Below, piece after piece: positions 1 through 64,000 of a stretch of DNA of 64,000 bases. Under the pieces are notes generated by a model that was given only the letters and a program-made list of their open reading frames with translations, was not told the DNA's origin and did no database searches. Source of the DNA: Candidatus Oxydemutator sp. (GTDB taxonomy: Bacteria; Pseudomonadota; Gammaproteobacteria; Poriferisulfidales; Oxydemutatoraceae); contig OZ241883.1 of assembly GCA_965203445.1 (NCBI GenBank), positions 192,001 through 256,000 on the forward strand, in the 5' to 3' direction. Positions within the stretch are counted from its first letter, which is position 1. The number at the start of each line of letters is the position of its first letter. The position numbers and the translations under genes were made by a program.

Positions 1-908
1 ATCTCGGCGCGCGTCGGCACGGCGCTGTCGATCATGGACTGCAACATCTCGGTCGCGGTGATGACGATGCGCTCGGCGCGCCGCGCCTGCCGGATCAGGC
101 GCTTTTGCACCGCGGTCAATTCGGCGTCGCCGATCTCGATGCTGAGGTCGCCGCGCGCGACCATCGCGCCGTCGGCGACCTCGAGTATCTCCTCGATGCA
201 GCGCAGCGCCTCGACGCGCTCGATCTTGGCGATCAACGAGGCCGAACTGCCCGCCGCGCGCAGCAAGCGTTTCGCGTGGGAGATGTCGTCGGCGCTCTTC
301 GGAAACGAAACCGCGAGATAATCCACGCCGATTTGCGCCGCGAGCTCGATGTCCCTTTTGTCCTTGTCGGTGATCGAGGGCGCCGACAAGCCGCCGCCGG
401 CGCGGTTGATGCCCTTGTTGTTTGACAACTCGCCGCCGACCACGACCGTCGTGACGACGCCGTCCTCGCCGGAGGACGCGACCTCGAGGACGATGCGCCC
501 GTCGTCGAGCAACAAGGTGTCGCCGGCCGCGACGTCGGCGTAGAGCCGCGGATAGGTGATGCCGACCGCGTCCACGGTGCCGGCGTCGCGCCCGAGAGAC
601 GGGTCGAGCACGAAGCGCCGTCCGGCCTCGAGCGTAACCGCCCCGCGCTCGAACCGTTGCAGGCGGATCTTCGGCCCCTGCAAGTCGCCGAGTATGCCGA
701 TGTGGTAGCGCTTCGAGTCGGACAGCTCGCGCACCATGCGCGCGCGCCGCACGTGGTCCTCGGTCTCGCCGTGCGAAAAGTTCAGGCGCACGACGTCGAC
801 GCCGGCGTCAATCAGGTCGAGCAACACCCCCCGGTCGTCGGTGGCCGGGCCCAGGGTTGCGATGATCTTGGTCCTTCTCGGCGAAATCGCCTGTCGAATC
901 TCGGTCAT
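1..908 (-). CDS. pyk: pyruvate kinase (runs off the window start)
   Basis: Manual minus-strand translation from ATG 908: RRTKIIATLGPA, VRLNFSHG, DLQGPKIR, AKIER, MVARGDL, TATEMLQSM. Confidence 0.95.
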   Translation of the reverse strand, partial: MTEIRQAISPRRTKIIATLGPATDDRGVLLDLIDAGVDVVRLNFSHGETEDHVRRARMVRELSDSKRYHIGILGDLQGPKIRLQRFERGAVTLEAGRRFVLDPSLGRDAGTVDAVGITYPRLYADVAAGDTLLLDDGRIVLEVASSGEDGVVTTVVVGGELSNNKGINRAGGGLSAPSITDKDKRDIELAAQIGVDYLAVSFPKSADDISHAKRLLRAAGSSASLIAKIERVEALRCIEEILEVADGAMVARGDLSIEIGDAELTAVQKRLIRQARRAERIVITATEMLQSMIDSAVPTRAE

Positions 909-913
909 TGCGG

Positions 914-2122
914 CTATTCCGGTCGCTTCCGCAATCGCGGATTCTCTTTTCTTTTGCGCAAAATCTCAATCGCGGGAAGGCGGCGCCCGGCGACGAACTC
1001 CAAAAACGCGCCGCCGCCGGTCGAAACGAAAGAAACGTCGGCGCCGACGCCGAAGCGGGCGATGGCCGCGAGCGTGTCGCCGCCGCCGACCAGCGACCAC
1101 GCGCGGCTGCGCGCGACCGCCTCGGCCAGACGCCGCGTCGCGCCCGCAAACGGCGCGTACTCGAACGCTCCGAGCGGCCCGTTCCACAAAATACGGTCGG
1201 CGGCGGCGAGCACCCGCTCGATGCGTTCGAGCGTGCGCGGTCCGACGTCGAAGATCCCGTCGTCGCGCGCGAGCGCGTCCAATTCCTTGACTTGCGCGCG
1301 CGCCGTGTGCGTCAACTCGCCGGCGCACACCACGTCGCAGGGAAGCAGCAAGGTGCAGCCGCGCTCGCGCACGCGCTCGTACAACGCGCGCGCCGCCGGC
1401 AGCGACTCCTTTGCGTACAACGAGCGCCCGACGTCGTGGCCGCGCGCCGCCAGCAGGGTGTTGGCTATGCCGCCGCCGACGATCAGCGTTTGCACGCGCT
1501 CGGCGAGCGCCTCGAGCACTTCCATCTTGCCGGCCACCTTGGCGCCGCCGATGACGGCCACCGAGCGCGCCGCGTCGCCGCCCGCGAAGAATTTCTCGAG
1601 GCTTGCGACTTCGCGCGCGAGCAGCGGTCCGGCGCACGCCGCCGCGGCGTGTGCGGCGACGCCGTGGGTCGAGGCGTGGGCGCGGTGGGCGCAGCCGAAG
1701 GCGTCCATCACGAACACGTCGCACAACGACGCGAGCGTGCGCGCGAGGCCGTCGTCGTCGTCGCACTCGCCGTGCTGGAAGCGGATGTTCTCGCACAGCA
1801 CCGCGCGCCCGGGCGTGGCGCGCACCTCATCGACAGGCCCCTCGTGCAACGCGACCTCGGTGCCCAGCAATTCCGACAGGCGCGCCGCCACCGGGCGCAG
1901 CGAGAGTTGCGGATCGCGCACCCCGGCGCGCGGGCGACCCAGATGCGACACCAGCACGACCGGCGCGCGCGCCTCCAGCGCGCCGCGGATCGCCGGCAGG
2001 CTCGCGCGGATGCGCGCGTCGTCGGCGACGCGCCCGTCGCACAACGGCACGTTCAGGTCGCAGCGCACCAGCACGCGCCGCCCGGTCAGCTCCAGTTCGT
2101 GCATTTCGGTGAAGTCGGCCAC
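914..2122 (-). CDS. pgk: phosphoglycerate kinase
   Basis: RVLVRCDLNVP, SHLGRP, DAFGCAHRAHAS, WNGPLG, GGGDT, STGGGAFLE motifs. Confidence 0.96.
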   Translation of the reverse strand: MADFTEMHELELTGRRVLVRCDLNVPLCDGRVADDARIRASLPAIRGALEARAPVVLVSHLGRPRAGVRDPQLSLRPVAARLSELLGTEVALHEGPVDEVRATPGRAVLCENIRFQHGECDDDDGLARTLASLCDVFVMDAFGCAHRAHASTHGVAAHAAAACAGPLLAREVASLEKFFAGGDAARSVAVIGGAKVAGKMEVLEALAERVQTLIVGGGIANTLLAARGHDVGRSLYAKESLPAARALYERVRERGCTLLLPCDVVCAGELTHTARAQVKELDALARDDGIFDVGPRTLERIERVLAAADRILWNGPLGAFEYAPFAGATRRLAEAVARSRAWSLVGGGDTLAAIARFGVGADVSFVSTGGGAFLEFVAGRRLPAIEILRKRKENPRLRKRPE

Positions 2123-2140
2123 CGGCGCGCGCCCGCTTCC

Positions 2141-3154
<1,014 letters not shown>

Positions 3155-3214
3155 GCAAGATGCCTCCCGGGCAATCGTACCCCGTCCGTGTCCCGCCGCG
3201 CCGCGCGCGCGACG

Positions 3215-5251
3215 TCATCCGTCGCCGTCCATCAACGAGACGCCCGCCCGGTACACCCGTTCCGGCGTGAACCCGAAATGCGCGAGCGCCTCGCCGCCGG
3301 GCGCCGACACGCCGAACTCCTCGAGGCCGACGACGGCGCCCTCGAGACCGACGTAACGCCGCCACCAATCGCCGCGCCCGGCCTCGACGGCCAGGCGCGG
3401 CACCCCCGCCGGCAGCACCGACTCGCGGTACTCTTGCGGCTGGCGCTCGAAACATTCGGCGCACGGCATTGCGACGACGCGCGAGTTGCGTCCCTCTTCG
3501 CACAACCGCTCGTGCGCGGTGAGCGCCAGCGAGACCTCCGAACCGGTCGCAATCAGCACCAGCCCGGCGGCGCCTTCGCAGTCGCGCAACACGTAGCCGC
3601 CGCACTCTATGGCCGCGAGCTGCGCGTCGTCGCGCGCCACGTGCGCCAGCGTCTGGCGCGAAAACACCAGGGCGCTGGGCGTCGTCTTCGATTCGAGCGC
3701 GGCCTTCCACGCGACCGCCGACTCGACCGCGTCGCACGGCCGCCACACGTCGAGGTTCGGGATCAGGCGCAACGCCGCCAGGTGCTCGACCGGCTGGTGC
3801 GTCGGCCCGTCCTCGCCGAGGCCGACCGAATCGTGGGTATATACGAAGACGACGCGCTGTCTCATCAGCGCCGCCATGCGCACCGCGTTGCGCGCGTAAT
3901 CGGAGAACGTCAGAAAGGTCGCCGCGTACGGGATCAGGCCGCCGTGCAGCGCGATGCCCGACGCGATCGCCGACATCGCGAACTCGCGCACGCCGAAATA
4001 AATGTAGTTGCCGTCGCCGCCGTTGCCGTCCACGGCGCGGCAGCCTTGCCACAACGTGCCGTTTGAACCGGACAGATCGGCGGAACCGCCGATCAACTCC
4101 GGCAGTTCGCCGCTGAAGGCGGCGAGCGCGCGCTGCGACGCCTTGCGCGTCGCCAGGTCCTCGCCGGCGGCGTGCACGCCGACGACGAAGGCGCGCGCGC
4201 GCGAGTCCCAGCCGCGCGGCAGCCGTCCGGCGACGCTGCGCTCGAATTCGGCCGCCGCCTCGGGATGCGCGGCGCGGTAATCCTCAAAAACCTCGCGCCA
4301 ACGCCGCTCCGCGGCCGCGCCGCGCGCACGGGAGTCCCACCCTCGATAGACGTCGTCGGGCACCTCGAACGGCGCATACGGCCAGTCCAGCGCCTCGCGC
4401 GCCAGCGCCACCTCCTGCCGGCCCAGCGGCGCACCATGACAGGATGCACGCCCCTGCTTGTTCGGCGCGCCGTAGCCGATCACGGTCTTGCAGCAGAGCA
4501 GGCTCGGACGATCAGCCTCGTCGCGCGCGCGTTCTATCGCGGCGCGCACGGCGTCGGCGTCGTGGCCGTCCACGTCGCGCTCGACGTGCCAGCCGTAGGC
4601 GCCGAAGCGGCGCGGCGTGTCGTCGGTGAACCAGCCCGAGACCTCGCCGTCTATCGAGACGCCGTTGTCGTCGTAGAAGACGATCAGTTTGCCGAGCCGC
4701 TGGGTGCCGGCGAGCGAGCAGGCCTCGTGCGAGACGCCCTCCATCAGGCAGCCGTCGCCGGTGAACACCCAGGTGCGGTGGTCCACTACCGGGAAACCGT
4801 CGCGGTTGAAACGCCGCGCGAGCACGCGCTCGGCGAGCGCCATCCCGACCGCGTTCGCAAGCCCCTGCCCGAGCGGCCCGGTGGTCGTCTCGATACCGCG
4901 CGCGGGGTCGTATTCGGGGTGCCCCGGCGTCCCGGAATGCAACCGGCGGAAACGCCTGAGCTCGTCCATCGGCATCGGATAGCCGCTCAGGTGCAGCAGC
5001 GAATACAGCAGCATCGAACCGTGCCCGTTCGACAACACAAAGCGGTCGCGGTCGAACCACGACGGATTGCCGGGATTGTGCCTCAGGCAATCGTTCCACA
5101 AGACCTCGGCGACGTCGGCCATGCCCATCGGCATGCCGGGGTGGCCCGAGCGCGCGCGCTCGACCGCGTCCATGCTGAGGGCGCGCACGGCGTTGGCCAG
5201 TCGCCGGCGCGTCGCTCCCGAAGAGGAGCCGCGTGATGGCAGGGGTGGCAT
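3215..5251 (-). CDS. tkt: transketolase
   Basis: [34 protein letters not shown]; start placed at ATG 5251 (uncertain). Confidence 0.96.
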
Positions 5252-5320
5252 TTGTCTGACTACGGTTTCAAGCGTCCGGCGGCGGCGTAGCGCCACCGCG
5301 CATTGTCGCAAAAGCGGCGG

Positions 5321-6238
5321 CTACCGGGCAAGTCCGGCGTCCGTCTCGGCGGCGGTCTCGGGAGCGGCAAAGCGGGCGACGCCGCTCATGCCGATCAGCA
5401 GTTTTTCGTCGGCGTCGAGTATCCGCGCGACCGCGGCGACGCTCTTGTTCAGCGCATCCGCCTCCGGCGCCAAACGCTCGAGGCGCGCGCGGTAATCGCG
5501 CCCGGCGACGCGCACGTCGAACTCGTGGCCGGGCGACAGCCACGCCAACCAATCCCACGGCAGCAGCAGGTGCAGGTGAGGCGCCGCGTCCTCGGCGACT
5601 TCGACGACCGGCTCAAGCGCCTCGACTTCCTCGTGCTCGGCGACGAACACCTTGATCACCAGCGCGTCGAAGGGGGCTACTATCGTGCAGTACTTGGACA
5701 GGGCGCGCGCGTGGTTGAGCGCGGCCAGCGCGGCTTCGGCCTGCAAGCCCGCCAGTTCGACCTGCTCTTTCGAGACCTCGCGGTTTTCGGCCTCGCGCCT
5801 TTTCGCGTTGTGGTTGAACTTCGCGAGCCGGTGGGCGATGCGCGCCTCCTCGAGCGCCGCGCGCTCGACCGAGCAATCAAACTCGACCAGCACGTCGCCG
5901 CGCTGGAAGCGCCGGCCCTGCTCGGCGTGCAACACCGAAACCGCCGCGTCCAGGCGCGCGCCCAGGCGCGCGCGGCGCGTCGGCGCGACGATGCCGTCGC
6001 GCTGATAGACCCGCGGCGCGGCCTGCTCTTCGGCCACCGCGTCTTGCGGCGGTGCCGTGGTCGCCGTGGTCGCCGTGGTTGCCGCGGTCGCCGCGGTCGT
6101 TGCGGTTGTCGTGGTCGCCGTGGCCGTCGCGTCCATCACGGTGGTCGTGGTCGCCGTGGTCGGCATCGTTTCCTGCGCCGGCGCCCACGCGCCGATCGAG
6201 GCCAGCGCCAGCAACGCGGCGGCGCGCAACCGCGTCAT
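5321..6238 (-). CDS. HlyD/RND-type periplasmic adaptor with signal peptide and Thr/Ala-rich linker
   Basis: Signal peptide MTRLRAAALLALASIGAWAPA; lipoyl-like halves (GRRFQRGDVLVEFDC, CTIVAPFDA); C-terminal LLIGMSG; ATGA overlap with degP stop. Confidence 0.75.
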   Translation of the reverse strand: MTRLRAAALLALASIGAWAPAQETMPTTATTTTVMDATATATTTTATTAATAATTATTATTAPPQDAVAEEQAAPRVYQRDGIVAPTRRARLGARLDAAVSVLHAEQGRRFQRGDVLVEFDCSVERAALEEARIAHRLAKFNHNAKRREAENREVSKEQVELAGLQAEAALAALNHARALSKYCTIVAPFDALVIKVFVAEHEEVEALEPVVEVAEDAAPHLHLLLPWDWLAWLSPGHEFDVRVAGRDYRARLERLAPEADALNKSVAAVARILDADEKLLIGMSGVARFAAPETAAETDAGLAR

Positions 6239-7674
6239 TCCGGTATCCTGATTGCGAAAAAGCGCGACCTTTCCCCGCGCACGACGAGCAACGTCGTAAA
6301 GTTGCCCGTGGGCAGCGACTCGACGATCTCGGCCAGTTCCGAGGGCGTGCGAAAACGCTCGTTGTTCATCATGACCAACACGTCGCCCTCGGCAATGCCG
6401 GCGTCGCGCGCCGCGCCGGGGCCGACTTTCTCGACGACGAGACCGCCGTCGTCCAGCCCCGGGCGCTCGCGTTCGCCGGGCGTCAACGAACGCAGCGACA
6501 AGCCCAGAACCTCCTCGGACGCGCGCTCCTCGCGCGCGCGCCCGGCGAGCCGCTGCTCCGCCGGCAGCTCGCCGACGACGACCGGCAGGCGGACGCGCTC
6601 GCCGTCGCGCAGCAGTTCGACCGTAACGCGCTCGCCCACCGGCGTACGCCCGACCAGCGGCGGCAACGACGAGGACAAGCCGACGTCCTCGCCGTCGAAA
6701 CGCAGCACGATGTCGCCGACGCGCAAGCCGGCGCGCTGCGCCGGGCCGTCCTCGACGACGCGCGAGATCAGCGCGCCGCGCGGCTTGTCGAGGCCGAACG
6801 ACTCGGACAGGCCGTGCGTGACCTCCTGGATGAACACGCCGAGCCAGCCGCGCGCCACCTCGCCCTTGTCGCGCAACTGCCCGACGACGTCCATCGCCAG
6901 GCCGATCGGCACCGCGAACGACAGGCCGCTGTAGCTGCCGGTGCGGCTGTAGATCTGCGAATTGACGCCGATGACCTCGCCGTCGAGGTTGAACAGCGGT
7001 CCGCCCGAATTGCCGGGATTGATGGCGACGTCGGTCTGGATGAACGGCACGTAGTTGCCCGACGGCAGGCGCCGCCCCTTGGCGCTGACGATGCCCGCGG
7101 TCACCGAGTGCTCGAAGCCGAACGGCGCGCCGATGGCCAACACCCACTGCCCGACCTTGATCTCGTCCGAGGAGCCGATGCGCACCGCGGGCAAGTCGTC
7201 GGCGTCGACCTTCAGCAGCGCGATGTCGCTCAGCTCGTCGGTGCCGATCAGCTCGGCGGGCAGCTCGCGGCGGTCGCTCAATTTGACGGTAATCTCCTCG
7301 ACACCGTGGACGACGTGGTGGTTGGTGATGACGTAGCCGTCGCCGGTAATGATGAAGCCGGAACCGACCGAATTGGGCGGCCGCGGCATGGGCAACGGCG
7401 CGCGGTGCTCGAAAAATTTCTCGAAAAACTCATGCCACGGAACGCCGGGCGGGGCTTCGGGAGACTCGTCGTCCTGGTCGCGCGACGGCGGCTTCCTGAG
7501 CGTGCTGATGTTGACGACGGCGGCGACGTTGGCCTCGGCCAGCGCCGAAAAATCAGGCATGCCGCGCGCCTCGGCGGGCGCGGCGAAAACCAGCACGAGC
7601 AACGACGCCGGCCACGCCCGGCGCCCGGCGCCGATCACCGGGCGCCGGGCGACAATCCGTGAAAAAGCAGACAT
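6235..7674 (-). CDS. degP: DegP/MucD periplasmic serine protease with two PDZ domains
   Basis: GSGFII, TNHHVV, DIALLKV, INPGNSGGPL, then two PDZ-like regions. Confidence 0.93.
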   Translation of the reverse strand: MSAFSRIVARRPVIGAGRRAWPASLLVLVFAAPAEARGMPDFSALAEANVAAVVNISTLRKPPSRDQDDESPEAPPGVPWHEFFEKFFEHRAPLPMPRPPNSVGSGFIITGDGYVITNHHVVHGVEEITVKLSDRRELPAELIGTDELSDIALLKVDADDLPAVRIGSSDEIKVGQWVLAIGAPFGFEHSVTAGIVSAKGRRLPSGNYVPFIQTDVAINPGNSGGPLFNLDGEVIGVNSQIYSRTGSYSGLSFAVPIGLAMDVVGQLRDKGEVARGWLGVFIQEVTHGLSESFGLDKPRGALISRVVEDGPAQRAGLRVGDIVLRFDGEDVGLSSSLPPLVGRTPVGERVTVELLRDGERVRLPVVVGELPAEQRLAGRAREERASEEVLGLSLRSLTPGERERPGLDDGGLVVEKVGPGAARDAGIAEGDVLVMMNNERFRTPSELAEIVESLPTGNFTTLLVVRGERSRFFAIRIPE

Positions 7675-7690
7675 ATTGCGCATAGTACCA

Positions 7691-8910
7691 TCAAACCGGG
7701 ATCCCGGCGGCGGTCGCCTGACGCCTGATAGAGCGTCCCAGCGACGGCACCGCAAAGGAGTACCGGCCATGGCGGTTTTTGAACACCAGACCCTTGTCGC
7801 CCATGGCCGCCAACATCTGGCTCACGTGACTGGCGCTGAACGGCTTCGAGCGACCGGCGCGCGATTTTTCCACGATTTGCCGCACCGCGAACTCCTCGTC
7901 GCAATGTTCCAGCTGCGCCACGACCGATAACAATTCGCGTTGGCGGTCGGTCGCGTTGGCCCAGCGCCCGGCGAAGAAATCCGCGTCTAATTTCTGCACG
8001 ACGGGAATGAGAGAGACCGCGGCGTCGCCGCCACGTTCCGTCTGCTGCAAATATGCGTCATATACTTCGCGGCAGATGAACTGGATAAAATAAGGATAGC
8101 CGCGGGAAGCCTCGCAAATGGCATCTACCGAGCGTCGGCTTAGACGAACCGGGCAGCGTTCGTCGGCGATCGGTTTTTGCACGGCACTGACGCTTTCCTC
8201 ACGCGACAGCCGGCCGAGGAACAGCACCCGAAACATTCTCTCGGAGAACGTCCGCGCCTCGACGAGCTTGGGGAACAGAGTCGGCAGGCCCGTCAGCGCC
8301 AACATCAACGGCAACCCCTTCCTCTGAACGCCTTGAAAGGCATCCAGCGGCAGCGACAGCGGAAATTCGCCTGCGCCATGATCCGAAAGATTCTGCGCTT
8401 CGTCGTACCCGAAAATAACGCCGCGCGACACCCCGTTCACCGCGGACAACGCAGCCCACGTCGTCTCCAACACCGCCTTGAGTTTGTCCACGGCCAGCCC
8501 CGGAGTTCGCCGGTATATCCCCGCCAACAGCTCGTAATCGAGGGTCTGCCCGCTGCGGGTGCCCTGGGCGACAAAACCGATACCGCGCAGGACTTTCTTT
8601 CGGACGACGATATCGCCGGTAACCAGCGACAGATCGGCGCACAATCGGACGGCGACGCGCTCCTCGCTGGCGCTGCCGACTCGGAAAGATCGGCGCCGAC
8701 CCAACGCCAACCCTGCCGAATTGCGTCCTGCTTGAAGACATCCAACGGCACGGTTTTCCCTATGCCACGCAAACCCGTCAAAATAAGATTCTCCAATATC
8801 GTACGCTGCTCCAGCAAACGCCGAAACTCGGCACACTCGGCACCGCGCCCCGCCAGATGGGGCGGCGGATGGCCGGCGCCGGGACGGAATGGATTCTCAA
8901 AAGTAACCAT
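7691..8910 (-). pseudogene. AAA-family ATPase with C-terminal wHTH-like region, frameshifted near 8675
   Basis: N-terminal part (FENPFRPGAGHPPPHLAGR, Walker A GLRGIGKT) in ORF 8437-8964; remainder (Walker B IFGYDEAQ, GYPYFIQ) in ORF 7691-8836; frames join at DLSESA/SASEE with one base missing. Confidence 0.8.
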
Positions 8911-8915
8911 AGAGA

Positions 8916-8978
8916 CAAGGGAACACCTCACGGGCGTCCCCGAGAAGCAAGGGAACGCCCCCACGGGCGTTCCCGAAG
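8916..8978. repeat. two imperfect ~32-bp tandem palindromic repeats
   Basis: caagggaacacctcacgggcgtccccgagaag then caagggaacgcccccacgggcgttcccgaag; perfect hairpin GGGAACGCCC-CCAC-GGGCGTTCCC at 8951-8974. Confidence 0.7.
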
Positions 8979-9040
8979 CAGTATTCAGAATATTTTCTTA
9001 ATTTTATCAACGATTGCCCCCCTTCCCATACAATCGCCAC

Positions 9041-10696
9041 ATGGATGATCGCACGCCCAAATCGCGCTACGACGTGGTCATCGTCGGCTGCGGTGCCGCC
9101 GGGCTGAGCCTGGCACTCGAGTTGGCGGACGACGTCTCGGTCTGCATCCTGGCCAAGGGCGAGCCGACGCTGAGCAGCACCTGGCACGCGCAAGGCGGAA
9201 TCGCCGCCGCCGTCAGCGAACTCGACTCGGTTGCGGCCCACGTCTCGGACACGCTGAAAGCCGGCTGCGGATTGTGCGACGAGCACGCGGTGGCGACCAT
9301 CGTCGGCGAGGCGCCGGCCACGATAGAGTGGCTGGAGCGTATGGGGGTCGAGTTCACGCGCGAGCAGCAGGGGCGCGGTGCGACTTTGCATCTGACGCGC
9401 GAAGGCGGTCACCGGCGGCGGCGCATCGTCCACAGCCGCGACACCACCGGGCGCACGGTGCAGGGCGTGCTGCTCAAGCGCGCGCGCCAACGGCGCAACG
9501 TGGAGTTCCGCCACGGCCATATCGCGGTCGACCTGATCACCGCGCGCGCACCGCGCGGCGAGAGCAAACGCTGCATCGGCATCTACGCGCTGAACGCGCG
9601 CGACGGGCGGGTGCACGCGATTGCCGCCGCCAGCGTCGTGCTGGCGAGCGGCGGCGCCGGCAAAGCCTATCTCTACACGACAAACCCCGACAGTTCGTCC
9701 GGCGACGGTATTGCGATGGCGTGGCGTGCGGGCTGCCGCGTCGCCGGCATGGAATTCATGCAGTTCCATCCGACCTGCCTCTATCATCCGAGCGCCAAAT
9801 CCTACCTGATCAGCGAGACCCTGCGCGGCGAGGGCGCGCGCCTGACGCTGCCGGACGGCACGCCGTTCATGCACCGCTTCGACGCGCGCGGAGTGCTGGC
9901 GCCGCGCGACGTGATCGCGCGCGCGATAGACCACGAGATCAAGCGCTTAGGCCTCGACTACGTGCACCTCGACGTATCGCACAAGCCCGAGGCTTTCGTG
10001 CGCGAGCGTTTCCCGGAAATTCACCGCCGCTGCCTGGCGTTCGGCTTCGATCTTGCGCGCGAACCGATTCCGGTGGTGCCGGCGGTGCACTACACCTGCG
10101 GCGGCGTCGTCGCCGACACCGACGGGCGCACCGATGTAGACGCGCTCTACGCCGTCGGCGAAACCGCGCACACCGGACTGCACGGCGCCAACCGCCTGGC
10201 CAGCAACTCGCTGCTCGAGTGCATCGTCTGCGGGCGGCGCGCGGCGCGCGCGATGGGCGGCGACCTGGCGGCGCGGGCCGTGCGCACGCCACAAACCGAA
10301 GGCGCCGAGACGCCGCCGTGGGACGAAAGCCGCGTCACCCAGTCGGACGAGGAGGTCGTCGTCGCGCACGGCTGGCACGAGTTGCGGCGCGTGATGTGGA
10401 ACTACGTCGGCATCGTGCGCAGCGAGCGGCGCCTGCTGCGGGCCAAGAAGCACGTCGAGCTGCTGCTCGAGGAGGCCGACGAATACTACCGCCGCTACCG
10501 CATCAACGGCGATCTGATCGAATACCGAAACCTGGCCCAGACCGCGCACCTGATCGTAGTCTCGGCGCTGGCGCGCAAGGAAAGCCGCGGCCTGCACTAC
10601 GTCAAGGACTACCCGCAAACCAACGCCGCCCTCGACGGCAGGAACACGGTGCTGGCGCCGGCGGGCGGTTCTATTCGCTGTTCGCTCCGGAGTTGA
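9041..10696 (+). CDS. nadB: L-aspartate oxidase
   Basis: DVVIVGCGAAG, HAQGGIAA, REGGH, MEFMQFHPT, GLHGANRLASNSLLE, ESRGLHY. Confidence 0.96.
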   Translation: MDDRTPKSRYDVVIVGCGAAGLSLALELADDVSVCILAKGEPTLSSTWHAQGGIAAAVSELDSVAAHVSDTLKAGCGLCDEHAVATIVGEAPATIEWLERMGVEFTREQQGRGATLHLTREGGHRRRRIVHSRDTTGRTVQGVLLKRARQRRNVEFRHGHIAVDLITARAPRGESKRCIGIYALNARDGRVHAIAAASVVLASGGAGKAYLYTTNPDSSSGDGIAMAWRAGCRVAGMEFMQFHPTCLYHPSAKSYLISETLRGEGARLTLPDGTPFMHRFDARGVLAPRDVIARAIDHEIKRLGLDYVHLDVSHKPEAFVRERFPEIHRRCLAFGFDLAREPIPVVPAVHYTCGGVVADTDGRTDVDALYAVGETAHTGLHGANRLASNSLLECIVCGRRAARAMGGDLAARAVRTPQTEGAETPPWDESRVTQSDEEVVVAHGWHELRRVMWNYVGIVRSERRLLRAKKHVELLLEEADEYYRRYRINGDLIEYRNLAQTAHLIVVSALARKESRGLHYVKDYPQTNAALDGRNTVLAPAGGSIRCSLRS

Positions 10697-11408
10697 AACG
10701 CAACAATTTCTTCCACTGGATCAAACCATCCTCACAAAAACGCTCGATAAAAGATTGGGAGAATTTATTGATAACGCGAACGTAATTTTCCATAAATGCT
10801 TCATTTCTCTCTTTCGCCTTATGCCCCAAAGGTTCGATTATCTCAACGTATAAATCAGAATTACCGGATATGAATTCCCAAAATCTCTGCCCGCAGTACT
10901 TGAGATAAATACCTTTGTCCGGCTGATTGTCCTTTCCATAGCAACAACCGTTCACCGCCTGGATATTCATGTTTCCACCACCTTGCCTAAGAATTCTTTG
11001 CACTTGAACAAAATTCTCCTTCATCCGTTTAATCTGGCTGCTGTTGCCCCAATTTGGGCCGGATTTTATCGAAACCACGTAGCGAATATCTTCCTTGTTG
11101 AACTCGAGGTCTATCCCCTCGGCAGATGATTTCCAACCTCCGTACACGCTTTCATTTACGAATACGGCAAGCCCTTCGAGAAACTTCCCGAACAATGACT
11201 CTTCCTGGGAAGACAAATGAGCATCGAGAAAGATCTTCACAAGATCGGGAGCAGTAATTACGTTTTTGGCCCTGAACAAATAAGGGTTTTTTCTTTTCAG
11301 AACCTTATCCAGTTCCAAATCTTCCAACTTTCTCAATCGCGTGGAATGAAAGTCTCCTATGTTATTCTCGACGTAATCTCTTACGTCATCAATCGTGATT
11401 TTGGGCAT
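10671..11408 (-). CDS. type II restriction endonuclease (PmeII/EcoO109I-like, PD-(D/E)xK)
   Basis: KRKNPYLFRAKN, SSQEESLFG, GIDLEF...VSIKSGPNWGNSSQ; low GC; overlaps the upstream methyltransferase. Confidence 0.75.
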   Translation of the reverse strand: MPKITIDDVRDYVENNIGDFHSTRLRKLEDLELDKVLKRKNPYLFRAKNVITAPDLVKIFLDAHLSSQEESLFGKFLEGLAVFVNESVYGGWKSSAEGIDLEFNKEDIRYVVSIKSGPNWGNSSQIKRMKENFVQVQRILRQGGGNMNIQAVNGCCYGKDNQPDKGIYLKYCGQRFWEFISGNSDLYVEIIEPLGHKAKERNEAFMENYVRVINKFSQSFIERFCEDGLIQWKKLLRFNSGANSE

Positions 11409-12264
11409 ATCTTCCAGCTCTCTTTTCCATCAGTCTATGTTGCTTTTTCACTCCTTCCGAGATCGTAATCATGCGTTCATAAAAGCCCCGGTTGACCTCG
11501 ATTCCGATGGAGTTTCTGTTGAGCTCGCCCGCCGCTTCCAGGGTCGTGCCGGAACCGGCGAACGGATCAAGAACCATATCCCCTTCTTCGGTGAACAGCC
11601 GGATAAACCACGCCGGAAGAGACTTCGGGAACACCGCGCTATGTCCCTTGTTAGCGCACTCCGTGGCCATGTGCAGAACGTTCGTCGGGAACGCCCTGTC
11701 CCTGCCGATCCAGTTGGAAATTTTCTTGCCGAAACCGCTTCCGACCTTCGACTCGTCTCTTATTTTGTCCGTAGCGCTCAAATTTCTAAGCCGCTTCTTT
11801 GCCCACTCCCCGGTCGGCACCATCACCGATTCCTGATACATGTGGAATTTCTTGCTTTTGTTAAACTGCAACAGCCGCTCCCATGAATCCCTGAATCGGT
11901 TGGGCCACTTGCCCGGATAGCAATTTTTTTTGTGCCAGACAAATTCTTCCGTCCAGTGCCATCCTTGCTTGCGCATCGCCAATATGAGTTCGATGACGTA
12001 CGTGTGGCGTTCTCCACCCACGACTCTTTCCTTTATGTTGAGGATGAAGGTCCCGCTCGGTTTCAATACTCTCAAGAGGTGTTCGGAAATCGGCAGAAAC
12101 CATTCGACGTACCGCTCCGGGGCAACCCCGCCGTAGCTGTTTTTTCTCTGGTCGGCATAGGGGGGAGAGGTGATTATCAGGTCGACGGAATCGTCCTCGA
12201 TTTCCTCAAGCCTGCGCCGGCAATCTCCGAGCAGTATTCGGGGCGGCGCGCACGTGACTATCAT
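11389..12264 (-). CDS. site-specific DNA methyltransferase (beta-class, N4-C/N6-A)
   Basis: Motif IV TSPPY at the N-terminus; motif I LDPFAGSGTT at the C-terminus. Confidence 0.92.
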   Translation of the reverse strand: MIVTCAPPRILLGDCRRRLEEIEDDSVDLIITSPPYADQRKNSYGGVAPERYVEWFLPISEHLLRVLKPSGTFILNIKERVVGGERHTYVIELILAMRKQGWHWTEEFVWHKKNCYPGKWPNRFRDSWERLLQFNKSKKFHMYQESVMVPTGEWAKKRLRNLSATDKIRDESKVGSGFGKKISNWIGRDRAFPTNVLHMATECANKGHSAVFPKSLPAWFIRLFTEEGDMVLDPFAGSGTTLEAAGELNRNSIGIEVNRGFYERMITISEGVKKQHRLMEKRAGRYAQNHD

Positions 12265-12300
12265 CTCGGTATGATACGACCTTATGCGCCGGGTGGTGCC

Positions 12301-12855
12301 CTACGCCGATCCCAGGCGCAGAAAATTGCGGCGGTAGTGGCGCAGTTCCTCGATGGATCCGCGGATGTCGCTCAGGGCGCGGTGGCGGCTTTCTTCTTCC
12401 TTGCGCGCGACGATTTCCGGTTTCCAGCGCCGCGCCAGTTCCTTCAGCGTGCTGACGTCGAGGTTGCGGTAGTGAAAAAAACTTTCGAGTTCCGGCATCA
12501 GCCGCGCCAGGAAGCGCCGGTCCTGGCAGATGCTGTTGCCGCACATCGGCGACTTTCCGCGCACGGCGTGGCGCTTCAGGAAGTCTAGCGTGCGGCGCTC
12601 GGCCTCGGCGCAACTGACGCGGCTCGCGCGCACCTCTTCGACGAGGCCGGATGCGGTATGATGGTCGCGGTTCCACTGATTCATGCCGTCGAGAACGTCC
12701 TGCGGCTGATGGATCGCAAGCGCGGGACCTTCGACGGGATTTTCCAGATGTTTATCGGTTACCAGCGTCGCGATTTCGAGGATGGCGTCGGCAAAGGAAT
12801 CCAGCCCCGTCATCTCGAGATCCACCCACACCAGGTTGGATTCGTCCGGCTGCAT
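12301..12855 (-). CDS. orn: oligoribonuclease
   Basis: LVWVDLEMTGLD, CGNSICQDRRFL, FHYRNLDVSTLKELARRW, HRALSDI. Confidence 0.96.
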   Translation of the reverse strand: MQPDESNLVWVDLEMTGLDSFADAILEIATLVTDKHLENPVEGPALAIHQPQDVLDGMNQWNRDHHTASGLVEEVRASRVSCAEAERRTLDFLKRHAVRGKSPMCGNSICQDRRFLARLMPELESFFHYRNLDVSTLKELARRWKPEIVARKEEESRHRALSDIRGSIEELRHYRRNFLRLGSA

Positions 12856-12879
12856 GGGCGCCATTCTAACGGAAAACGC

Positions 12880-13173
12880 GGTCGCTGCGCGCTGCTGTTG
12901 GCGACGCTGTGCCTGGCCACGGTCGCGGCCGCGGAAGCCACGGCGCCGGCGCACTACCAGGCGTCCTGCGTCGCGTGTCACGCGCGCATGGTCGGCGGCG
13001 ACGGCGGCCTGCTCCACACCCGCCCCGACCGTCTCGCAAAAAATTACGCCGCGCTGCACGAGCGCGTCGTTTATTGCCAGAAGCAGCTGCGACTGCACTG
13101 GAGCGAGGCGCAGGTGCGGCGCACGGCGGACTACTTGAACGAGCGTTACTACCGTTATCCGCGTCCCGAATAG
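12880..13173 (+). CDS. small exported monoheme cytochrome c (start codon unclear)
   Basis: Signal-like KRGRCALLLATLCLATVAAAEA, CxxCH (CVACH), C-terminal YLNERYYRY; start coordinate approximate. Confidence 0.7.
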   Translation, partial: GRCALLLATLCLATVAAAEATAPAHYQASCVACHARMVGGDGGLLHTRPDRLAKNYAALHERVVYCQKQLRLHWSEAQVRRTADYLNERYYRYPRPE

Positions 13174-13252
13174 CGACGGCGCGGCGCCGGCGTCCCGCGC
13201 GCGGCGCGCCCACGGTCGTCCACGGTCGCCCGGGCACAGCACCTGCAAAGCG

Positions 13253-14416
13253 TCACGGCGGCTCGGCGCCCTCGTTCAAGATCGACAGATAGCGGTCATA
13301 GGCGAACACGCGGCCGCGCTTTTTGCCCGTGATTTCACGCACCATTCGGTGCTCGAGCAGCAATTGCAGCACCGCGGCGACGGTCGTAGTGGAAAGCCTC
13401 GTGCGCCGGCATATCCGGGACGGAGACAGGAGCGGGCGCCTCATAAACGCCGCATGCACGCGCAAGGCCGAACCGGCGCGGCGGCCCTGCCGCTGTATCC
13501 ATGCCCGATCCGACTCGAACGTCTCCGACAAGCGACGCGCCGTGGCCACCGCGTTCTCCGCGGTCTCCCTTACCCCCTCGAGGAAAAAAGCAAGCCACGC
13601 TTCCCAGTCGCCGGTGCCGCGCACGTGCATCAGCAGGTCATAGTAGGTGCTTCTGTGCTGCTTGAAGTACAGGCTCAAATACAACAGCGGTTCGGGCAAC
13701 AAGCCGGCCTGGTACAACTGAAGCGTCGTCAACAGCCTGCCGATACGCCCGTTCCCGTCGAGGAACGGGTGTATCGTCTCGAACTGCACGTGCGCAAGCC
13801 CGGCCCGCACCAGTGTGGGCAACTCGTCGCCATCGGCATGGAGAAAGCGCTCGAACGCGGCCATGCACTCGGGCACCTCGGTGTGCGGCGGCGGCACAAA
13901 GGCCGCGTTGCCGGGCCGCGAGCCGCCGATCCAGTTCTGCGACGTGCGGAACTCCCCCGGCGCTTTGTCGCTGCCGCGCCCGTGCGACAGCAAGACGCCG
14001 TGAATTTCCCGGATCAGGCGGTTGCACAACGGAAAACCGTCCGCCAGACGACGCAGGCCATGCTCCAACGCCGCCACGTAGTTGGAGACCTCGACGACGT
14101 CGTCGAACGGAACGCCGGGCGTTTCCTCCAGCTCATAGAGCAGGAGATCGGACAACGACGACTGCGTTCCCTCTATTTGCGAGGAAAACACCGCCTCCTT
14201 ACGCACGTAAGTGTAGAGAAAAAGTTCCGGGTCGGGCAGCAGCGGCGAAACCGCGCCAAGCCCGCCGACGGCAACCGCCGCCGACTCGAGCGCCCGTTGC
14301 AGCGGGCCGCCCAGAACGAGGGGAGGCACGGGTGGAAGCGGTGCCGGGACGCAGGTACGGACAAGTTCGTCGCCGACGTTCATAGTCCGGTATCCTCCGT
14401 TTTCGCCACGTCGCAT
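13253..14416 (-). CDS. Fic family protein (class II-like, C-terminal HTH-like region)
   Basis: Catalytic HPFLDGNGRIGR; inhibitory motif SSQIEG N-terminal to it; GGAG RBS before ATG 14416. Confidence 0.93.
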   Translation of the reverse strand: MRRGENGGYRTMNVGDELVRTCVPAPLPPVPPLVLGGPLQRALESAAVAVGGLGAVSPLLPDPELFLYTYVRKEAVFSSQIEGTQSSLSDLLLYELEETPGVPFDDVVEVSNYVAALEHGLRRLADGFPLCNRLIREIHGVLLSHGRGSDKAPGEFRTSQNWIGGSRPGNAAFVPPPHTEVPECMAAFERFLHADGDELPTLVRAGLAHVQFETIHPFLDGNGRIGRLLTTLQLYQAGLLPEPLLYLSLYFKQHRSTYYDLLMHVRGTGDWEAWLAFFLEGVRETAENAVATARRLSETFESDRAWIQRQGRRAGSALRVHAAFMRRPLLSPSRICRRTRLSTTTVAAVLQLLLEHRMVREITGKKRGRVFAYDRYLSILNEGAEPP

Positions 14417-14463
14417 AGCAAAGATCTCCTGATAAGGGTTCAAGGCTTTTCTCTATTCAAAGC

Positions 14464-14680
14464 CTTCCACTGATTCGAATATTGGAATAAGGGATTCCGT
14501 TATTAAGTTTTCATAGTTGAAAGTTTAATAAGGGCTTCCACTAATCCAGTATCTTGAATAGCGTATTCTACTATTAAGTTCTCATGACTTAAAGTTTAAT
14601 AAGGGCTTCCACTAATCCAGAATGTGGAATAAGAGAGTTCGCTATTACACTTTAAGATATTAAAATTGAGTAACAGCACC
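14464..14680. repeat. AT-rich tandem array of three ~71-bp units upstream of fic
   Basis: CTTCCACT at 14464, 14535 and 14606; identical 30-mer AAAGTTTAATAAGGGCTTCCACTAATCCAG at 14520 and 14591. Confidence 0.85.
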
Positions 14681-14717
14681 GATAATATATCCTAATATAT
14701 GTGAATTCCCCTCCCCC

Positions 14718-15914
14718 TCAACCCAGCACCCGCACGTATTCCTCCATACTGATCACCCCGTCGCGCAGCAGTTTCAGCCCGGATTGCTCCAGACTCGACA
14801 GGCGTCGCGCGTTGATCAGCGTGTTCGCCTCGGCCGGTGCTTTGCCGTAGCCGGTGACGGCGCGGCGCAAATCGTCGTCCATCGCCACCATCTCGTACAC
14901 CGCGCAACGCCCGGCGTAGCCGGTGTCGCGGCAATGCGCGCAGCCGCGGCCTCGGTAGAGCGGCACGTCGCCTATGGATTGCGCCAGCGGCGGCGCCTCG
15001 GACGCGGCCTGCGCTTCCTTGCAGTGCGGGCAGATTTTGCGCACCAGGCGCTGCGACACCACTATGGTGAGCGCCGCACCCACCAGGTATTCCGGCAGGC
15101 CGACGTTGATCAGGCGCGTGATCGTGCCGGCGACGTTGCCGGTGTGCAAGGTGCTCATGACCAGGTGGCCGGTCAGCCCGGCCTTGAGGGCGACGTCGGC
15201 GGTCTCGAAATCGCGGATCTCGCCGACCAGGATGACTTCCGGATCCTGGCGCAGAAACGCGCGCAGCGCGTCGGCGAAACCGAGCCCGATCTGCTCGCGC
15301 ACCTCGACCTGGTTGATGCCCTCGATGCGCCGCTCGACCGGATCCTCGGCCGTCAGGATGCTGACGTCCTCGCCGTTCAGCTCGCGCAGCGCCGCGTACA
15401 GCGTCGTCGTCTTGCCGCTGCCGGTCGGCCCGGTGACGAGTATCAGACCCTGGCTCATGCGCAGCGCGCGCCGGAACAGCGCGAGTTCGCGCGCGCCCAT
15501 GCCAAGGTTGTCCAGCGCCGAGTCGAAACCGCCGCTGTCCAGGATACGCAGCACGATGCGCTCGCCCGAGATCAGCGGCACCACGGACACGCGCACGTCG
15601 GCGGTGCCGCGCTCGCAGGCGAACGAGAAGCGCCCGTCCTGCGGCAGGCGCCGGTCGGCGATGTCCAGCCCGGCGAGCAGCTTGACGCGCGTCGACACGC
15701 TGGCGTATTCGTCGAACAAAAACGCGCCGGTCTCTATCTCGCGCAGCACGCCGTCCAGGCGATAGCGCAGGCGCGCGCGGCTCTCGTATTTTTCGAGGTG
15801 CGCGTCGCTGGCGCCGAACGAGACCGCCTGGCGCAGCATGCGCTCGACGAACACCACCGCCGACGTCTGCCCGGTCAACGCCGGACGCCGCGCGCCCTCG
15901 CCCGGCGCGCTCAA
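14718..15914 (-). CDS. GspE/PilB-family assembly ATPase (short N-terminus)
   Basis: ASDAHLE, RRLPQDG, GPTGSGKTT, EDPVE, LRQDPEVILVGEIRD, CPHC...CAHC. Confidence 0.92.
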   Translation of the reverse strand: MSAPGEGARRPALTGQTSAVVFVERMLRQAVSFGASDAHLEKYESRARLRYRLDGVLREIETGAFLFDEYASVSTRVKLLAGLDIADRRLPQDGRFSFACERGTADVRVSVVPLISGERIVLRILDSGGFDSALDNLGMGARELALFRRALRMSQGLILVTGPTGSGKTTTLYAALRELNGEDVSILTAEDPVERRIEGINQVEVREQIGLGFADALRAFLRQDPEVILVGEIRDFETADVALKAGLTGHLVMSTLHTGNVAGTITRLINVGLPEYLVGAALTIVVSQRLVRKICPHCKEAQAASEAPPLAQSIGDVPLYRGRGCAHCRDTGYAGRCAVYEMVAMDDDLRRAVTGYGKAPAEANTLINARRLSSLEQSGLKLLRDGVISMEEYVRVLG

Positions 15915-17359
15915 CGCACGATCTCCGGCAGGATGAACACCATCAGTTCGCGCACGTCGCGCCGCGCCCTGGTGTCGCGAAACAGTCCGCCGACCAGCGG
16001 CAGTTCCCCGGCGACCGGCACGCGGCCTTGCGCGTCCACGCGCGTGTCCAGGCGGATGCCGCCGATGACCACCATGTCGCCGTCGGCGACGAGCAGGCGG
16101 CTTGCGATTTCGCGGCGCGTGATCGGCGGGTTCGGCACGCGGACGTCCACCGTGTCCTTGTTGATCTCGACGTCGAGCAGCAGATGGTCGTCGTCTATCA
16201 CCGACGGCGTCACCGCCAGGCGCAGCCCGGCCTGCTTGAACTCGGTGCGCGTGCCGTCCTGGGAGACCGTCTGGTAGGGAATTTCATCTCCCTGGAAAAT
16301 CACCGCCTGCCGGTTGTCGAGCGTGAACACCCTGGGGTTCGATATGATGCGGCTTTTGCCCTCGTTTTCGAGCGCCGTCAACTCGAGGCGGATGCGCGAC
16401 TTGCCGAAACGCAGGCCGAGGCCGGTGGCGGCGCCCGCCGCCGGCAGGTTCACGAACGCGCCGTCGGCGCCGCCGACCGCGCCATAGACGCGCGGCAGGC
16501 GTCCGGGCGCGGCGTCGCGCGCCAAGCGCGCGCCCAAATTGCGCTGGAAGTCCTCGCCGGCCTCGACGATGAACGCCTCGATCAGCACCTGCCGGTGGCG
16601 CGTATCGAGTTCCCGGATCAACGACGCGGCCAGCGCGACGTCGCGGCGGCCGCCCTTGACGATGACCGCCTGGCTGCGCTCGTCGCTGACGACCACGGTG
16701 CCCTTGCGGCCCTTGCCGCCCTGGCGCTCGAACAGCGCGTCTAACAGTGGCTTGACCTCGGCCGGGCGCGCGAAACGCAGCCGAAACATCTCCACCTGCC
16801 CCGGTTCTTCGGCGCGCGCCGCAGCGCCCGGCGCGGCGTCGCCACCCGCGCGCAGAGCGATCAGACGCGCCGGCTCCCGCTCGTGCACGACCAGGCCGTG
16901 CATACCGGCGACGGTCGCCAGCGCGTCGCGCCAAGCCACCGCGTCAAGACGCAGGTGCAGCGCCGCCTCGGCAGCGGCGTCGGCGACGACGTTGTAGCCG
17001 CTCGCGCGCGACAACATGCGCGCGAACACCGGCAGCGGCAATCCCGCGGCGCGCAGCACCATCGGCGCCGAGGCGGTGACCGCACGCGGCGCCACGGCCG
17101 GCAGGATCGTGACGCGCTCCTCGAAGCTCCCCGGTCGCGCGCGCGGCGGCACCGGCACGCGCGTGCCCGGGGTGTCCAGGAGTTCGCGCGTGAATTGCCG
17201 CTCGTCTATCAGGTAGCGCGGCGCCGCCGGCGCGTCGTGTTGCAGCGGTGAACAGGCGACGCACGCGGCGCCGACGATCACGCAGGCGCAGGCGCGGAGC
17301 AGGAACGTCGAGACCGGCCCGGCCGACGGGCCTCGCCAAAAACCGGAACGCGCAGTCAT
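15911..17359 (-). CDS. secretin (PilQ/GspD family)
   Basis: QVLIEAFIVE, SNPRVFTLDN, GDEIPYQT, GLRLAVTP, ELMVFILPEIV. Confidence 0.88.
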   Translation of the reverse strand: MTARSGFWRGPSAGPVSTFLLRACACVIVGAACVACSPLQHDAPAAPRYLIDERQFTRELLDTPGTRVPVPPRARPGSFEERVTILPAVAPRAVTASAPMVLRAAGLPLPVFARMLSRASGYNVVADAAAEAALHLRLDAVAWRDALATVAGMHGLVVHEREPARLIALRAGGDAAPGAAARAEEPGQVEMFRLRFARPAEVKPLLDALFERQGGKGRKGTVVVSDERSQAVIVKGGRRDVALAASLIRELDTRHRQVLIEAFIVEAGEDFQRNLGARLARDAAPGRLPRVYGAVGGADGAFVNLPAAGAATGLGLRFGKSRIRLELTALENEGKSRIISNPRVFTLDNRQAVIFQGDEIPYQTVSQDGTRTEFKQAGLRLAVTPSVIDDDHLLLDVEINKDTVDVRVPNPPITRREIASRLLVADGDMVVIGGIRLDTRVDAQGRVPVAGELPLVGGLFRDTRARRDVRELMVFILPEIVR

Positions 17360-17372
17360 GCCGGCGTGCCGT

Positions 17373-17720
17373 TCAAAACGCGGCCGGCAGGGGACGGATA
17401 CCGCCCGCGGTGCGCACGTCGACGCCGGCCTCGGTGATCCGCGCCACCTCGCCGCGGTCGCGCCCGATGGTGTCGCCCACGCGCACGACGTGGAACTCCC
17501 CGTCGGGCGTCTGCAAGGCCGCGAGCGCGTGCCCGCGCAGCAGCAAAACGCCGCGCACCGTGTAGCGCTCAAGCGCGTAGCCGCGCGGCGCGGCGGCGGG
17601 CGGCGGCTCGTCGGCGACAAAAGGGTCGCGCGCCGGCTGCGCCCGAAGAGGGTCGTCGCAGGCACAGGCCAGCAGCGCGACGCAAACCAGGCGAACGACG
17701 CGAAAGGAGAAGGGACGCAC
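17373..17720 (-). CDS. PilP-like lipoprotein
   Basis: Lipobox-like LLACAC, RDPF, TPDG..VRVGDTIG..GEVARIT; directly upstream of the secretin. Confidence 0.7.
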   Translation of the reverse strand: MRPFSFRVVRLVCVALLACACDDPLRAQPARDPFVADEPPPAAAPRGYALERYTVRGVLLLRGHALAALQTPDGEFHVVRVGDTIGRDRGEVARITEAGVDVRTAGGIRPLPAAF

Positions 17721-17722
17721 GT

Positions 17723-18310
17723 CTAAGAGTCCTCCACGCCGTCGAAGCGGTAAAAAGAAAGCGTCAGATCGGCCGCCAGGCCGTCGCCGTCGCCATGCGT
17801 CAGGCGTTCGCCGGCGACGTGCACGATGACCGGGCGATAGGCCGCCAGGGCGCGCTTGAACGCCAGGTAATCGAAGTAGGCGCCGTGCAGTTTCCAGGTC
17901 GCGCGCGCGTGCGCGAACGGCGCCGTGGCCGCGTCCCACGCGGCCGCGACGTCCATGCCGACCACGCGCATGCGGCAGTCGCGCGCCAGGCGGTTCAGAT
18001 CCCGGTGCACCTCGCGCAGCGGCACGTCGGCGCGCAGTTCACGCACCAGCGACAACGCCGCGGACCGCGCCGCGTCCGCGGCTTGCGCGGCCTCGCGGTG
18101 GCGCCGTTCGGCCGCGGCGGCGCGCGCCACAACCTGCGGTATCGCGGCGGCCGCGGCGCGTATGCGTTCGTTGGCGACCGCCGCCGGGCGCACGAAACCG
18201 AAAAAATAAACCGCCAGCAGGAGCGTGCAGAGCGCCGCCGACAGCGCCGGCGGAGTCAGCCACCGACGCACGCCGGGCGGCACCGAGACGACAGCGGGCA
18301 GGCGCCTCAT
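17723..18310 (-). CDS. PilO-like alignment protein
   Basis: N-terminal TM, coiled coil, LHGAYFDYLAF; positional context. Confidence 0.55.
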   Translation of the reverse strand: MRRLPAVVSVPPGVRRWLTPPALSAALCTLLLAVYFFGFVRPAAVANERIRAAAAAIPQVVARAAAAERRHREAAQAADAARSAALSLVRELRADVPLREVHRDLNRLARDCRMRVVGMDVAAAWDAATAPFAHARATWKLHGAYFDYLAFKRALAAYRPVIVHVAGERLTHGDGDGLAADLTLSFYRFDGVEDS

Positions 18311-19821
18311 GCGGCCTTCGCCCCCTCGTCTATCGTACATTCGATTTCAAAGCGCTTGGCGCCGCCGGCGCCCCCCGGAGAAACGCCGTCTATCGTGACC
18401 TTGCGAATGCCCTCGGTATTTTCGAGGCGTTCGGCAAAAGCCGCGATGGCCTCGTACGACGGCGCGATTCCGGTCAGGCGGCAGCGCGCGGGCGACGCGC
18501 AGTCGAGCCGCTCCAGACGCAGGCCGCCCGCGACCGCGAGGCCCAGGTTCTCGAGCAGGCGCGGGATACGCTCCTGGCGCCCGAACAAGTCGCCCGCGGC
18601 GGCGCGCATCTTGCTCCAGCGCACGAGCCGGCGCTCGGCGGCCTCGGCGGCCTCGGCGTGGCGGCGGTGCTCGGCGTCGAGCGCCGCGTGGCGCTCGGCG
18701 TGCGCGGCCAACGCGAAGCTTTGCGTATGCAGTTCCCGCTGCCACGCCGCGAGCGCCAGCGCCAGCGCCAGCGACACCAGACAATACGCCGCCGCGGCGC
18801 GGTAATCCGGTGCCTCGCGCACGACGAAGCCGGCCGGCGCCGGACGCCGTGCGGCGACCAGCCTCGCCGGCAGGGAAGCCGGGCGCGGCGCGACCTCGGT
18901 GCGCCAGCGCGCGAGCGCCAACGCGCGGCTCAGTGAATGATCGAGGTTCGCGTCGGCGTCGGCACCGACGGCGACCGGCGCCAGGCGAACGCCGGGCAAC
19001 AACGGGCGCAACGACGCCAAGCGCGCCTCGCATACCTTCGAGTCGAGCGTCGTGGCAAGCTCGAGCGCGGCCGCCGCGGCCGCTTGCGGCGCCCGTGCGG
19101 CGCATCCCCGCAACTCGGCGGCCAGGCGACCCAGCGCCGGTTTCAACGCGGCTTCATCGGCCCGCCCGTCCAGGATCAGGCGCCGATCGGCGGCGCCGAT
19201 CTCGAGCGCACTCAGATCGAAGGCGCGCGCGGCGAAGCACGCGACGTAGGCGTCGCACTCGTCGAGCACCAGAAAACGGCGCGGCTTCCCGCAAGCGAGC
19301 GCGGCGTAGTAATAATCGAGACACGCAAGCCCGACGACGCGCAAGCGCGCCCCGGTGGCGCGCGCGGCGGCGAACAACTCGTGACAGAAAGCGACTTCTT
19401 CCTTGGGCGCCACCATCAGCAATAGCGAGACGCGGCGCGACGCGGCGTCGCGCGACGTGACCTGCCAGGCGAGTTCGTGCGTGCCCGAGGTCACGCCGAA
19501 ATGCCTGCGCCACAACTGCGCGCCGGCGACGACGCGCCTGAGCTCGCGCGATTTCATCCACGGCAGCGTCACGATCGAAGCGCGGCCGCGGCTGTACGGC
19601 AGCGTCGTCACGCAGCCGCCGCCGCGGACGCCGGCGTCGCCCAGGCATCGCGCCAGCGCCGCGCCGCACTCCCGCGCGCACTCGCGCATCCGTTCCCAAT
19701 CGGCGTAACCCAGCGGCGCGTGTGCCGCCGCCAGAACCCGCCGCCCGCGACGATCCACGCGCACGACGCGAATCGCCGACGGCGACAATGCGACCCCGAT
19801 GCTGTCTTCCGTTTGTGCCAC
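18307..19821 (-). CDS. PilM-PilN-like fusion protein
   Basis: N-terminal actin-like start (SIGVALSPSAIRVV), internal TM, coiled coil, PilN-like LTGIAPSYEAIAAFAERLE. Confidence 0.55.
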   Translation of the reverse strand: MAQTEDSIGVALSPSAIRVVRVDRRGRRVLAAAHAPLGYADWERMRECARECGAALARCLGDAGVRGGGCVTTLPYSRGRASIVTLPWMKSRELRRVVAGAQLWRRHFGVTSGTHELAWQVTSRDAASRRVSLLLMVAPKEEVAFCHELFAAARATGARLRVVGLACLDYYYAALACGKPRRFLVLDECDAYVACFAARAFDLSALEIGAADRRLILDGRADEAALKPALGRLAAELRGCAARAPQAAAAAALELATTLDSKVCEARLASLRPLLPGVRLAPVAVGADADANLDHSLSRALALARWRTEVAPRPASLPARLVAARRPAPAGFVVREAPDYRAAAAYCLVSLALALALAAWQRELHTQSFALAAHAERHAALDAEHRRHAEAAEAAERRLVRWSKMRAAAGDLFGRQERIPRLLENLGLAVAGGLRLERLDCASPARCRLTGIAPSYEAIAAFAERLENTEGIRKVTIDGVSPGGAGGAKRFEIECTIDEGAKAA

Positions 19822-19992
19822 GTCCGCGCCTCCGAGAGCAGTCTCGCGCGGCGCGGCGCGCGCGCCGCAATTTCACGGACGAACGCGCGCAAATAGCCGA
19901 CGAACAGCAGGCCCGGGCGCCGCCGGGCGCGGGCGCCGCGCAAGACTCGCGCGAACGAACAATACCGGAAACGGCACAGCGGGCGCCGGTCG

Positions 19993-21546
19993 CTATTCGA
20001 CGCCCCTCTGCAAGCGCCTGAGCCACGGCGAGACCGCAAGCAACGCCAGCCCGAAACCGACCCCGGCGTAGAACAGCAGCTCGAACAGCCCGCGGTAGGC
20101 GTCGAGCAGCACGGCCGCCTGCGGCGCGCCGGCGCGCACGTCCACGCTGGCCATGGCCGCGAGCACGCCGGACACGTAATCGGCGAAGGCCGTCGCCAGA
20201 AACCACGTGCCCATCATCATGCCGGTCACGCGCGCCGGCGTCAGCTTCGTGATCATGGACAGGCCGACCGGCGACAGGCACAGTTCGCCGGTGGTGTGCA
20301 GCAGGTAGGCCAGGACGATCCAGATCACCGCCACCTTGCCGGCCTCGTCGGCCAGCGCGATGCCGAGCACCAGCGCGCCGAAGCCCAGCCCGGCCTGGAC
20401 GATGGCGAGCGCGAACTTCGCGGCGACGCCCGGTTCGCGCCGGCGCCGCGCAAGCGCCGCCCACAACGCGGCGAACGGCAGGCCCAACAACAGGATGAAT
20501 CCGGCGTTCAGCGACTGAAACTGCGACGCGGCGATCTCGACGCCGGCCAGCTCGCGATCCACGACGCGGTCGGTGAACAGGTTCATGGACGACCCGGCCT
20601 GCTCGAACAACGCCCAGAAACAGACCCCGCAAAACGTCAGCACGATGACCAGCGTCATGCGCGCGCGTTCGTCGCGGGTGCAGTTCTTCAGCATGTACCA
20701 GACGAAGAAACCGTAGGCCAGGGCCAGCGTGGCCACCAGCGCCTGCCCGACCAGCGGCGGGCGCTGCACCATGAACCAGGCCAGCGCGGTCAGCAGCAGC
20801 GCGCCGAGATAAATCGCCCGCTCGCGGGTAACGCCCGGGACGCCGGCGACGACCGGCTCGAGCAACCATTGCGGGCGCGGCGGCTCCATGGTGCCGGCCA
20901 GGTGGCGCCGCCCGCGCAAAAACACCAGCAGCCCCGCGACCATGCCGACGCCGGCGAGACCGAAACCGTAGCGCCAGCCGTAGAACTCGCCGATGCCGCC
21001 GACGATCAGCGTCGAAAGAAAGGCGCCCAGGTTGATGCCCATGTAGAAAATGGTAAAACCGCCGTCGCGGCGCGCGTCGCCCTCGGCGTAGAGTCTGCCG
21101 ACGGCGCTCGAGACGCTGGGCTTGAGAAAGCCGACGCCGGCGATGATCAGCGCGAGCGACAGATAGAAAATCTGCTCGACGGCGTCGTCGCGCCGCACCT
21201 CGCCGGCGACGACGACCGCGGGATCGCCCTCGACCGCCATCCCCAGATGGCCCAGCGACAGCAGCACGCCGCCGAGCACGACGGCCTTGCGAAATCCGAG
21301 CCAGCGGTCGGCGACGATGCCGCCGATGACCGGCAGCGCATAGACCATTCCCAGATAGGCGCCGTAGATATGGCCGGCTTCCTGGTCGGAAAACAGAAAG
21401 TGCCGCGTCAGGTAGAGCACCAGCAGCGCGCGCATACCGTAGAACGAAAAGCGCTCCCACATCTCGGTCGCGAACAGGACGTACAGCCCGCGCGGGTGGC
21501 CGAACGGCTCTCCCGGCGACGTCGCGGCGCGGATCGTGGCGGTCAT
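19993..21546 (-). CDS. POT/PTR family proton-dependent oligopeptide transporter
   Basis: EMWERFSFYGM (ExxERFxYY-like), FYMGINLG, GELCLSPVGLS. Confidence 0.94.
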   Translation of the reverse strand: MTATIRAATSPGEPFGHPRGLYVLFATEMWERFSFYGMRALLVLYLTRHFLFSDQEAGHIYGAYLGMVYALPVIGGIVADRWLGFRKAVVLGGVLLSLGHLGMAVEGDPAVVVAGEVRRDDAVEQIFYLSLALIIAGVGFLKPSVSSAVGRLYAEGDARRDGGFTIFYMGINLGAFLSTLIVGGIGEFYGWRYGFGLAGVGMVAGLLVFLRGRRHLAGTMEPPRPQWLLEPVVAGVPGVTRERAIYLGALLLTALAWFMVQRPPLVGQALVATLALAYGFFVWYMLKNCTRDERARMTLVIVLTFCGVCFWALFEQAGSSMNLFTDRVVDRELAGVEIAASQFQSLNAGFILLLGLPFAALWAALARRRREPGVAAKFALAIVQAGLGFGALVLGIALADEAGKVAVIWIVLAYLLHTTGELCLSPVGLSMITKLTPARVTGMMMGTWFLATAFADYVSGVLAAMASVDVRAGAPQAAVLLDAYRGLFELLFYAGVGFGLALLAVSPWLRRLQRGVE

Positions 21547-21607
21547 CGTGGTCTTAGGTCGGGGCAGGCAATTTTCGCGGCAGGCGCACGTTCCGGCAAC
21601 GCCGGGC

Positions 21608-21613
21608 TATAAT
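21608..21613 (+). promoter_or_regulatory. -10 box of tRNA promoter
   Basis: TATAAT 10 nt upstream of the tRNA. Confidence 0.6.
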
Positions 21614-21623
21614 AACGCGCCGC

Positions 21624-21706
21624 GCCGGGGTGGCGGAACGGCAGACGCGCCGGACTCAAAATCCGGTGGGGTAACACCCGTGTGGGTTCGAATCCCACCC
21701 CCGGTA
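21624..21706 (+). tRNA. tRNA-Leu (CAA)
   Basis: Acceptor GCCGGGG/CCCCGGT+A; anticodon arm CCGGA-CTCAAAA-TCCGG; long variable arm; T arm GTGGG-TTCGAAT-CCCAC; CCA not encoded. Confidence 0.95.
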
Positions 21707-21773
21707 GCAAGCCGACCACGGGCCTGCGTCCGGTTCGCGGGCCGCGCCACCGCGCGCAAAAGACGAACCCGGA

Positions 21774-22307
21774 TCAACGCGCGTCGCGGCGCTCGCGCAG
21801 CGCCCCGACGAAGGGCAGATGGCGCCAGCGTTCATCGCAGTCGAGACCGTAGCCGACGACGAAACGGTCGCCGACGGTGAAGCCGACGTAATCGGCGCGC
21901 ACGTCCGCGCGGCGGCGCGCGGGCTTGTCCAGCAGCGTAACGACGCGCACCGACGCGGCGCGCGCGCCGAAATAGTTCAGCAGCCATCGCAGCGACGCAC
22001 CGGTATCTACGACGTCCTCGACGAGCACGACGTCGCGCCCGGCGCAGTCGGCGCGCGGCGCGCTTTGCAGCGTGACGCCGCCGGCCTCGCGCCCTCGATA
22101 GCTGGCGAGGCGCACGAAGTCGCACTGCACCTCCGTGCCGACGCGGCGCACCAGATCCGCCATGAACACCCAGGCGCCGGTCAGCACGCCAATGAACAAC
22201 GGCACGCCGGCGTCCGGCAGGTCGCGCGAAAGTTCCCGCGCCAACTCGCCGACGCGCGTCTCGATCCGCGCCGCCGTGAACAAAACCTCGACCGGATCGT
22301 CCGTCAC
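21774..22307 (-). CDS. hpt: hypoxanthine phosphoribosyltransferase
   Basis: GVLTGAWVFMADL, PRPP loop VVLVEDVVDTG, LLDKPARR, FVVGYGLD. Confidence 0.9.
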   Translation of the reverse strand: MTDDPVEVLFTAARIETRVGELARELSRDLPDAGVPLFIGVLTGAWVFMADLVRRVGTEVQCDFVRLASYRGREAGGVTLQSAPRADCAGRDVVLVEDVVDTGASLRWLLNYFGARAASVRVVTLLDKPARRRADVRADYVGFTVGDRFVVGYGLDCDERWRHLPFVGALRERRDAR

Positions 22308-23116
22308 TTTGCGGTGGCGCCGGTCAAGGCGTCGAGCACGATGCGCACGGCGGCGCGGTCCCTGGCGTCGCGGCGGCGGCTTTTCTCGCGCGCGGCGGTG
22401 TTGGACATGAACGATTTCTTCAGCGGCCACACGTCCGACACCACGAACAACGCGCCCGCCGCTATGCCGGCCACGGCCGCGGCGCCGCACACCGCGGAAC
22501 CTTCCATGTCGACGCCGATGCAGCCGTGTTCGGCGGCCATCCGCTCGAGATGCGGAAACTGCAACACGAGGCTGTCCACGCTGGCGACGACGCCGCGATG
22601 CAGCACCGGATCGCGCCCGCCGCCGCAGCGTTTGCGCGCGGCCGCGGCGACGCGCCGCGACAACTCCGGCGCGGGCGCAATCGGCGTGAACAGACAATCG
22701 GCCAGATCGGGCGCGAGGTAGCGCGAAAAACCCTCGCCGCGCAGCATTTTCTCCGGCAGCAACAGATCGCCGATGCGCATGTTCGCGTCAAGGCCGCCGG
22801 CGGAACCGGTCAGCATCAGCAGCTCGCACGGCGTGCACGCGAGCGCCGCGACGACGTCGCCGGTGCGCGCCGCGCCGATACCGGGGCACAGCAGCGTCAC
22901 CGCCTCGTCGCGGTAGCGCAGCTCCCAGACCAAACCCTCGACCAGCGTATCCAGCCGTTGCGCGCACCGCCCGAAAACCTCGCCGCCCCAGATGGGCGAC
23001 AGCACCACTTTGCGCCGAATCCGCCGCGGCTCGCAGCGCAGCAAAGCCCGGACGACGTCGGCGGCGGCGACGCCGTAGTCGTCCAGACGCAAAAAAGCGG
23101 GCAGACCCTTCGCCAT
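22304..23116 (-). CDS. nucleoside phosphorylase family protein (PNP/UDP-1)
   Basis: PGIGA, LTGSAGGL, IGDLLLP, IGVDMEGSA, LFVVSD. Confidence 0.75.
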   Translation of the reverse strand: MAKGLPAFLRLDDYGVAAADVVRALLRCEPRRIRRKVVLSPIWGGEVFGRCAQRLDTLVEGLVWELRYRDEAVTLLCPGIGAARTGDVVAALACTPCELLMLTGSAGGLDANMRIGDLLLPEKMLRGEGFSRYLAPDLADCLFTPIAPAPELSRRVAAAARKRCGGGRDPVLHRGVVASVDSLVLQFPHLERMAAEHGCIGVDMEGSAVCGAAAVAGIAAGALFVVSDVWPLKKSFMSNTAAREKSRRRDARDRAAVRIVLDALTGATAK

Positions 23117-23139
23117 GAACCGGTCGCAACGGCGGCCGT

Positions 23140-24681
23140 TCAGGCGCGCGCCTCGCGGCGCAGCGCCATCCAGACGCATACCATCATACCCAGAAGCACG
23201 AAGGCGAACGGCAGCCCGGTGATCAACGACGCCGCCTGCAACGACGTCAGGCCGCCGCCCAACAGCAACGCGATCGCGACCAGTCCCTCGAGGCCGCACC
23301 AGAACACGTGCTGCGCCCTGGGCGTGCCCAGCTTGCCGCCCGCCGAGATGTTGTTGACGACCAGCGAGGCGGAGTCCGACGACGTGATGAAGAACACCAT
23401 CAGCAGGATGACGCTGGCGAAGGAGATCAGGCCGGCCAGCGGCAGCCGCTCGAGCATCTTGAACAGCACCAGTTCGGGGCGCCACGCGGCTATCGCCTCG
23501 GTCACGCCGGTGTAGCCCTCGACGATGAACTGGTGCAGCGCGGTGCCGCCGAAGATGCCCATCCACAACAGACAGCACAGCGTCGGCAGCAGCAGCACCC
23601 CGATCACGAACTCGCGGATCGTGCGTCCTTTCGAGACGCGCGCGATGAACATGCCGACGGCCGGCGCCCACGCGATCCACCAGGCCCAGTAAAACGTCGT
23701 CCAGCCGTGCATGAAATCGAGGTCGCGGCGCCCCACCCAGTTGCTCAGCGGCACGAACTTGGCGGCATAGTCGACCAGGCCGGCGCGCAGGCCGTCGAAG
23801 ATGTACAGGGTCGGCCCGGCCGCCAGCACGAACAGCGCCAGCGCCAGCGCCAGCAGCGCGTTGAACTGGCTCAGGCGCTTGATGCCGACGTCGATCCCCG
23901 CCAGCACCGAGATCGTGGCGCAGGCGGTGACGACGACGATGAACGCCACCTGGGCGAACTCGTTCGACGGCACCCCAAACAGGTAGTTGAGGCCGGCCAC
24001 GGCCTGCCCGGCGCCGATGCCGAGCGACGTGGCCAGGCCGAACAGGGTGGCGAAGATCGCGAGCACGTCCACGACGTGCCCCGGCCACCCCCAGACGCGC
24101 TCGCCGAACAGCGGCTGGAAGGCCGAGCGGATGGTCAGCGGCAGCCCCCGGTTGTACGCGAAAAACGCAAGGCTCAGACCGACGGTCGCGTAGAACGACC
24201 ACGCCGACAGTCCCCAGTGAAAGGTCGAGGCGGATATGCCGATGGCGCGCGCCGCCTCGGTGTCGGCGGGGTCTATGCCGAGCGGCGGTTTGCGGTAGTA
24301 GTACACCGGCTCGAGCACGCCGTAGAACAACAGGCCGATGGCGACGCCGGCGGTGAACAACATCGAAAACCAGGCGCTGCGGGAGTATTCGGGGCGCGCC
24401 CGCGCGCCGCCGAGGCGCACGCGGCCCAGCGGCGACAGCACCAGGAACAGACAGAACAGGAACAGCAGGTTGCCGACGCCCATGAACACCCAGTCAAACT
24501 GCGTGGTGATGTCCACGCGCAACCCGCCCAACAATTCCGCGGCGCGCTCCCTGAACACCAGGGCCGCAAGGATGAACGCCACGGTGACGACCGACGAGAC
24601 CACGAACACCGGGGCGTTGACGTCGAAACCGGGCATCCGGACGTTGCCGCTCCCGGCTTGAGGTGCCGGCACGGTGTCCAT
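23140..24681 (-). CDS. BCCT family transporter
   Basis: FHWGLSAW, WTTFYWAWWIAWAP, FIARVSKGRTIREF, FFITSSDS. Confidence 0.93.
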   Translation of the reverse strand: MDTVPAPQAGSGNVRMPGFDVNAPVFVVSSVVTVAFILAALVFRERAAELLGGLRVDITTQFDWVFMGVGNLLFLFCLFLVLSPLGRVRLGGARARPEYSRSAWFSMLFTAGVAIGLLFYGVLEPVYYYRKPPLGIDPADTEAARAIGISASTFHWGLSAWSFYATVGLSLAFFAYNRGLPLTIRSAFQPLFGERVWGWPGHVVDVLAIFATLFGLATSLGIGAGQAVAGLNYLFGVPSNEFAQVAFIVVVTACATISVLAGIDVGIKRLSQFNALLALALALFVLAAGPTLYIFDGLRAGLVDYAAKFVPLSNWVGRRDLDFMHGWTTFYWAWWIAWAPAVGMFIARVSKGRTIREFVIGVLLLPTLCCLLWMGIFGGTALHQFIVEGYTGVTEAIAAWRPELVLFKMLERLPLAGLISFASVILLMVFFITSSDSASLVVNNISAGGKLGTPRAQHVFWCGLEGLVAIALLLGGGLTSLQAASLITGLPFAFVLLGMMVCVWMALRREARA

Positions 24682-24684
24682 CGC

Positions 24685-26070
24685 CTATCGGTAGAGATCG
24701 AAGTAGTAGCGCACGTTGACGTTGTAGCGCTTGTGCCAACGGTCGTTGCCGTTGGCGCCGACGTGGTTGACGCCGTAGAGGCTGGTGTAGTCGTCCCCTT
24801 CGTTGCCGATGAAGAAGTTGCCCTTGGCCACGCCCACCTCGGTATAGACGTACAGGTCGCCGCTGAAATCCCACACCGCCCCGCCCGTCCACGTCGGGCT
24901 GTGTGCAAGACCGCTCCTGGTCTTCATCAGCGCGCTCCACTCGACAAACGGCGTGACGCCGTCCAGCCACGACAGCCCGGAGACGTCCGCGCCCCGGTAG
25001 CGCAGCGACAGCGCCGGTATCCAGCCCGCGGCCGCCACCGGCCACGCAAAATCATACGCGCCCATCGGGATCAGATCGCCGGTTCCCCACGGCGTGTCGT
25101 CGGTGACGTCGTACTCGTAGTAGGTGATCTGCGAAAGCAGAGAAAAATCGCCGAGCGCGTTCTCGGCGTGCATCGAGACCGCAAAATGATCGGCGCCGTC
25201 GTCCTCGACGTTGGTTCCGTCGAGCAGCCCGTATTGAAAGGACGCCCCCACGGTGCCGTAGTCCGCGGTCGCGTAGAGCAGGCGCAGGTTGAACTGGTGC
25301 CGCTCCTCGAAACCGTTGCGGCCGCAGGCGAAGACGGCACCGGCGGCGTCGGCGCAACTGCTCCAGCGCACCGGGTCGTAGCTGTAGCGCGCACTGTCGC
25401 GGCTGTCGCCGTCCCAGTGTCCCTCGTCGGCCAGATAGTAGGCGGCGTCGACGGTCACCTCGCCGAAGGATTTGGTCCAGCGCACGCCGAAGTCCCTGTC
25501 GTCGGACAGGCCGACGTAGAAATGCTGGTCGAAAAACCAGCTGGTCGAGACTCCCCACGGCCCGGGGCCGAAGGGCACGCGTACGATGCCGGCCTTGAAC
25601 GTGCCGTAGTCCCGTGAGCGGTAGCCGAGCCACGCCGTGTGCATCATCGCGTAGGTGTCATAAAACCGGTATTCGGCCCTGCCGATAACGTTGCCGCGCT
25701 CGAGGTCGGCGTGAAAACGCAGCAACTCCAGGTCGACGTCGCCGATTTTGTCGCCTCTGCGGGTCGGGCGGCGGGTGTCGTTGTCGCGGTAGTCGCCGTA
25801 AACGTAGTTGACGCCCAACGCGCCGCCGACGCTCAGCGGTTTTTTCCGCGGCGCCGGCTTCGCGGCGGCACGGCGCGCCTCGGACTCGGCCAGCCGGCGA
25901 CGCGTCTCGGCCAACTCGCGCGTAAGCTCGCCGATGCGCTCGCGCAAAACCTCGACGTCATCGGCCGCGGCCGCACGCGGCGACGGCGGCCAGGCGAGCA
26001 GCAACGAGACGGCGCAACCGGCGGCAAACCATCCCTTGTATATACGCTTAACGTGCATGAACGCGGACAA
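24685..26070 (-). CDS. outer-membrane porin-like beta-barrel protein
   Basis: Signal peptide, short coiled coil, aromatic-rich beta strands, C-terminal YNVNVRYYF; adjacent to the BCCT gene. Confidence 0.7.
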   Translation of the reverse strand: MSAFMHVKRIYKGWFAAGCAVSLLLAWPPSPRAAAADDVEVLRERIGELTRELAETRRRLAESEARRAAAKPAPRKKPLSVGGALGVNYVYGDYRDNDTRRPTRRGDKIGDVDLELLRFHADLERGNVIGRAEYRFYDTYAMMHTAWLGYRSRDYGTFKAGIVRVPFGPGPWGVSTSWFFDQHFYVGLSDDRDFGVRWTKSFGEVTVDAAYYLADEGHWDGDSRDSARYSYDPVRWSSCADAAGAVFACGRNGFEERHQFNLRLLYATADYGTVGASFQYGLLDGTNVEDDGADHFAVSMHAENALGDFSLLSQITYYEYDVTDDTPWGTGDLIPMGAYDFAWPVAAAGWIPALSLRYRGADVSGLSWLDGVTPFVEWSALMKTRSGLAHSPTWTGGAVWDFSGDLYVYTEVGVAKGNFFIGNEGDDYTSLYGVNHVGANGNDRWHKRYNVNVRYYFDLYR

Positions 26071-26104
26071 TGGGGCGATACGATAACACGTCCGGGGGCG
26101 CCGC

Positions 26105-27430
26105 CTAAGCGCGGCACGCGCGCGGCGCGTACGGGTTCGGCGTCGCGTGAAACTCGAGCGAGACCGGGGTGCCGGTCAAACGCAGTTCCTTGCGCAGGTA
26201 CGCGGCGAGATAGCGCTTGTAATCCGGCGCCAGCCGGTGCACGCGGCTGCCGTGGATCACGAAGTGCGGCGGATGGCTGCCGCCCTGGTGCATGTAGCGC
26301 AGTTTGACCGCGCCGCGCACGGCCGGCGGCGGGTGGCGCGCGAGCGCGGCCTGCAACAGGCGGTTGCACTCGGGCGTCGGCACGCGCACCGAGGCCTGGT
26401 CCCACGCCGACACGGCCGCGCGCAGCAGGCCGGCCACGCCGTCGCCGCGCAACGCCGACACGCGGCGCACCTCGACGTAGTCGAGAAAACGCAGGCGCGT
26501 ATCCACGCTGCGGCGGACTTCGGCCTCGCCGCGCGCGGCCACCAGGTCCCACTTGTTGAGCGCCACGACCAGCGCGCGCCCGTGCTCGACGACGCGCGCC
26601 GCAAGATTCGCGTCCTGGTCGGTCACGCCCGCGCCGGCGTCGCACATCAGCACCGCGACGCCGGCGGAATAGACGTTCTCCAGCGTCTTCAACGTGCTGA
26701 TCTTCTCGGCGCCGGCGGAGGTCCTGGCGCGGCGGCGGACGCCGGCGGTGTCCACCAGCGTCAGCGCGCGCCCGCGGAACGAAAACGGCACCGCGATCGC
26801 GTCGCGCGTCGTGCCCGGTTCGTCGCAGGTCACCAGGCGCTCGTCTTGCAGCAGGCGGTTGATCAGCGTGGACTTGCCGGCGTTGGGGCGTCCTATGAAC
26901 GCGACGCGCACGCGGTGCCCGGCGGCGGCGCAAGCCTCGCCGCCGCGCCCCAACAGCTCGCGCGCGAGCAGGCCGACGCCGGCGGAGGTCGCGCGCCGCG
27001 CCGACGTGCAGAACACCGGCGCGACGCCGAGCGCGGCGAACTCGCCGACGAGCGCGCCGCGCTCGCGCCCGTCGCTCTTGTTGACGATAAGCCACGACGG
27101 CTTGCCGCATCTGCGCAGTTCGGCGGCGAGCAGTTCATCGCCGGGCGTCACACCCTCGGCGGCGCTGACGACGAGACAGACGAGGTCGGCTTCGGCGACG
27201 GCGAAGCGCGTCTGCGCCTCGACCGGTTCGGCGACGGCACCGTCCTCACCGGCGATGCCGCCGGTGTCGGCGAGCAACAGCGCGCGCGAGTCGCGGCGCA
27301 CGACACCGTAGTGGCGGTCGCGGGTAAGGCCCGGCGACGCCGACACGATGGCCGCGCGGCTTCTCGTCAGCGCGTTGAACAACGTGGATTTGCCGACGTT
27401 GGCGCGGCCCAGCAGCGCGACCTTGAACAT
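26105..27430 (-). CDS. der: ribosome biogenesis GTPase Der
   Basis: Two G domains (GRANVGKS/DTGG; GRPNAGKS/DTAG), YMHQGG..PP. Confidence 0.95.
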   Translation of the reverse strand: MFKVALLGRANVGKSTLFNALTRSRAAIVSASPGLTRDRHYGVVRRDSRALLLADTGGIAGEDGAVAEPVEAQTRFAVAEADLVCLVVSAAEGVTPGDELLAAELRRCGKPSWLIVNKSDGRERGALVGEFAALGVAPVFCTSARRATSAGVGLLARELLGRGGEACAAAGHRVRVAFIGRPNAGKSTLINRLLQDERLVTCDEPGTTRDAIAVPFSFRGRALTLVDTAGVRRRARTSAGAEKISTLKTLENVYSAGVAVLMCDAGAGVTDQDANLAARVVEHGRALVVALNKWDLVAARGEAEVRRSVDTRLRFLDYVEVRRVSALRGDGVAGLLRAAVSAWDQASVRVPTPECNRLLQAALARHPPPAVRGAVKLRYMHQGGSHPPHFVIHGSRVHRLAPDYKRYLAAYLRKELRLTGTPVSLEFHATPNPYAPRACRA

Positions 27431-27439
27431 CGCGCGAAC

Positions 27440-28660
27440 TCACCGTTTGCGGCCGCGCGGGCCGGCGACGGTCACCACCGTCAGGTCGCCGTCGCGGTCG
27501 AGCACCGCGACCTCGCGCCGCCCGGCGACGCGCGGCGGCGCCAGCGGCGACGACGCGACGTCGGTAAACTCGAGCAGCGCGCCGCTGTTGCGCGACAGCC
27601 AGTAGAGGTCGCCGCGCCCGGTGCCGACGACGACCAGCGGCCCCAGGCGCAGCGGCGCGCCCAGGTTGGCCCGCGACAGCCGCTCGTTGACCCACAACTC
27701 GCGCCCGCTGTAGCGATCGTACGCGGCGACGCGGTTGTCGACGGTAACCACGTACACGTTGTCGTCGTCCACCTCCAGCCCGGAGTGCGACGACAGGGGC
27801 ACGCTCCACAGCAACTTGCCGCGCTTTACGTCGACCGCGATCATGCGTCCCTGGTAGGCGACGGCGTAGAAGAAGCCGCCGCGCACGACCATGCGCCCGT
27901 CTATGTCGACGATGCGGTCGAGGTCGCTGGCGCCGGCGCCGATACCGAGTTTCATCCGCTGTACAACGTTGCCGCTTTCGAGGTCGAAGACCAGCAGGCG
28001 CCCGCTGTCGAAACCGACGAACATCAGCTGCTGGTAAAACACCGGCGCGCTCATGCCCTTCAGCGTCAGCGACGGCAGCCGCTCCTGGAAACTCCAGTGC
28101 TTCTCGCCGTCCTCGGCGGCGAGCACGAAAACGCCGCCGTCGGCGGTGCGCACCGCGACGCGCCCGCGATGCACCGCGGAGATTGCGGCCACGTCCTCGC
28201 CGACGTCGCGCCGCCAGACTTCGGCGCCCGAATCCGCGGCCAGCGCGACCACCTCGCCCGCGCCCGTGGCCACCAGCAGCACGCCGTCGCCGCCGCCGAC
28301 GCCGGCGCCGATCGAGACGCCGAGATCGGTGCGCCACAGAAGCTCGCCGTCGGCCGCGGCCAGCGCGGTCACGCGACCTTCGCCGTCGCTGACGTAGATG
28401 CGCCGCTCCTCCACCAGCGGCGACAGCGCCGCGTACTCGTCGCCCGAACCCGCGCCGACGGAACGCGACCACAGCGTCTTGACCACCAGGCGCGAGGGCA
28501 CCTCGGTGACGTAACCGTCGTCCTCGAACCAGCCGTCGAACGCGCCGACGCCGCCGCAGCCGGACACCGACAGCGCGGCGGCGACGAACAACGTCCGCGA
28601 CTTCGCACCCGGCGCGCGCGCGCGCGCGCGCGGACGGCGGCGGCGGCGCCACGCGCTCAT
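27440..28660 (-). CDS. bamB: outer membrane assembly lipoprotein BamB
   Basis: Lipobox VSGC, PQQ-like beta-propeller repeats, RIVDID; synteny with der and yfgM. Confidence 0.88.
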   Translation of the reverse strand: MSAWRRRRRPRARARAPGAKSRTLFVAAALSVSGCGGVGAFDGWFEDDGYVTEVPSRLVVKTLWSRSVGAGSGDEYAALSPLVEERRIYVSDGEGRVTALAAADGELLWRTDLGVSIGAGVGGGDGVLLVATGAGEVVALAADSGAEVWRRDVGEDVAAISAVHRGRVAVRTADGGVFVLAAEDGEKHWSFQERLPSLTLKGMSAPVFYQQLMFVGFDSGRLLVFDLESGNVVQRMKLGIGAGASDLDRIVDIDGRMVVRGGFFYAVAYQGRMIAVDVKRGKLLWSVPLSSHSGLEVDDDNVYVVTVDNRVAAYDRYSGRELWVNERLSRANLGAPLRLGPLVVVGTGRGDLYWLSRNSGALLEFTDVASSPLAPPRVAGRREVAVLDRDGDLTVVTVAGPRGRKR

Positions 28661-29505
28661 CGCATCATGTTCGGTACGCCGGTGTCGCCGGGAGCTTCGA
28701 CGGGCGCCTGCGGCGTCCTTCCCAACCCGCCCTCGTCGGACGCCGGGGCGCCCAGGGTCTGCAACTTCATCTCGATGAACCCCTGCTGATCCGACAGTTT
28801 CGACAGCGCCTCGCGGTAGGCCTCGATTGCCTGGCCGGGGCGCCGCTGCGCGTTGAGGACGTCGCCGTTGACGTCGCCGACGACGGCGTCGAAACCGCGC
28901 GGAAAATCGTTGTCTATCAGCACGTCGGCGGCTTCCTCGGTGTTGCCCATCTCGAGCAGGACGCGCATCAGCCGCACCAGCGCCAGCGCCTTGAATTCCT
29001 CCTGGTCGGCGTTGTCGGCGGCCCACCGCAGGCGTTGCGCGGCCGCCGCCAGGTCGCCGGCCTCGACGTGCACTCTCGCCAGCGCCAGCGCCGCTAGCAC
29101 CGGATACGGCGTGTCCCCGAAGCCGTCGTGCAAATCGGCGAACAAACGCGCGGCGGCCTCGTGCGCCTCCGATTGCGTGGACGCTCGCGGCGGCGGCGCG
29201 GCGTCCTCATCGTCGGCGTCGGCGGCGAACGACTCCGCCGCGGGCACGGCGTCCTCGACTTGTTCGAGCAACTCGGCGTAGACGCCCGCGGCCTCGCGCA
29301 TCGTCATCTGATGACCGTGTTCCCACACCCGCCAGCCGCCGACCGCGGCCAGGCCGATGACGGCGCTGACGACGAGATACACGCCGTTCTCGTGCCACCA
29401 TAGCTTCAGCGCCTCGAGCGTATCGTCGCCGCCGCCGCCGGCCGCGTCGCGCGGTGGCTTGCCGCGCGGCGCGGCCGGCGGCGCGGCGTTGTTCGGTTTC
29501 GCCAT
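28657..29505 (-). CDS. yfgM: YfgM-family TPR membrane protein
   Basis: LKLWWHENG plus TM, TPR helices; synteny. Confidence 0.85.
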   Translation of the reverse strand: MAKPNNAAPPAAPRGKPPRDAAGGGGDDTLEALKLWWHENGVYLVVSAVIGLAAVGGWRVWEHGHQMTMREAAGVYAELLEQVEDAVPAAESFAADADDEDAAPPPRASTQSEAHEAAARLFADLHDGFGDTPYPVLAALALARVHVEAGDLAAAAQRLRWAADNADQEEFKALALVRLMRVLLEMGNTEEAADVLIDNDFPRGFDAVVGDVNGDVLNAQRRPGQAIEAYREALSKLSDQQGFIEMKLQTLGAPASDEGGLGRTPQAPVEAPGDTGVPNMMR

Positions 29506-29521
29506 CGTCAATGCACCCGGA

Positions 29522-30799
29522 TCAATGCGCGCGTTCGCGCGCAAAGTGATTCTCTATGCACGACGGCAGTTCGCCCAGCGGCTTTCTCTGCTGCCCGCGG
29601 CCGCCGCGCAGGTCCTTGACGGTCACGACGCCGTCGCGCACCTCGTCGTCGCCGATAATCAGCGCCAGTTTCGAGCGCGATTTGTCGGCGTGGCGCAGCT
29701 GCGCCTTGAGGCTGCCGCCGCCGCAGTGCACCATCAGCCTGAGGCGCGGCATGCGCTCGCGCAACTGCCGCGCCACGCGCAGCGTCTGGCGGCGCGCCGG
29801 CTCGCCGACGGCCACCGCGTAGACGTCGACGTCGCCGCCGTCCGACGCGCGGCGCTCGAGCAGCAGCGCGATGCGCTCCACGCCGAAGGCGCAGCCCACG
29901 GCCGGCGTCGCGCGCCCGCCGAGGCGTTCGACCAGCCCGTCGTAACGCCCGCCGGCGCACACCGCCGACTGCGAACCGCCGTCGGGGACGACCCACTCGA
30001 ACACGGTTTTGGTGTAGTAGTCGAGGCCGCGCACCAGCAACGGGTCCAGCGTGAACGCGACGCCGAGGTCGTCCAGCGCGCGTTGCAGTTCATCGAAATG
30101 GGCGCGCGATTCGGGGTCGAGGTAATCGCTGATCAGGGGCGCGCCGCGCGTCGCTTCGCGCACCGCCGGATCCTTGCTGTCGAGCAGCCTCAGCGGGTTG
30201 TCGCGCAGGCGCAGACGCGCCTCGTCGGTCAGCGCCGAGGCGCGCGTCTCCAGGTGGGCTACCAGTGCCTCGCGGTAGCGCGCGCGCACGTCCTCGGTGC
30301 CGAGCGAGTTCAGCCGGAGTCGCACGTCGCCGACGCCGAGGCGCCGGCGTACGCCGTCGGCCAGCGCGATGACCTCGGCGTCGGCGTCGGCGCCGGCGAC
30401 GCCGAAGACCTCGACGCCGGCCTGATGGAACTGGCGCCGGCGCCCTTTTTGCGGACGCTCGCGGCGAAAGAACGGGCCGGCGTACCACAGGCGACGGCCA
30501 CCGCCCAACAGGCCGTGCTCGATGGCGGCGCGCACGCAGCCGGCGGTGCCCTCGGGGCGCAGCGTCAGCGACTCGCCGTTGCGATCCTCGAAGGTGTACA
30601 TCTCCTTGCGCACGATGTCGCTGGTCTCGCCGATGGAACGCGCGAACAACCCGGTCTTCTCGAGCAGGGGCAGGCGGATTTCCCGGTAGCCGAACGACTC
30701 GAACGTGTCGACGCAGCAGGCCTCGACGCGCCTCAGCAACGCGCTTTCCCCGGGCAGGACGTCGGACATGCCGCGCACCGACCGCACGCAATCGTTCAT
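29522..30799 (-). CDS. hisS: histidine--tRNA ligase
   Basis: VRGMSD, KEMYTF, LRPEGTA, RERPQKGR.RQFHQ, LVRGLDYY, GGRYDGL. Confidence 0.97.
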   Translation of the reverse strand: MNDCVRSVRGMSDVLPGESALLRRVEACCVDTFESFGYREIRLPLLEKTGLFARSIGETSDIVRKEMYTFEDRNGESLTLRPEGTAGCVRAAIEHGLLGGGRRLWYAGPFFRRERPQKGRRRQFHQAGVEVFGVAGADADAEVIALADGVRRRLGVGDVRLRLNSLGTEDVRARYREALVAHLETRASALTDEARLRLRDNPLRLLDSKDPAVREATRGAPLISDYLDPESRAHFDELQRALDDLGVAFTLDPLLVRGLDYYTKTVFEWVVPDGGSQSAVCAGGRYDGLVERLGGRATPAVGCAFGVERIALLLERRASDGGDVDVYAVAVGEPARRQTLRVARQLRERMPRLRLMVHCGGGSLKAQLRHADKSRSKLALIIGDDEVRDGVVTVKDLRGGRGQQRKPLGELPSCIENHFARERAH

Positions 30800-31707
30800 C
30801 GCGCCCCCGGAACCTTTTCCAGGTGGAAAAAAGCGGTGTGGTTGAGCGGATGGACGTGCCGCGACAGGTCGTATTCCCGGCCGTCTATCCACAGGCGGAT
30901 GCCGCGCGCGTCGCCCAGCGCGAAGTACAGCGGCAGCGGCAGGCCGTCGAAGCTTCTATCATAGCCGGCGGGAATAATCCTGTGTATGACCACGTCGCGC
31001 GCGCCGTCGTGTATCAGCGCCCAACTGCGCGCGCCGGCGGTGATCTTCATATCCGCATACAGCGCGTCACCGCGGTCGGGCGCGGCCGCCTCCGCCACCG
31101 CGGGCGCCTCCGCCACCGTGGGCGCCTCTTTCTTGGCCGCGGCGGCGCGTTCCCAGGCGCCCGCGTCCGGGGCCTCCGGGGCCTCCGGGACGTCCGGAGC
31201 ATCCGACGTGGCCGGGGCGTCCGGCGTGGCCGGGGCGGTCGCCGCCGCACTGACGCCGTTTGCGGCGGCGTCCACCCGCGCCGCGCCGTCGTGTATCGGC
31301 ACCGTGTCCGACGTGCGTTGCAGTTGCGTCTCGCGCCACCACAAAGAGAGCAGCACGGTCACCACGGCCAGCACCGCGACCGTGCCCCAGACGCGCGTCA
31401 GCCTCTGGACGTGTTCGTTGACCACCGCGTCCTTCGGATGCGCGCCGGGCAGCGAATCGCCGCCCGACGCGGCGCCGCTCTCGTGCAGCGCCAGCACCGG
31501 CGCGGCGTCCACCCCGAGAAACTTGCAGTAGGAACGGATGTAGCCGCGAACGTAGACCGCCTCCGGCAGCTGCTTGTAATCGTCGCGTTCGAGACCCGCA
31601 ATCGTCGCCGCCGACAGGCGCAGCGCGCGCGCGACTTCCGCGACGGAAATCCCGCGCTTCTCCCTCTCGTAACCGAGATATTGCCCCGGCAGCCCCTGTC
31701 CAGCCAT
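30796..31707 (-). CDS. rodZ: cytoskeleton protein RodZ
   Basis: N-terminal HTH (YVRGYIRSY), TM, Ala/Pro linker, C-terminal periplasmic domain; extended -10 TGCTATAAT just upstream. Confidence 0.88.
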   Translation of the reverse strand: MAGQGLPGQYLGYEREKRGISVAEVARALRLSAATIAGLERDDYKQLPEAVYVRGYIRSYCKFLGVDAAPVLALHESGAASGGDSLPGAHPKDAVVNEHVQRLTRVWGTVAVLAVVTVLLSLWWRETQLQRTSDTVPIHDGAARVDAAANGVSAAATAPATPDAPATSDAPDVPEAPEAPDAGAWERAAAAKKEAPTVAEAPAVAEAAAPDRGDALYADMKITAGARSWALIHDGARDVVIHRIIPAGYDRSFDGLPLPLYFALGDARGIRLWIDGREYDLSRHVHPLNHTAFFHLEKVPGAR

Positions 31708-31768
31708 CTGTCGCCAAGATAAACGTTGCATTATAGCAAGGTGTCCGCACGCCCCCGCCCCCTGCCGA

Positions 31769-34450
31769 TCAATGCGCCTCATCCCAGTTGTCGCCGGCGG
31801 CGACGTCCGCGACCAGCGGCACCGCGAGTTCGGCCGCGCCCTCCATGCACGCGCGACACTGGCGCATCACCGGCTCCACCTGCTCGGCGGCCGCCTCCAG
31901 CACCAGTTCGTCGTGCACCTGCATGATGATCGCGGCGTCGGTGCCGGTGTGCGCGAGCCACCGGTGCAGGCCGATCATCGCGCGCTTGATGACGTCCGCC
32001 GCCGAACCCTGCATCGGCGCGTTGATGGCGGTGCGCTCGGCGTAGCGGCGGCGCTGCGGATTTTTCGCGTTGATCTCCGGCACGTAGAGGCGGCGTCCGA
32101 AGATCGTCTCGACGTAGCCGCGCGCGCGCGCCTCGTCGCGCGTGTGCTCCATGTAGCGCCGCACGCCCGGATAACGCTCGAAGTACGCGTCCACGTAGTC
32201 CTGCGCGGCGCGGCGCGCCAGCCCCAGCTGCTTTGCGAGACCGAAGGCCGACATGCCGTAGATGAGGCCGAAGTTGATCGCCTTGGCGATGCGCCGGCGG
32301 TCGGCGCCGACCTGATCCGGCGTCGTCGCAAAGACCTCGGCGGCGGTCGCCGCGTGCACGTCGCCGCCGCGCGCGAACACCTCGAGCAGGGCGGCGTCGC
32401 GCGACAGGTGCGCCATGATGCGCATCTCTATCTGCGAGTAGTCGGCGGCTATCAGCCTGCGCCCGGCGGCGGCGATGAACGCCCGGCGGATGCGGCGCCC
32501 GCGCGCGGTGCGCACCGGAATATTCTGCAGGTTGGGGTCGGACGACGACAGCCGCCCGGTGGCGGTAACCGCCTGGTGGTAGCAGGTGTGGACGCGCCCG
32601 CTGGCGGCGTGCACCATCGTCGGCAGCTTGTCGGTGTAGGTGGATTTGAGCTTGCTGAGCGAGCGAAACTCGAGAATGACGCGCGGCAGTTCGTAGTCGG
32701 CGGCGAGCTCGACCAGCACGTCCTCGGCCGTGGACGGCTGGCCCTTGGGCGTCTTCCTGATCATCGGCAGGCCGGCCTCGTCGAACAACACCTCCTGTAT
32801 CTGCTTCGGCGAATCCACGTTGAACTCGCGCCCCGCCAGCTCGAACGCGCGCCGCGAGACGCGCGCCGCGTCGGCGCCCAATTCAGCGCTCAGGCGCACC
32901 AGCAGTTCGCGGTCTATCAGCACGCCCCGACGCTCGACGTCGGCCAGCACCGGCAACAGCGGCATCTCGATCTCGCGATAGACCGAGGCCGGCGCGCCCT
33001 GCTTTTCAAGGAGCGGTTGCAGATGCCGGTGCAGGCGCATGCTCAGGCCGGCGCCCGCGGCCGCGTAGTCGCAGGCGCTCTTGAGCGCGACGCGCTTGAA
33101 CGACTTTTGTCTCGCGCCCTTGCCGGCGACGTCCTCGTAGCGCGGCGCGCGCACGCCCAGGTAGTGCTCGCCCAGGCCGGCCACGTCGTGGCGCGCCGCG
33201 ACCGAGTTATAGACGTACGACTCGAGCATGGCGTCGTCGCGGATGCCGCGCAGCCGGATGCCGTGGTTTTCGAGCACTTGGCGCGCGTATTTCAGGTCGT
33301 GGCCGATCTTGGCCGGCGTCTTCGCCTCGAGCAACGGGCGCAGCCGCTCGAGCACGCGCGCGCGCGGCAGCTGCGCCGGCGCGCCGTCGTAGTCGTGCGC
33401 CAACGGCACGTACGCCGCCTGCTCCCCGGCGAGCGCGAACGCCACGCCGACGATCTCGGCGCGCATGTAATCGGCGCCCGAGGCGTGCACCGCGAACGCG
33501 AAACAATCGCAGGCGGCGAGCCTTTCGAGCCATTGCCGCAGCGATGCCTCGCTCAGCACGAGCCGGTAGTCGCAGCGCGCGGCGGCGGCGGCGGGCGCCG
33601 CGGCCGTCGGCAGTTGCCTGAGCCAGGACGCAAAGCCGTGCTCCTCGAACAGCGCGCGCAACGCGGCGACGTCCGGCGCGCGCGGCCGTAGCGTATCGAA
33701 CGCGACCTCGAGCGCGAGGTCGCGGCGGATCGTCGTAAGCGTGCGGTACAGCGGCAACGCCTCGGCCGCGGCGCGCAGGTTTTCGCCGGCCTTGCCCTGG
33801 ATCTTCGCGGCGTTTGCGATGACGCCGTCCAGATCGCCGTACTCGGCGAGCCATCTGGCCGCGGTCTTAGGACCGACGCCGGGCACCCCCGGAATATTGT
33901 CGGACTTGTCGCCGCTCAGCGCCAGGAAGTCGGCGACGCGCTCCGGGGCGACGCCGAACTTGTCGCGCACCCTGGCGGCGTCGAGGCTCTCGCCCTTCAT
34001 CGTGTCGACCATGGTCACGCCGTCGCCGAGCAGCTGCGTCATGTCCTTGTCGCAGGTCGAGATGACGACCGCGCAGCCGCGCCGCACGCCGTCGCGCGCG
34101 AGCGTGCCGATGACGTCGTCGGCCTCGACGCCCGCCACCTGCAACAGCGGGTAGCCGGACGCCTCGATGATGCGAAACAGGGCCTGCACCTGCGCCTTCA
34201 GATCCTCCGGCGTAGGCGGGCGGTGCGCCTTGTAATCGGGAAACATTTCGTGGCGAAAGGTGCCGCCGCGCGCGTCGAAGACCACCGCCAGCCGCTGCGG
34301 CGCCTGCTGCCTGATCAACGCGCGCAGCATGTTGACGACGCCGTACACGGCCCCGGTCGGGCGCCCGTCGGGCGAACGCAACTCCGGCAGCGCGTTGTAG
34401 GCGCGGTGCAGATAGGAGGAACCGTCCACGAGAACGAGCTTTTCAGCCAT
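31769..34450 (-). CDS. polA: DNA polymerase I
   Basis: LVDGSSYL, EADDVIG, TGRLSSSDPNLQNIP, DYSQIE, KAINFGLIYG, QVHDEL. Confidence 0.97.
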   Translation of the reverse strand: MAEKLVLVDGSSYLHRAYNALPELRSPDGRPTGAVYGVVNMLRALIRQQAPQRLAVVFDARGGTFRHEMFPDYKAHRPPTPEDLKAQVQALFRIIEASGYPLLQVAGVEADDVIGTLARDGVRRGCAVVISTCDKDMTQLLGDGVTMVDTMKGESLDAARVRDKFGVAPERVADFLALSGDKSDNIPGVPGVGPKTAARWLAEYGDLDGVIANAAKIQGKAGENLRAAAEALPLYRTLTTIRRDLALEVAFDTLRPRAPDVAALRALFEEHGFASWLRQLPTAAAPAAAAARCDYRLVLSEASLRQWLERLAACDCFAFAVHASGADYMRAEIVGVAFALAGEQAAYVPLAHDYDGAPAQLPRARVLERLRPLLEAKTPAKIGHDLKYARQVLENHGIRLRGIRDDAMLESYVYNSVAARHDVAGLGEHYLGVRAPRYEDVAGKGARQKSFKRVALKSACDYAAAGAGLSMRLHRHLQPLLEKQGAPASVYREIEMPLLPVLADVERRGVLIDRELLVRLSAELGADAARVSRRAFELAGREFNVDSPKQIQEVLFDEAGLPMIRKTPKGQPSTAEDVLVELAADYELPRVILEFRSLSKLKSTYTDKLPTMVHAASGRVHTCYHQAVTATGRLSSSDPNLQNIPVRTARGRRIRRAFIAAAGRRLIAADYSQIEMRIMAHLSRDAALLEVFARGGDVHAATAAEVFATTPDQVGADRRRIAKAINFGLIYGMSAFGLAKQLGLARRAAQDYVDAYFERYPGVRRYMEHTRDEARARGYVETIFGRRLYVPEINAKNPQRRRYAERTAINAPMQGSAADVIKRAMIGLHRWLAHTGTDAAIIMQVHDELVLEAAAEQVEPVMRQCRACMEGAAELAVPLVADVAAGDNWDEAH

Positions 34451-34550
34451 CGGCATAGAATAACGTATCGGCGGCAACGCCGGCGGCGACCCGGTCGAAG
34501 AAATCAGGCGGCGACGCCGACACCGACGAAAAAAGTGGGGAATTGTGTGA

Positions 34551-34578
34551 CTGGGTTCCCGCTTTCGCGGGATGACGG
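34551..34578. repeat. REP-like palindrome
   Basis: CTGGGTTCCCGCTTTCGCGGGATGACGG; stem TCCCGC-TTTC-GCGGGA; resembles the GTCATTCCCGCG-type extragenic repeat family (recalled). Confidence 0.6.
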
Positions 34579-34745
34579 AGCGGCGGCTGCGCGTTTTGTC
34601 TTCAGCGCCGCGCCGGGGCGGGCGCGAGTTTCGTATTTATCGCTTGAAGTTGCTGATTTGGCAATGAAATATTCCCGACGAACGGTATCGTTTCAGCACG
34701 TGCAGCGGCGCCCCCACCGGAAAGGGGCACGGCCGAACTACCCGC

Positions 34746-37700
34746 TCAGGGCTGGCGGACGGCGCAGATCGCGCAGGCGGGGGCCGCGCTGCCGTTGGTA
34801 TTCAGAATAATGTAGTAACGGTCCGCCGAGAGCACCTCGCCGTCAAAATCCAGATCAGCGTTCATGCCGTAGCCGCCGGCGCCGATGATCGCCAGATTGC
34901 GCGTACGGATCACGGCTTCGTCGTCAGCGTCTATGTCGTTGTCGCGGTCCACGTCGCCTGCGAACATCGCATAGCGGCCGCCGGCCAGCACCGCCTGCCG
35001 GCTCGGATGCGATTGCCGGCTCCTGAAGTCAAAGCAGTAATCGGCGCCGGCGCAGCCCGTGCTGGTGGCGGTCGCCATCACCGACAGGTGGTTGCGGTGG
35101 TGCACCAGCACCCACAAGTCCTCGCTGGCGTCGTCTATGTCGAGCGTAAAGTCCACGCCCTCGGTGCGCAGCCGGTCGCCGTCAACGCCGGCGACGGTGC
35201 CGTCGCTCAGCAGCAGCGCCGCGGCGCGCGCCTGCGAGACGGTGGCGGAGGCGGCCCGCGCGCCCCGCGCCGTCTTGCGCAACTCCACCAGCACCCAATC
35301 CACGACCGTGTCGGTCACCGCGGCCAGGCCGAAATCACCGGCGCTCAATCCGGGCGCGGTAACCGACGGCGCGTTCCACGGCGCCGCCCCGTAAGGCTGG
35401 CTCGCCGGCAGGCGGCGTATCAGATCGGTGCTCATGCGCCCGCCGTCATACGCGCCCTGCAAAAACACCCCGACCTGCACCGTGTACTGCGACGCGCGCA
35501 TTATCTCCACGGTGTAAGTCCTGAAATATTCCGTCCCGCGCACCGTGCGGGTCACGGTTATCGTCGCGCGCGTCGTCTCGCCGGGGGTCAAATCCTGCGT
35601 TTCGCGGTCAAACCTCGCGCCATGGGTCCGTGTTACGTCGGAGACGGTGACCTCGGCGCTTCCCCGCGGCGTCCCGCTCACGGTCACCCGCGCCACGTCC
35701 GGCGACACTTCAACCGTGTAGTCGAGCGTAAGACCGTCGAAAGCGGGCGTCAGCGTGCCCGCCGACAGCGACAACGATTCCAGGCCGACCGTCAGATCGT
35801 CGCGCGCAACCCCCACCGTGTAGCCCCTTGTCGTTACCCCGTCCTGCGCCGTCACCACAAAGGTGACGCTGGTTACCGCGCCGCGCACAAGAGTAAGACT
35901 ATGGCTCGCGCCACGCCCCAACGTTGCGTCGTCCACCGTAATCGTGGCGTTGCCGTCGTTGGCCACCGGCGTCACTTCCACACGGGCCACGGTATCGGTT
36001 ACGCTCGCGCGATAGGCGAAGGTCGCGCTGTTGAAGGCCGGCTCCAATACGACACCGCCCGACAGCGCCAGGCTCGACAGGGTCGCATCCGACGACCCAG
36101 CCCGCGTCACCGTGATGACGTAGGCTTTCCTCGTAGTCCCGTCCTGCGCCGTTACCGTCGCCGTGACCGCGTTCGCACCGACCTCGAGTTCCACCGTCTC
36201 GCCCGGCTCGATCTCCACTTGAGCACCGGCGTGGCTCGCGGTCGCCGCAACCATCACGCTGCTGACCTCTGCGCCGACGCTCGCGCTATAGGCGGTGACC
36301 GCGCTGCTGAAGGTCGGATCCAATACGACGCCGTCCGACAGCGCCAGGGCCGACAAATTCGCATCCGACGACGCCGCGCGCGTCACCGTGATGACGTAGG
36401 CTTTCCTCGTAGTCCCGTCCTGCGCCGTTACCGTCGCCGTGACCGCGTTCGCACCGACACTGAGTTCCACCAACTCGCCCGGCTCGATCTCCACTTGAGC
36501 ACCGGCGTGGCTCGCGGTCGCCGCAACCATCACGCTGCTGACCTCCGCGCCGACGTTCGCGCTATAGGCGGTGACCGCGCTGCTGAAGGTCGGATCCAAT
36601 ACAATGCCGTCCGACAGCGCCAGGGCCGACAGATTCGCATCCGACGACGCCGCGCGCGTCACCGTGATCACGTAGGCTTTCCTCGTCATCCCGTCCTCGG
36701 CCGTTACCGTCGCCGTGACCGCGTTCGCACCGACCTCGAGTTCCACCGTCTCGCCCGGTTCGATCTCGACCTGAGCACCGGCGTGGCTCGCGGTCGCCGC
36801 AACCATCACGCTGCTGACCTCCGCGCCGACGTTCGCGCTATAGGCGGTGACCGCGCTGCTGAAGGTCGGATCCAATACAATGCCGCCCGACAGCGCCAAA
36901 TCCGACAGATTCGCATCCGACGACGCCGCGCGCGTCACCGTGATCACGTAGGCTTTCCTCGTAGTCCCGTCCTGCGCCGTTACCGTCGCCGTGACCGCGT
37001 TCGCACCGACACTGAGTTCCACCAACTCGCCCGGTTCGATCTCCACTTGAGCACCGGCGTGGCTCGCGGTCGCCGCTACCATCAGACTGCTCACCTCTGC
37101 ACCGACGCTCGCGCTGTAGGCGGTGACCGCGCTGCTGAAGGCCGGATCCAATACAACGCCGCCCGACAGCGCCAGGGCCGACAAATTCGCATCCGACGAC
37201 GCCGCGCGCGTCACCGTGATCACGTAGGCTTTCCTCGTAGTCCCGTCCTCGGCCGTTACCGTCGCCGTGACCGCGTTCTCGCCAACACTGAGTTCCACCA
37301 ACTCGCCCGGCTCGATCTCCACCGAAGCACCGGCGTGGCTCGCGGTCGCCGCAACCATCAGACTGCTGACCTCCGCGCCGACGCTCGCGCTATAGGCGGT
37401 GACCGCGCTGCTGAAGGCCGGATCCAATACAATGCCGTCCGACAGCGCCAAATCCGACAGATTCGCATCCGACGACGCCGCGCGCGTCACCGTGATCACG
37501 TAGGCTTTCCTCGTAGTCCCGTCCTGCGCCGTTACCGTCGCCGTGACCGCGTTCGCACCGACCTCGAGTTCCACCAACTCGCCCGGCTCGATCTCCACCG
37601 AAGCACCGGCGTGGCTGGCGGTCGCCGCAACCATCAGACTGCTGACCTCCGCGCCGACGCTCGCGCTATAAGTGGTGGTCACACTGCTGAAGGCCGGCTC

Positions 37701-40700
37701 CAATACAACCCCGCCCGACAGCGCCAGGGCCGACAAATTCGCATCCGACGACGCCGCGTCGCGCGTTATCTCCACGGTGTAGGTCCTCGAATATTCCGTC
37801 TCGCCCACCGTGCGGGTCACCGTTATCGTCGTGCGCGTCGTCTCGCCGGGGGTCAAATTCTGCGTTTCGTCGGCAAAACTCTCGTTGTCATAGGTGCGTT
37901 TTACGCTGGAGGCGGTGACCTCCGCCCTGCCCCTCGGCGTTCCGCTCACGGTTACCCGCGTTACCTCATATGGCACCTCGACCGTGTAACCAAGCGTCTG
38001 GCCGTCAAACTCAGGCACCAGCGTCCCCGGTGTAACCGACAACGATTCCAGCCCGACCGTCAGATCGTCGCGCGTAACCACCACCGTGTAGCCGTTCGTC
38101 GTAACCCCGTCCGGCGCCGTTACCACGATGGCGACGGTGGCGCTCAGGCCGCGCCCTATGGAGATGCTGCGGCCCGCGCCTCCGGCTACCGCCACCCCGT
38201 CAATCTCGACCGTGGCGTCGCCATCGTTGGCCATCGGCGTCACTTCCACGCTGGCCACGGTATCGGTTACGCTCGCGCTATAGACGAAGGTCGCGCTGCT
38301 GAAGGCCGGATCCAATACGCCACCACCCGACAGCGCCAGGGCCGACAGGGTCGCATCCGACGACAACACCGCCGATCTGTCCACGACGATCCGATACGCC
38401 TGCGTGGTTTCGTCCTCGGCCGTTACCGTGACCCCGATGGTGGTAACCCCGCCTTCCACAAGACTCACCTGGTGGCCGGGAACGTCATCGTCGGCGTCCG
38501 CCGGGGTGATGGCCACCGTCGCGCGCGCGTCTATGGACACCGCCGTCACCGTTACCACGCCCACCGCCGGCTGCACCCGTATGGCGTGCTCGGTTACGCC
38601 GCCGGCAAGATCGAACATCCGGCTCACGCCGACACCCGAAACCCCCAACTCGCTCAAACCCGCCTCCGACGACGCCGCGCGTGTCACCGTGATGACGTAG
38701 GCTTGCCTCGTAGTCCCGTCCTGCGCCGTTACCGTCGCCGTGACCGCGTTCTCGCCGACACTGAGTTCCACCAACTCGCCCGGCTCGATCTCTACCCGGG
38801 CACTGGCGTGGCTGGCGGTCGCCGCAACCATCACGCTGCTGACCTCCTCGCCGACGTTCGCGCTATAGGCGGTAACCGCGCTGCTGAAGGCCGGATCCAA
38901 TACAACGCCGCCCGACAGCGCCAGGGCCGACAGGTTCGCATTCGACGAAACCGCCCGGATAATATTCACGACGTAGGTGTTACTCGTACCGTCGCTCCCC
39001 GTAACCACAACCTCGACTCTGTTGGAACCGTGCGCCAAACCGTCGGGCAGACCGACGATCGTCGTCGCCTCGGCGGTCGCCGTCGTCGAACCGTCGCCCA
39101 CCGGATCGATTATCCGTATCGTCGTGTCTCTGGCTATGGCCGTCGCCCCGACCCGCACGCTGGCCACCGTCTCGGCGACGTTCAACGTGTAGTCGGCCCG
39201 CGTGGCGCGGAATCTCAAGAGGCCTACGGAAACCCTCAAGCCCGAAAGACGCGCGCGGCTCTTCGACACCGCGACGGTGTACGCTTTCATGGTGCCGTCC
39301 TGGGCCGTTACCGTAACCGTCAGCGTCGTCACACCGACTGGCAGCAGCGATATTTCCGCCCCGCTCCCCGCGGCGTTACGCACGTTCACCCACGAATAGT
39401 CCAGCGTCGCCGCAGAATCGGCGGGCGCCGCAAACACCGTAACCTCGTCCACCGAAAGCGGCTCGACGATCAACCTGTAGGACAACGTGTCCGCGTCGAA
39501 CTCGCCTATCGCAAACTCCCCTACCTCGGTCGCGGACACGCGCAAACTCCGCAAATCGGCGTTCGACGGCAACGGCCTGTCCAGCGTGATCCGGTAGGCC
39601 CGTCTTGTGGCGCCGTCCTCGGCCGTTACCGCGATATTGACCTCGGTTTCTTCGCCCGCGGTAAGACTCACTTGGTGGCCGGGAACGGCACCGTCGGCGT
39701 CGTCGGGCGTTATCGTCACGTCGGCACCACCGTGGCGGGCCACCGCGGTAACCGTCACAACGGCCGCCGCGGGCGCTGCCGTGATGGTGTGCCGGGTCAC
39801 GCCGCCGGCAAGCTCAAATAGCCGAACCACACCGTCTCCCGAAGAAATACCCAACTCGCTCAACTCCGCGTCCGACGACACCGATCGCGTTACCGTAATG
39901 ACGTAGGCTTTGCTCGTAACCCCGTTCTGTGCCGTCACCGTGGCCGTGATGACGTTCGCGCCGGGCGCAAGCTCCACCATCTCGCTCGGCTCGATACGCA
40001 CCGTGGCATTGACGTCCCTGGCAGTCGCCACCACCGCTATACGAAACACCGAGACGCCCACCGTGGCGGTGTAGCTTGTGCGGGTGGAGTAGAAAGACTC
40101 CGACAGAGAACCCGGCGATATGCCCAACGCCGACAGGTCGGCGTCGGACGACGGTTCTGCCCGAATTATATCCACGTAGTAGCTTCCGATAGTAGAACGA
40201 TCAACATCATGATTGGTGTTCCCCACGGCTATTCGCACGCTCGTCGTCCCCACCGGCAAATCGCCCACGTCCTGGGTGACGCGGTTCGATCCGGGTGCGA
40301 AGCTACGAGGGCGAGAAAGCAATAAGGTATCTCCTTGATAAAAGCGAATTCCATCGTAGGCTACGCCGCCCTCCGTATCCGGATTGAGCCCCATCGTAAC
40401 CCGCACGCTCGTCACCTGGTTCGGCACACGCACGACGTATCGGTTCTCGCTCCCCAAGCGACCACTGGCAAACGGCGGCACCAAGTGCCCCTGCGACACG
40501 TCCAACGTGGAGAGACGACCAAGAAACCCGAACCCGACGGCAGCGCGCACGACGTTGACGACGTAGGTGTTTCTCGTGCCGTCGCTCCCGGTAAGCGCGA
40601 TCTCCACTCTGTTGGAACCGTGGCGCAAACCGCCGGGCAGACCGATGATCGTCGCCGCCCCGCCGCTCGCCGTTATCGAACCGTCGCCCACAGGATCGGT

Positions 40701-43700
40701 GATCCGGATCAAAGTGTCGGCGGCCACGGCCGTGGCCGTGACCCGCAGGCTGGTCACCGTCTCGACAACGTTCAACGTGTAATTGGCCTGCACGGGGTCG
40801 AAGTTCAAGACGCCCGCGGAAACCATCAAGCCCGCAAGATAGTCGCGCCTCTTCGACATCGTGACGGTGTACGCTTTGTCAGTCCCGTCCATGGCCGTTA
40901 CCGTGATCGTCAGCGTCGTCGCACCGACCCGCGGCAGCGATATTTCGGTGCCGCTCCCCATAACGCCGTTTGTGTCCACCCACGAGAAGTCCAACGTCGC
41001 CCCGACGCCGGCGGCCGTCGCGGACACCGTAACCCGCTCCACGGACGGCAACCCGACGAGCGTACCGTAGGACAACCTGTCCGCGTCAAACTCGCCTATG
41101 TCATACTCCCCTTCCTCGACCGACGACACGCGCAAACTCCGCAAGTCCGCGTTCGATGACCGCAACCTTTCTACCGTGATCTGGTAGGCTTTCCTTGTGA
41201 CGCCGTCCTCGGCCGTAACCATGATATTGACCTCGGTTTCTACGCCCGCCGTAAGATTCACCTGATGGCCGGCAAGGTCGCGGTCGGCATCGGTGGGCGT
41301 TATGGCCACGTCGGCACTACCGTCGCGCACCACCGCGGTAACCGTCACAACGGCCGCCGCAAACGGCACGACGACGGTATGCCGCGTCGTCATGCCGCCG
41401 GCAAGATCAAATAGCCGAACTACACCGACCTCCGAAGAAATACCCAATTCGCTCAACTCCGCGTCCGACGACGCCGCGCGCGTCACCGTGACGACGTAGG
41501 CTTTGCTCGTCATCCCGTCCTGCGCCGTTACCGTCGCCGTGACCACGTGCGCACCGACGCCGAGCTCCACCGTCTCGCCCGGCTCGATCTCCACTTGAGC
41601 ACCGGCGTGGCTGGCGGTCGCCGCAATCATCAGACTGCGCACCTCGGCGCCGACGTTCGCGCTATAGGCGGTGACCGCGCTGCTGAAGGTCGGATCCAAT
41701 ACGACGCCGCCCGACAGCGCCAAAGCCGACAGGTTCGCATCCGACGACGCCACCACGCGCGTTATCTCCACGGTGTAGGTCCTCGAATATTCCGTCCCGC
41801 CCACCGTGCGGGTCACCGTTATCGTCGTGCGCGTCGTCTCGCCGGGGGTCAAATTCTGCGTTTCGTCGGCAAAACTCTCGTTGTCATAGGTGCGTTCTAC
41901 GTCGGAGACGGTGACCTCGGCCCTGTCCCTCGGCGTTCCGTTCACGGTTACCCGCGCCACCTCATACGGCACCTCGACCGTGTAACCAAGCGTCTGGCCG
42001 TCAAACTCAGGCACCAGCGTCCCCGGTGTAACCGACAGCGACTCCAGCCCGACCGTCAGATCGTCGCGCGTAATCACCACCGTGTAGCCCTTCGTCGTAA
42101 CCCCGTCCGGCGCCGTTACCACGATCGCGACGGTGACGCTCAGGCCGCGCCCTATGGAAATGCTGCGGCCCGCACCTCTGGCTACCGCCATCCCGTCAAT
42201 CTCGACCGTGGCGTCGCCGGCGTTGGCCATCGGCGTCACTACCACGCTGGCCACGGTATCGGTTGTGTTCGCGCTATAGGCGAGGGTCGCGCTGCTGAAG
42301 GCCGGATCCAATACGGCACCGTCCGACAGCGCCAAAGCCGACAGGTTCGCATCCGACGACGCAAGCCGCGTCACCGTGACGACGTAGGCTTTGCTCGTAA
42401 CCCCGTCCTGCGCCGTTACCGTCGCCGTGACCACGTTCTCGCCGACACTGAGTTCCACCGTCTCGCCCGGCTCGATCTCTACCGAAGCACCGGCGTGGCT
42501 GGCGGTCGCCGCAATCATCAGACTGCTCACCTCCTCGACGACGTTCGCGCTATAGGCGGTGACCGCGCTGCTGAAGGCCGGCTCCAATACAACGCCGCCC
42601 GACAGCGCCAAAGCCGACAGGTTCGCATCCGACGACGGCGCCACGCGCGTTATCTCCACGGTATAGGTCCTGGAATATTCCGTCTCGCCCACGTCGCGGG
42701 TCACCGTTATCGTCGTGCGCGTTGTCTCCCCGGGGGTCAAATTCTGCGTTCCGTCGGCAAAACTCTCGTTGTCATAGGTGCGTTCCACGTCGGAGACGGT
42801 GACCTCGGCCCTGCCCCTCGGCGCCCCGCTCACGGTTACCTGCGTTACCTCATACGGCACCTCGACCGTGTAACCAAGCGTCTGGCCGTCAAACTCAGGC
42901 ACCAGCGTCCCCGGTGTAACCGACAACGATTCCAGCCCGACCGTCAGATCGTCGCGCGTAACCACCACCGTGTAGCCGTTCGTCGTAACCCCGTCCGACG
43001 CCGTTACCTCGATCGCGACGGTGACGCTCAGGCCGCGCCCTATGGAGATGCTGCGGCCAGCACCTCTGGCTACCGCCACCCCGTCAATCTCGACCGTGGC
43101 GTCGCCGTCGTCGGCCATCGGCGTCACTACCACGCTGGCCACGGTATCGGTTACGTTCACACGATAGACGAGGGTCGTGCTGCTGAAAGCCGGCTCCAGT
43201 TCCCCGGGCGATACGCCCAGCGCCGACAGACTGGCGGCGGGCGAACCGGCCCGGATTACGTCCACGTAGTAGTTCCTCTGAAAGCCACCAACGTCATTGT
43301 CTATTCGCAGGCTTCTCGTGGCCCCCGCTCGCAGAGTAACATCCTGGTTGTATTCTCTGGTGCTGCCCGTACCATGGCCGCCCAAGAGGGCATTGCCTCC
43401 TCCTGTAACGTCATAATAATAAAGCTGGCTATAGTTCCTGGCAGTGCGCTGATCCTGCACGGTCATGAACCGGATGCTCGTCACGCGGTGCGGCACGCGC
43501 ACGGTGTACAGGTTCCCGGCCCCATGCCGGTCGGTGGCGAACGGCGGCGTCAGCGTGCCCTCCGACACGCGCATCGTGGCGATATATCTCGAGGGACTCG
43601 CGCGCCCGCGCGTGACGTTGACGGTGTAGGCTTGTTGTGTGCCGTCGCTTCCCGTCGCCACGATTCCCACTGCGTTGGCGCCCAAACGCAAACCGTCGGG

Positions 43701-46700
43701 CAGACCGACCGTGGTCGCCGCCACGCCGCTCGCCGTCGTCGAACCGTCGCCCGCCGGATCGGTGATCCGTATCATCGTGTCGCCGGCGACGGCCGTCGCG
43801 GTAACCCGCAGGCTGGTTACGATATTGGCTACATTCACCGTGTAGGCGGCCTGTGTGCCGCGGAAGTTCAAGGTGCCCGCGGAAACCATCAAGTCCGCAA
43901 GGCGCCCGCGGCTCTTCGACACCGCAACGGTGTATTCTTTCTCGCTCCCGTCCTGGGCCGTTACCGTGATCGTCAGCGTCGTCGCACCGACCGGCAGCAG
44001 CGACAATGCGGTGCCGACGCCCGCTCCACCGTCCGCGTCCGCCCACGAGTAGTCCAGCGTCGCCGCAAAACCGGCGGTCGTCGCAAGCACCGTGACCTGA
44101 TCGACCGAAAGCTGCTCGACGGTCAACTCGTAGGCCAAGGTGTCGGCGTCGAACGTGCCGATGGACAACTCGCCGACCCCGGCCGCCGATACGCGCAGAC
44201 TCTGCAAGTCGGCGTTCGACGACAACGCTCTGTCCACCGTGATCCGGTACGCCTGCATCGCCATGCCGTCCTCGGCCGTCACCCGGATATTGATCGCGGT
44301 TTCCACGCCCGCCACAAGATTCACCTGATGGCCGGGAACGCCCGCGTCGGCGTCGTCGGGGGTTATGGTCACGTCAGCGCCAGCGTGGCGAGCAACCGCG
44401 GTAACCGTCACGACGCTCGCCGCGAACGGCACCGAAATGGCATGCTCCGTCGTGTCGCCGGCAAGGTCGAATCGAGTCACGCCGACCCCTGAGGAAACCC
44501 CCAGCTCCGCCAAGTCCGCGTCCGACGACGCCGCTTCCCGCATAGCCTTGATTTCGTATCTCTTCCTCGTGGTGCCGTCCTCGGCCGTAACCCGGATCGT
44601 GATGGTGGTCGTCGCGCCCGCCCTGAGATTCACTTGCTGATTCACTCGGTGGCCGTCGGCGTCAACGGCGGCGTCGGCCGGAGCTACGACGCTCAACCTG
44701 GCTCTGCGGTCGCGGGCGACCGCGGTAACCGTAACGATGCCCACCGGAAACGGCACGAGAACGGTGTGCTGCGTCGCCGCGGCAAGATCGAACCGTTGCA
44801 TCACGCCGCTGTCCGTGGAAACTCCCAACTCCGCCAAGTCCGCGTCCGACGACACCGGGCGCGTTACCGTGATGACGTAGGCCTTCTCCGTTACTCCGTC
44901 CTGCGCCGTTACCGTGGCCGTGATGACGTTCGCGCCGGGCGCAAGATCCACCGTCTCACCCGGCTCTATGCGCACCGTGGCATTGGCATCATTGGCGGTC
45001 GCCGACACCGCCAAACGCGACACCGAGGAGTCCGCGGTGGCTGTATAGGCCGTGGTCGCGCTGCTGAAAGCCGGTACCAGTTCTCCCGGCGATATGCCCA
45101 ACGCCGACAGGTTGGCGTCGGAACTGCCGGCGCGGATTACGTCCACGAAGTATCTTCTGTCAGTAGGATTGCGATGGCCACTACTCACGTCTATTCGCAG
45201 GTTCCTCGTCCCCACCTGCAGATTATCAACGGTCTGATCATGGCTCGAGAATAAGCCACCAAAATGGGAACCGAACGGGAGGCTAGGACTTCCTTCTGTG
45301 ACATCGTAAAAGTAAACGCTATCATAGAGGGTGCTACTCGGAATGGGCCTTGCCGTGATCCTGAACTGGACGCTTGTCACCCGGTGCGGCACGCGCACCG
45401 TGTATGGGTCTTCCCTGCTCCCGAAGCGGTCGCCGGCAAACGGCGGCACCAGCACGTACCCCTGCACGCTCAAATCGGCCAAACGCCCACGGCCAGCCTG
45501 AGCGCGCACGACGTCGACGGTGTAGGTGCCGTTCGTGCCGTCGCTCCCCGTGGCCGTGATCTCCACCCTGTTGGAACCGGGACGCAAACCGCCGGGCAGG
45601 CCGATGATTGTCGTCGCCTCGGCGCCCGCCGTTATCGTACCGTCGCCCGCCGGATCGGTGATCCGTATCATCGTGTCGCCGACGACGGCCGTCGCGGTAA
45701 CCCGCAGGCTGGTTACGATATTGGCTACATTCACCGTGTAGCCGGCCTGCGTGCCGCGGAAGTTCAAAGTGCCCTCGGAAACCATCAAGTCCGCAAGGCG
45801 CCCGCGGCTCTTCGACACCGCAACGGTGTATTCTTTCTCGCTCCCGTCCTGGGCCGTCACCGTGATCGTCAGCGTCGTCGCACCGACCGGCAACAGCGTC
45901 AGTTCGGTGCCGACGCCCGAACCACCGTCCGCGTCCGTCCACGAGTAGTCTAACGTCGCCGCATAACCGGCGGTCGTCGCAAACACCGTGACCTGCTCGA
46001 CCGACAGCTGCTCGACGAACAACTCGTAGGCCAACGTGTCGGCGTCGAACGTGCCGATGGACAACTCGCCGACCTCGGTCGCCGACACGCGCAGACTCTG
46101 CAAGTCGGCGTTCGACGACAACGGTCTGTCCACCGTGATCCGGTACGCCTGCGTCGTCACGCCGTCCTCGGCCGTAACCCGGATATTGATCGTGGTTTCC
46201 GCGCCCGCCCCAAGAGCCACCTGGTGGCCGGGAACGTCGCGGTCGCCGTCGGCGGGAGTTATGATCACGTCGGCACCACCGCGGCGGGCGACCGCGGTAA
46301 CCGTCACGACGCTTGCCGCGAACGGCACCGAAACGGTATGCCTCGTCGTCGTGCCGGCGACGTCAAACGATCGGTTCACGCCGTTTCCAAACACGCGCAA
46401 CTCGCGCAACTTCGCGTCGGACGACGGCGCCTCCCGCATAGCCTTGATTTCGTATCTCTTCCTCGTGGTGCCGTCTTCGGCCGTAACCGTGACGGTGATG
46501 GTGATGGTCTCACCCGCCGGAACATTCACCCGGTAGCCGGAAGCGTCGCCGGCGGCGACGGCGGCGTCCGAAGTTACGTTCAGCCCGGCTCTGTCGTCGC
46601 GGGCGACCGCGGTAACCGTAACGACGCCCACCGTGAACGGCACGACAATGGAGTGCTTTGTGGTCGCGGCAAGATCAAATCGTTGCATCACGCCGACTCC

Positions 46701-49700
46701 CGAGGAAACGCTCAACTCGGCCAGATCCGCGTCCGACGACGCTTGCCGCGTTACCGTGATGACGTAGGCCCTCTCTGTATCCCCGTCCTGCGCCGTTACC
46801 GTGGCCGTGATCACGTTCGCACCAAGCGCAAGATCCACCGTCTCGCCCGGTTGGATATCCACCGTGGCACGGCTATCCGCGGCCGTCGCCGACACCGTCA
46901 AACTTCTCACCGAAGCATCAACGGTGGCGGTGTACATCGTGCGCGCGAGGTTGAAAGTCTGCGCCAAGGTCCCCGGCGAAATGCTCAAATCCGACAGGTT
47001 GGCGTTATTCGAGGGAGCTCGGGTTACGTCCACGTAGTAGGCCCGAGCTTGCTTGATTACCACGACTTCCCTCGTCATTCCAGTCATCGGCAAGGTCACA
47101 TTCCTTGAATGGAAGGCGTTAATGGCAGTACTTCGATCACCATCAATGGTTATGGTCATAAATCCCTGCCGTTGAGATTCAGCAGCTGCCACCGTTTGTA
47201 CAATGTTCCTATCCAGGAGGACGGTATACCTGCGATTACTCCCATACCAGTCGGCGGCGAACGGCGGTTCCAGCCGCCCCGGGGAAAAAGTCAGTTCATA
47301 CACGAAACGCGCGTTAGAGGGGTCGGCGCGCACGGCGTTGATGGTGTAATCGCTCGACTGACCGCCGCTCGCCGTTACCGTGATAAAGAAGCTGTTGACG
47401 TTGTCCATGGCATTGCGGACACCCGCAAGCCTGTCGCGTGAACGACGGTGAAAGCCATCGGGCAAACCGACGGTGGTGGCCACAACGTCTCCGCCCGAGA
47501 TGAAACCTTGCGTCCCCGGCACGTCGGTGATCGTGATCGTCGCGTTTCTTTCGAGGGCCGTCGCGGTAACCCGCAGATGGGTCACCACCTCGCCGAAGTT
47601 CAAATCGTACGTAGTTACCGCGTTGGCGAAGTTGAAACCAATGTTGCGGGAAGGCGTCAGATTATCAACGATCATCAAATTCGCCAGATGCGACGCACTC
47701 TTCTCGACCGTTACGACGTAGGTCTTGCTCGCCTGCGCGTTATGCGCGGTAACCACGACCGTGTTCGTAATCAGGCTGCCCGTACCGAAGCGTGCTTCTC
47801 CCGTGCCCGATTCGCCCGCGTCGTTGTTCCACGAGATGACCCTGGTCGCGCTGACGTAGTCGGTCTGCGCGGTGACCGTAACCCCGGTGGTGTCCTGGGA
47901 GACGTACGCGTCGTATCTCACGTTCTCGGGGGTAAATCTGACCAATGGCAAGGGCCCGACGCCGGGCGCCGATACGCGCAAACTGCGCAGGTTCGCATTG
48001 GCGGACAGGTCGCGGGTCGCGGTTATGCTATAGGTTCTTAAGGTCTCGCGGTCTTCGGCCGTAACCGTAATACGGATAACGCGGGGAACGCCCGGAACAA
48101 GCATCACCTGGTGGCCGGCGACGCCGCCGTTTTCGTCGTCCGGCGTTATCGTGAGCGACGCGTAGACGTCAGCGTCGGTACGCGCCACCACCGTAACGAC
48201 GTCGGCCGTGAACGGTACCCTGATAGCGTGCCGCGTTACGGCGACGGCAAGCGACTGATTCAGACCGGCCCCCGAAAGGCGCAACTCGCTCAACTGCACA
48301 ACGTCCGACGGCGCCTCGCGCGTGATTGTCAGCCGGTATTGCAGCCGGCTGCCGTCCGAACCGATGGCCGCGATATGGACCACGGTCTCGGTGTTTTCAC
48401 CAAGCTCCACCTGGTGGCCGTCGGTGCCGGGATGCGCGTCGCGCGGCATTATCTCAGGCGGCGGATTGCCTTGTTGGAGATCCGTCTCCACCGTCACAAC
48501 GCTCGCCCGGTGCGGCACCGTGACGGCGTGCTCGGTCGCGCCGATGGCAACGTCAAACGACTCGGTCACTCGCACGTCGCCGTCGTCCCACGCAATGCCC
48601 AAACCGGTCAGTTGCGCGGCCAGCGGCACGTTTCGCGTTATCGTGACGACGTATTCCCGCGTCGTGTAATCCTCGGCCTCGACCGTGATCGTTACCTGGG
48701 TGCTGGCGCCGGGGCTTAACGGCGACACCTGATGACCGGCGCGCACCCCATCGGCGTCGCCCGCCGCCGAGCGGATGACCGGGGGGTAGCGCCCGTCGGC
48801 GGCTGCCGCGGACACGGTAACGCTGTCCACGTCAACGACGGCAACCGAGTATTGCGTGGTCGCAGCGCTGAAGGAAGGAACCAGGAAGCCCGGCGTCACG
48901 GTCAGGCTGGCTAAGCGGTTCTCGCTGGAGGCGCGCGGCTGAATCGCAAATTGGCGGGCGGTGTCCACGACGACGCCCGACGACCCGTAGCGCAGCACCG
49001 GATACTGGGTGCGGTCGCCGAAATCCCACGGATAGTCGCCGCCGGCAACGCCGTTCAGATCGAGGTTCCAGCCGCTGTAAATGCCGGTGTAGGTGGTCGG
49101 CGCGCGCAGTTGTCTGCCGGTCTGGGCGACGCCGCCGTTCACGTCTAAGAAACCAAAGCCCACACCGCTTGATTGGCCCGTGGCTTCGCGGTCCCAGTAA
49201 CTGTTTGAGATGATTCTGTTGCTGTTGTTTTGTCCCGTACCGGAAGTTCCCACCAAGCCACCCCGTCGAGCACCCGCACCCACCGGGCCGGCCGCATAAC
49301 TGGCGGAAATAGTTATATAGCTAAATATACTACCCACCAGACCACCATGATAGTTGTTGTTTCCACCGCCGACACCGACAGAAGCTATCGCGTAACTGTT
49401 TCTGATCAGGAGAGGGGCTTGTACATTAGAGAGTACTGAGCCTATCAAGCCCCCGACACCTCTCGAGGAGCCTGCTCCTCCTTGGCTTCGGACGGAACCG
49501 GTAACGTAACAAGCAGAGAGGATCGAAACACTGCCACCTGCACTAGCACCTTGGGCAAAGGCTGACATAATCCCCCCCGCCCTTATTGATCCCATCACGT
49601 CCACGTTGACCAGACCGACTCCTTCCACGACGATTCCATTCCTAGTATCGTTTGCGATGCCTGCGAACAAACCGACGTTCTCAGTCGGACGATTGATGTA

Positions 49701-50183
49701 CATGTTGGAAATAGTGTGGCCGTTGCCGCGGAAGTTTGTTCGAAACAGCCTGTCAATGACTAGGGAATTACCAGTATCGCCGATCGGAGCCCAACCCTCG
49801 GTGCTGCTCGCCTTGCTCCAGCGCGACCCGGCGAAGTCCAGGTCGGCCGTCAGTTCGTAGCCGATGCAGTTGCCCGCCGGGCAGCCCATGTGCGGGGTAC
49901 TTTGCGGGTTGGGAAAAGCCCGCGCGTAGTTCTGGTTGTCTGCGCCGTTGTCGGCCCGCCCGTCGCCGTCCAGGTCGTAGCGTACCGCGTTCAGCTTCTC
50001 CAGGCTGTCTATATCAATCAGACCGTCTTCGTCCGCGTCGTACTTGCCCGCCTGCTGAGCATGCACCGCCGTCCCGACCAGCGATGCGACCAGCACCGCA
50101 CAAGCCAGCGAGAAAGGCAAACCGAAGTGGGCCGACGCGCGCGCGCGCCTCGCGCCGTTTATACGGTCAACAACGGTGAACAT
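34746..50183 (-). CDS. giant secreted adhesin: N-terminal GLUG-like region, dozens of cadherin-like beta-sandwich repeats, C-terminal dockerin/EF-hand-like domain
   Basis: Uninterrupted ORF; signal peptide ending VHA-Q; GGLVG/GGLIG motifs; repeated SSDAxLSxL...VTAxDGTT..YxITVTR; C-terminal VFLQGAY, DWVLVELR, GDVDRDNDID. Confidence 0.88.
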   Translation of the reverse strand: MFTVVDRINGARRARASAHFGLPFSLACAVLVASLVGTAVHAQQAGKYDADEDGLIDIDSLEKLNAVRYDLDGDGRADNGADNQNYARAFPNPQSTPHMGCPAGNCIGYELTADLDFAGSRWSKASSTEGWAPIGDTGNSLVIDRLFRTNFRGNGHTISNMYINRPTENVGLFAGIANDTRNGIVVEGVGLVNVDVMGSIRAGGIMSAFAQGASAGGSVSILSACYVTGSVRSQGGAGSSRGVGGLIGSVLSNVQAPLLIRNSYAIASVGVGGGNNNYHGGLVGSIFSYITISASYAAGPVGAGARRGGLVGTSGTGQNNSNRIISNSYWDREATGQSSGVGFGFLDVNGGVAQTGRQLRAPTTYTGIYSGWNLDLNGVAGGDYPWDFGDRTQYPVLRYGSSGVVVDTARQFAIQPRASSENRLASLTVTPGFLVPSFSAATTQYSVAVVDVDSVTVSAAAADGRYPPVIRSAAGDADGVRAGHQVSPLSPGASTQVTITVEAEDYTTREYVVTITRNVPLAAQLTGLGIAWDDGDVRVTESFDVAIGATEHAVTVPHRASVVTVETDLQQGNPPPEIMPRDAHPGTDGHQVELGENTETVVHIAAIGSDGSRLQYRLTITREAPSDVVQLSELRLSGAGLNQSLAVAVTRHAIRVPFTADVVTVVARTDADVYASLTITPDDENGGVAGHQVMLVPGVPRVIRITVTAEDRETLRTYSITATRDLSANANLRSLRVSAPGVGPLPLVRFTPENVRYDAYVSQDTTGVTVTAQTDYVSATRVISWNNDAGESGTGEARFGTGSLITNTVVVTAHNAQASKTYVVTVEKSASHLANLMIVDNLTPSRNIGFNFANAVTTYDLNFGEVVTHLRVTATALERNATITITDVPGTQGFISGGDVVATTVGLPDGFHRRSRDRLAGVRNAMDNVNSFFITVTASGGQSSDYTINAVRADPSNARFVYELTFSPGRLEPPFAADWYGSNRRYTVLLDRNIVQTVAAAESQRQGFMTITIDGDRSTAINAFHSRNVTLPMTGMTREVVVIKQARAYYVDVTRAPSNNANLSDLSISPGTLAQTFNLARTMYTATVDASVRSLTVSATAADSRATVDIQPGETVDLALGANVITATVTAQDGDTERAYVITVTRQASSDADLAELSVSSGVGVMQRFDLAATTKHSIVVPFTVGVVTVTAVARDDRAGLNVTSDAAVAAGDASGYRVNVPAGETITITVTVTAEDGTTRKRYEIKAMREAPSSDAKLRELRVFGNGVNRSFDVAGTTTRHTVSVPFAASVVTVTAVARRGGADVIITPADGDRDVPGHQVALGAGAETTINIRVTAEDGVTTQAYRITVDRPLSSNADLQSLRVSATEVGELSIGTFDADTLAYELFVEQLSVEQVTVFATTAGYAATLDYSWTDADGGSGVGTELTLLPVGATTLTITVTAQDGSEKEYTVAVSKSRGRLADLMVSEGTLNFRGTQAGYTVNVANIVTSLRVTATAVVGDTMIRITDPAGDGTITAGAEATTIIGLPGGLRPGSNRVEITATGSDGTNGTYTVDVVRAQAGRGRLADLSVQGYVLVPPFAGDRFGSREDPYTVRVPHRVTSVQFRITARPIPSSTLYDSVYFYDVTEGSPSLPFGSHFGGLFSSHDQTVDNLQVGTRNLRIDVSSGHRNPTDRRYFVDVIRAGSSDANLSALGISPGELVPAFSSATTAYTATADSSVSRLAVSATANDANATVRIEPGETVDLAPGANVITATVTAQDGVTEKAYVITVTRPVSSDADLAELGVSTDSGVMQRFDLAAATQHTVLVPFPVGIVTVTAVARDRRARLSVVAPADAAVDADGHRVNQQVNLRAGATTTITIRVTAEDGTTRKRYEIKAMREAASSDADLAELGVSSGVGVTRFDLAGDTTEHAISVPFAASVVTVTAVARHAGADVTITPDDADAGVPGHQVNLVAGVETAINIRVTAEDGMAMQAYRITVDRALSSNADLQSLRVSAAGVGELSIGTFDADTLAYELTVEQLSVDQVTVLATTAGFAATLDYSWADADGGAGVGTALSLLPVGATTLTITVTAQDGSEKEYTVAVSKSRGRLADLMVSAGTLNFRGTQAAYTVNVANIVTSLRVTATAVAGDTMIRITDPAGDGSTTASGVAATTVGLPDGLRLGANAVGIVATGSDGTQQAYTVNVTRGRASPSRYIATMRVSEGTLTPPFATDRHGAGNLYTVRVPHRVTSIRFMTVQDQRTARNYSQLYYYDVTGGGNALLGGHGTGSTREYNQDVTLRAGATRSLRIDNDVGGFQRNYYVDVIRAGSPAASLSALGVSPGELEPAFSSTTLVYRVNVTDTVASVVVTPMADDGDATVEIDGVAVARGAGRSISIGRGLSVTVAIEVTASDGVTTNGYTVVVTRDDLTVGLESLSVTPGTLVPEFDGQTLGYTVEVPYEVTQVTVSGAPRGRAEVTVSDVERTYDNESFADGTQNLTPGETTRTTITVTRDVGETEYSRTYTVEITRVAPSSDANLSALALSGGVVLEPAFSSAVTAYSANVVEEVSSLMIAATASHAGASVEIEPGETVELSVGENVVTATVTAQDGVTSKAYVVTVTRLASSDANLSALALSDGAVLDPAFSSATLAYSANTTDTVASVVVTPMANAGDATVEIDGMAVARGAGRSISIGRGLSVTVAIVVTAPDGVTTKGYTVVITRDDLTVGLESLSVTPGTLVPEFDGQTLGYTVEVPYEVARVTVNGTPRDRAEVTVSDVERTYDNESFADETQNLTPGETTRTTITVTRTVGGTEYSRTYTVEITRVVASSDANLSALALSGGVVLDPTFSSAVTAYSANVGAEVRSLMIAATASHAGAQVEIEPGETVELGVGAHVVTATVTAQDGMTSKAYVVTVTRAASSDAELSELGISSEVGVVRLFDLAGGMTTRHTVVVPFAAAVVTVTAVVRDGSADVAITPTDADRDLAGHQVNLTAGVETEVNIMVTAEDGVTRKAYQITVERLRSSNADLRSLRVSSVEEGEYDIGEFDADRLSYGTLVGLPSVERVTVSATAAGVGATLDFSWVDTNGVMGSGTEISLPRVGATTLTITVTAMDGTDKAYTVTMSKRRDYLAGLMVSAGVLNFDPVQANYTLNVVETVTSLRVTATAVAADTLIRITDPVGDGSITASGGAATIIGLPGGLRHGSNRVEIALTGSDGTRNTYVVNVVRAAVGFGFLGRLSTLDVSQGHLVPPFASGRLGSENRYVVRVPNQVTSVRVTMGLNPDTEGGVAYDGIRFYQGDTLLLSRPRSFAPGSNRVTQDVGDLPVGTTSVRIAVGNTNHDVDRSTIGSYYVDIIRAEPSSDADLSALGISPGSLSESFYSTRTSYTATVGVSVFRIAVVATARDVNATVRIEPSEMVELAPGANVITATVTAQNGVTSKAYVITVTRSVSSDAELSELGISSGDGVVRLFELAGGVTRHTITAAPAAAVVTVTAVARHGGADVTITPDDADGAVPGHQVSLTAGEETEVNIAVTAEDGATRRAYRITLDRPLPSNADLRSLRVSATEVGEFAIGEFDADTLSYRLIVEPLSVDEVTVFAAPADSAATLDYSWVNVRNAAGSGAEISLLPVGVTTLTVTVTAQDGTMKAYTVAVSKSRARLSGLRVSVGLLRFRATRADYTLNVAETVASVRVGATAIARDTTIRIIDPVGDGSTTATAEATTIVGLPDGLAHGSNRVEVVVTGSDGTSNTYVVNIIRAVSSNANLSALALSGGVVLDPAFSSAVTAYSANVGEEVSSVMVAATASHASARVEIEPGELVELSVGENAVTATVTAQDGTTRQAYVITVTRAASSEAGLSELGVSGVGVSRMFDLAGGVTEHAIRVQPAVGVVTVTAVSIDARATVAITPADADDDVPGHQVSLVEGGVTTIGVTVTAEDETTQAYRIVVDRSAVLSSDATLSALALSGGGVLDPAFSSATFVYSASVTDTVASVEVTPMANDGDATVEIDGVAVAGGAGRSISIGRGLSATVAIVVTAPDGVTTNGYTVVVTRDDLTVGLESLSVTPGTLVPEFDGQTLGYTVEVPYEVTRVTVSGTPRGRAEVTASSVKRTYDNESFADETQNLTPGETTRTTITVTRTVGETEYSRTYTVEITRDAASSDANLSALALSGGVVLEPAFSSVTTTYSASVGAEVSSLMVAATASHAGASVEIEPGELVELEVGANAVTATVTAQDGTTRKAYVITVTRAASSDANLSDLALSDGIVLDPAFSSAVTAYSASVGAEVSSLMVAATASHAGASVEIEPGELVELSVGENAVTATVTAEDGTTRKAYVITVTRAASSDANLSALALSGGVVLDPAFSSAVTAYSASVGAEVSSLMVAATASHAGAQVEIEPGELVELSVGANAVTATVTAQDGTTRKAYVITVTRAASSDANLSDLALSGGIVLDPTFSSAVTAYSANVGAEVSSVMVAATASHAGAQVEIEPGETVELEVGANAVTATVTAEDGMTRKAYVITVTRAASSDANLSALALSDGIVLDPTFSSAVTAYSANVGAEVSSVMVAATASHAGAQVEIEPGELVELSVGANAVTATVTAQDGTTRKAYVITVTRAASSDANLSALALSDGVVLDPTFSSAVTAYSASVGAEVSSVMVAATASHAGAQVEIEPGETVELEVGANAVTATVTAQDGTTRKAYVITVTRAGSSDATLSSLALSGGVVLEPAFNSATFAYRASVTDTVARVEVTPVANDGNATITVDDATLGRGASHSLTLVRGAVTSVTFVVTAQDGVTTRGYTVGVARDDLTVGLESLSLSAGTLTPAFDGLTLDYTVEVSPDVARVTVSGTPRGSAEVTVSDVTRTHGARFDRETQDLTPGETTRATITVTRTVRGTEYFRTYTVEIMRASQYTVQVGVFLQGAYDGGRMSTDLIRRLPASQPYGAAPWNAPSVTAPGLSAGDFGLAAVTDTVVDWVLVELRKTARGARAASATVSQARAAALLLSDGTVAGVDGDRLRTEGVDFTLDIDDASEDLWVLVHHRNHLSVMATATSTGCAGADYCFDFRSRQSHPSRQAVLAGGRYAMFAGDVDRDNDIDADDEAVIRTRNLAIIGAGGYGMNADLDFDGEVLSADRYYIILNTNGSAAPACAICAVRQP
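36085..37752 (-). repeat. six near-identical 276-bp (92-aa) tandem repeats in the adhesin
   Basis: GCATCCGACGAC recurs at 36085, 36361, 36637, 36913, 37189, 37465 and 37741. Confidence 0.9.
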
Positions 50184-50299
50184 TTTCTCCAGCAAAACAC
50201 AGTCGGGCCTTCTTTGCGACCACCCCCGTCGCTGTGCCACCATATGGAACGCCCTCGGCAAGGACAAACACGAATGATCGGGGGAAGTAAAGGGGGCGC

Positions 50300-50328
50300 A
50301 GTATACCCCTTTCCGGCCCCCGCTGCAA
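50300..50328 (-). promoter_or_regulatory. sigma70-like promoter for the adhesin
   Basis: TTGCAG-17 nt-TATACT on the minus strand; the -10 region is duplicated 70 bp upstream. Confidence 0.65.
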
Positions 50329-50519
50329 ACGCGCAAGATGATGCAGGAAAGAGACACGTATTTGGGCGCAGTATACCCCTTTCCGGCCCTATACAGGGAA
50401 CGTCATTTCGTCGGAAAAAGTCGTTCGTCGGCCATATGCTACCGTTGGTCCGATGATTCATGCTATGCTCCGGGAGGCGCGTTACAACGCCCCTCTTTCA
50501 ACCGGAAGGAGGAGCGGAA

Positions 50520-51041
50520 ATGCCCCACACAACAAGCGTGATAGACAGTGTCCATACCCTGGAGCGCACCGACATGAGCCGGAAGCAGGCCGAGGCCCTG
50601 ATACAACTGCTGCGCGATTCGATTGCCGAGGCCGTCCAGCATCTGGCGACCAAGGCCGAAGTCGAAGCGCAACTCCTGGCGATCAGGGCCGAATTCGACG
50701 CGCAATTTCTGGCGATCAAGGCCGAATTGGCCGAGCTCAGGCAGCACATGGCGACCCATATGGCGACCAAGGCCGAACTGGCCGCACTGGAGGCACAGGT
50801 CATGGAAATCAAGGCCGAGTTGGTCGAACTCAGGCAGAATATGGTGACCAGGTCCGAACTGGCCGCACTGGAGGCGCGGGTCATGGCCCATACCGACGCG
50901 CAGATAGCGCTTCTCAGAGGTGAGATCAACGAGAAGATGGCCACGAACCTGAAATATACAGTGCTTACCATAGGCTTTTCGACGGTCGCCATTATCGTGG
51001 CCATTTTCACGGCGCTTTTTGCCATGCCCACCGGCATCTGA
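50520..51041 (+). CDS. DUF1640/CCDC90-like coiled-coil protein with C-terminal TM
   Basis: MSRKQAEALI, repeated (L/M)ATKAE, C-terminal hydrophobic helix; GGAGG RBS. Confidence 0.75.
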   Translation: MPHTTSVIDSVHTLERTDMSRKQAEALIQLLRDSIAEAVQHLATKAEVEAQLLAIRAEFDAQFLAIKAELAELRQHMATHMATKAELAALEAQVMEIKAELVELRQNMVTRSELAALEARVMAHTDAQIALLRGEINEKMATNLKYTVLTIGFSTVAIIVAIFTALFAMPTGI

Positions 51042-51047
51042 AGACAA

Positions 51048-51215
51048 AGGATAGCCGCAGCCCACAAACCCTCCCTCTCCGGGAGAGGATAGCCGCAGCC
51101 CACAAACCAAACCCTCTCCCCCTAGGAGAGGGTGGCCAAGGAAGACTGGCCGAAGGCCGGGTGAGGGTGCCAGGTTCTGCAACAACCTTCAACAACCCTC
51201 TCCCAGAGGGAGAAG
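51048..51215. repeat. REP-like direct-repeat and palindrome cluster
   Basis: AGGATAGCCGCAGCCCACAAACC twice; CCCTCTCC..GGAGAGG(G) hairpins; GGGTGAGGG tail. Confidence 0.7.
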
Positions 51216-51549
51216 TCCTTGGTCGGGAACGCCGTGGGGGCATTCCCTTACTGATGTATAAGGCCGGCAAGGTCAACGGGGCGCCCCGCCGCCCCGGGGC
51301 GTGCCCCGCCCAGGCGCGCTGGGACCCCCGTCACCAGGCCAGATCTGAGAAAACCGCCCCCATACTGCCGCCTGCGCCGGCAATAATAGCGACGACGGCC
51401 ACAAACACCTTCGTCCGCCCAGTCCGGCGATCATGGACGCGAACCAGAGTACAGCGACGAATCCCCGAAAGCCGCTCAGCACGGGGGGGGGGCGATGGAG
51501 ACCGGGGGGTCGGTTATAATTTGGGACTCCCGCCCCACCCCGAAAATTG

Positions 51550-52506
51550 ATGTCGGTATATACCAATATCTCCGGCGCCGAACTGGAGCGTTTCCTCGAA
51601 CGCTATCGGTGCGGCGCGCTGGTCTCGTTCGAGGGCATAGGCGAAGGCATTGAGAACACGAATTATTTCGTGGAGGCCCGGTGCGGCTCCTACGTGCTGA
51701 CGTTATTCGAGTGGCTCGCGTACGACGAGCTGCCCTACTTTCTCGAACTGATGGCGCACGTCGCCGACGCCGGCCTGCCGTGCCCGCATCCGGTGGCCGA
51801 CGCGCGCGGCGAGTATCTGCAACGGCTGAAGAACAAGCCGGCGGCGCTGATCACGCGCCTGCGCGGGCGCACGGTCGCCGCCGCCGGCACCGCGCACTGC
51901 GAGCAGGTGGGCGGCGCGCTGGCGCGCCTGCACGCGGCGGCGCGCACCTTCCGCCGGCGGCGCCCCGACGGCCGGGACCTGGACTGGTTCCACGAACAGC
52001 AGCGGCGGCTCGCGCCGGTTCTGGACGCCGACGACCGGGCGTTGCTGCACTCGGAGATCGAGCACCAGGCGCGCGCGGCGCGCGCGTGGCCGACGCTGCC
52101 GGGCGGCACGATCCACGCCGATCTGTTCCGCGACAACGTGCTGTTCGACGGCGCCCGCCTGAGCGGGCTGATTGACTTTTATTACGCGTGCGAGGGGCAC
52201 CTGCTGTACGACGTCGCGGTCGCCGTCAACGACTGGTGCCGGCGCGACGACGGCGGTGTTTCGCGCGGACGCTACGCGGCGCTGATCCGGGGCTACCACG
52301 AACGCCGCGCGCTGACGCCGGCCGAGGCGCGCGCGTGGCCCGACGTGCTGCGCCGCGCCGCGCTGCGCTTCTGGCTGTCGCGGCTGCGCGACCGCGCGCA
52401 GCCGCGCGCCGGCGCGATCACCCACGTCAAGAACCCCGACGTGTTCAAGAGCATCCTGCTCGACTGCCGCGCCGGGGCGCCGCCGCTGGCGACGACGCGA
52501 GGATGA
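51550..52506 (+). CDS. thrB: homoserine kinase type II
   Basis: MSVYT, GIENTNYF, VLTLFE, IHADLFRDNVLF, IDFYYAC, AALRFWLSRL. Confidence 0.94.
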   Translation: MSVYTNISGAELERFLERYRCGALVSFEGIGEGIENTNYFVEARCGSYVLTLFEWLAYDELPYFLELMAHVADAGLPCPHPVADARGEYLQRLKNKPAALITRLRGRTVAAAGTAHCEQVGGALARLHAAARTFRRRRPDGRDLDWFHEQQRRLAPVLDADDRALLHSEIEHQARAARAWPTLPGGTIHADLFRDNVLFDGARLSGLIDFYYACEGHLLYDVAVAVNDWCRRDDGGVSRGRYAALIRGYHERRALTPAEARAWPDVLRRAALRFWLSRLRDRAQPRAGAITHVKNPDVFKSILLDCRAGAPPLATTRG

Positions 52507-52967
52507 ACGTGCGCATCGGTCGCGCCGTGGCGTGGCTGGTTCCGGTCATGGCCGCGGTCGCGTTCGCGGTCGTCGTGCTGCGCTACGGTTTTCAATACGG
52601 GCGCGTGGATTTGCAGGAGAGCATCACCTATCTGCACGCCGCCGTGATCGCGCTGTGCATGGGCTACACGCTGGCGCGCGACGCGCACGTGCGCGTCGAC
52701 GTTCTCTACAACCGGATGACGCCGCGCGCGCGCCTTGTAGTCAACGTTGCGGGCGACGCGCTGCTGCTGCTGCCGACCGCGGCCGCGATTCTCTACCATA
52801 GCTGGGACTACGTGATAATCTCGTGGAAGGTGCTCGAGAGATCGCCGGAAATATCCGGGCTGCCGGGCGTGTTTTTGCTGAAGACGCTGATCCCGCTGAT
52901 GGCGGCGGCGTTGGTCGCGCAGGCGCTCGCGCGCATCCGGAGCGGATGGCGCGAGCTGCGTCGGTAG
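52503..52967 (+). CDS. TRAP transporter small permease (DctQ family)
   Basis: VVVLRYGF, YTLARDAHVRVDVLY; four TM segments. Confidence 0.88.
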   Translation: MNVRIGRAVAWLVPVMAAVAFAVVVLRYGFQYGRVDLQESITYLHAAVIALCMGYTLARDAHVRVDVLYNRMTPRARLVVNVAGDALLLLPTAAAILYHSWDYVIISWKVLERSPEISGLPGVFLLKTLIPLMAAALVAQALARIRSGWRELRR

Positions 52968-52971
52968 GGCG

Positions 52972-54354
52972 ATGGCGCTGCTGCTGTTTGCGGCGGTGAT
53001 CATCGCCGTCATGGCCGGCTACCCGGTCGCGTTCACGCTGGCCGGCGTGGCCCTGGCGTTCGCGCTGCTCGGCACGCTGACGGGCGCGTTCGAACCGAGC
53101 CTGCTGCACGCGATCCCGAGCCGCATCTTCGGCATTCTCACCAACGAGACGCTGATCGCGGTGCCGGTGTTCGTGTTCATGGGCACGGTGCTGCAAAAAA
53201 GCCGCCTCGCCGACGATCTGCTGCTGGCCGGCGCCGACCTGATGAAACGCGCCGCCGGCGGACTCGGCGTGTCGGTGGTGCTCATCGGCGCCCTGCTGGC
53301 GGCTAGCACCGGCATCGTCGGCGCGACGGTGACGACGATGGGGCTGCTGTCGCTGCCGGCGATGCTCAAGCGCGGCTACCATCCGGCCGTCGCGTGCGGC
53401 ACCGTCTGCGCGGCCGGCACGTTGGGGCAGATCATCCCGCCTTCGATCGTGCTGGTGCTGTTGGGCGACGTCATCTCCTCGGCCTACCAGCAGGCGCAAC
53501 TGAAACAGGGCGTGTTCGCGCCCGATGCGGTATCGGTCGCCGACCTGTTCGCCGGCGCCGTCGTGCCCGGCGTGCTGTTGGTCGCGTTGTACTCGGCCTA
53601 CCTGCTGATAACCGCGCTGTGCAAACCCGAATGGATGCCGCCGCCGACGCGCGCGCCGCGCACGTCACAATGGGGCAAACGCGCGCGCGCCGAATGGGTG
53701 CGCCTTGCCAAGGCGCTGCTGCCGACGCTGGCGCTGATTTTCGTGGTGCTCGGTTCGATCCTGAGCGGCGCGGCGACGCCGACCGAGGCGGCCTCGGTCG
53801 GCGCCGCCGGCGCGCTGTCGCTGGCCGTCGCCAAGGGCGGCTTTTCGATGGGGCAACTGGCCGAGTCGGCGCGCGCGACCGCGAGGATCACGTGCATGGT
53901 GTTCATGATCCTGATCGGGGCGACGCTGTTCTCGCTGGTGTTTCGCGGCTTCGGCGGCGACGACGCCGTGCACGAGCTGCTGGGCGGCCTCGCCGGCGGC
54001 TTCGTGACGACGATGATCGTCGTCATGCTGCTGATGTTCGTGCTCGGCTTCGTGCTCGACTTCATCGAGATCACGTTCGTCGTCGTGCCGATAATCGGCC
54101 CGGTGCTGCTGGCGATGGGCGCCGACCCGGTGTGGCTGGGCGTCATGATCGCGGTCAACCTGCAAACGTCGTTCTTGACGCCGCCGTTCGGGTTTTCGCT
54201 GTTCTATCTGCGCGGGGTCGCGCCGCGCGCGCTACAGACGCGGCACATCTATAAGGGGGTGGCGCCGTTCATCGGCCTGCAACTGCTGGCGCTGCTGGCG
54301 CTCGCGCTGTGGCCGCAGGCGGCGACGTGGCTACCGTCGGTGCTGCTGCGCTGA
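52972..54354 (+). CDS. TRAP transporter large permease (DctM family)
   Basis: GTLGQIIPPS, ATPTEAA, NLQTSFLTPPFG. Confidence 0.93.
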   Translation: MALLLFAAVIIAVMAGYPVAFTLAGVALAFALLGTLTGAFEPSLLHAIPSRIFGILTNETLIAVPVFVFMGTVLQKSRLADDLLLAGADLMKRAAGGLGVSVVLIGALLAASTGIVGATVTTMGLLSLPAMLKRGYHPAVACGTVCAAGTLGQIIPPSIVLVLLGDVISSAYQQAQLKQGVFAPDAVSVADLFAGAVVPGVLLVALYSAYLLITALCKPEWMPPPTRAPRTSQWGKRARAEWVRLAKALLPTLALIFVVLGSILSGAATPTEAASVGAAGALSLAVAKGGFSMGQLAESARATARITCMVFMILIGATLFSLVFRGFGGDDAVHELLGGLAGGFVTTMIVVMLLMFVLGFVLDFIEITFVVVPIIGPVLLAMGADPVWLGVMIAVNLQTSFLTPPFGFSLFYLRGVAPRALQTRHIYKGVAPFIGLQLLALLALALWPQAATWLPSVLLR

Positions 54355-54452
54355 CGCGGCGACGCGCTTCCCGCGCGCGCACCGACCGAGAGCAGAGACC
54401 GGCACGGCGAGGACGTGGGCCAGCGCGCTTCCCGCGCGCGGACTGGCCCCGC

Positions 54453-55562
54453 TCATTGACGCCGGACGTCGAAATACGCCTCCTCCGAGATCCGGTTCCA
54501 GCCGCCGACGCCCGCCAGAAACTCGCGGTAGGAAGCATAGGTGCGCCGCGCCAGATCGTTGGCGCCCGCGACCTCCTCGACCACCTCGGCGGACAACTCG
54601 CGGAAACGCGCGAGCACGTCGGCGGGAAACGCGCGCAGGTGCACGCCGTGCTCGTCGCGCAGCACCCGCAACGCGCCGAAATTGCGCGCCGTGTAATCTG
54701 CCAGCATGTCCTGGTTGGCGGCCTCGCAGGCGCGGCGCACGACCGCGCGCAAGTCCGGCGGCAACTGGTCGAACGCGGCGCGGTTGACGAAGCACTCTAT
54801 CGTCGTGCCCGGCTCGTGCCATCCGGGGTAGTAGTAGTACCTGGCGACCTTGTGCAAGCCGAACGCCAGGTCGTTGTACGGGTTGGTCCATTCGGTCGCG
54901 TCTATGGCCCCGGTCTGCATGGCCGTGAACAACTCGCCGCCCGGCAGCGCCACGGCGACGCCGCCGGCGCGCTCCAACACTTTGCCGCCGAGACCCGGGA
55001 TGCGCATCTTGAGCCCCCTGAGGTCGGCGACGCCGTTGATCTCGCGGTTGAACCACCCGCCCATCTGCATGCCCGAATTGCCGGCCGGCAACGGCATCAG
55101 ACCGAACGGCGCGTACGCCTCCCGCCACAGTTCGAGGCCGCCGCCCTTGTAGAGCCACGCGTTCATCTCCAGCGCGTTCATGCCGAAAGGCACGGTCGAG
55201 AAGAAATTGAACGCCGGGTCTTTCCCCTGCCAGTAATAGGCGCTGGCGTGCCCCATCTGCGCGACGCCGCCACGCACCGCGTCGAACGCCTCGAACGCCG
55301 GCACCAGTTCGCCGGCGCCATAGACCTTGACTTCCATCCTGCCGCCCGAGGTGCGCGAGATCAGCCGCGCCAGGTGCTCGGCGCCGGTGCCGAGACCGGG
55401 AAAATTCTTCGGCCACGCCGTGACCATCTTCCAACGGACGGTCTCGGGCGCGGGCGCGACCACGGCCGTGTCTGGTTGCCGCTGCTCGCGCTCGCAGCCG
55501 GCAAGCGGCGCGCCGAGCAACGCGCCGGCGGCGGCGCGGTGAAGGAATTGTCGTCGTTTCAC
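54453..55562 (-). CDS. TRAP substrate-binding protein (DctP/TakP family) with Tat-like signal
   Basis: MKRRQFL, WKMVTAWP, QMGGWF, KMRIPGLG, YYYPGWHEPG. Confidence 0.92.
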   Translation of the reverse strand: MKRRQFLHRAAAGALLGAPLAGCEREQRQPDTAVVAPAPETVRWKMVTAWPKNFPGLGTGAEHLARLISRTSGGRMEVKVYGAGELVPAFEAFDAVRGGVAQMGHASAYYWQGKDPAFNFFSTVPFGMNALEMNAWLYKGGGLELWREAYAPFGLMPLPAGNSGMQMGGWFNREINGVADLRGLKMRIPGLGGKVLERAGGVAVALPGGELFTAMQTGAIDATEWTNPYNDLAFGLHKVARYYYYPGWHEPGTTIECFVNRAAFDQLPPDLRAVVRRACEAANQDMLADYTARNFGALRVLRDEHGVHLRAFPADVLARFRELSAEVVEEVAGANDLARRTYASYREFLAGVGGWNRISEEAYFDVRRQ

Positions 55563-55601
55563 GGGGTGCTCCTATGGGGAGAAACTACCGGTGATTATAT
55601 A

Positions 55602-56387
55602 GGGAATTATGTATCAAAATCTACAGAATGATTGTGAAGTAATTGAATTCGCATAGGAATATGACATGATGTCTGGTGATGAAAGTTCATAGGACAATTC
55701 GATAATGTATCGTATGCCGAATACGGCAAGGCATGAGCGGCGCGTCAAGCATTATCAGAGGATGATGGCGAGGCGTCAGGGGCCGAACCGCAAGAAGGGG
55801 ATCAAGGCGTCGAACCGATGGCTACGCGCACGGTTGCTTCACCAAAGAGCGCAGGCCACGTTGCGCCATGCCAGACGGAATTGGTGTCATGGCGTATCGA
55901 GGGAAGTGGCCGACGGGTATTCTCTGGTTCATTTGGAGAAGTGGAACAATCGGGGCATGACAAGAAGCGCCCAGGGCACGAAGGAAAATCCTGGAACGAA
56001 AGTCCGTGCGAAGGCCGGACTGAACCGAGCGATCCTGGCGTCATGCTGGGGCAAGTTTCACCAGTGTCTGGATTATAAGACGAATACGAACTACGTAGAT
56101 CCTGCATATACGAGTCAGACGTGCAACAAGTGCAGGCACGTGGACAAAAAGAATCGGAAGACGCAGTCGGTATTTATTTGTACCGATTGCGGTTATCGGG
56201 ATAATGCGGATGCGAATGCCGCATTGAACATATTGGCCTCCGGGAATGGGGCTGCTGGGCGTGATAAAACCAGAGGGGAGACTCATCCGGTGGAACGTCA
56301 AACGGGTATCAACAACCTACAGAATCTGGAGCACGACCGGCACAACGGTTCCCGCGCCAAGTCTGTAGATTTTGATACATAATTCCC
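55602..56387. mobile_element. non-autonomous TIR element (IS1595-like ends) carrying truncated tnpB
   Basis: Perfect inverted repeat GGGAATTATGTATCAAAATCTACAGA at 55602-55627 and 56362-56387 (30 bp with flanking TATA); lower GC than neighbours; no transposase. Confidence 0.85.
55679..56382 (+). pseudogene. tnpB: TnpB-family RNA-guided nuclease, internally deleted
   Basis: ORF 55705-56382: ASNRW, RuvC-II LE, AKAGLNRAIL..CWGKF, VDPAYTSQTC..C, CxxCG...NADANAALNI; RuvC-I and REC absent; stub MKVHRTIR* at 55679. Confidence 0.85.
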
Positions 56388-56565
56388 TATAATAAGCTCC
56401 ATGCGTCCCGTCGGACACACGACCTGAGAAAGAGTCAATGACCATCGAGCCACCGTCGCTTTCGTCATTCGTCGGCCAAATGCTACCTTTGGTCGGCGCG
56501 CGGGCCATGCCTGATCGAAGCGCACGTATAACCCGGTTTTCTGCAACGATTAACCGGAGAATACA

Positions 56566-57270
56566 ATGACGGAAAAACACAACGAAGCAGTGCGGGAAGC
56601 CTTGCCGCAAGAGATCGAATGGGGGGCACCCATTACGCGAGGCGAGCACAAACGGAGCTCGGACGAACTTGAAAAGAAGTTCGTCGGGCTGCATGGCGAG
56701 CTCAGGGGAGACATAAAGGACCTGCGCGTCGAACTCATCGCGAGCATCGCCAGACTCGACAAAGACATCGTCAACTTGCGCGCCGAACTCAAACAGGACA
56801 GCGCCAACTTGCGCGCCAAACTCAAAGAGGAATTCGGCGAGCAACACGCCAAACTCAAAGAGGATTCCGATAAGCGATACGCCGAACTCATGGCGCACAT
56901 CGCCAGACTCGACAAGGACATAGTCCGCTTGCGCGCCGAACTCATAGAGGAAATCGGCAAGCAACTCGCCAAACTCAAAGAGGATTCCGATAAGCGATAC
57001 GCCGAACTCAAAGAGGATTCCGATAAGCGATACGCCGAACTCAAAGAGGATTCCGATAAGCGATACGCCGAACTCATGGCGCACATCGCCAGACTCGACA
57101 AGGACATCGTCCACTTGCGCGCCGAACTCATGGAGGAAATCGGCAAGCGCCACGACGAACTCAAAGACTATATCGCCAAATCCCAAATCAGGATGCTTCT
57201 GGCCACCACCGCTATCTTTGCCGGCGTAGCCGGCAGCATGTTGGCCAGTATATTGGCCATAGTTCGCTGA
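56566..57270 (+). CDS. repeat-rich coiled-coil protein with C-terminal TM anchor
   Basis: PITRGE, repeats AELKEDSDKRY and IARLDKDIVxLRAEL, C-terminal hydrophobic helix; GGAGA RBS. Confidence 0.75.
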   Translation: MTEKHNEAVREALPQEIEWGAPITRGEHKRSSDELEKKFVGLHGELRGDIKDLRVELIASIARLDKDIVNLRAELKQDSANLRAKLKEEFGEQHAKLKEDSDKRYAELMAHIARLDKDIVRLRAELIEEIGKQLAKLKEDSDKRYAELKEDSDKRYAELKEDSDKRYAELMAHIARLDKDIVHLRAELMEEIGKRHDELKDYIAKSQIRMLLATTAIFAGVAGSMLASILAIVR

Positions 57271-57285
57271 CGGATAGGCGTCCGC

Positions 57286-59487
57286 TCAGACGACTTTCAG
57301 GTCGGCGAGCATCAGTATCAGCCACTTGGTGCCGGCGCGCTCGAACTTGACCTGGGCGCGGGCGTGGTCGCCGGCGCCTTCGCAGGCGATGACGACGCCC
57401 GTGCCGAAAGTCTTGTGCTCGACCGACTGGCCGGGGCGGATACCCGACGCGCGCGCCGGCGCGGCGCCACGGGTGCGCGGCGGGCGCGTGACGTGCAGGC
57501 GCGGGCGCACTTCCTCGATCAGTTCCCTCGGGATTTCGCCGAGAAAGCGCGAGGGTTCGTTGATCGTGGTCGCGCCGTAGCCGCGGTTGCGGGTCTCGGC
57601 GAAGGACATCGCCAACTCCTCCCTGGCGCGCGTGATGCCGACGTAGCACAGGCGGCGCTCCTCCTCGAGGTCGGTCTCGTTTGCCGATGCGCGCTCGTGT
57701 GGAAACAGGCCCTCCTCAAGCCCGACGATGACGACCGACGGAAACTCCAGGCCCTTGGCCGAATGCAGCGTCATCAGCTGCACGCAGTCCTGATCGGCGC
57801 GGCCCTGTCCCTCGCCCGCCTCGAGCGCGGCGTGCGCGAGGAACGCATCCACGACGGCCAGCTCCTCGTCACCTTCGTCGCGCCACGCGCGCTCGTAGTC
57901 GCGCGCAGCAGCCGTGAACTCCTCGAGGTTCTCGACGCTGGACAACGCCGCCTCGCTCTTGTCCTTGCGGTAATGCGCGGTCAGCAGCTCGGCGACGCGC
58001 GCGGCCATCTCCGGCAGCGACGGGGGCGCGCCATCGCCAGCCAGGTTTTCCAGCAAATCGTAAAAACCGCGCAGTGCGTTGGCGGCGCGCGCCGCGAGTT
58101 CCTTGCCCTTGAGCAGTTCGATCCCGGCGTCCCACAGGCTGCATTTGCGCGCACCCGCACACGCGCGGATTTCGCCGAGCGTGCGCTCACCGATGCCGCG
58201 CGGCGGGAAGTTGACGACGCGCTCGAACGACGGATCGTCGCGCCGGTTCATCATCAGGCGCAGGTAGGCGAGCGCGTTCTTGACCACGGCGCGCTCGAAG
58301 AAACGCAGACCGCCGTAGATGCGGTACGGAAGGTCCTCGGCGATCAGCGCGCTTTCGATGACGCGCGACTGCGCGTTGGAACGGTAGAGCACCGCGATCT
58401 CATCGTAGCGCCGCTCGCGCCCGGCCCAGGCGCGGACGCGGTCGACGACGAAGGCCGCCTCCTCGCGCTCGTTGAACGCGGCGAACACGACAATCGAGGC
58501 GCCGGCGTCGCCGTCGGTCCACAGCGACTTGCCCAGGCGCCCGCGGTTGTGATCAATCAGCGCGTTGGCGGCGTCGAGTATGGTCGCGGTCGAGCGGTAA
58601 TTGCGCTCCAGGCGAAAGGTGGCGGCGCGCGGAAAATCCTTGACGAAGTTGCGGACGTTTTCGACGCGCGCGCCGCGCCAGCCGTAGATGGACTGGTCGT
58701 CGTCGCCGACCGCGAACACCGGAATCTCGTCGCCGGCGAGCACCCGGATCAGCGCGTACTGGAGCTTGTTGGTGTCCTGGAATTCATCCACCAGGAGGTG
58801 GCGAAAGCGCGCGCGGTAGTGGCGCAGCAGGTCGGCGTTGTCGCGCAGCAGTTCGAGCGCGCACAGCAGCAGTTCGGCGAAGTCCACCAGGCCCAGGCGC
58901 CGGCAGTCCCGCTCGTAGGCGGTGTAGACGCGCAGCAGTTGCACGAGGTTCGCGTCGTCACCGGGTTCCTGCACCGACGACGCGCGCATGCCCCTCTCCT
59001 TGCAGTCGTTGATGAACCACTGCGTCCGGCGCGCCGGCCAATGCGCCTCGTCCAGACCGAGCGCCTGCGTCACGCGCTTGATCAGGCGGCGCTGATCCTG
59101 CGCGTCGAGCACCTGGAAAGTGCGCGGCAGCCCGGCGTCGCCGTGGTGCAGGCGCAAAAAGCGGTGGCACAATCCGTGAAAGGTGCCGAGCCACATGCCC
59201 GAGACCGGATAATCGAGCAGGCTTTCGACGCGCGCGCGCATTTCCTGCGCCGCCTTGTTGGTGAAGGTCACCGCGACGATGCTGTACGGCGACAGGTTCT
59301 CGCTACGGCACAGCCACGCGATGCGGTGCGTCAGCACGCGCGTCTTGCCGCTGCCGGCACCGGCCAGCACCAGCACCGGCAGCGGGGCACTGGTGACCGC
59401 GACGCGCTGCTCGTCGTTCAGCCGCCGCAACAAGTCTTGCGCGTCGGACGCCCGCGCGTCGCCGAACCGCTCTTCGCCGATCAGCAT
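57286..59487 (-). CDS. uvrD: DNA helicase II
   Basis: LAGAGSGKT, TFTNKAA, VDEFQDTN, VGDDDQSIYGWRGA, MTLHSAKGLEF, EEERRLCYVGITRA. Confidence 0.96.
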   Translation of the reverse strand: MLIGEERFGDARASDAQDLLRRLNDEQRVAVTSAPLPVLVLAGAGSGKTRVLTHRIAWLCRSENLSPYSIVAVTFTNKAAQEMRARVESLLDYPVSGMWLGTFHGLCHRFLRLHHGDAGLPRTFQVLDAQDQRRLIKRVTQALGLDEAHWPARRTQWFINDCKERGMRASSVQEPGDDANLVQLLRVYTAYERDCRRLGLVDFAELLLCALELLRDNADLLRHYRARFRHLLVDEFQDTNKLQYALIRVLAGDEIPVFAVGDDDQSIYGWRGARVENVRNFVKDFPRAATFRLERNYRSTATILDAANALIDHNRGRLGKSLWTDGDAGASIVVFAAFNEREEAAFVVDRVRAWAGRERRYDEIAVLYRSNAQSRVIESALIAEDLPYRIYGGLRFFERAVVKNALAYLRLMMNRRDDPSFERVVNFPPRGIGERTLGEIRACAGARKCSLWDAGIELLKGKELAARAANALRGFYDLLENLAGDGAPPSLPEMAARVAELLTAHYRKDKSEAALSSVENLEEFTAAARDYERAWRDEGDEELAVVDAFLAHAALEAGEGQGRADQDCVQLMTLHSAKGLEFPSVVIVGLEEGLFPHERASANETDLEEERRLCYVGITRAREELAMSFAETRNRGYGATTINEPSRFLGEIPRELIEEVRPRLHVTRPPRTRGAAPARASGIRPGQSVEHKTFGTGVVIACEGAGDHARAQVKFERAGTKWLILMLADLKVV

Positions 59488-59513
59488 TCGCCGGCCCGCG
59501 CCTCGCGCGCCTC

Positions 59514-61070
59514 TCAGAAAAGCACCACGGCGACGACGATCAGCACGATGCCGACGGCGAGCACCGTCGTCAGACCGCGGCGCAACGCGCGCAGCTCGCG
59601 CTGGACGGTCTCGATTTGCGCGTCGCGGCGACGGGCGTCGAACGACGCCCGCCCGCGCCCCAGCGCCTCGAGCATCTCGGGCGCGCGCTCGGCCAAGACG
59701 GGCAGTTCGCGACGCAGTTTTTTGAGCAGCGCGCGCGGACTCCGGCGCTGCGCCATCCAGCGCTCCAGAAAAGGCTTGGCGGTGTCCCACAGGTTGAGGT
59801 CGGGATACAGCTGGCGTCCCAGCCCCTCGACGTTGAGCAGCGTCTTTTGCAGCAGCACCAGCTGCGGCTGCACCTCCATGTGAAACTGACGCGCCGTTTG
59901 AAACAGCCGCAGCAACAACGCGCCGAACGAAATGCGGCTGAGCGGTTGTTGAAAGATCGGTTCGCACACGGTGCGTATCGCCGACTCCAGCTCGTCTATG
60001 CGGGTGTCGGGCGGCACCCAGCCCGAGTCGACGTGCAGCTCGGCGACGCGGCGGTAGTCGTGGTTGAAGAAGGCCAGGAAATTCTCGGCCAGATAGCGCT
60101 GGTCCTCGACCGCGAGCGCGCCGACGATGCCGAAGTCGACGCCCAGATAGCGCGGCGCCTCGGGGTTCTCGACCGACACGAAGATGTTGCCGGGGTGCAT
60201 GTCGGCGTGGAAGAAGTTGTCGCGAAACACCTGGGTGAAAAAAATCTCGACGCCGATCGCGGCGAGCTGCCTCAGGTCAACGCCGGCGTCCTTCAGGCTT
60301 GCGACGTCGTTGACCGCAACGCCGTAAATCCGCTCCATGACCATGACGTCGCGGCGGCAGTATTCCCAGTGCACGCGCGGCACGTACATCAACGGCGAGT
60401 CCTCGAAGTTGCGGCGCAGCTGGCCGGCGTTGGCGGCCTCGCGCAACAGGTCGAGTTCGGCGAGTATCGTCTTCTCGTATTCCCCGACGACCTCGACGAC
60501 GCGCAGGCGCCGCCCCTCCGACCAGTAGCGCCGCGCCAACGCCGCCATCATCTTCAGTACGGCGACGTCGCGGCGGATCAGTTTTTCGACGTCGGGGCGC
60601 AACACCTTGACGACGACGTCCTCGCCGTCCGCAAGCGTCGCCGCGTGCACCTGCGCCACCGAAGCCGACGCCATCGGCGTCTCGTCGAAGGACGCGAACA
60701 AGTCGCCTATGCCCCTGCCGAGCGAGCGCTCGACGATGGCCGATGCCTGACGGCCCGGAAACGGCGGCACTTCGTCCTGGAGTTTCGCAAGTTCGGCGAT
60801 GACGTCGGCCGGCAGCAGATCGGGGCGCGTCGACAGCGTCTGCCCGAACTTGACGAAGATCGGCCCCAGATCCTCGAGCGCCAGGCGCAGGCGCACCGCC
60901 AGCGGGCGGCGCGCGGCGCGTCTTTTCCGGGACCAGTTCCACGGCAGCAGATAGAAGACGAAATGCACCGGGCGCAAAAAGTGAACCGCAAGGACGATCT
61001 CGTCCAAGCCGTGCCTGATCAACGTCCACTGGATGACGAACAGGCGGCCGATTATGGACAACGACCTCAC
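59514..61070 (-). CDS. ubiB: ubiquinone biosynthesis kinase-like protein
   Basis: [35 protein letters not shown]. Confidence 0.95.
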
Positions 61071-61085
61071 GTCCCCACCGGTGCC

Positions 61086-61691
61086 TCAATCGGCGCGCAA
61101 TCGGAGCGCGCGCACCCGCGCCTCCAGCCGCTCGAGCGCGTCGCGCAACTCGTCCACGCCCTCGATGAACTCGCGCAACTCGCGCGCGTCGGGCGTCGCG
61201 CGCAGCTCCTCGCGCAGGTACTCGCCGCCGCTGTCGGCGAGCGAATCGAGCGAGCGCTCCAGCCAGGCGGCGGCGGCGCGCGCACCGCGCCCCAGCCCGT
61301 GCGCGCAGGCGTCGCCGAACCACGCCGCCGGCAGCTCCTCCCAGTCGAACTCGAGATCCCGGAATACTTTCTGAAACTCCTGGCCGAGCGCGACGTCGCC
61401 GCGGATCTCGGCGCGCGCCGCGGCACGCCGCGGCGCGCGCCCGGCGAAGGACAGCTTGAACAAATCCACGACGCCGCCACGCACCCAGGTATCCGGTTCG
61501 CGCTCGCATTCGGCGGCGACCGTCACCGAGTCCTCCCCGGGCAGAAAATAGAGCGTCCGTCCGAACGTGGTCACGCACACCGCGATGACCTTGCCGCGCA
61601 TCGCGCCGAGGCGGGCGGCGACCTCGGGGTCGGCTCGCAGCATGCGGTTGACGGCTTTGCCGACCAGCGCGGCGAGCGGTGAATCCTGCAT
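61086..61691 (-). CDS. ubiJ: ubiquinone biosynthesis accessory protein (SCP2 domain)
   Basis: Lies between ubiE and ubiB; DWEE, EYLREE, C-terminal coiled coil. Confidence 0.85.
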   Translation of the reverse strand: MQDSPLAALVGKAVNRMLRADPEVAARLGAMRGKVIAVCVTTFGRTLYFLPGEDSVTVAAECEREPDTWVRGGVVDLFKLSFAGRAPRRAAARAEIRGDVALGQEFQKVFRDLEFDWEELPAAWFGDACAHGLGRGARAAAAWLERSLDSLADSGGEYLREELRATPDARELREFIEGVDELRDALERLEARVRALRLRAD

Positions 61692-61699
61692 CGCGACCT

Positions 61700-62440
61700 T
61701 CAGAGCTTGAAAGCCCGGTGCACCGAGGCGATGCCGCCGGCCAGGTTGAAACAGCGGCAGTCCGCGAAACCGGCGCGCGTTATGCGCTCGCCCAACTCGC
61801 GCTGATCGGGATGCCTGCGGATGGACTCGACCAGGTAGCGGTAGCTACCCTCGTCGCCGGCGACGACGCGCCCGAGCAGCGGGATCACGCGGAACGAATA
61901 CCAGTCGTAGGCGGCGCGCAGCGCCGGCGACGGTCTCGAGAAATCGAGCACGACGAAGCGTCCGCCCGGTTTCAGCACGCGGTGCACCGAGGCCATCGCG
62001 GCGTCCTTGCGCGTGACGTTGCGCAGCCCGAAGGCCATCATCACGCAGTCGAAACGGTCGTCGGCGAACGGCAGATTCTCGGCGTCGCAGCGCACGCAGC
62101 CGGGCGCGGCGACGCCGGCGTCGAGCAGGCGCGCGCGCGCGCGCCGCAGCATCGCCCCGTTGACGTCGGCGACGACGAGTTCGCCGCGCTCGCCGAGACG
62201 TTTGCGCATCCTCAGGGCGACGTCGCCGGTGCCGCCGGCGAGGTCGAGAACGCGCTGTCCCGGGCGCACGCCCGCGACCGCCGCGGCGAAACGTTTCCAC
62301 GCCCGGTGCGCGCCGAACGACATCAGGTCGTTCATCAGATCGTAGCGGTGCGCGACCGAGTCGAACACGCCCGCGACCAGCCTGCCCTTCTCGGCGAGGC
62401 CGACCGTGCGGTAGCCGAAGTGCGTGGTTTTGCGTTCCAT
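61700..62440 (-). CDS. ubiE: ubiquinone/menaquinone C-methyltransferase
   Basis: THFGY, YDLMNDLMSFG, LDLAGGTGD, FGLRNVT, YRYLVESIR. Confidence 0.96.
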   Translation of the reverse strand: MERKTTHFGYRTVGLAEKGRLVAGVFDSVAHRYDLMNDLMSFGAHRAWKRFAAAVAGVRPGQRVLDLAGGTGDVALRMRKRLGERGELVVADVNGAMLRRARARLLDAGVAAPGCVRCDAENLPFADDRFDCVMMAFGLRNVTRKDAAMASVHRVLKPGGRFVVLDFSRPSPALRAAYDWYSFRVIPLLGRVVAGDEGSYRYLVESIRRHPDQRELGERITRAGFADCRCFNLAGGIASVHRAFKL

Positions 62441-62465
62441 CCCGAGGCGCGCGACGGCGCGGCGC

Positions 62466-62837
62466 TCAATTCAGCCGGTGTTCCTTGCGCCGGTGGCCGG
62501 CCTCGCGCAAGCGCTCGAGATAACGCCGCCAGCGCGCGTCGTGCTCGACGCCGAGCCGGTAGAGATAATCCCAGGTGTAGATGCCGCTGTCGTGGCCGTC
62601 GTCGAACGCAAGCTTCACCGCGTAATGGCCGACCGGCTCGACCGCGACGATCGCGACGTCCTCCTTGCCGACCTGCAACACCTCCTGCCCCGGCCCGTGC
62701 CCGGCGACCTCGGCCGACGGCGAATGGACGCGCAGGTATTCGCACGTCAGCTTGAAGTTGCGCCCGTCCTCGAAAGTCAGCTCGAGCACGCGCGACGCGC
62801 GGTGCAGGTGGATCTCCGACGGTTGCACGGTGCTCAT
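62466..62837 (-). CDS. DUF971 domain protein
   Basis: EYLRVHSPSAEV, VGHYAV...FDDGHDSGIYTWDYL; usual hslU-ubiE neighbour. Confidence 0.88.
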   Translation of the reverse strand: MSTVQPSEIHLHRASRVLELTFEDGRNFKLTCEYLRVHSPSAEVAGHGPGQEVLQVGKEDVAIVAVEPVGHYAVKLAFDDGHDSGIYTWDYLYRLGVEHDARWRRYLERLREAGHRRKEHRLN

Positions 62838-62850
62838 CGCGACGCTCCGA

Positions 62851-64000
62851 TCACAGTATGTAGCGGCTCAAATCGCGGTCGCGAGCGAGGTCCGCCAAGC
62901 GCCGGTTGACGTAGTCCACGTCCACCACCAGTTTGCCGCCGCTGTTGTCGGGGGCCGCGAACGAAGCCTCCTCGAGCAGGCGCTCCATCACCGTGTGCAG
63001 GCGGCGCGCGCCGATGTTCTCGGTGTGCTGGTTGATGTCGTAGGCGATGGCGGCAATCGTCTCCACGGCCTCGTCGGTGAACTCGATGGCCAGGTCCTCG
63101 GTGCCGAGCAACTCGCGGTACTGCCGGATCAGCGACACGTCCGGCTCGACCAGGATGCGCACGAACGCGGCGGCGTCCAGCGGCCCCAGCTCGACGCGGA
63201 TCGGCAGGCGCCCCTGCAATTCGGGTATCAGGTCGGACGGCTTCGAGAAATGGAACGCGCCCGAGGCGATGAACAACACGTGGTCGGTCTTGATCATGCC
63301 GTATTTGGTGCTGACGGTGCTGCCCTCTATCAACGGCAACAGGTCGCGCTGCACGCCCTCGCGCGAGACCTCGCCGCCGACGCCGTGGTCGCGCTTTGCG
63401 AGTTTGTCGAGCTCGTCCAGGAACACGATGCCCCGCTGCTCGACGTTTTCGACCGCGGCCGCTTGCAGCTCGTCGTCGTTGACCATTTTTTCGGCCTCTT
63501 CCTGGGCCAGGGCCTTCAGCGCGTTGGCGACGCTCATGCGCCGTTCCTGCTTGTGCTCGCCGCCGAGGCTCTTGAAGACCTTCTGGATCTGCTGCGAGAT
63601 GGCCTCGGCGCCGGGCGGCGACATGACCTCGACGTTGACCGACGTGGCGCCCACGTCTATCTTCAAGTCGGCGTCGTCGAGATCGCCCTCGCGCAGGCGC
63701 GCGCGCAACCGCTGGCGCGCGTCGTCGTCGTCGCGCCGACCATGGCGCGGATTCTGCTCCATCAGCGCGTCGAGCACCCGCTCCTCGGCCAAATCCTGGG
63801 CGCGGTGCGAATTCCTGCGGTTGGCGTGCTCGCGCGCGTCCTTGACCGCGACGTCGGCCAGGTCGCGGACGATGGACTCGACGTCGCGCCCGACGTAGCC
63901 GACCTCGGTGAACTTCGTCGCCTCGACCTTGATGAACGGCGCGTCGGCGAGGCGCGCCAGGCGCCTTGCGATCTCGGTCTTGCCGACGCCGGTCGGCCCC
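62851..64000 (-). CDS. hslU: HslU ATPase subunit (5' end outside the window)
   Basis: [50 protein letters not shown]. Confidence 0.96.

Follow-up and report, generated by a model that had tools for sequence, protein, structure and literature searches.

Elements of the IS1595 family that carry passenger genes ("transporter IS"), together with transposase-less derivatives and MITEs, are said to have been described by Siguier, Gagnevin and Chandler in 2009. An association of the RNA-guided nuclease TnpB with DDE transposons is also on record: six DDE-associated TnpB branches, DDE-1 to DDE-6, have been reported, all with inverted terminal repeats and with the 3' ends of tnpB at most 250 bp from the end of the element, and for solo TnpBs with almost the same ends as elements that carry a transposase, movement in trans is presumed (Altae-Tran et al., 2023, PNAS; PMC10691335). 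The idea of a DDE-associated TnpB with inverted ends and of solo copies moved in trans was already published in 2023 in the portions of PMC10691335 considered here, and is not new. As partner, the text of these portions names IS630 alone, and in the parts of the supporting information considered IS1595 figures only among the profiles used for a mobility comparison. A 2026 review (PMC13565253, in its sections on this subject) lists ISL2, IS630 and IS1031, regards associations of this sort as rare in prokaryotes and offers speculation on the cause. For eukaryotes, Fanzor elements whose guide-RNA scaffold includes both the terminal inverted repeat (TIR) and the target site duplication (TSD) are described in the sections of Yoon et al. 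(2023, NAR; PMC10711439) on which we draw. Among the publications listed in literature searches, none deals with an IS1595-TnpB element.

A TnpB element remnant in a gammaproteobacterial genome

The window, i.e., the whole stretch of 64,000 nucleotides that was analysed (contig OZ241883.1 of Candidatus Oxydemutator sp., positions 192,001 to 256,000), contains a small element between a solute-binding protein gene and a gene for a repeat-rich protein. Its features are as follows (window coordinates; basis in brackets).

54453..55562, minus strand: TRAP-type solute-binding protein gene, DctP family (Pfam PF03480, 5.9e-56)
55594..55601, no strand: left flank ATTATATA, presumed left copy of an 8-bp target duplication (sequence)
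55602..55627, plus strand: left TIR, 26 nt, GGGAATTATGTATCAAAATCTACAGA (repeat search, sibling comparison)
55679..55705, plus strand: 5' remnant of tnpB, ATG and seven codons (MKVHRTIR), then TAA (alignment, sequence)
55705..56382, plus strand: truncated tnpB ORF, 225 aa (ORF list, Pfam)
56234..56387, plus strand: predicted guide-RNA-like (omega RNA) scaffold (conserved structure, compensatory changes)
56362..56387, minus strand: right TIR, 26 nt, containing the tnpB stop codon TAA (repeat search, sibling comparison, sequence)
56566..57270, plus strand: gene for a repeat-rich coiled-coil protein of no clear family (ORF, repeat and Pfam searches)

The original prediction had placed a TnpB between the arms of a perfect 30-nt inverted repeat, and a repeat search over a 3-kb region recovers exactly these arms at 55598-55627 and 56362-56391, 100% complementary and spaced by 734 nt; the runner-up within the same region reaches only 21 nt at 90%. 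This picture is refined by 13 sibling elements. The ends of these full-length siblings imply that the real TIR of the window copy comprises 26 nt, and the genuine TIRs are therefore the inner parts of the arms, 55602-55627 and 56362-56387 (GGGAATTATGTATCAAAATCTACAGA); the outer 4 nt, TATA, are a palindrome and are assigned to the flank. The left TIR of the window copy recurs without change at both ends of a full-length copy (genome positions 1233732-1235101). The element delimited in this way extends over 55602-56387 and measures 786 bp, close to the 790 bp that had been estimated, and the lower GC content noticed at the outset is borne out as well, with values of 0.445-0.585 in the element against 0.66-0.74 across the 2.5 kb upstream. 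GC is also low, at 0.52-0.58, in the 0.9 kb downstream of the element.

The sole sizeable sense ORF within the element, 55705-56382, encodes a TnpB-like protein that is matched by the Pfam family Cas12f1-like_TNB (3.5e-16) and weakly by OrfB_IS605. The claim that tnpB is the only cargo holds insofar as no other gene accompanies it, but the gene is not whole and consists of its C-terminal half only. A protein alignment with 11 full-length copies clarifies that the RuvC-II Glu, the CxxC..CxxC zinc finger and the RuvC-III Asp are kept, that the N-terminal half is missing and that the RuvC-I Asp (GIDRN motif) lies in the deleted part. Against two full-length copies, the alignment of the window copy is interrupted only once, by an internal gap of 562 columns, in agreement with the non-autonomous deletion derivative that had been proposed; the junction lies at about 55699-55702, the roughly 560 bp that were lost comprise the WED/REC domains and RuvC-I, and the left 100 nt including the tnpB start are retained. 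The ATG of the 225-aa ORF overlaps the TAA of the MKVHRTIR remnant. At the other end the stop codon TAA of tnpB, 56380-56382, falls within the right TIR, just as predicted. As its N-terminal domains and RuvC-I are deleted, the window copy would make no active nuclease, and the loss of about 560 bp including RuvC-I, together with a target duplication that is not intact, marks it as a decayed, non-autonomous copy. Judged from its sequence, the window element appears to be a dead relic, an internal deletion derivative of a tnpB-only element.

The left flank ATTATATA is preceded by GTG at 55591-55593. In register, the flanks ATTATATA and TATAATAA (right, 56388-56395) match at 3 of 8 positions and form no 8-bp duplication; if 4 bp had been lost next to the right end, this would account for the absent duplication as well as for the repeat being extended to 30 nt. 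Three genomes of the same genus match dctP to about 55566 and then continue with unrelated sequence. In a genome of another genus (G010), dctP and uvrD are separated by about 28 bp, and all of 55563-57285 (1.7 kb) is therefore extra in the present genome; relative to that related genus, the gene at 56566..57270 belongs to the same low-GC insert. A site that lacks precisely the 786 bp of the element was found neither in the three genomes of the same genus nor in G010. Contigs of four sequencing runs covering 54800-57300 are fragments, none of which bridges an empty site, and are uninformative on mobility. One of these contigs ends at the left boundary of the element.

Full-length relatives and a candidate helper transposase

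The genome consists of one closed contig of 2,378,814 bases and is 100% complete. It contains 39 matches to the window element, and a tblastn search with a full-length copy identifies tnpB genes of full length at 13 places, besides the fragment in the window and three further fragments. An occurrence of this TIR elsewhere only without tnpB would have spoken against the original prediction, and the opposite is seen. One of the intact copies lies at genome positions 174463-175774. The full-length units measure 1252-1377 bp, encode intact TnpBs of 400-430 aa and are bounded in 13 of 13 cases by inverted ends starting GGGAAYTAYAT. Eight copies have perfect 8-bp target duplications; in two copies 7/8 positions agree, in two 6/8 and in one 4/8. 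Two copies at separate sites are 99.93% identical over 1371 nt, which argues for recent movement of the family; the remaining subfamilies are mutually 76-86% identical at the nucleotide level, and about ten diverged subfamilies exist among the 13 intact copies. These subfamilies have the outer 13 nt of the TIR in common and vary in its inner part. The TnpBs keep the RuvC-I Asp (GIDRN), the RuvC-II Glu (HLE), the RuvC-III Asp (RDNAD) and the CxxC..CxxC finger, and one full-length TnpB scores 200.5 bits with the NCBIfam model guided_TnpB, NF040570 (cut-off 100). In copies where it was measured, the distance between the tnpB stop codon and the element end is 5-38 nt. Short derivatives consisting of TIRs only are present in the genome as well (163 bp at 113341-113503 and 180 bp at 757576-757755). 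The window element and 13 of 13 full-length siblings encode TnpB alone and no DDE_Tnp_IS1595 transposase and, because the transposase is not encoded, they are classified here as non-autonomous relatives and not as strict IS1595 members.

An IS1595-type DDE transposase, which had been suggested as a thing to look for, does exist in this genome: PF12762 (IS1595 transposase) gives exactly one match in the closed contig (2.9e-44). The resident protein scores 205.7 bits with NF033547 (cut-off 75), contains the Pfam domains DDE_Tnp_IS1595 and Zn_ribbon_IS1595, and its annotated plasmid homologues, at most about 44% identical, are named IS1595 family transposase. The protein has 307 aa, and its gene (genome 1979910-1980830, minus strand) forms part of an element of 2616 bp that spans genome positions 1978350-1980965. 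This element is bounded by a perfect TIR of 26 nt, GGGAATTATATACTTAAATCTACAAA, has an 8-bp duplication that is likewise perfect, and carries as passenger a gene in which a DNA methyltransferase is joined to an HNH nuclease. The TIR of this DDE element is shared at 21-24/26 positions by four full-length TnpB copies and the window copy, three ends being identical at 24/26 positions and the window copy at 21/26; in other subfamilies the figure is 15-20/26. Over the outer 13 nt, every end compared agrees with the DDE element at 11-13 positions. A candidate group for such ends is the ISNwi1 group, whose end consensus we take to be ggnnatTAT. Neither PF01797 (Y1) nor PF00239 (serine recombinase) has a match in the closed genome, and both gave matches in control genomes; as no Y1 or serine transposase was found, the DDE enzyme is the only candidate with matching ends. 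It seems probable from these ends that the DDE transposase moves the TnpB elements in trans.

A scan of one genome per species yields 65 related loci, mostly in MAGs of Gammaproteobacteria, with TnpBs 43-61% identical to the query, in addition to weaker cyanobacterial matches (23-35%). The original prediction had raised the possibility that close homologues possess ordinary IS605 or IS607 ends; instead, these homologues at 43-61% identity have TIR ends as here. Among 45 full-length loci the duplications are perfect in 16, conserved at 6-7/8 positions in eight and at fewer in six, and 15 loci are without anchored ends. Counted as unique sites across genomes, 28 of 48 show a perfect 8-bp duplication. 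A metagenome scan adds 10 loci, three of them with perfect duplications. Within 3.5 kb of tnpB, an IS1595 transposase gene occurs at 0 of 65 loci. Since none of the 65 loci holds tnpB and a DDE gene in one unit, the event in which a DDE family had been proposed to capture tnpB can only be inferred; the parent of these elements was already transposase-less and had tnpB alone. PF12762 is present in four of five tested genomes, and each time it lies next to a terminus of type GGGAATTAT or GGGATTTAT; G041 (ends GGGGCTTAT, three copies with perfect duplications) has no PF12762 match at 1e-5. The TnpB clade occurs in 17 of 41 relatives, the own genome counted, and PF12762 in 17/17 of these, two of which (G030 and G036) possess DDE fragments only; among the relatives without the TnpB clade, PF12762 occurs in 8 of 24. 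As the genomes are kin, the counts are not independent and the co-occurrence figures for clade and PF12762 are descriptive only.

We regard it as very probable that the window element, 55602-56387, is a decayed copy belonging to a family of non-autonomous, tnpB-only transposons with IS1595-family TIRs, including the mechanism of movement inferred for them. The family might instead represent ordinary IS200/IS605 elements (IS1341-type, tnpB-only) or IS607 elements whose inverted repeat is incidental. TnpB does score 143 bits with an IS200/IS605-type model and 88 bits with an IS607-type model, both under the cut-off, and tnpB-only elements are frequent in the IS200/IS605 family according to the sections of PMC13565253 used here. 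The same sections state that neither IS200/IS605 nor IS607 elements have TIRs or target duplications, whereas TIRs are found in 13 of 13 full-length copies and perfect 8-bp duplications in eight, and the genome has no Y1 or serine transposase, so that an incidental repeat is hardly credible. Equally improbable is a single nesting event that left a tnpB fragment inside an unrelated miniature TIR element (MITE). Short derivatives with TIRs only do exist and the window copy has half a gene; however, this copy aligns end to end with full-length copies, with one gap and with the start-codon region by the left TIR included, and the architecture recurs in 13 copies of the same genome and in other genomes. 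There is slightly more room, though still very little, for movement of these TIR elements by an unrecognised transposase, by a visitor borne on a plasmid or phage or by TnpB itself, and not by the resident IS1595 enzyme. The perfect duplications of G041 in the face of a missing PF12762 match fit such an agent, as does the match of most subfamilies to the TIR of the DDE element over the outer 13 nt only. The combination of an 8-bp duplication with 24/26 TIR identity to the intact IS1595 element of this genome, and the presence of PF12762 in 17/17 relatives with the TnpB clade, argue for the resident family.

Scaffold-like right ends and the bases beside insertions

When aligned, the right ends of 26 elements prove strongly conserved in nucleotide sequence, and RNAalifold predicts four helices for them. 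Helix 1 joins the AUUCCC at the end of the right TIR to a GGGAAU further inside; helix 2 is formed by GACGU and GCGUC and helix 3 by a 7-pair stem, and helix 4 is a terminal hairpin in which the inner right TIR forms the 3' arm. The predicted scaffold has a length of 106-153 nt across elements, overlaps the 3' end of the ORF and stops at the last base of the element, and it follows from this last position that a guide would begin with the 8-bp duplication. Covariation in helices 1-3 was tested on 20 sequences that MAFFT had aligned without reference to the structure: pairing holds in 96.4% of cells, as compared to 21-56% with slid partners, and changes on both sides occur in 7 of 18 pairs, a count that 4 of 500 shuffles reach. 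Such two-sided changes are seen in five of the seven pairs of helix 3. Helix 1 (the ATTCCC/GGGAAT stem) shows two independent compensatory changes, and in one of them the right TIR has changed and the left TIR has not, the partner change residing in a synonymous Asn codon.

Stems of at least 7 pairs with loops of at most 8 nt are found in 19 of 36 right ends, as compared to 6 of 36 mirrored left ends and an expectation from shuffles of 5.6 in 36, and the predicted terminal hairpin appears to be specific to the right end. A looser test, in which any loop and G-U pairs are allowed, does not discriminate (mean longest stem 7.39 in right ends, 7.06 in mirrored left ends and 6.83 in shuffles), and the difference in free energy between right ends and mononucleotide shuffles is weak (-10.8 vs -8.8 kcal/mol). 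In the window copy the loop of the terminal hairpin has about 38 nt, as compared to 3-5 nt in full-length copies. Rfam searches with four loci in E-value mode returned no guide-RNA family, only tRNAs and chance matches.

When the insertions are oriented by tnpB and the bases flanking the duplication are counted, the base directly before the left duplication (position -1) proves to be a purine in 28 of 28 unique insertions with perfect duplications (G in 20, A in 8), in 11 of 12 insertions with duplications at 6-7/8, and in 3 of 3 insertions added later from metagenomes; the chance of 31 purines in 31 at even odds is 4.7e-10. Position -3 is a purine in 25 of 28 and again in the three metagenome insertions, and position -2 is T in 15 of 28. 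At the mirror position +1 a pyrimidine occurs in just 8 of 28. The 8-bp duplication itself has an AT-rich, symmetric pattern. The left flank in the window, GTG|ATTATATA, conforms to the purine pattern, and the terminus of the element, ...TTCCC, is its opposite. A symmetric transpososome should give no one-sided bias, and the bias fits a TnpB TAM for this reason; as far as base counts can tell, it resembles one.

We tentatively propose, and consider it possible rather than probable, that the nuclease is wired to the DDE transposon: the right TIR would provide the last two helices of the scaffold, the target duplication would start the guide, and the TAM would be R-N-R, often ATG or GTG. The IS1595 DDE transposase would mobilise the TnpB elements in trans, and the last 106-153 nt of an element, right TIR included, would be transcribed as guide-RNA scaffold, followed by a guide that corresponds to the right flank, with the 8-bp duplication as its first part. 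TnpB with this guide may then cut the unoccupied allele, recognising as TAM the purine-rich bases just 5' of the duplication, which in such an allele stand immediately before the would-be target made up of duplication and right flank. The occupied site would be spared because the element ends in ...TTCCC, and repair of the break from the occupied copy would restore or spread the element.

The purine bias might also be a target preference of an asymmetric transposase complex, with neither a TAM nor a homing role for TnpB, and this reading, although somewhat doubtful, deserves serious weight. The inner parts of the left and right ends differ and could be the basis for such asymmetry; the single DDE element is symmetric in this respect, with G at -1 and C at +1; and homing is considered of little gain to cut-and-paste DDE elements in the pertinent sections of the review PMC13565253. 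Yet the preference within the duplication is symmetric and AT-rich while that at -1 and -3 is one-sided (28/28 vs 8/28), the CCC at the element end opposes the bias as self-avoidance would require, and tnpB is intact in 13 copies despite divergence to 76-86% nucleotide identity, all of which favours the proposed coupling of nuclease and transposon.

Significance and comparison with known systems

With the elements described here, IS1595 joins the DDE families seen with TnpB, and the case supports the view of nuclease plus guide as a module that can be transplanted across transposon types, as with eukaryotic Fanzor. What is added to previous work is the presence of the likely helper and its satellites in one closed genome, a covarying predicted scaffold that absorbs the TIR, and a TAM prediction that can be tested. 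If the proposal is true, one IS1595 element and 13 TnpB satellites constitute a natural helper-plus-satellite system in one closed genome, and restorative homing would for the first time be worked out for a bacterial cut-and-paste DDE element. The intact IS1595 element as candidate helper, 13 intact TnpB satellites, a defined candidate scaffold and a concrete TAM prediction make up a compact test system, which bears on the question of what advantage TnpB could bring to a transposon whose movement leaves a double-strand break and produces target duplications.

Among bacterial elements, the IS1341 group of IS200/IS605 resembles the present family in having tnpB as its sole gene and a scaffold that shares sequence with the 3' end of tnpB and reaches as far as the right boundary. 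In contrast to that group, with its subterminal hairpins and no duplication, the elements described here have TIRs and 8-bp duplications, and no Y1 transposase occurs in the genome. The passenger-gene elements of IS1595 reportedly share with them TIRs, 8-bp duplications, passenger genes and non-autonomous copies moved in trans; here, however, the cargo is an RNA-guided nuclease, and its predicted scaffold absorbs the right TIR. As in the DDE-associated branches set out in the portions of PMC10691335 considered, TnpB lies between TIRs common to a DDE transposon, its 3' end is at most 250 bp from the element end and solo copies exist. Different from what those portions describe, the partner is IS1595, and tnpB and the DDE gene occur in one unit at none of the 65 loci.

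The closest functional parallel is Fanzor, as far as the sections of PMC10711439 used here describe it. Like the present elements, Fanzor1 and some Fanzor2 of eukaryotic cut-and-paste transposons are non-autonomous TIR/TSD elements that encode the nuclease only, whereas the elements described here are bacterial and their TnpB is of ordinary size (about 410 aa). According to those sections, the short TSD of Fanzor elements lies within the scaffold; here, in contrast, the predicted scaffold stops at the element boundary and the duplication would start the guide.

Remnant of tnpB and its neighboring gene in the window

In the TnpB relic, an 8-codon tnpB remnant ends in a stop codon that overlaps the ATG at which the C-terminal ORF of 225 aa begins (TAATG, window 55703-55707), and by virtue of this arrangement of stop and start, re-initiation could still yield a nuclease fragment, i.e., the 225-aa portion of TnpB. 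Beside the relic lies a gene of repetitive structure.

Window 56566-57270: coiled-coil protein gene

This gene is composed of direct repeats in 33-nt phase, with a 168-nt unit occurring seven times at 60-100% identity, and its product is without a clear Pfam family. Low GC is common to the coiled-coil gene and the TnpB relic, and both constitute additional DNA in comparison with a related genus, where dctP adjoins uvrD.

The resident IS1595 element and termini lacking tnpB

The following features lie elsewhere in the genome.

Genome 1978350-1980965 (L021:1-2463), outside the window: sole IS1595-family element of the genome
Genome 113341-113503, outside the window: miniature derivative, 163 bp
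Genome 757576-757755, outside the window: miniature derivative, 180 bp
Genome 2003425-2003520 (L010:1500-1596), minus strand: solo left end of the TnpB-element type

The resident IS1595 element possesses perfect TIRs of 26 nt, a perfect 8-bp duplication, and, immediately downstream of its transposase gene, a passenger encoding an N6/N4 DNA methyltransferase-HNH nuclease fusion of 449 aa. Both miniatures have TIRs as in the TnpB elements, lack an intact duplication, and the 180-bp one has kept tnpB codons 1-32. The solo left end is 98% identical to the left end of the window copy, breaks at about 3 nt or less from the deletion junction of that copy, and lies directly against a host ORF of 268 aa, at its start codon. 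Possible readings are a breakpoint common to both copies, or a borrowed promoter or ribosome-binding site. More GGGAATTATATAC-type termini with no tnpB nearby are encountered outside the window (genome 2033910, 2035928, 68723, 1550554, and others), among them one inward-facing pair spaced by about 2 kb. Such termini could belong to cassettes of this IS1595-type family with different cargo, or could be solo ends of it.

Variant copies in other genomes

In one relative, the tnpB match (L069:3501-5267) spans 1767 nt instead of approximately 1190, which suggests an insertion within the gene. Three TnpB elements of another genome (L033, L034, and L035 in G041) have variant ends GGGGCTTATATAC and perfect 8-bp duplications, and a search of this 3-Mb genome at 1e-5 found no IS1595 transposase domain. 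Together with the end, the internal pairing partner in the terminal helix has also changed in the G041 lineage.

Follow-up and report, generated by a model that had tools for sequence, protein, structure and literature searches.

In IS605 and IS607 elements, TnpB is believed to earn its place because these elements excise without leaving a scar. Its persistence in cut-and-paste DDE transposons, and the ways in which a guide RNA copes there with inverted repeats at the termini (TIRs) and with duplications of the target site (TSDs), have been discussed mostly for the eukaryotic Fanzors. For example, the reRNAs of Fanzor1 and Fanzor2* are found in eukaryotic TIR/TSD transposons and have scaffolds that contain the TIRs, according to the sections of Yoon et al. 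drawn on here (2023, NAR, PMC10711439); in those sections, the scaffold takes in the TSD as well, and Fanzor1 has no pseudoknot. Among bacteria, TnpB branches associated with DDE transposases (DDE-1 to DDE-6), together with solo TnpBs lying between the same ends, were described by Altae-Tran et al. (2023, PNAS, PMC10691335). In the parts of that study drawn on here, TnpB lies within inverted terminal repeats with its 3′ end <250 bp from the transposon end, as in the family reported below, and the solo TnpBs likewise have ends in common with elements that encode a transposase and are taken to be mobilized in trans. Its main text names IS630 and contains no occurrence of IS1595, the parts drawn on here give no omega-RNA structure for the DDE branches, and a 2026 review gives ISL2, IS630 and IS1031 for DDE-associated TnpBs (PMC13565253). 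The family reported here may already be one of branches DDE-1 to DDE-6. A search of article main texts returned no description of the omega-RNA of a prokaryotic DDE- or IS1595-associated TnpB.

IS200/IS605 and IS607 elements (ISDra2, ISXfa1) resemble this family in having a scaffold that extends over the 3′ end of tnpB and stops at the right boundary or close to it, and the protein of the family aligns end to end with ISDra2 TnpB. Their scaffolds also have a pseudoknot, in which the last scaffold bases pair with a region ~100–140 nt upstream (U-130/A-3 in ISXfa1, in the sections of PMC10711439 drawn on here). However, those elements have neither TIRs nor TSDs and use Y1 or serine transposases, whereas the terminal stem here is built from a TIR rather than from a subterminal hairpin recognized by TnpA. 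IS1595-family elements with passenger genes are similar in their DDE_Tnp_IS1595 transposase, inverted ends starting GGG and 8-bp TSDs, but the element described here is without a transposase, and what it carries as passenger is an RNA-guided nuclease with an RNA that would use the end itself. Compared with the Fanzors, the host is bacterial, the shell is of IS1595 type and a candidate pseudoknot made from the last 6 nt of the TIR is kept.

The window, a 64,000-nt stretch of a Candidatus Oxydemutator genome, holds an internally deleted, mosaic, TnpB-only transposon with IS1595-type ends (786 bp, positions 55602–56387 of the forward strand, delimited by family comparison). The tnpB remnant is its sole gene, and it has no transposase of its own. 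Full-length family copies measure 1252–1377 bp, and the window copy is without element positions ~104–665 of these; its ends are nearest to the lineage of the copy at G000 1233732–1235101 and its core to the 1720225/2269951 lineages. The left TIR (GGGAATTATGTATCAAAATCTACAGA, 55602–55627, forward strand) has two matches in the window against 0.00 expected, and the right TIR lies at 56362–56387. With four flanking bases (TATA) beyond the family ends, the two form a perfect 30-nt inverted repeat (55598–55627/56362–56391). The window copy has no TSD (ATTATATA versus TATAATAA, five mismatches over 8 bp). Promoter and terminator scans returned nothing exceeding shuffle expectation, and neither the window element nor a full copy matched a relevant Rfam family at E values up to 10.

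The remnant open reading frame (225 aa, 55705–56382, forward strand) corresponds approximately to residues 192–401 of the full protein and matches Cas12f1-like_TNB (3.5e-16) and NF040570 (109 bits, model positions 225–388); identity to residues 192–401 of a full copy, P0001, is 76%. Residues 1–191 are missing, and the WED/REC part and the RuvC-I aspartate D184 are gone. The RuvC D-E-D triad is incomplete in the window copy and complete in 13 other copies of the genome, all with open frames of 406–439 aa (stop to stop), and in relatives. P0001 reaches 200.5 bits against NF040570 (RNA-guided endonuclease TnpB), for which the cut-off is 100, and aligns with ISDra2 TnpB (8bf8/8exa) over residues 9–374. 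Nine relatives show no variation at D184, E274, D365 and four zinc-finger cysteines. The tnpB stop codon falls inside the TIR. The protein tail after KRQMDT is variable in length and sequence, yet the nucleotides there fold. The window copy is a decayed, mosaic derivative without transposase or nuclease in which the scaffold is retained, and its RNA could work only with TnpB from other copies.

At the right end of this element, the original prediction had described a long hairpin built in part from the TIR, and we find that this hairpin (hairpin C, 56306–56378, forward strand) is real and very probably forms the final stem of a conserved guide-RNA scaffold of the TnpB family. Its 5′ arm lies upstream, and the right TIR supplies the 3′ arm from its inner part (56362–56378). 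The two arms have the sequences described, and RNAfold pairs GUAUCAA (56306–56312) with UUGAUAC (56372–56378) and CUACAGA (56317–56323) with UCUGUAG (56362–56368). The inner UGG/CCA, GC/GC and ACCGG...CCGGU-type pairs that had been proposed (the last as ACCG...CGGT) also form, and by family comparison the hairpin stops 9 nt before the element end, CCC at 56387, just as had been estimated. The 88-nt stretch 56300–56387 gives a fold of −28.3 kcal/mol (z −4.17) that none of 200 dinucleotide shuffles equals. The wider, 181-nt stretch that had been proposed for folding reaches only z −1.88, and 8 of 200 shuffles match it. The left end of the window element has no fold comparable to hairpin C (z −0.11), and the apical loop of the window copy carries ~36 nt inserted relative to its nearest lineage, G000 1233732–1235101.

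Upstream of hairpin C, three further structures were found on the forward strand. Stem S1 (56203–56225) pairs AAUGCGG (56203–56209) with CCGCAUU (56219–56225) inside the RuvC-III coding region; it is helix 1 of an alignment of 38 sequences (A1), where it is 95.1% paired and where pair 107/149 occurs as GC in 26 sequences, GU in five, AU in four, CG in two and UA in one. Hairpin P2 (56236–56252) pairs 56236–56240 with 56248–56252 around the loop GGGAAU (56242–56247), with 97.0% paired and changes on both sides in four of five pairs. Stem P3 (56258–56299) pairs 56258–56262 with 56295–56299 and encloses an inner hairpin (CCAGA...UCCGG) that has one A·C mismatch in the window copy. Across A1, 91.9% of cells are paired, against at most 47.9% in slid controls; 15 of 33 pairs are changed on both sides, and the covariation score is 0.298 versus at most 0.092 in slid controls, with 0 of 500 shuffles as high. 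In a larger alignment of 83 distinct sequences (A4), the corresponding values are 93.4% versus at most 56.4% and 0.494 versus at most 0.102, and both partners of the pair have changed in 22 of 29 cases, although A4 was fitted to the model structure and its paired counts are therefore favored for every helix except the pseudoknot.

A covariance model of homologous right ends (R1), as the original prediction had suggested building, was trained with the window copy left out and nonetheless detects it at 56215–56387 on the forward strand (82.5 bits, E 1.8e-18, positions 1–128 of 128), an omega-RNA-like scaffold running from P2 to the element end. Intact copies score 112–141 bits. In this genome, R1 gives 15 strong full-length matches, all ending at element right ends, and it gives 92 matches in 93 sources; in both sets, the matches run from inside tnpB to the last base of the element. 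Covariation of the stem among homologues, on which the original prediction had been made to depend, is present: the stem is kept with compensatory change, and the 5′ arms of relatives vary in step with the inner right inverted repeat, which is specific to each lineage, in support of the proposed co-adaptation of scaffold and TIR. The predicted omega-RNA is partly borne out, as a structured, RNA-like scaffold over the 3′ end of tnpB; the shell is an IS1595-type one with TIRs and TSDs, and the N-terminal half of TnpB is missing from this copy.

Hairpin C is present in 14 of 14 genome copies, with inner-TIR sequences that are unrelated between lineages. Among 54 distinct hairpin regions, a set that leaves out 35 right ends (mostly of a Rhodothermales clade) without the AGCGTCAA anchor (≤2 mismatches) and keeps four mis-bounded long stretches, the median z is −2.6, and z is below −2 in 38. 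Duplexes between cognate arms and TIRs average −10.98 kcal/mol, compared with −5.81 for non-cognate combinations, and 29 of 49 beat at least 95% of the non-cognates. Fixed 60-nt windows bring out only a modest difference between left and right: the right end is more stable in 39 of 52 (median z −1.04, versus −0.19 on the left). We also considered whether the variable hairpin arm might serve as a guide against the left TIR and rejected this, as the arms match the left TIR imperfectly and with bulges typical of structure.

The loop GGGAAU of P2 can pair with the terminal AUUCCC of the element (56382–56387), and with such a pairing the scaffold would end at the element boundary. In this candidate pseudoknot, which lies outside the model, 95.1% of A4 cells are paired. 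Compensated variants are GGGACU/AGUCCC (five sequences) and GGGAAC/GUUCCC (one), and wobble-compatible ones are GGGAGU/AUUCCC (six), GGGAAU/GUUCCC (three) and GGGAUU/AGUCCC (two). The independent compensatory events are few, about two, and 33 of 100 right ends, most of them from one Rhodothermales genome, have GGGAUU/AUUCCC with a U·U mismatch; two further right ends have an A·C mismatch.

The ends of the family are IS1595-type inverted repeats (GGGAATTATATA(C)...) with 8-bp target duplications. Among the 14 copies of the genome, the duplication is exact in eight, has one mismatch in two and two mismatches in another two, and across genomes 54 distinct sites have duplications with ≤1 mismatch. 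A 2,616-bp element in the same genome has ends of identical type, the duplication ATCAGAAA and a DDE_Tnp_IS1595 transposase (1.3e-43; NF033547, 205.9 bits). The genome encodes one intact IS1595 transposase and one 167-aa fragment, both outside the window element, and homologues are present in five of five further TnpB-bearing genomes that were tested, several of them having these termini too. The window element has the shared TIRs, but neither the 8-bp TSD seen in the family nor its own transposase. The family differs from the IS200/IS605 (IS1341) group, in which a Y1 TnpA inserts elements without TIRs or TSDs 3′ of a fixed tetra- or pentanucleotide, given that TIRs and TSDs are present and a Y1 TnpA was not found: the Y1_Tnp profile had no match in this 100%-complete genome, whereas control genomes did give matches. 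Judged by its sequence, then, this TnpB gene family rides in a cut-and-paste, IS1595-type shell and not in an IS200/IS605-like one. Record titles suggest that it spans several phyla of sponge-associated bacteria.

Taking these ends into account, we consider it very probable that hairpin C is the 3′-terminal stem in the omega-RNA (reRNA) scaffold belonging to a TnpB family carried in IS1595-type cut-and-paste shells, and other explanations were weighed against this one. In its sequence and its orientation, the upstream arm is similar to the left TIR, and the feature could accordingly belong to the DNA, either as an extra inverted, subterminal copy of the part of the TIR to which transposase binds or as a nested miniature element, in the service of transposition. 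The IS1595 transposase element of the genome does have internal TTGTAGATT-like TIR copies and a short hairpin beside one end, and the copy at G000 431038–432296 has a hairpin at its left end too. We nonetheless regard a DNA-level role as improbable. While the antisense strand of the window copy's hairpin folds better than the sense strand (−34.7 versus −28.3 kcal/mol), the 54 hairpins together hold 119 G·U pairs versus 13 A·C 1×1 mismatches, and the sense minimum free energy lies below the antisense in 46 of 54, a bias that favors RNA over DNA. The inner TIR is wholly different between lineages within one genome that has a single intact IS1595 transposase, making a common protein site unlikely, and hairpin C is found only at the tnpB 3′ end, embedded in a larger co-varying structure. 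Its 5′ arm is, moreover, inherited in every lineage; being ancestral in the right end of every family member and not inserted, it is incompatible with the nested ~90-bp mini-MITE that had been offered as an alternative.

A structured 3′ end of the tnpB mRNA, acting as a stabilizer, terminator-like element or translational regulator without guide function, would likewise overlap the end of the reading frame, as this structure does with the stop codon in the TIR. Such a role appears quite improbable, since no T-run follows the hairpin, the layout fits that of TnpB and Fanzor2 reRNAs, with several stems and a pseudoknot made from the last bases before the boundary (in the sections of PMC10711439 drawn on here), and TnpB is by sequence a member of an RNA-guided nuclease family whose catalytic triad is intact. 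A different question is whether the hairpin of the window copy alone is an inherited relic of a dead element, which is compatible with the family-level explanation and to which we assign a little under an even chance. The window copy may be non-functional because its TnpB is truncated and it has no target duplication; the element is also mosaic, with the 36-nt loop insertion, the A·C mismatch in the inner hairpin and an R1 score below those of intact copies. Every scaffold helix and both pseudoknot strands are nonetheless retained, the left and right TIRs match without exception over 30 nt, and the 13 intact TnpB genes of the genome could act in trans.

With hairpin C as the terminal stem of an omega-RNA scaffold, the RNA would be transcribed in the tnpB sense and processed to overlap the last ~190 nt of the element, with stems in the order S1, P2 with its GGGAAU loop, P3 enclosing P4/P5, and hairpin C, whose upstream arm would pair with the inner right inverted repeat. 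The last six bases, AUUCCC, would form the pseudoknot with the P2 loop, such that the scaffold ends exactly at the transposon boundary and the adjoining DNA, the target duplication plus flank, becomes the guide. TnpB from intact copies would then cut unoccupied sites bearing a purine-rich motif that ends in G just 5′ of the duplicated octamer, and an IS1595-family DDE transposase would mobilize the elements in trans. The putative guide of the window copy, if RNA reads out of the element, would be the flank at 56388–56407 (forward strand), judging from the scaffold end at 56387; this 20-mer has no second genomic match at ≤4 mismatches. Family genomes searched with window positions 55200–56800 did not define an empty site, because conservation in genomes of the same genus is confined to the dctP side.

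A further-reaching reading, which we put forward tentatively, is that a bacterial TnpB/omega-RNA module has been rebuilt for a DDE (IS1595) transposon, with a stem and pseudoknot made from the TIR, a guide taken from the TSD, a TAM ending in G and insertions shaped by the nuclease. RNA folding would then constrain the evolution of the TIR, which would explain why lineage-specific inner TIRs co-vary with the upstream arm. The guide would begin at the variable 8-bp duplication and not after it, unlike in Fanzor; the duplication varies in sequence here and is hence more likely guide than scaffold. A symmetric cut-and-paste transposase would make the insertions, and the RNA-guided nuclease would influence their orientation and survival. 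The family offers a compact bacterial case, with nucleases of ~400 aa, many recent insertions and a defined scaffold model, in which the constraints of RNA and transposase on one DNA stretch can be read directly from covariation. It also makes predictions, namely a scaffold end at CCC, a guide consisting of duplication plus flank, and a TAM ending in G.

The target-site signal is asymmetric between strands. At the 54 sites, the duplication is preceded by G in 40 cases, by A in 12, by T in two and by C in none, compared with A in 18, C in seven, G in 12 and T in 17 at the mirror position after the duplication. The G and the purine run just 5′ of the duplication may represent the TAM, although G also precedes the duplication at the left ends of transposase-bearing elements (17/17) and could thus reflect a preference of the transposase instead. 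Transposase-only IS copies in one Rhodothermales genome have their own TSD in only 2 of 17 resolved copies, because most form part of larger composites. Identical octamers flank a transposase-plus-TnpB composite in one genome at two of the six loci read, and the autonomous IS1595 element of the Oxydemutator genome also carries an N6/N4 methylase-HNH gene.

Folded as RNA, 56300-56387 forms a single long imperfect hairpin at 56306-56378 (hairpin C; -28.3 kcal/mol, z -4.17, 0/200 dinucleotide shuffles equally stable), and reading and folding bore out the sequence and pairing that the original prediction had described within 56240-56410. The longer fold it had proposed, of 56230-56410, was run with a weaker outcome (z -1.88, 8/200 shuffles as good). 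The 3' arm of the hairpin, which is the inner right terminal inverted repeat (TIR), falls inside a perfect 30-nt inverted repeat (55598-55627 / 56362-56391), whose 28-nt core has two occurrences in the window (0.00 expected). No comparable hairpin was found when the left end of this copy was folded (z -0.11). It had also been suggested that the structure could be a nested mini-MITE. This was rejected, because the 5' arm shares its ancestry with the corresponding arm of the 1233732 lineage (named by its start in G000, the genome containing the window), from which this copy is distinguished by 36 nt of GC-rich sequence inserted in the apical loop.

The genome around the window, a 2.38-Mb single contig, holds ~15 relatives, with full copies of 1252-1377 bp and open frames of 406-439 aa from stop to stop. 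The right end has the same order in 14/14 G000 copies, namely the conserved motif (A)GCGTCAAATGGATAC, the hairpin and then ATAATTCCC, with the 3' arm at TIR positions ~10-27 and the 5' arm immediately upstream. Covariation of the stem among homologues had been set as a test, and it was found: the inner TIRs are unrelated between lineages (AATCTACAGA, TTTGACAA, CACCACCA, ATTGTATGC), pairing is nonetheless retained, and column counts show 6/7 of the first seven pairs from the hairpin base changed on both sides. For alignment-free folding of 100 right ends, 35 without the anchor motif (≤2 mismatches), mostly from one Rhodothermales clade, were dropped; de-duplication gave 54 distinct regions, including four mis-bounded long stretches. 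Hairpin folding in these regions had a median z of -2.6, with z below -2 in 38/54. When arms were swapped, cognate arms with their own TIR reached a mean of -10.98 kcal/mol versus -5.81 with TIRs <60% identical (n=1510), and 29/49 cognates were better than at least 95% of non-cognates. Fixed 60-nt windows, a cruder and weaker test, showed the right end to be stabler than the left in 39/52 (median z -1.04 versus -0.19).

An inverted repeat of this kind could also serve as a duplex protein-binding site or extrude as a cruciform, and in the window copy the antisense strand of the hairpin is slightly more stable than the sense strand (-34.7 kcal/mol). Across the family, hairpins on the tnpB-sense strand contain 119 G.U pairs versus 13 A.C single mismatches, and the sense fold beats the antisense fold in 46/54. 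Neither DNA-level structure would be expected to show such biases, which therefore argue against both and favor a hairpin that acts as RNA. Constraint on the encoded protein might likewise preserve the region, yet the hairpin-encoded protein tail is variable in length and sequence, which argues against it. In several lineages (L030, L035, L038-L041, L057, L062, L069), a consensus -35 hexamer, TTGACA, lies ahead of tnpB within the inner left TIR. The same bases would have a dual role there, at the left end as a candidate promoter and at the right end, in the form UGUCAA, as a hairpin arm.

Hairpin C is the terminal helix of a larger predicted scaffold, derived by RNAalifold and inspection from 38 aligned right ends (A1). 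Upstream of it lie stem S1, within the RuvC-III coding region, hairpin P2 (GCCUC...GGGGC, loop CGGGAAU) and stem P3 (GACGU/GCGUC), which encloses P4 and an inner hairpin. In A1, 91.9% of cells were paired versus at most 47.9% with partners slid, and the covariation score was 0.298 versus at most 0.092, with 0/500 shuffles as high. A covariance model of homologous right ends, as the original prediction had proposed, was built from 18 sequences and spans P2 to the element end (R1); the window copy, left out of training, matches it at 82.5 bits. R1 has 15 full-length matches in G000 (E ≤1e-16), each stopping at the last base of an element, and 92 matches over 93 sources. In the R1-fitted alignment (83 distinct rows), where fitting leans towards structure, 93.4% of cells were paired versus at most 56.4% slid, both partners had changed in 22/29 pairs, and the score was 0.494 versus at most 0.102. 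Covariation and R1 thus uphold, at the family level, the claim of an omega-RNA scaffold: the terminal hairpin of the predicted TnpB guide RNA is built from the TIR. One sub-lineage (G000 1233732, 2133905, 25458, 1131112, 895628) carries two C-terminal TnpB insertions of ~10 and ~12-19 codons (A1 columns 162-191 and 243-278), which also lengthen the RNA between S1 and P2 and inside P3.

The P2 loop GGGAAU (56242-56247) is complementary to AUUCCC, the final six bases of the element (56382-56387), and 95.1% of cells at these positions are paired in the 83-row alignment, although the pairing is absent from R1. Among 100 right ends, the perfect combination GGGAAU/AUUCCC occurs in 37 and GGGAUU/AUUCCC, with one U.U mismatch, in 33; these are followed by GGGAGU/AUUCCC (6, G.U wobble), GGGACU/AGUCCC (5, compensated), GGGACA/AGUCCC (4, 5 bp), GGGAAU/GUUCCC (3, U.G wobble), GGGACU/AGCCCC (2, one mismatch), GGGAUU/AGUCCC (2, U.G wobble) and GGGAAC/GUUCCC (1, compensated), with six combinations seen once each and the loop not located in one. 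These counts make a pseudoknot plausible without proving it. Such a pairing would resemble that of TnpB/Fanzor2 reRNA, in which the last scaffold bases pair with a site ~130 nt upstream (PMC10711439). Were this pairing confirmed, the scaffold would stop precisely where the transposon does, and only DNA beyond the element could supply the guide.

Target preferences were compiled from 54 distinct insertion sites whose duplications differ at no more than one position. The base directly before the duplication was strongly biased (G 40, A 12, T 2, C 0), the first duplicated base was never G (A34 C11 T9), and positions 2, 3 and 7 were A or T in 52/54, whereas the mirror position after the duplication was unbiased (A18 C7 G12 T17). 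The terminal 13 nt of both ends are symmetric, and a strand-specific signal would therefore not be expected from the transposase alone. The preceding G would fit a TAM read by TnpB, with the adjoining guide beginning at the duplication. However, G also precedes the left ends of transposase-bearing elements (17/17 in one genome, most of these copies being parts of composites), and the bias may instead reflect a transposase preference. For the family RNA, we infer transcription, guide and TAM.

The shell of these elements is of IS1595 type, not IS200/IS605. Every family copy begins GGGAATTATATA(C) and finishes with its reverse complement, and of the 8-bp flanking duplications in 14 G000 copies, 8 are perfect, 2 carry one mismatch and 2 carry two, while the flanks of the remaining 2 (the window copy and one other) do not match. 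A search of G000 for Y1 TnpA found none. The only intact IS1595 transposase in G000 (DDE_Tnp_IS1595, 1.3e-43; NF033547, 205.9 bits) is encoded by a 2616-bp element at 1978350-1980965 that shares the family's ends and has the duplication ATCAGAAA. This element (L021 551-3166) further encodes a 436-aa fusion of an N6/N4 DNA methylase with an HNH domain; TTGTAGATT-like copies lie in its interior, and one of its ends adjoins a 7-bp hairpin. IS1595 transposase homologues were present in 5/5 other genomes tested that carry this TnpB family, several with the same termini and 8-bp duplications. In G061, a Rhodothermales MAG, two of six loci read are ~3.7-kb composites of transposase and TnpB with identical octamers around the whole unit (L194 145-3849, atctgtaa; L199 142-3859, taacaaat); hence the IS1595 transposase can use the right end of the TnpB element. 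The other four share the left part of these composites, with octamers that do not match. The composites contain a 318-aa transposase, internal end copies and a 423-aa TnpB. Miniature elements also occur, including a non-coding one of 163 bp that shares the inverted ends (G000:C1:113341-113503, L025), and further solo ends lie at ~1821064 and in L152 (~170-bp miniature, duplication aaaaataa). Six branches of TnpB that are associated with DDE transposases and lie within inverted terminal repeats have been described, their TnpB 3' ends lying ≤250 bp from the transposon end and solo TnpBs presumably mobilised in trans (Altae-Tran et al. 2023, PMC10691335); the main text of that study makes no mention of IS1595, and a 2026 review names ISL2, IS630 and IS1031 (PMC13565253). 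Our literature search found no omega-RNA reported for a prokaryotic DDE/IS1595-type TnpB, a point on which supplementary material may bear.

The full-length protein of an intact copy (P0001) scores 200.5 bits against NF040570 (cut-off 100) and aligns with ISDra2 TnpB over residues 9-374; across nine diverse relatives, RuvC residues D184, E274 and D365 show no variation, nor do the zinc-finger cysteines. Relatives were found in 21/61 related genomes searched. A wider search confirmed 454/595 candidate stretches, and the best 80 of these (L056-L135) come from MAGs of sponge-associated bacteria in six or more groups at phylum or class level, labelled Gammaproteobacteria, Rhodothermales, Paracoccaceae, Caldilineaceae, Dadabacteria and Thermodesulfobacteriota. 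A single Rhodothermales genome has dozens of family copies and 59 IS1595 transposase matches. This host range and copy number suggest horizontal spread within the sponge habitat.

The window copy (55602-56387) is a decayed mosaic derivative with neither a working nuclease nor a target duplication. Its 225-aa ORF (55705-56382) is the C-terminal part of a TnpB (Cas12f1-like_TNB, 3.5e-16; NF040570, 109 bits, model positions 225-388); element positions ~104-665 are missing, and residues 1-191, including D184, are therefore absent. By comparison with G000 relatives, its ends are closest to the 1233732-1235101 lineage and to a solo left end at 2003425-2003522 (98% identity), and its core to the 1720225, 825336 and 2269951 lineages. 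The flanking octamers, ATTATATA and TATAATAA, do not match. The solo left end (minus strand) is truncated after ~97 nt, and its flanking octamer TAGAATAA matches the right flank of the window copy at 7/8 positions, a hint that the two ends may once have bounded one element later separated by recombination. Downstream, a gene at 56566-57270, with no counterpart beside dctP in the same-genus genomes compared, encodes a 234-aa protein built from AELKEDSDKRY / LRAEL heptad-like repeats and ending in a hydrophobic tail. Only 39 nt (interval 55562-55602) separate the left end of the window copy from the start codon of a DctP-like TRAP-transporter gene (54453-55562, minus strand), and the element thus sits upstream, in the promoter or leader region of that gene.
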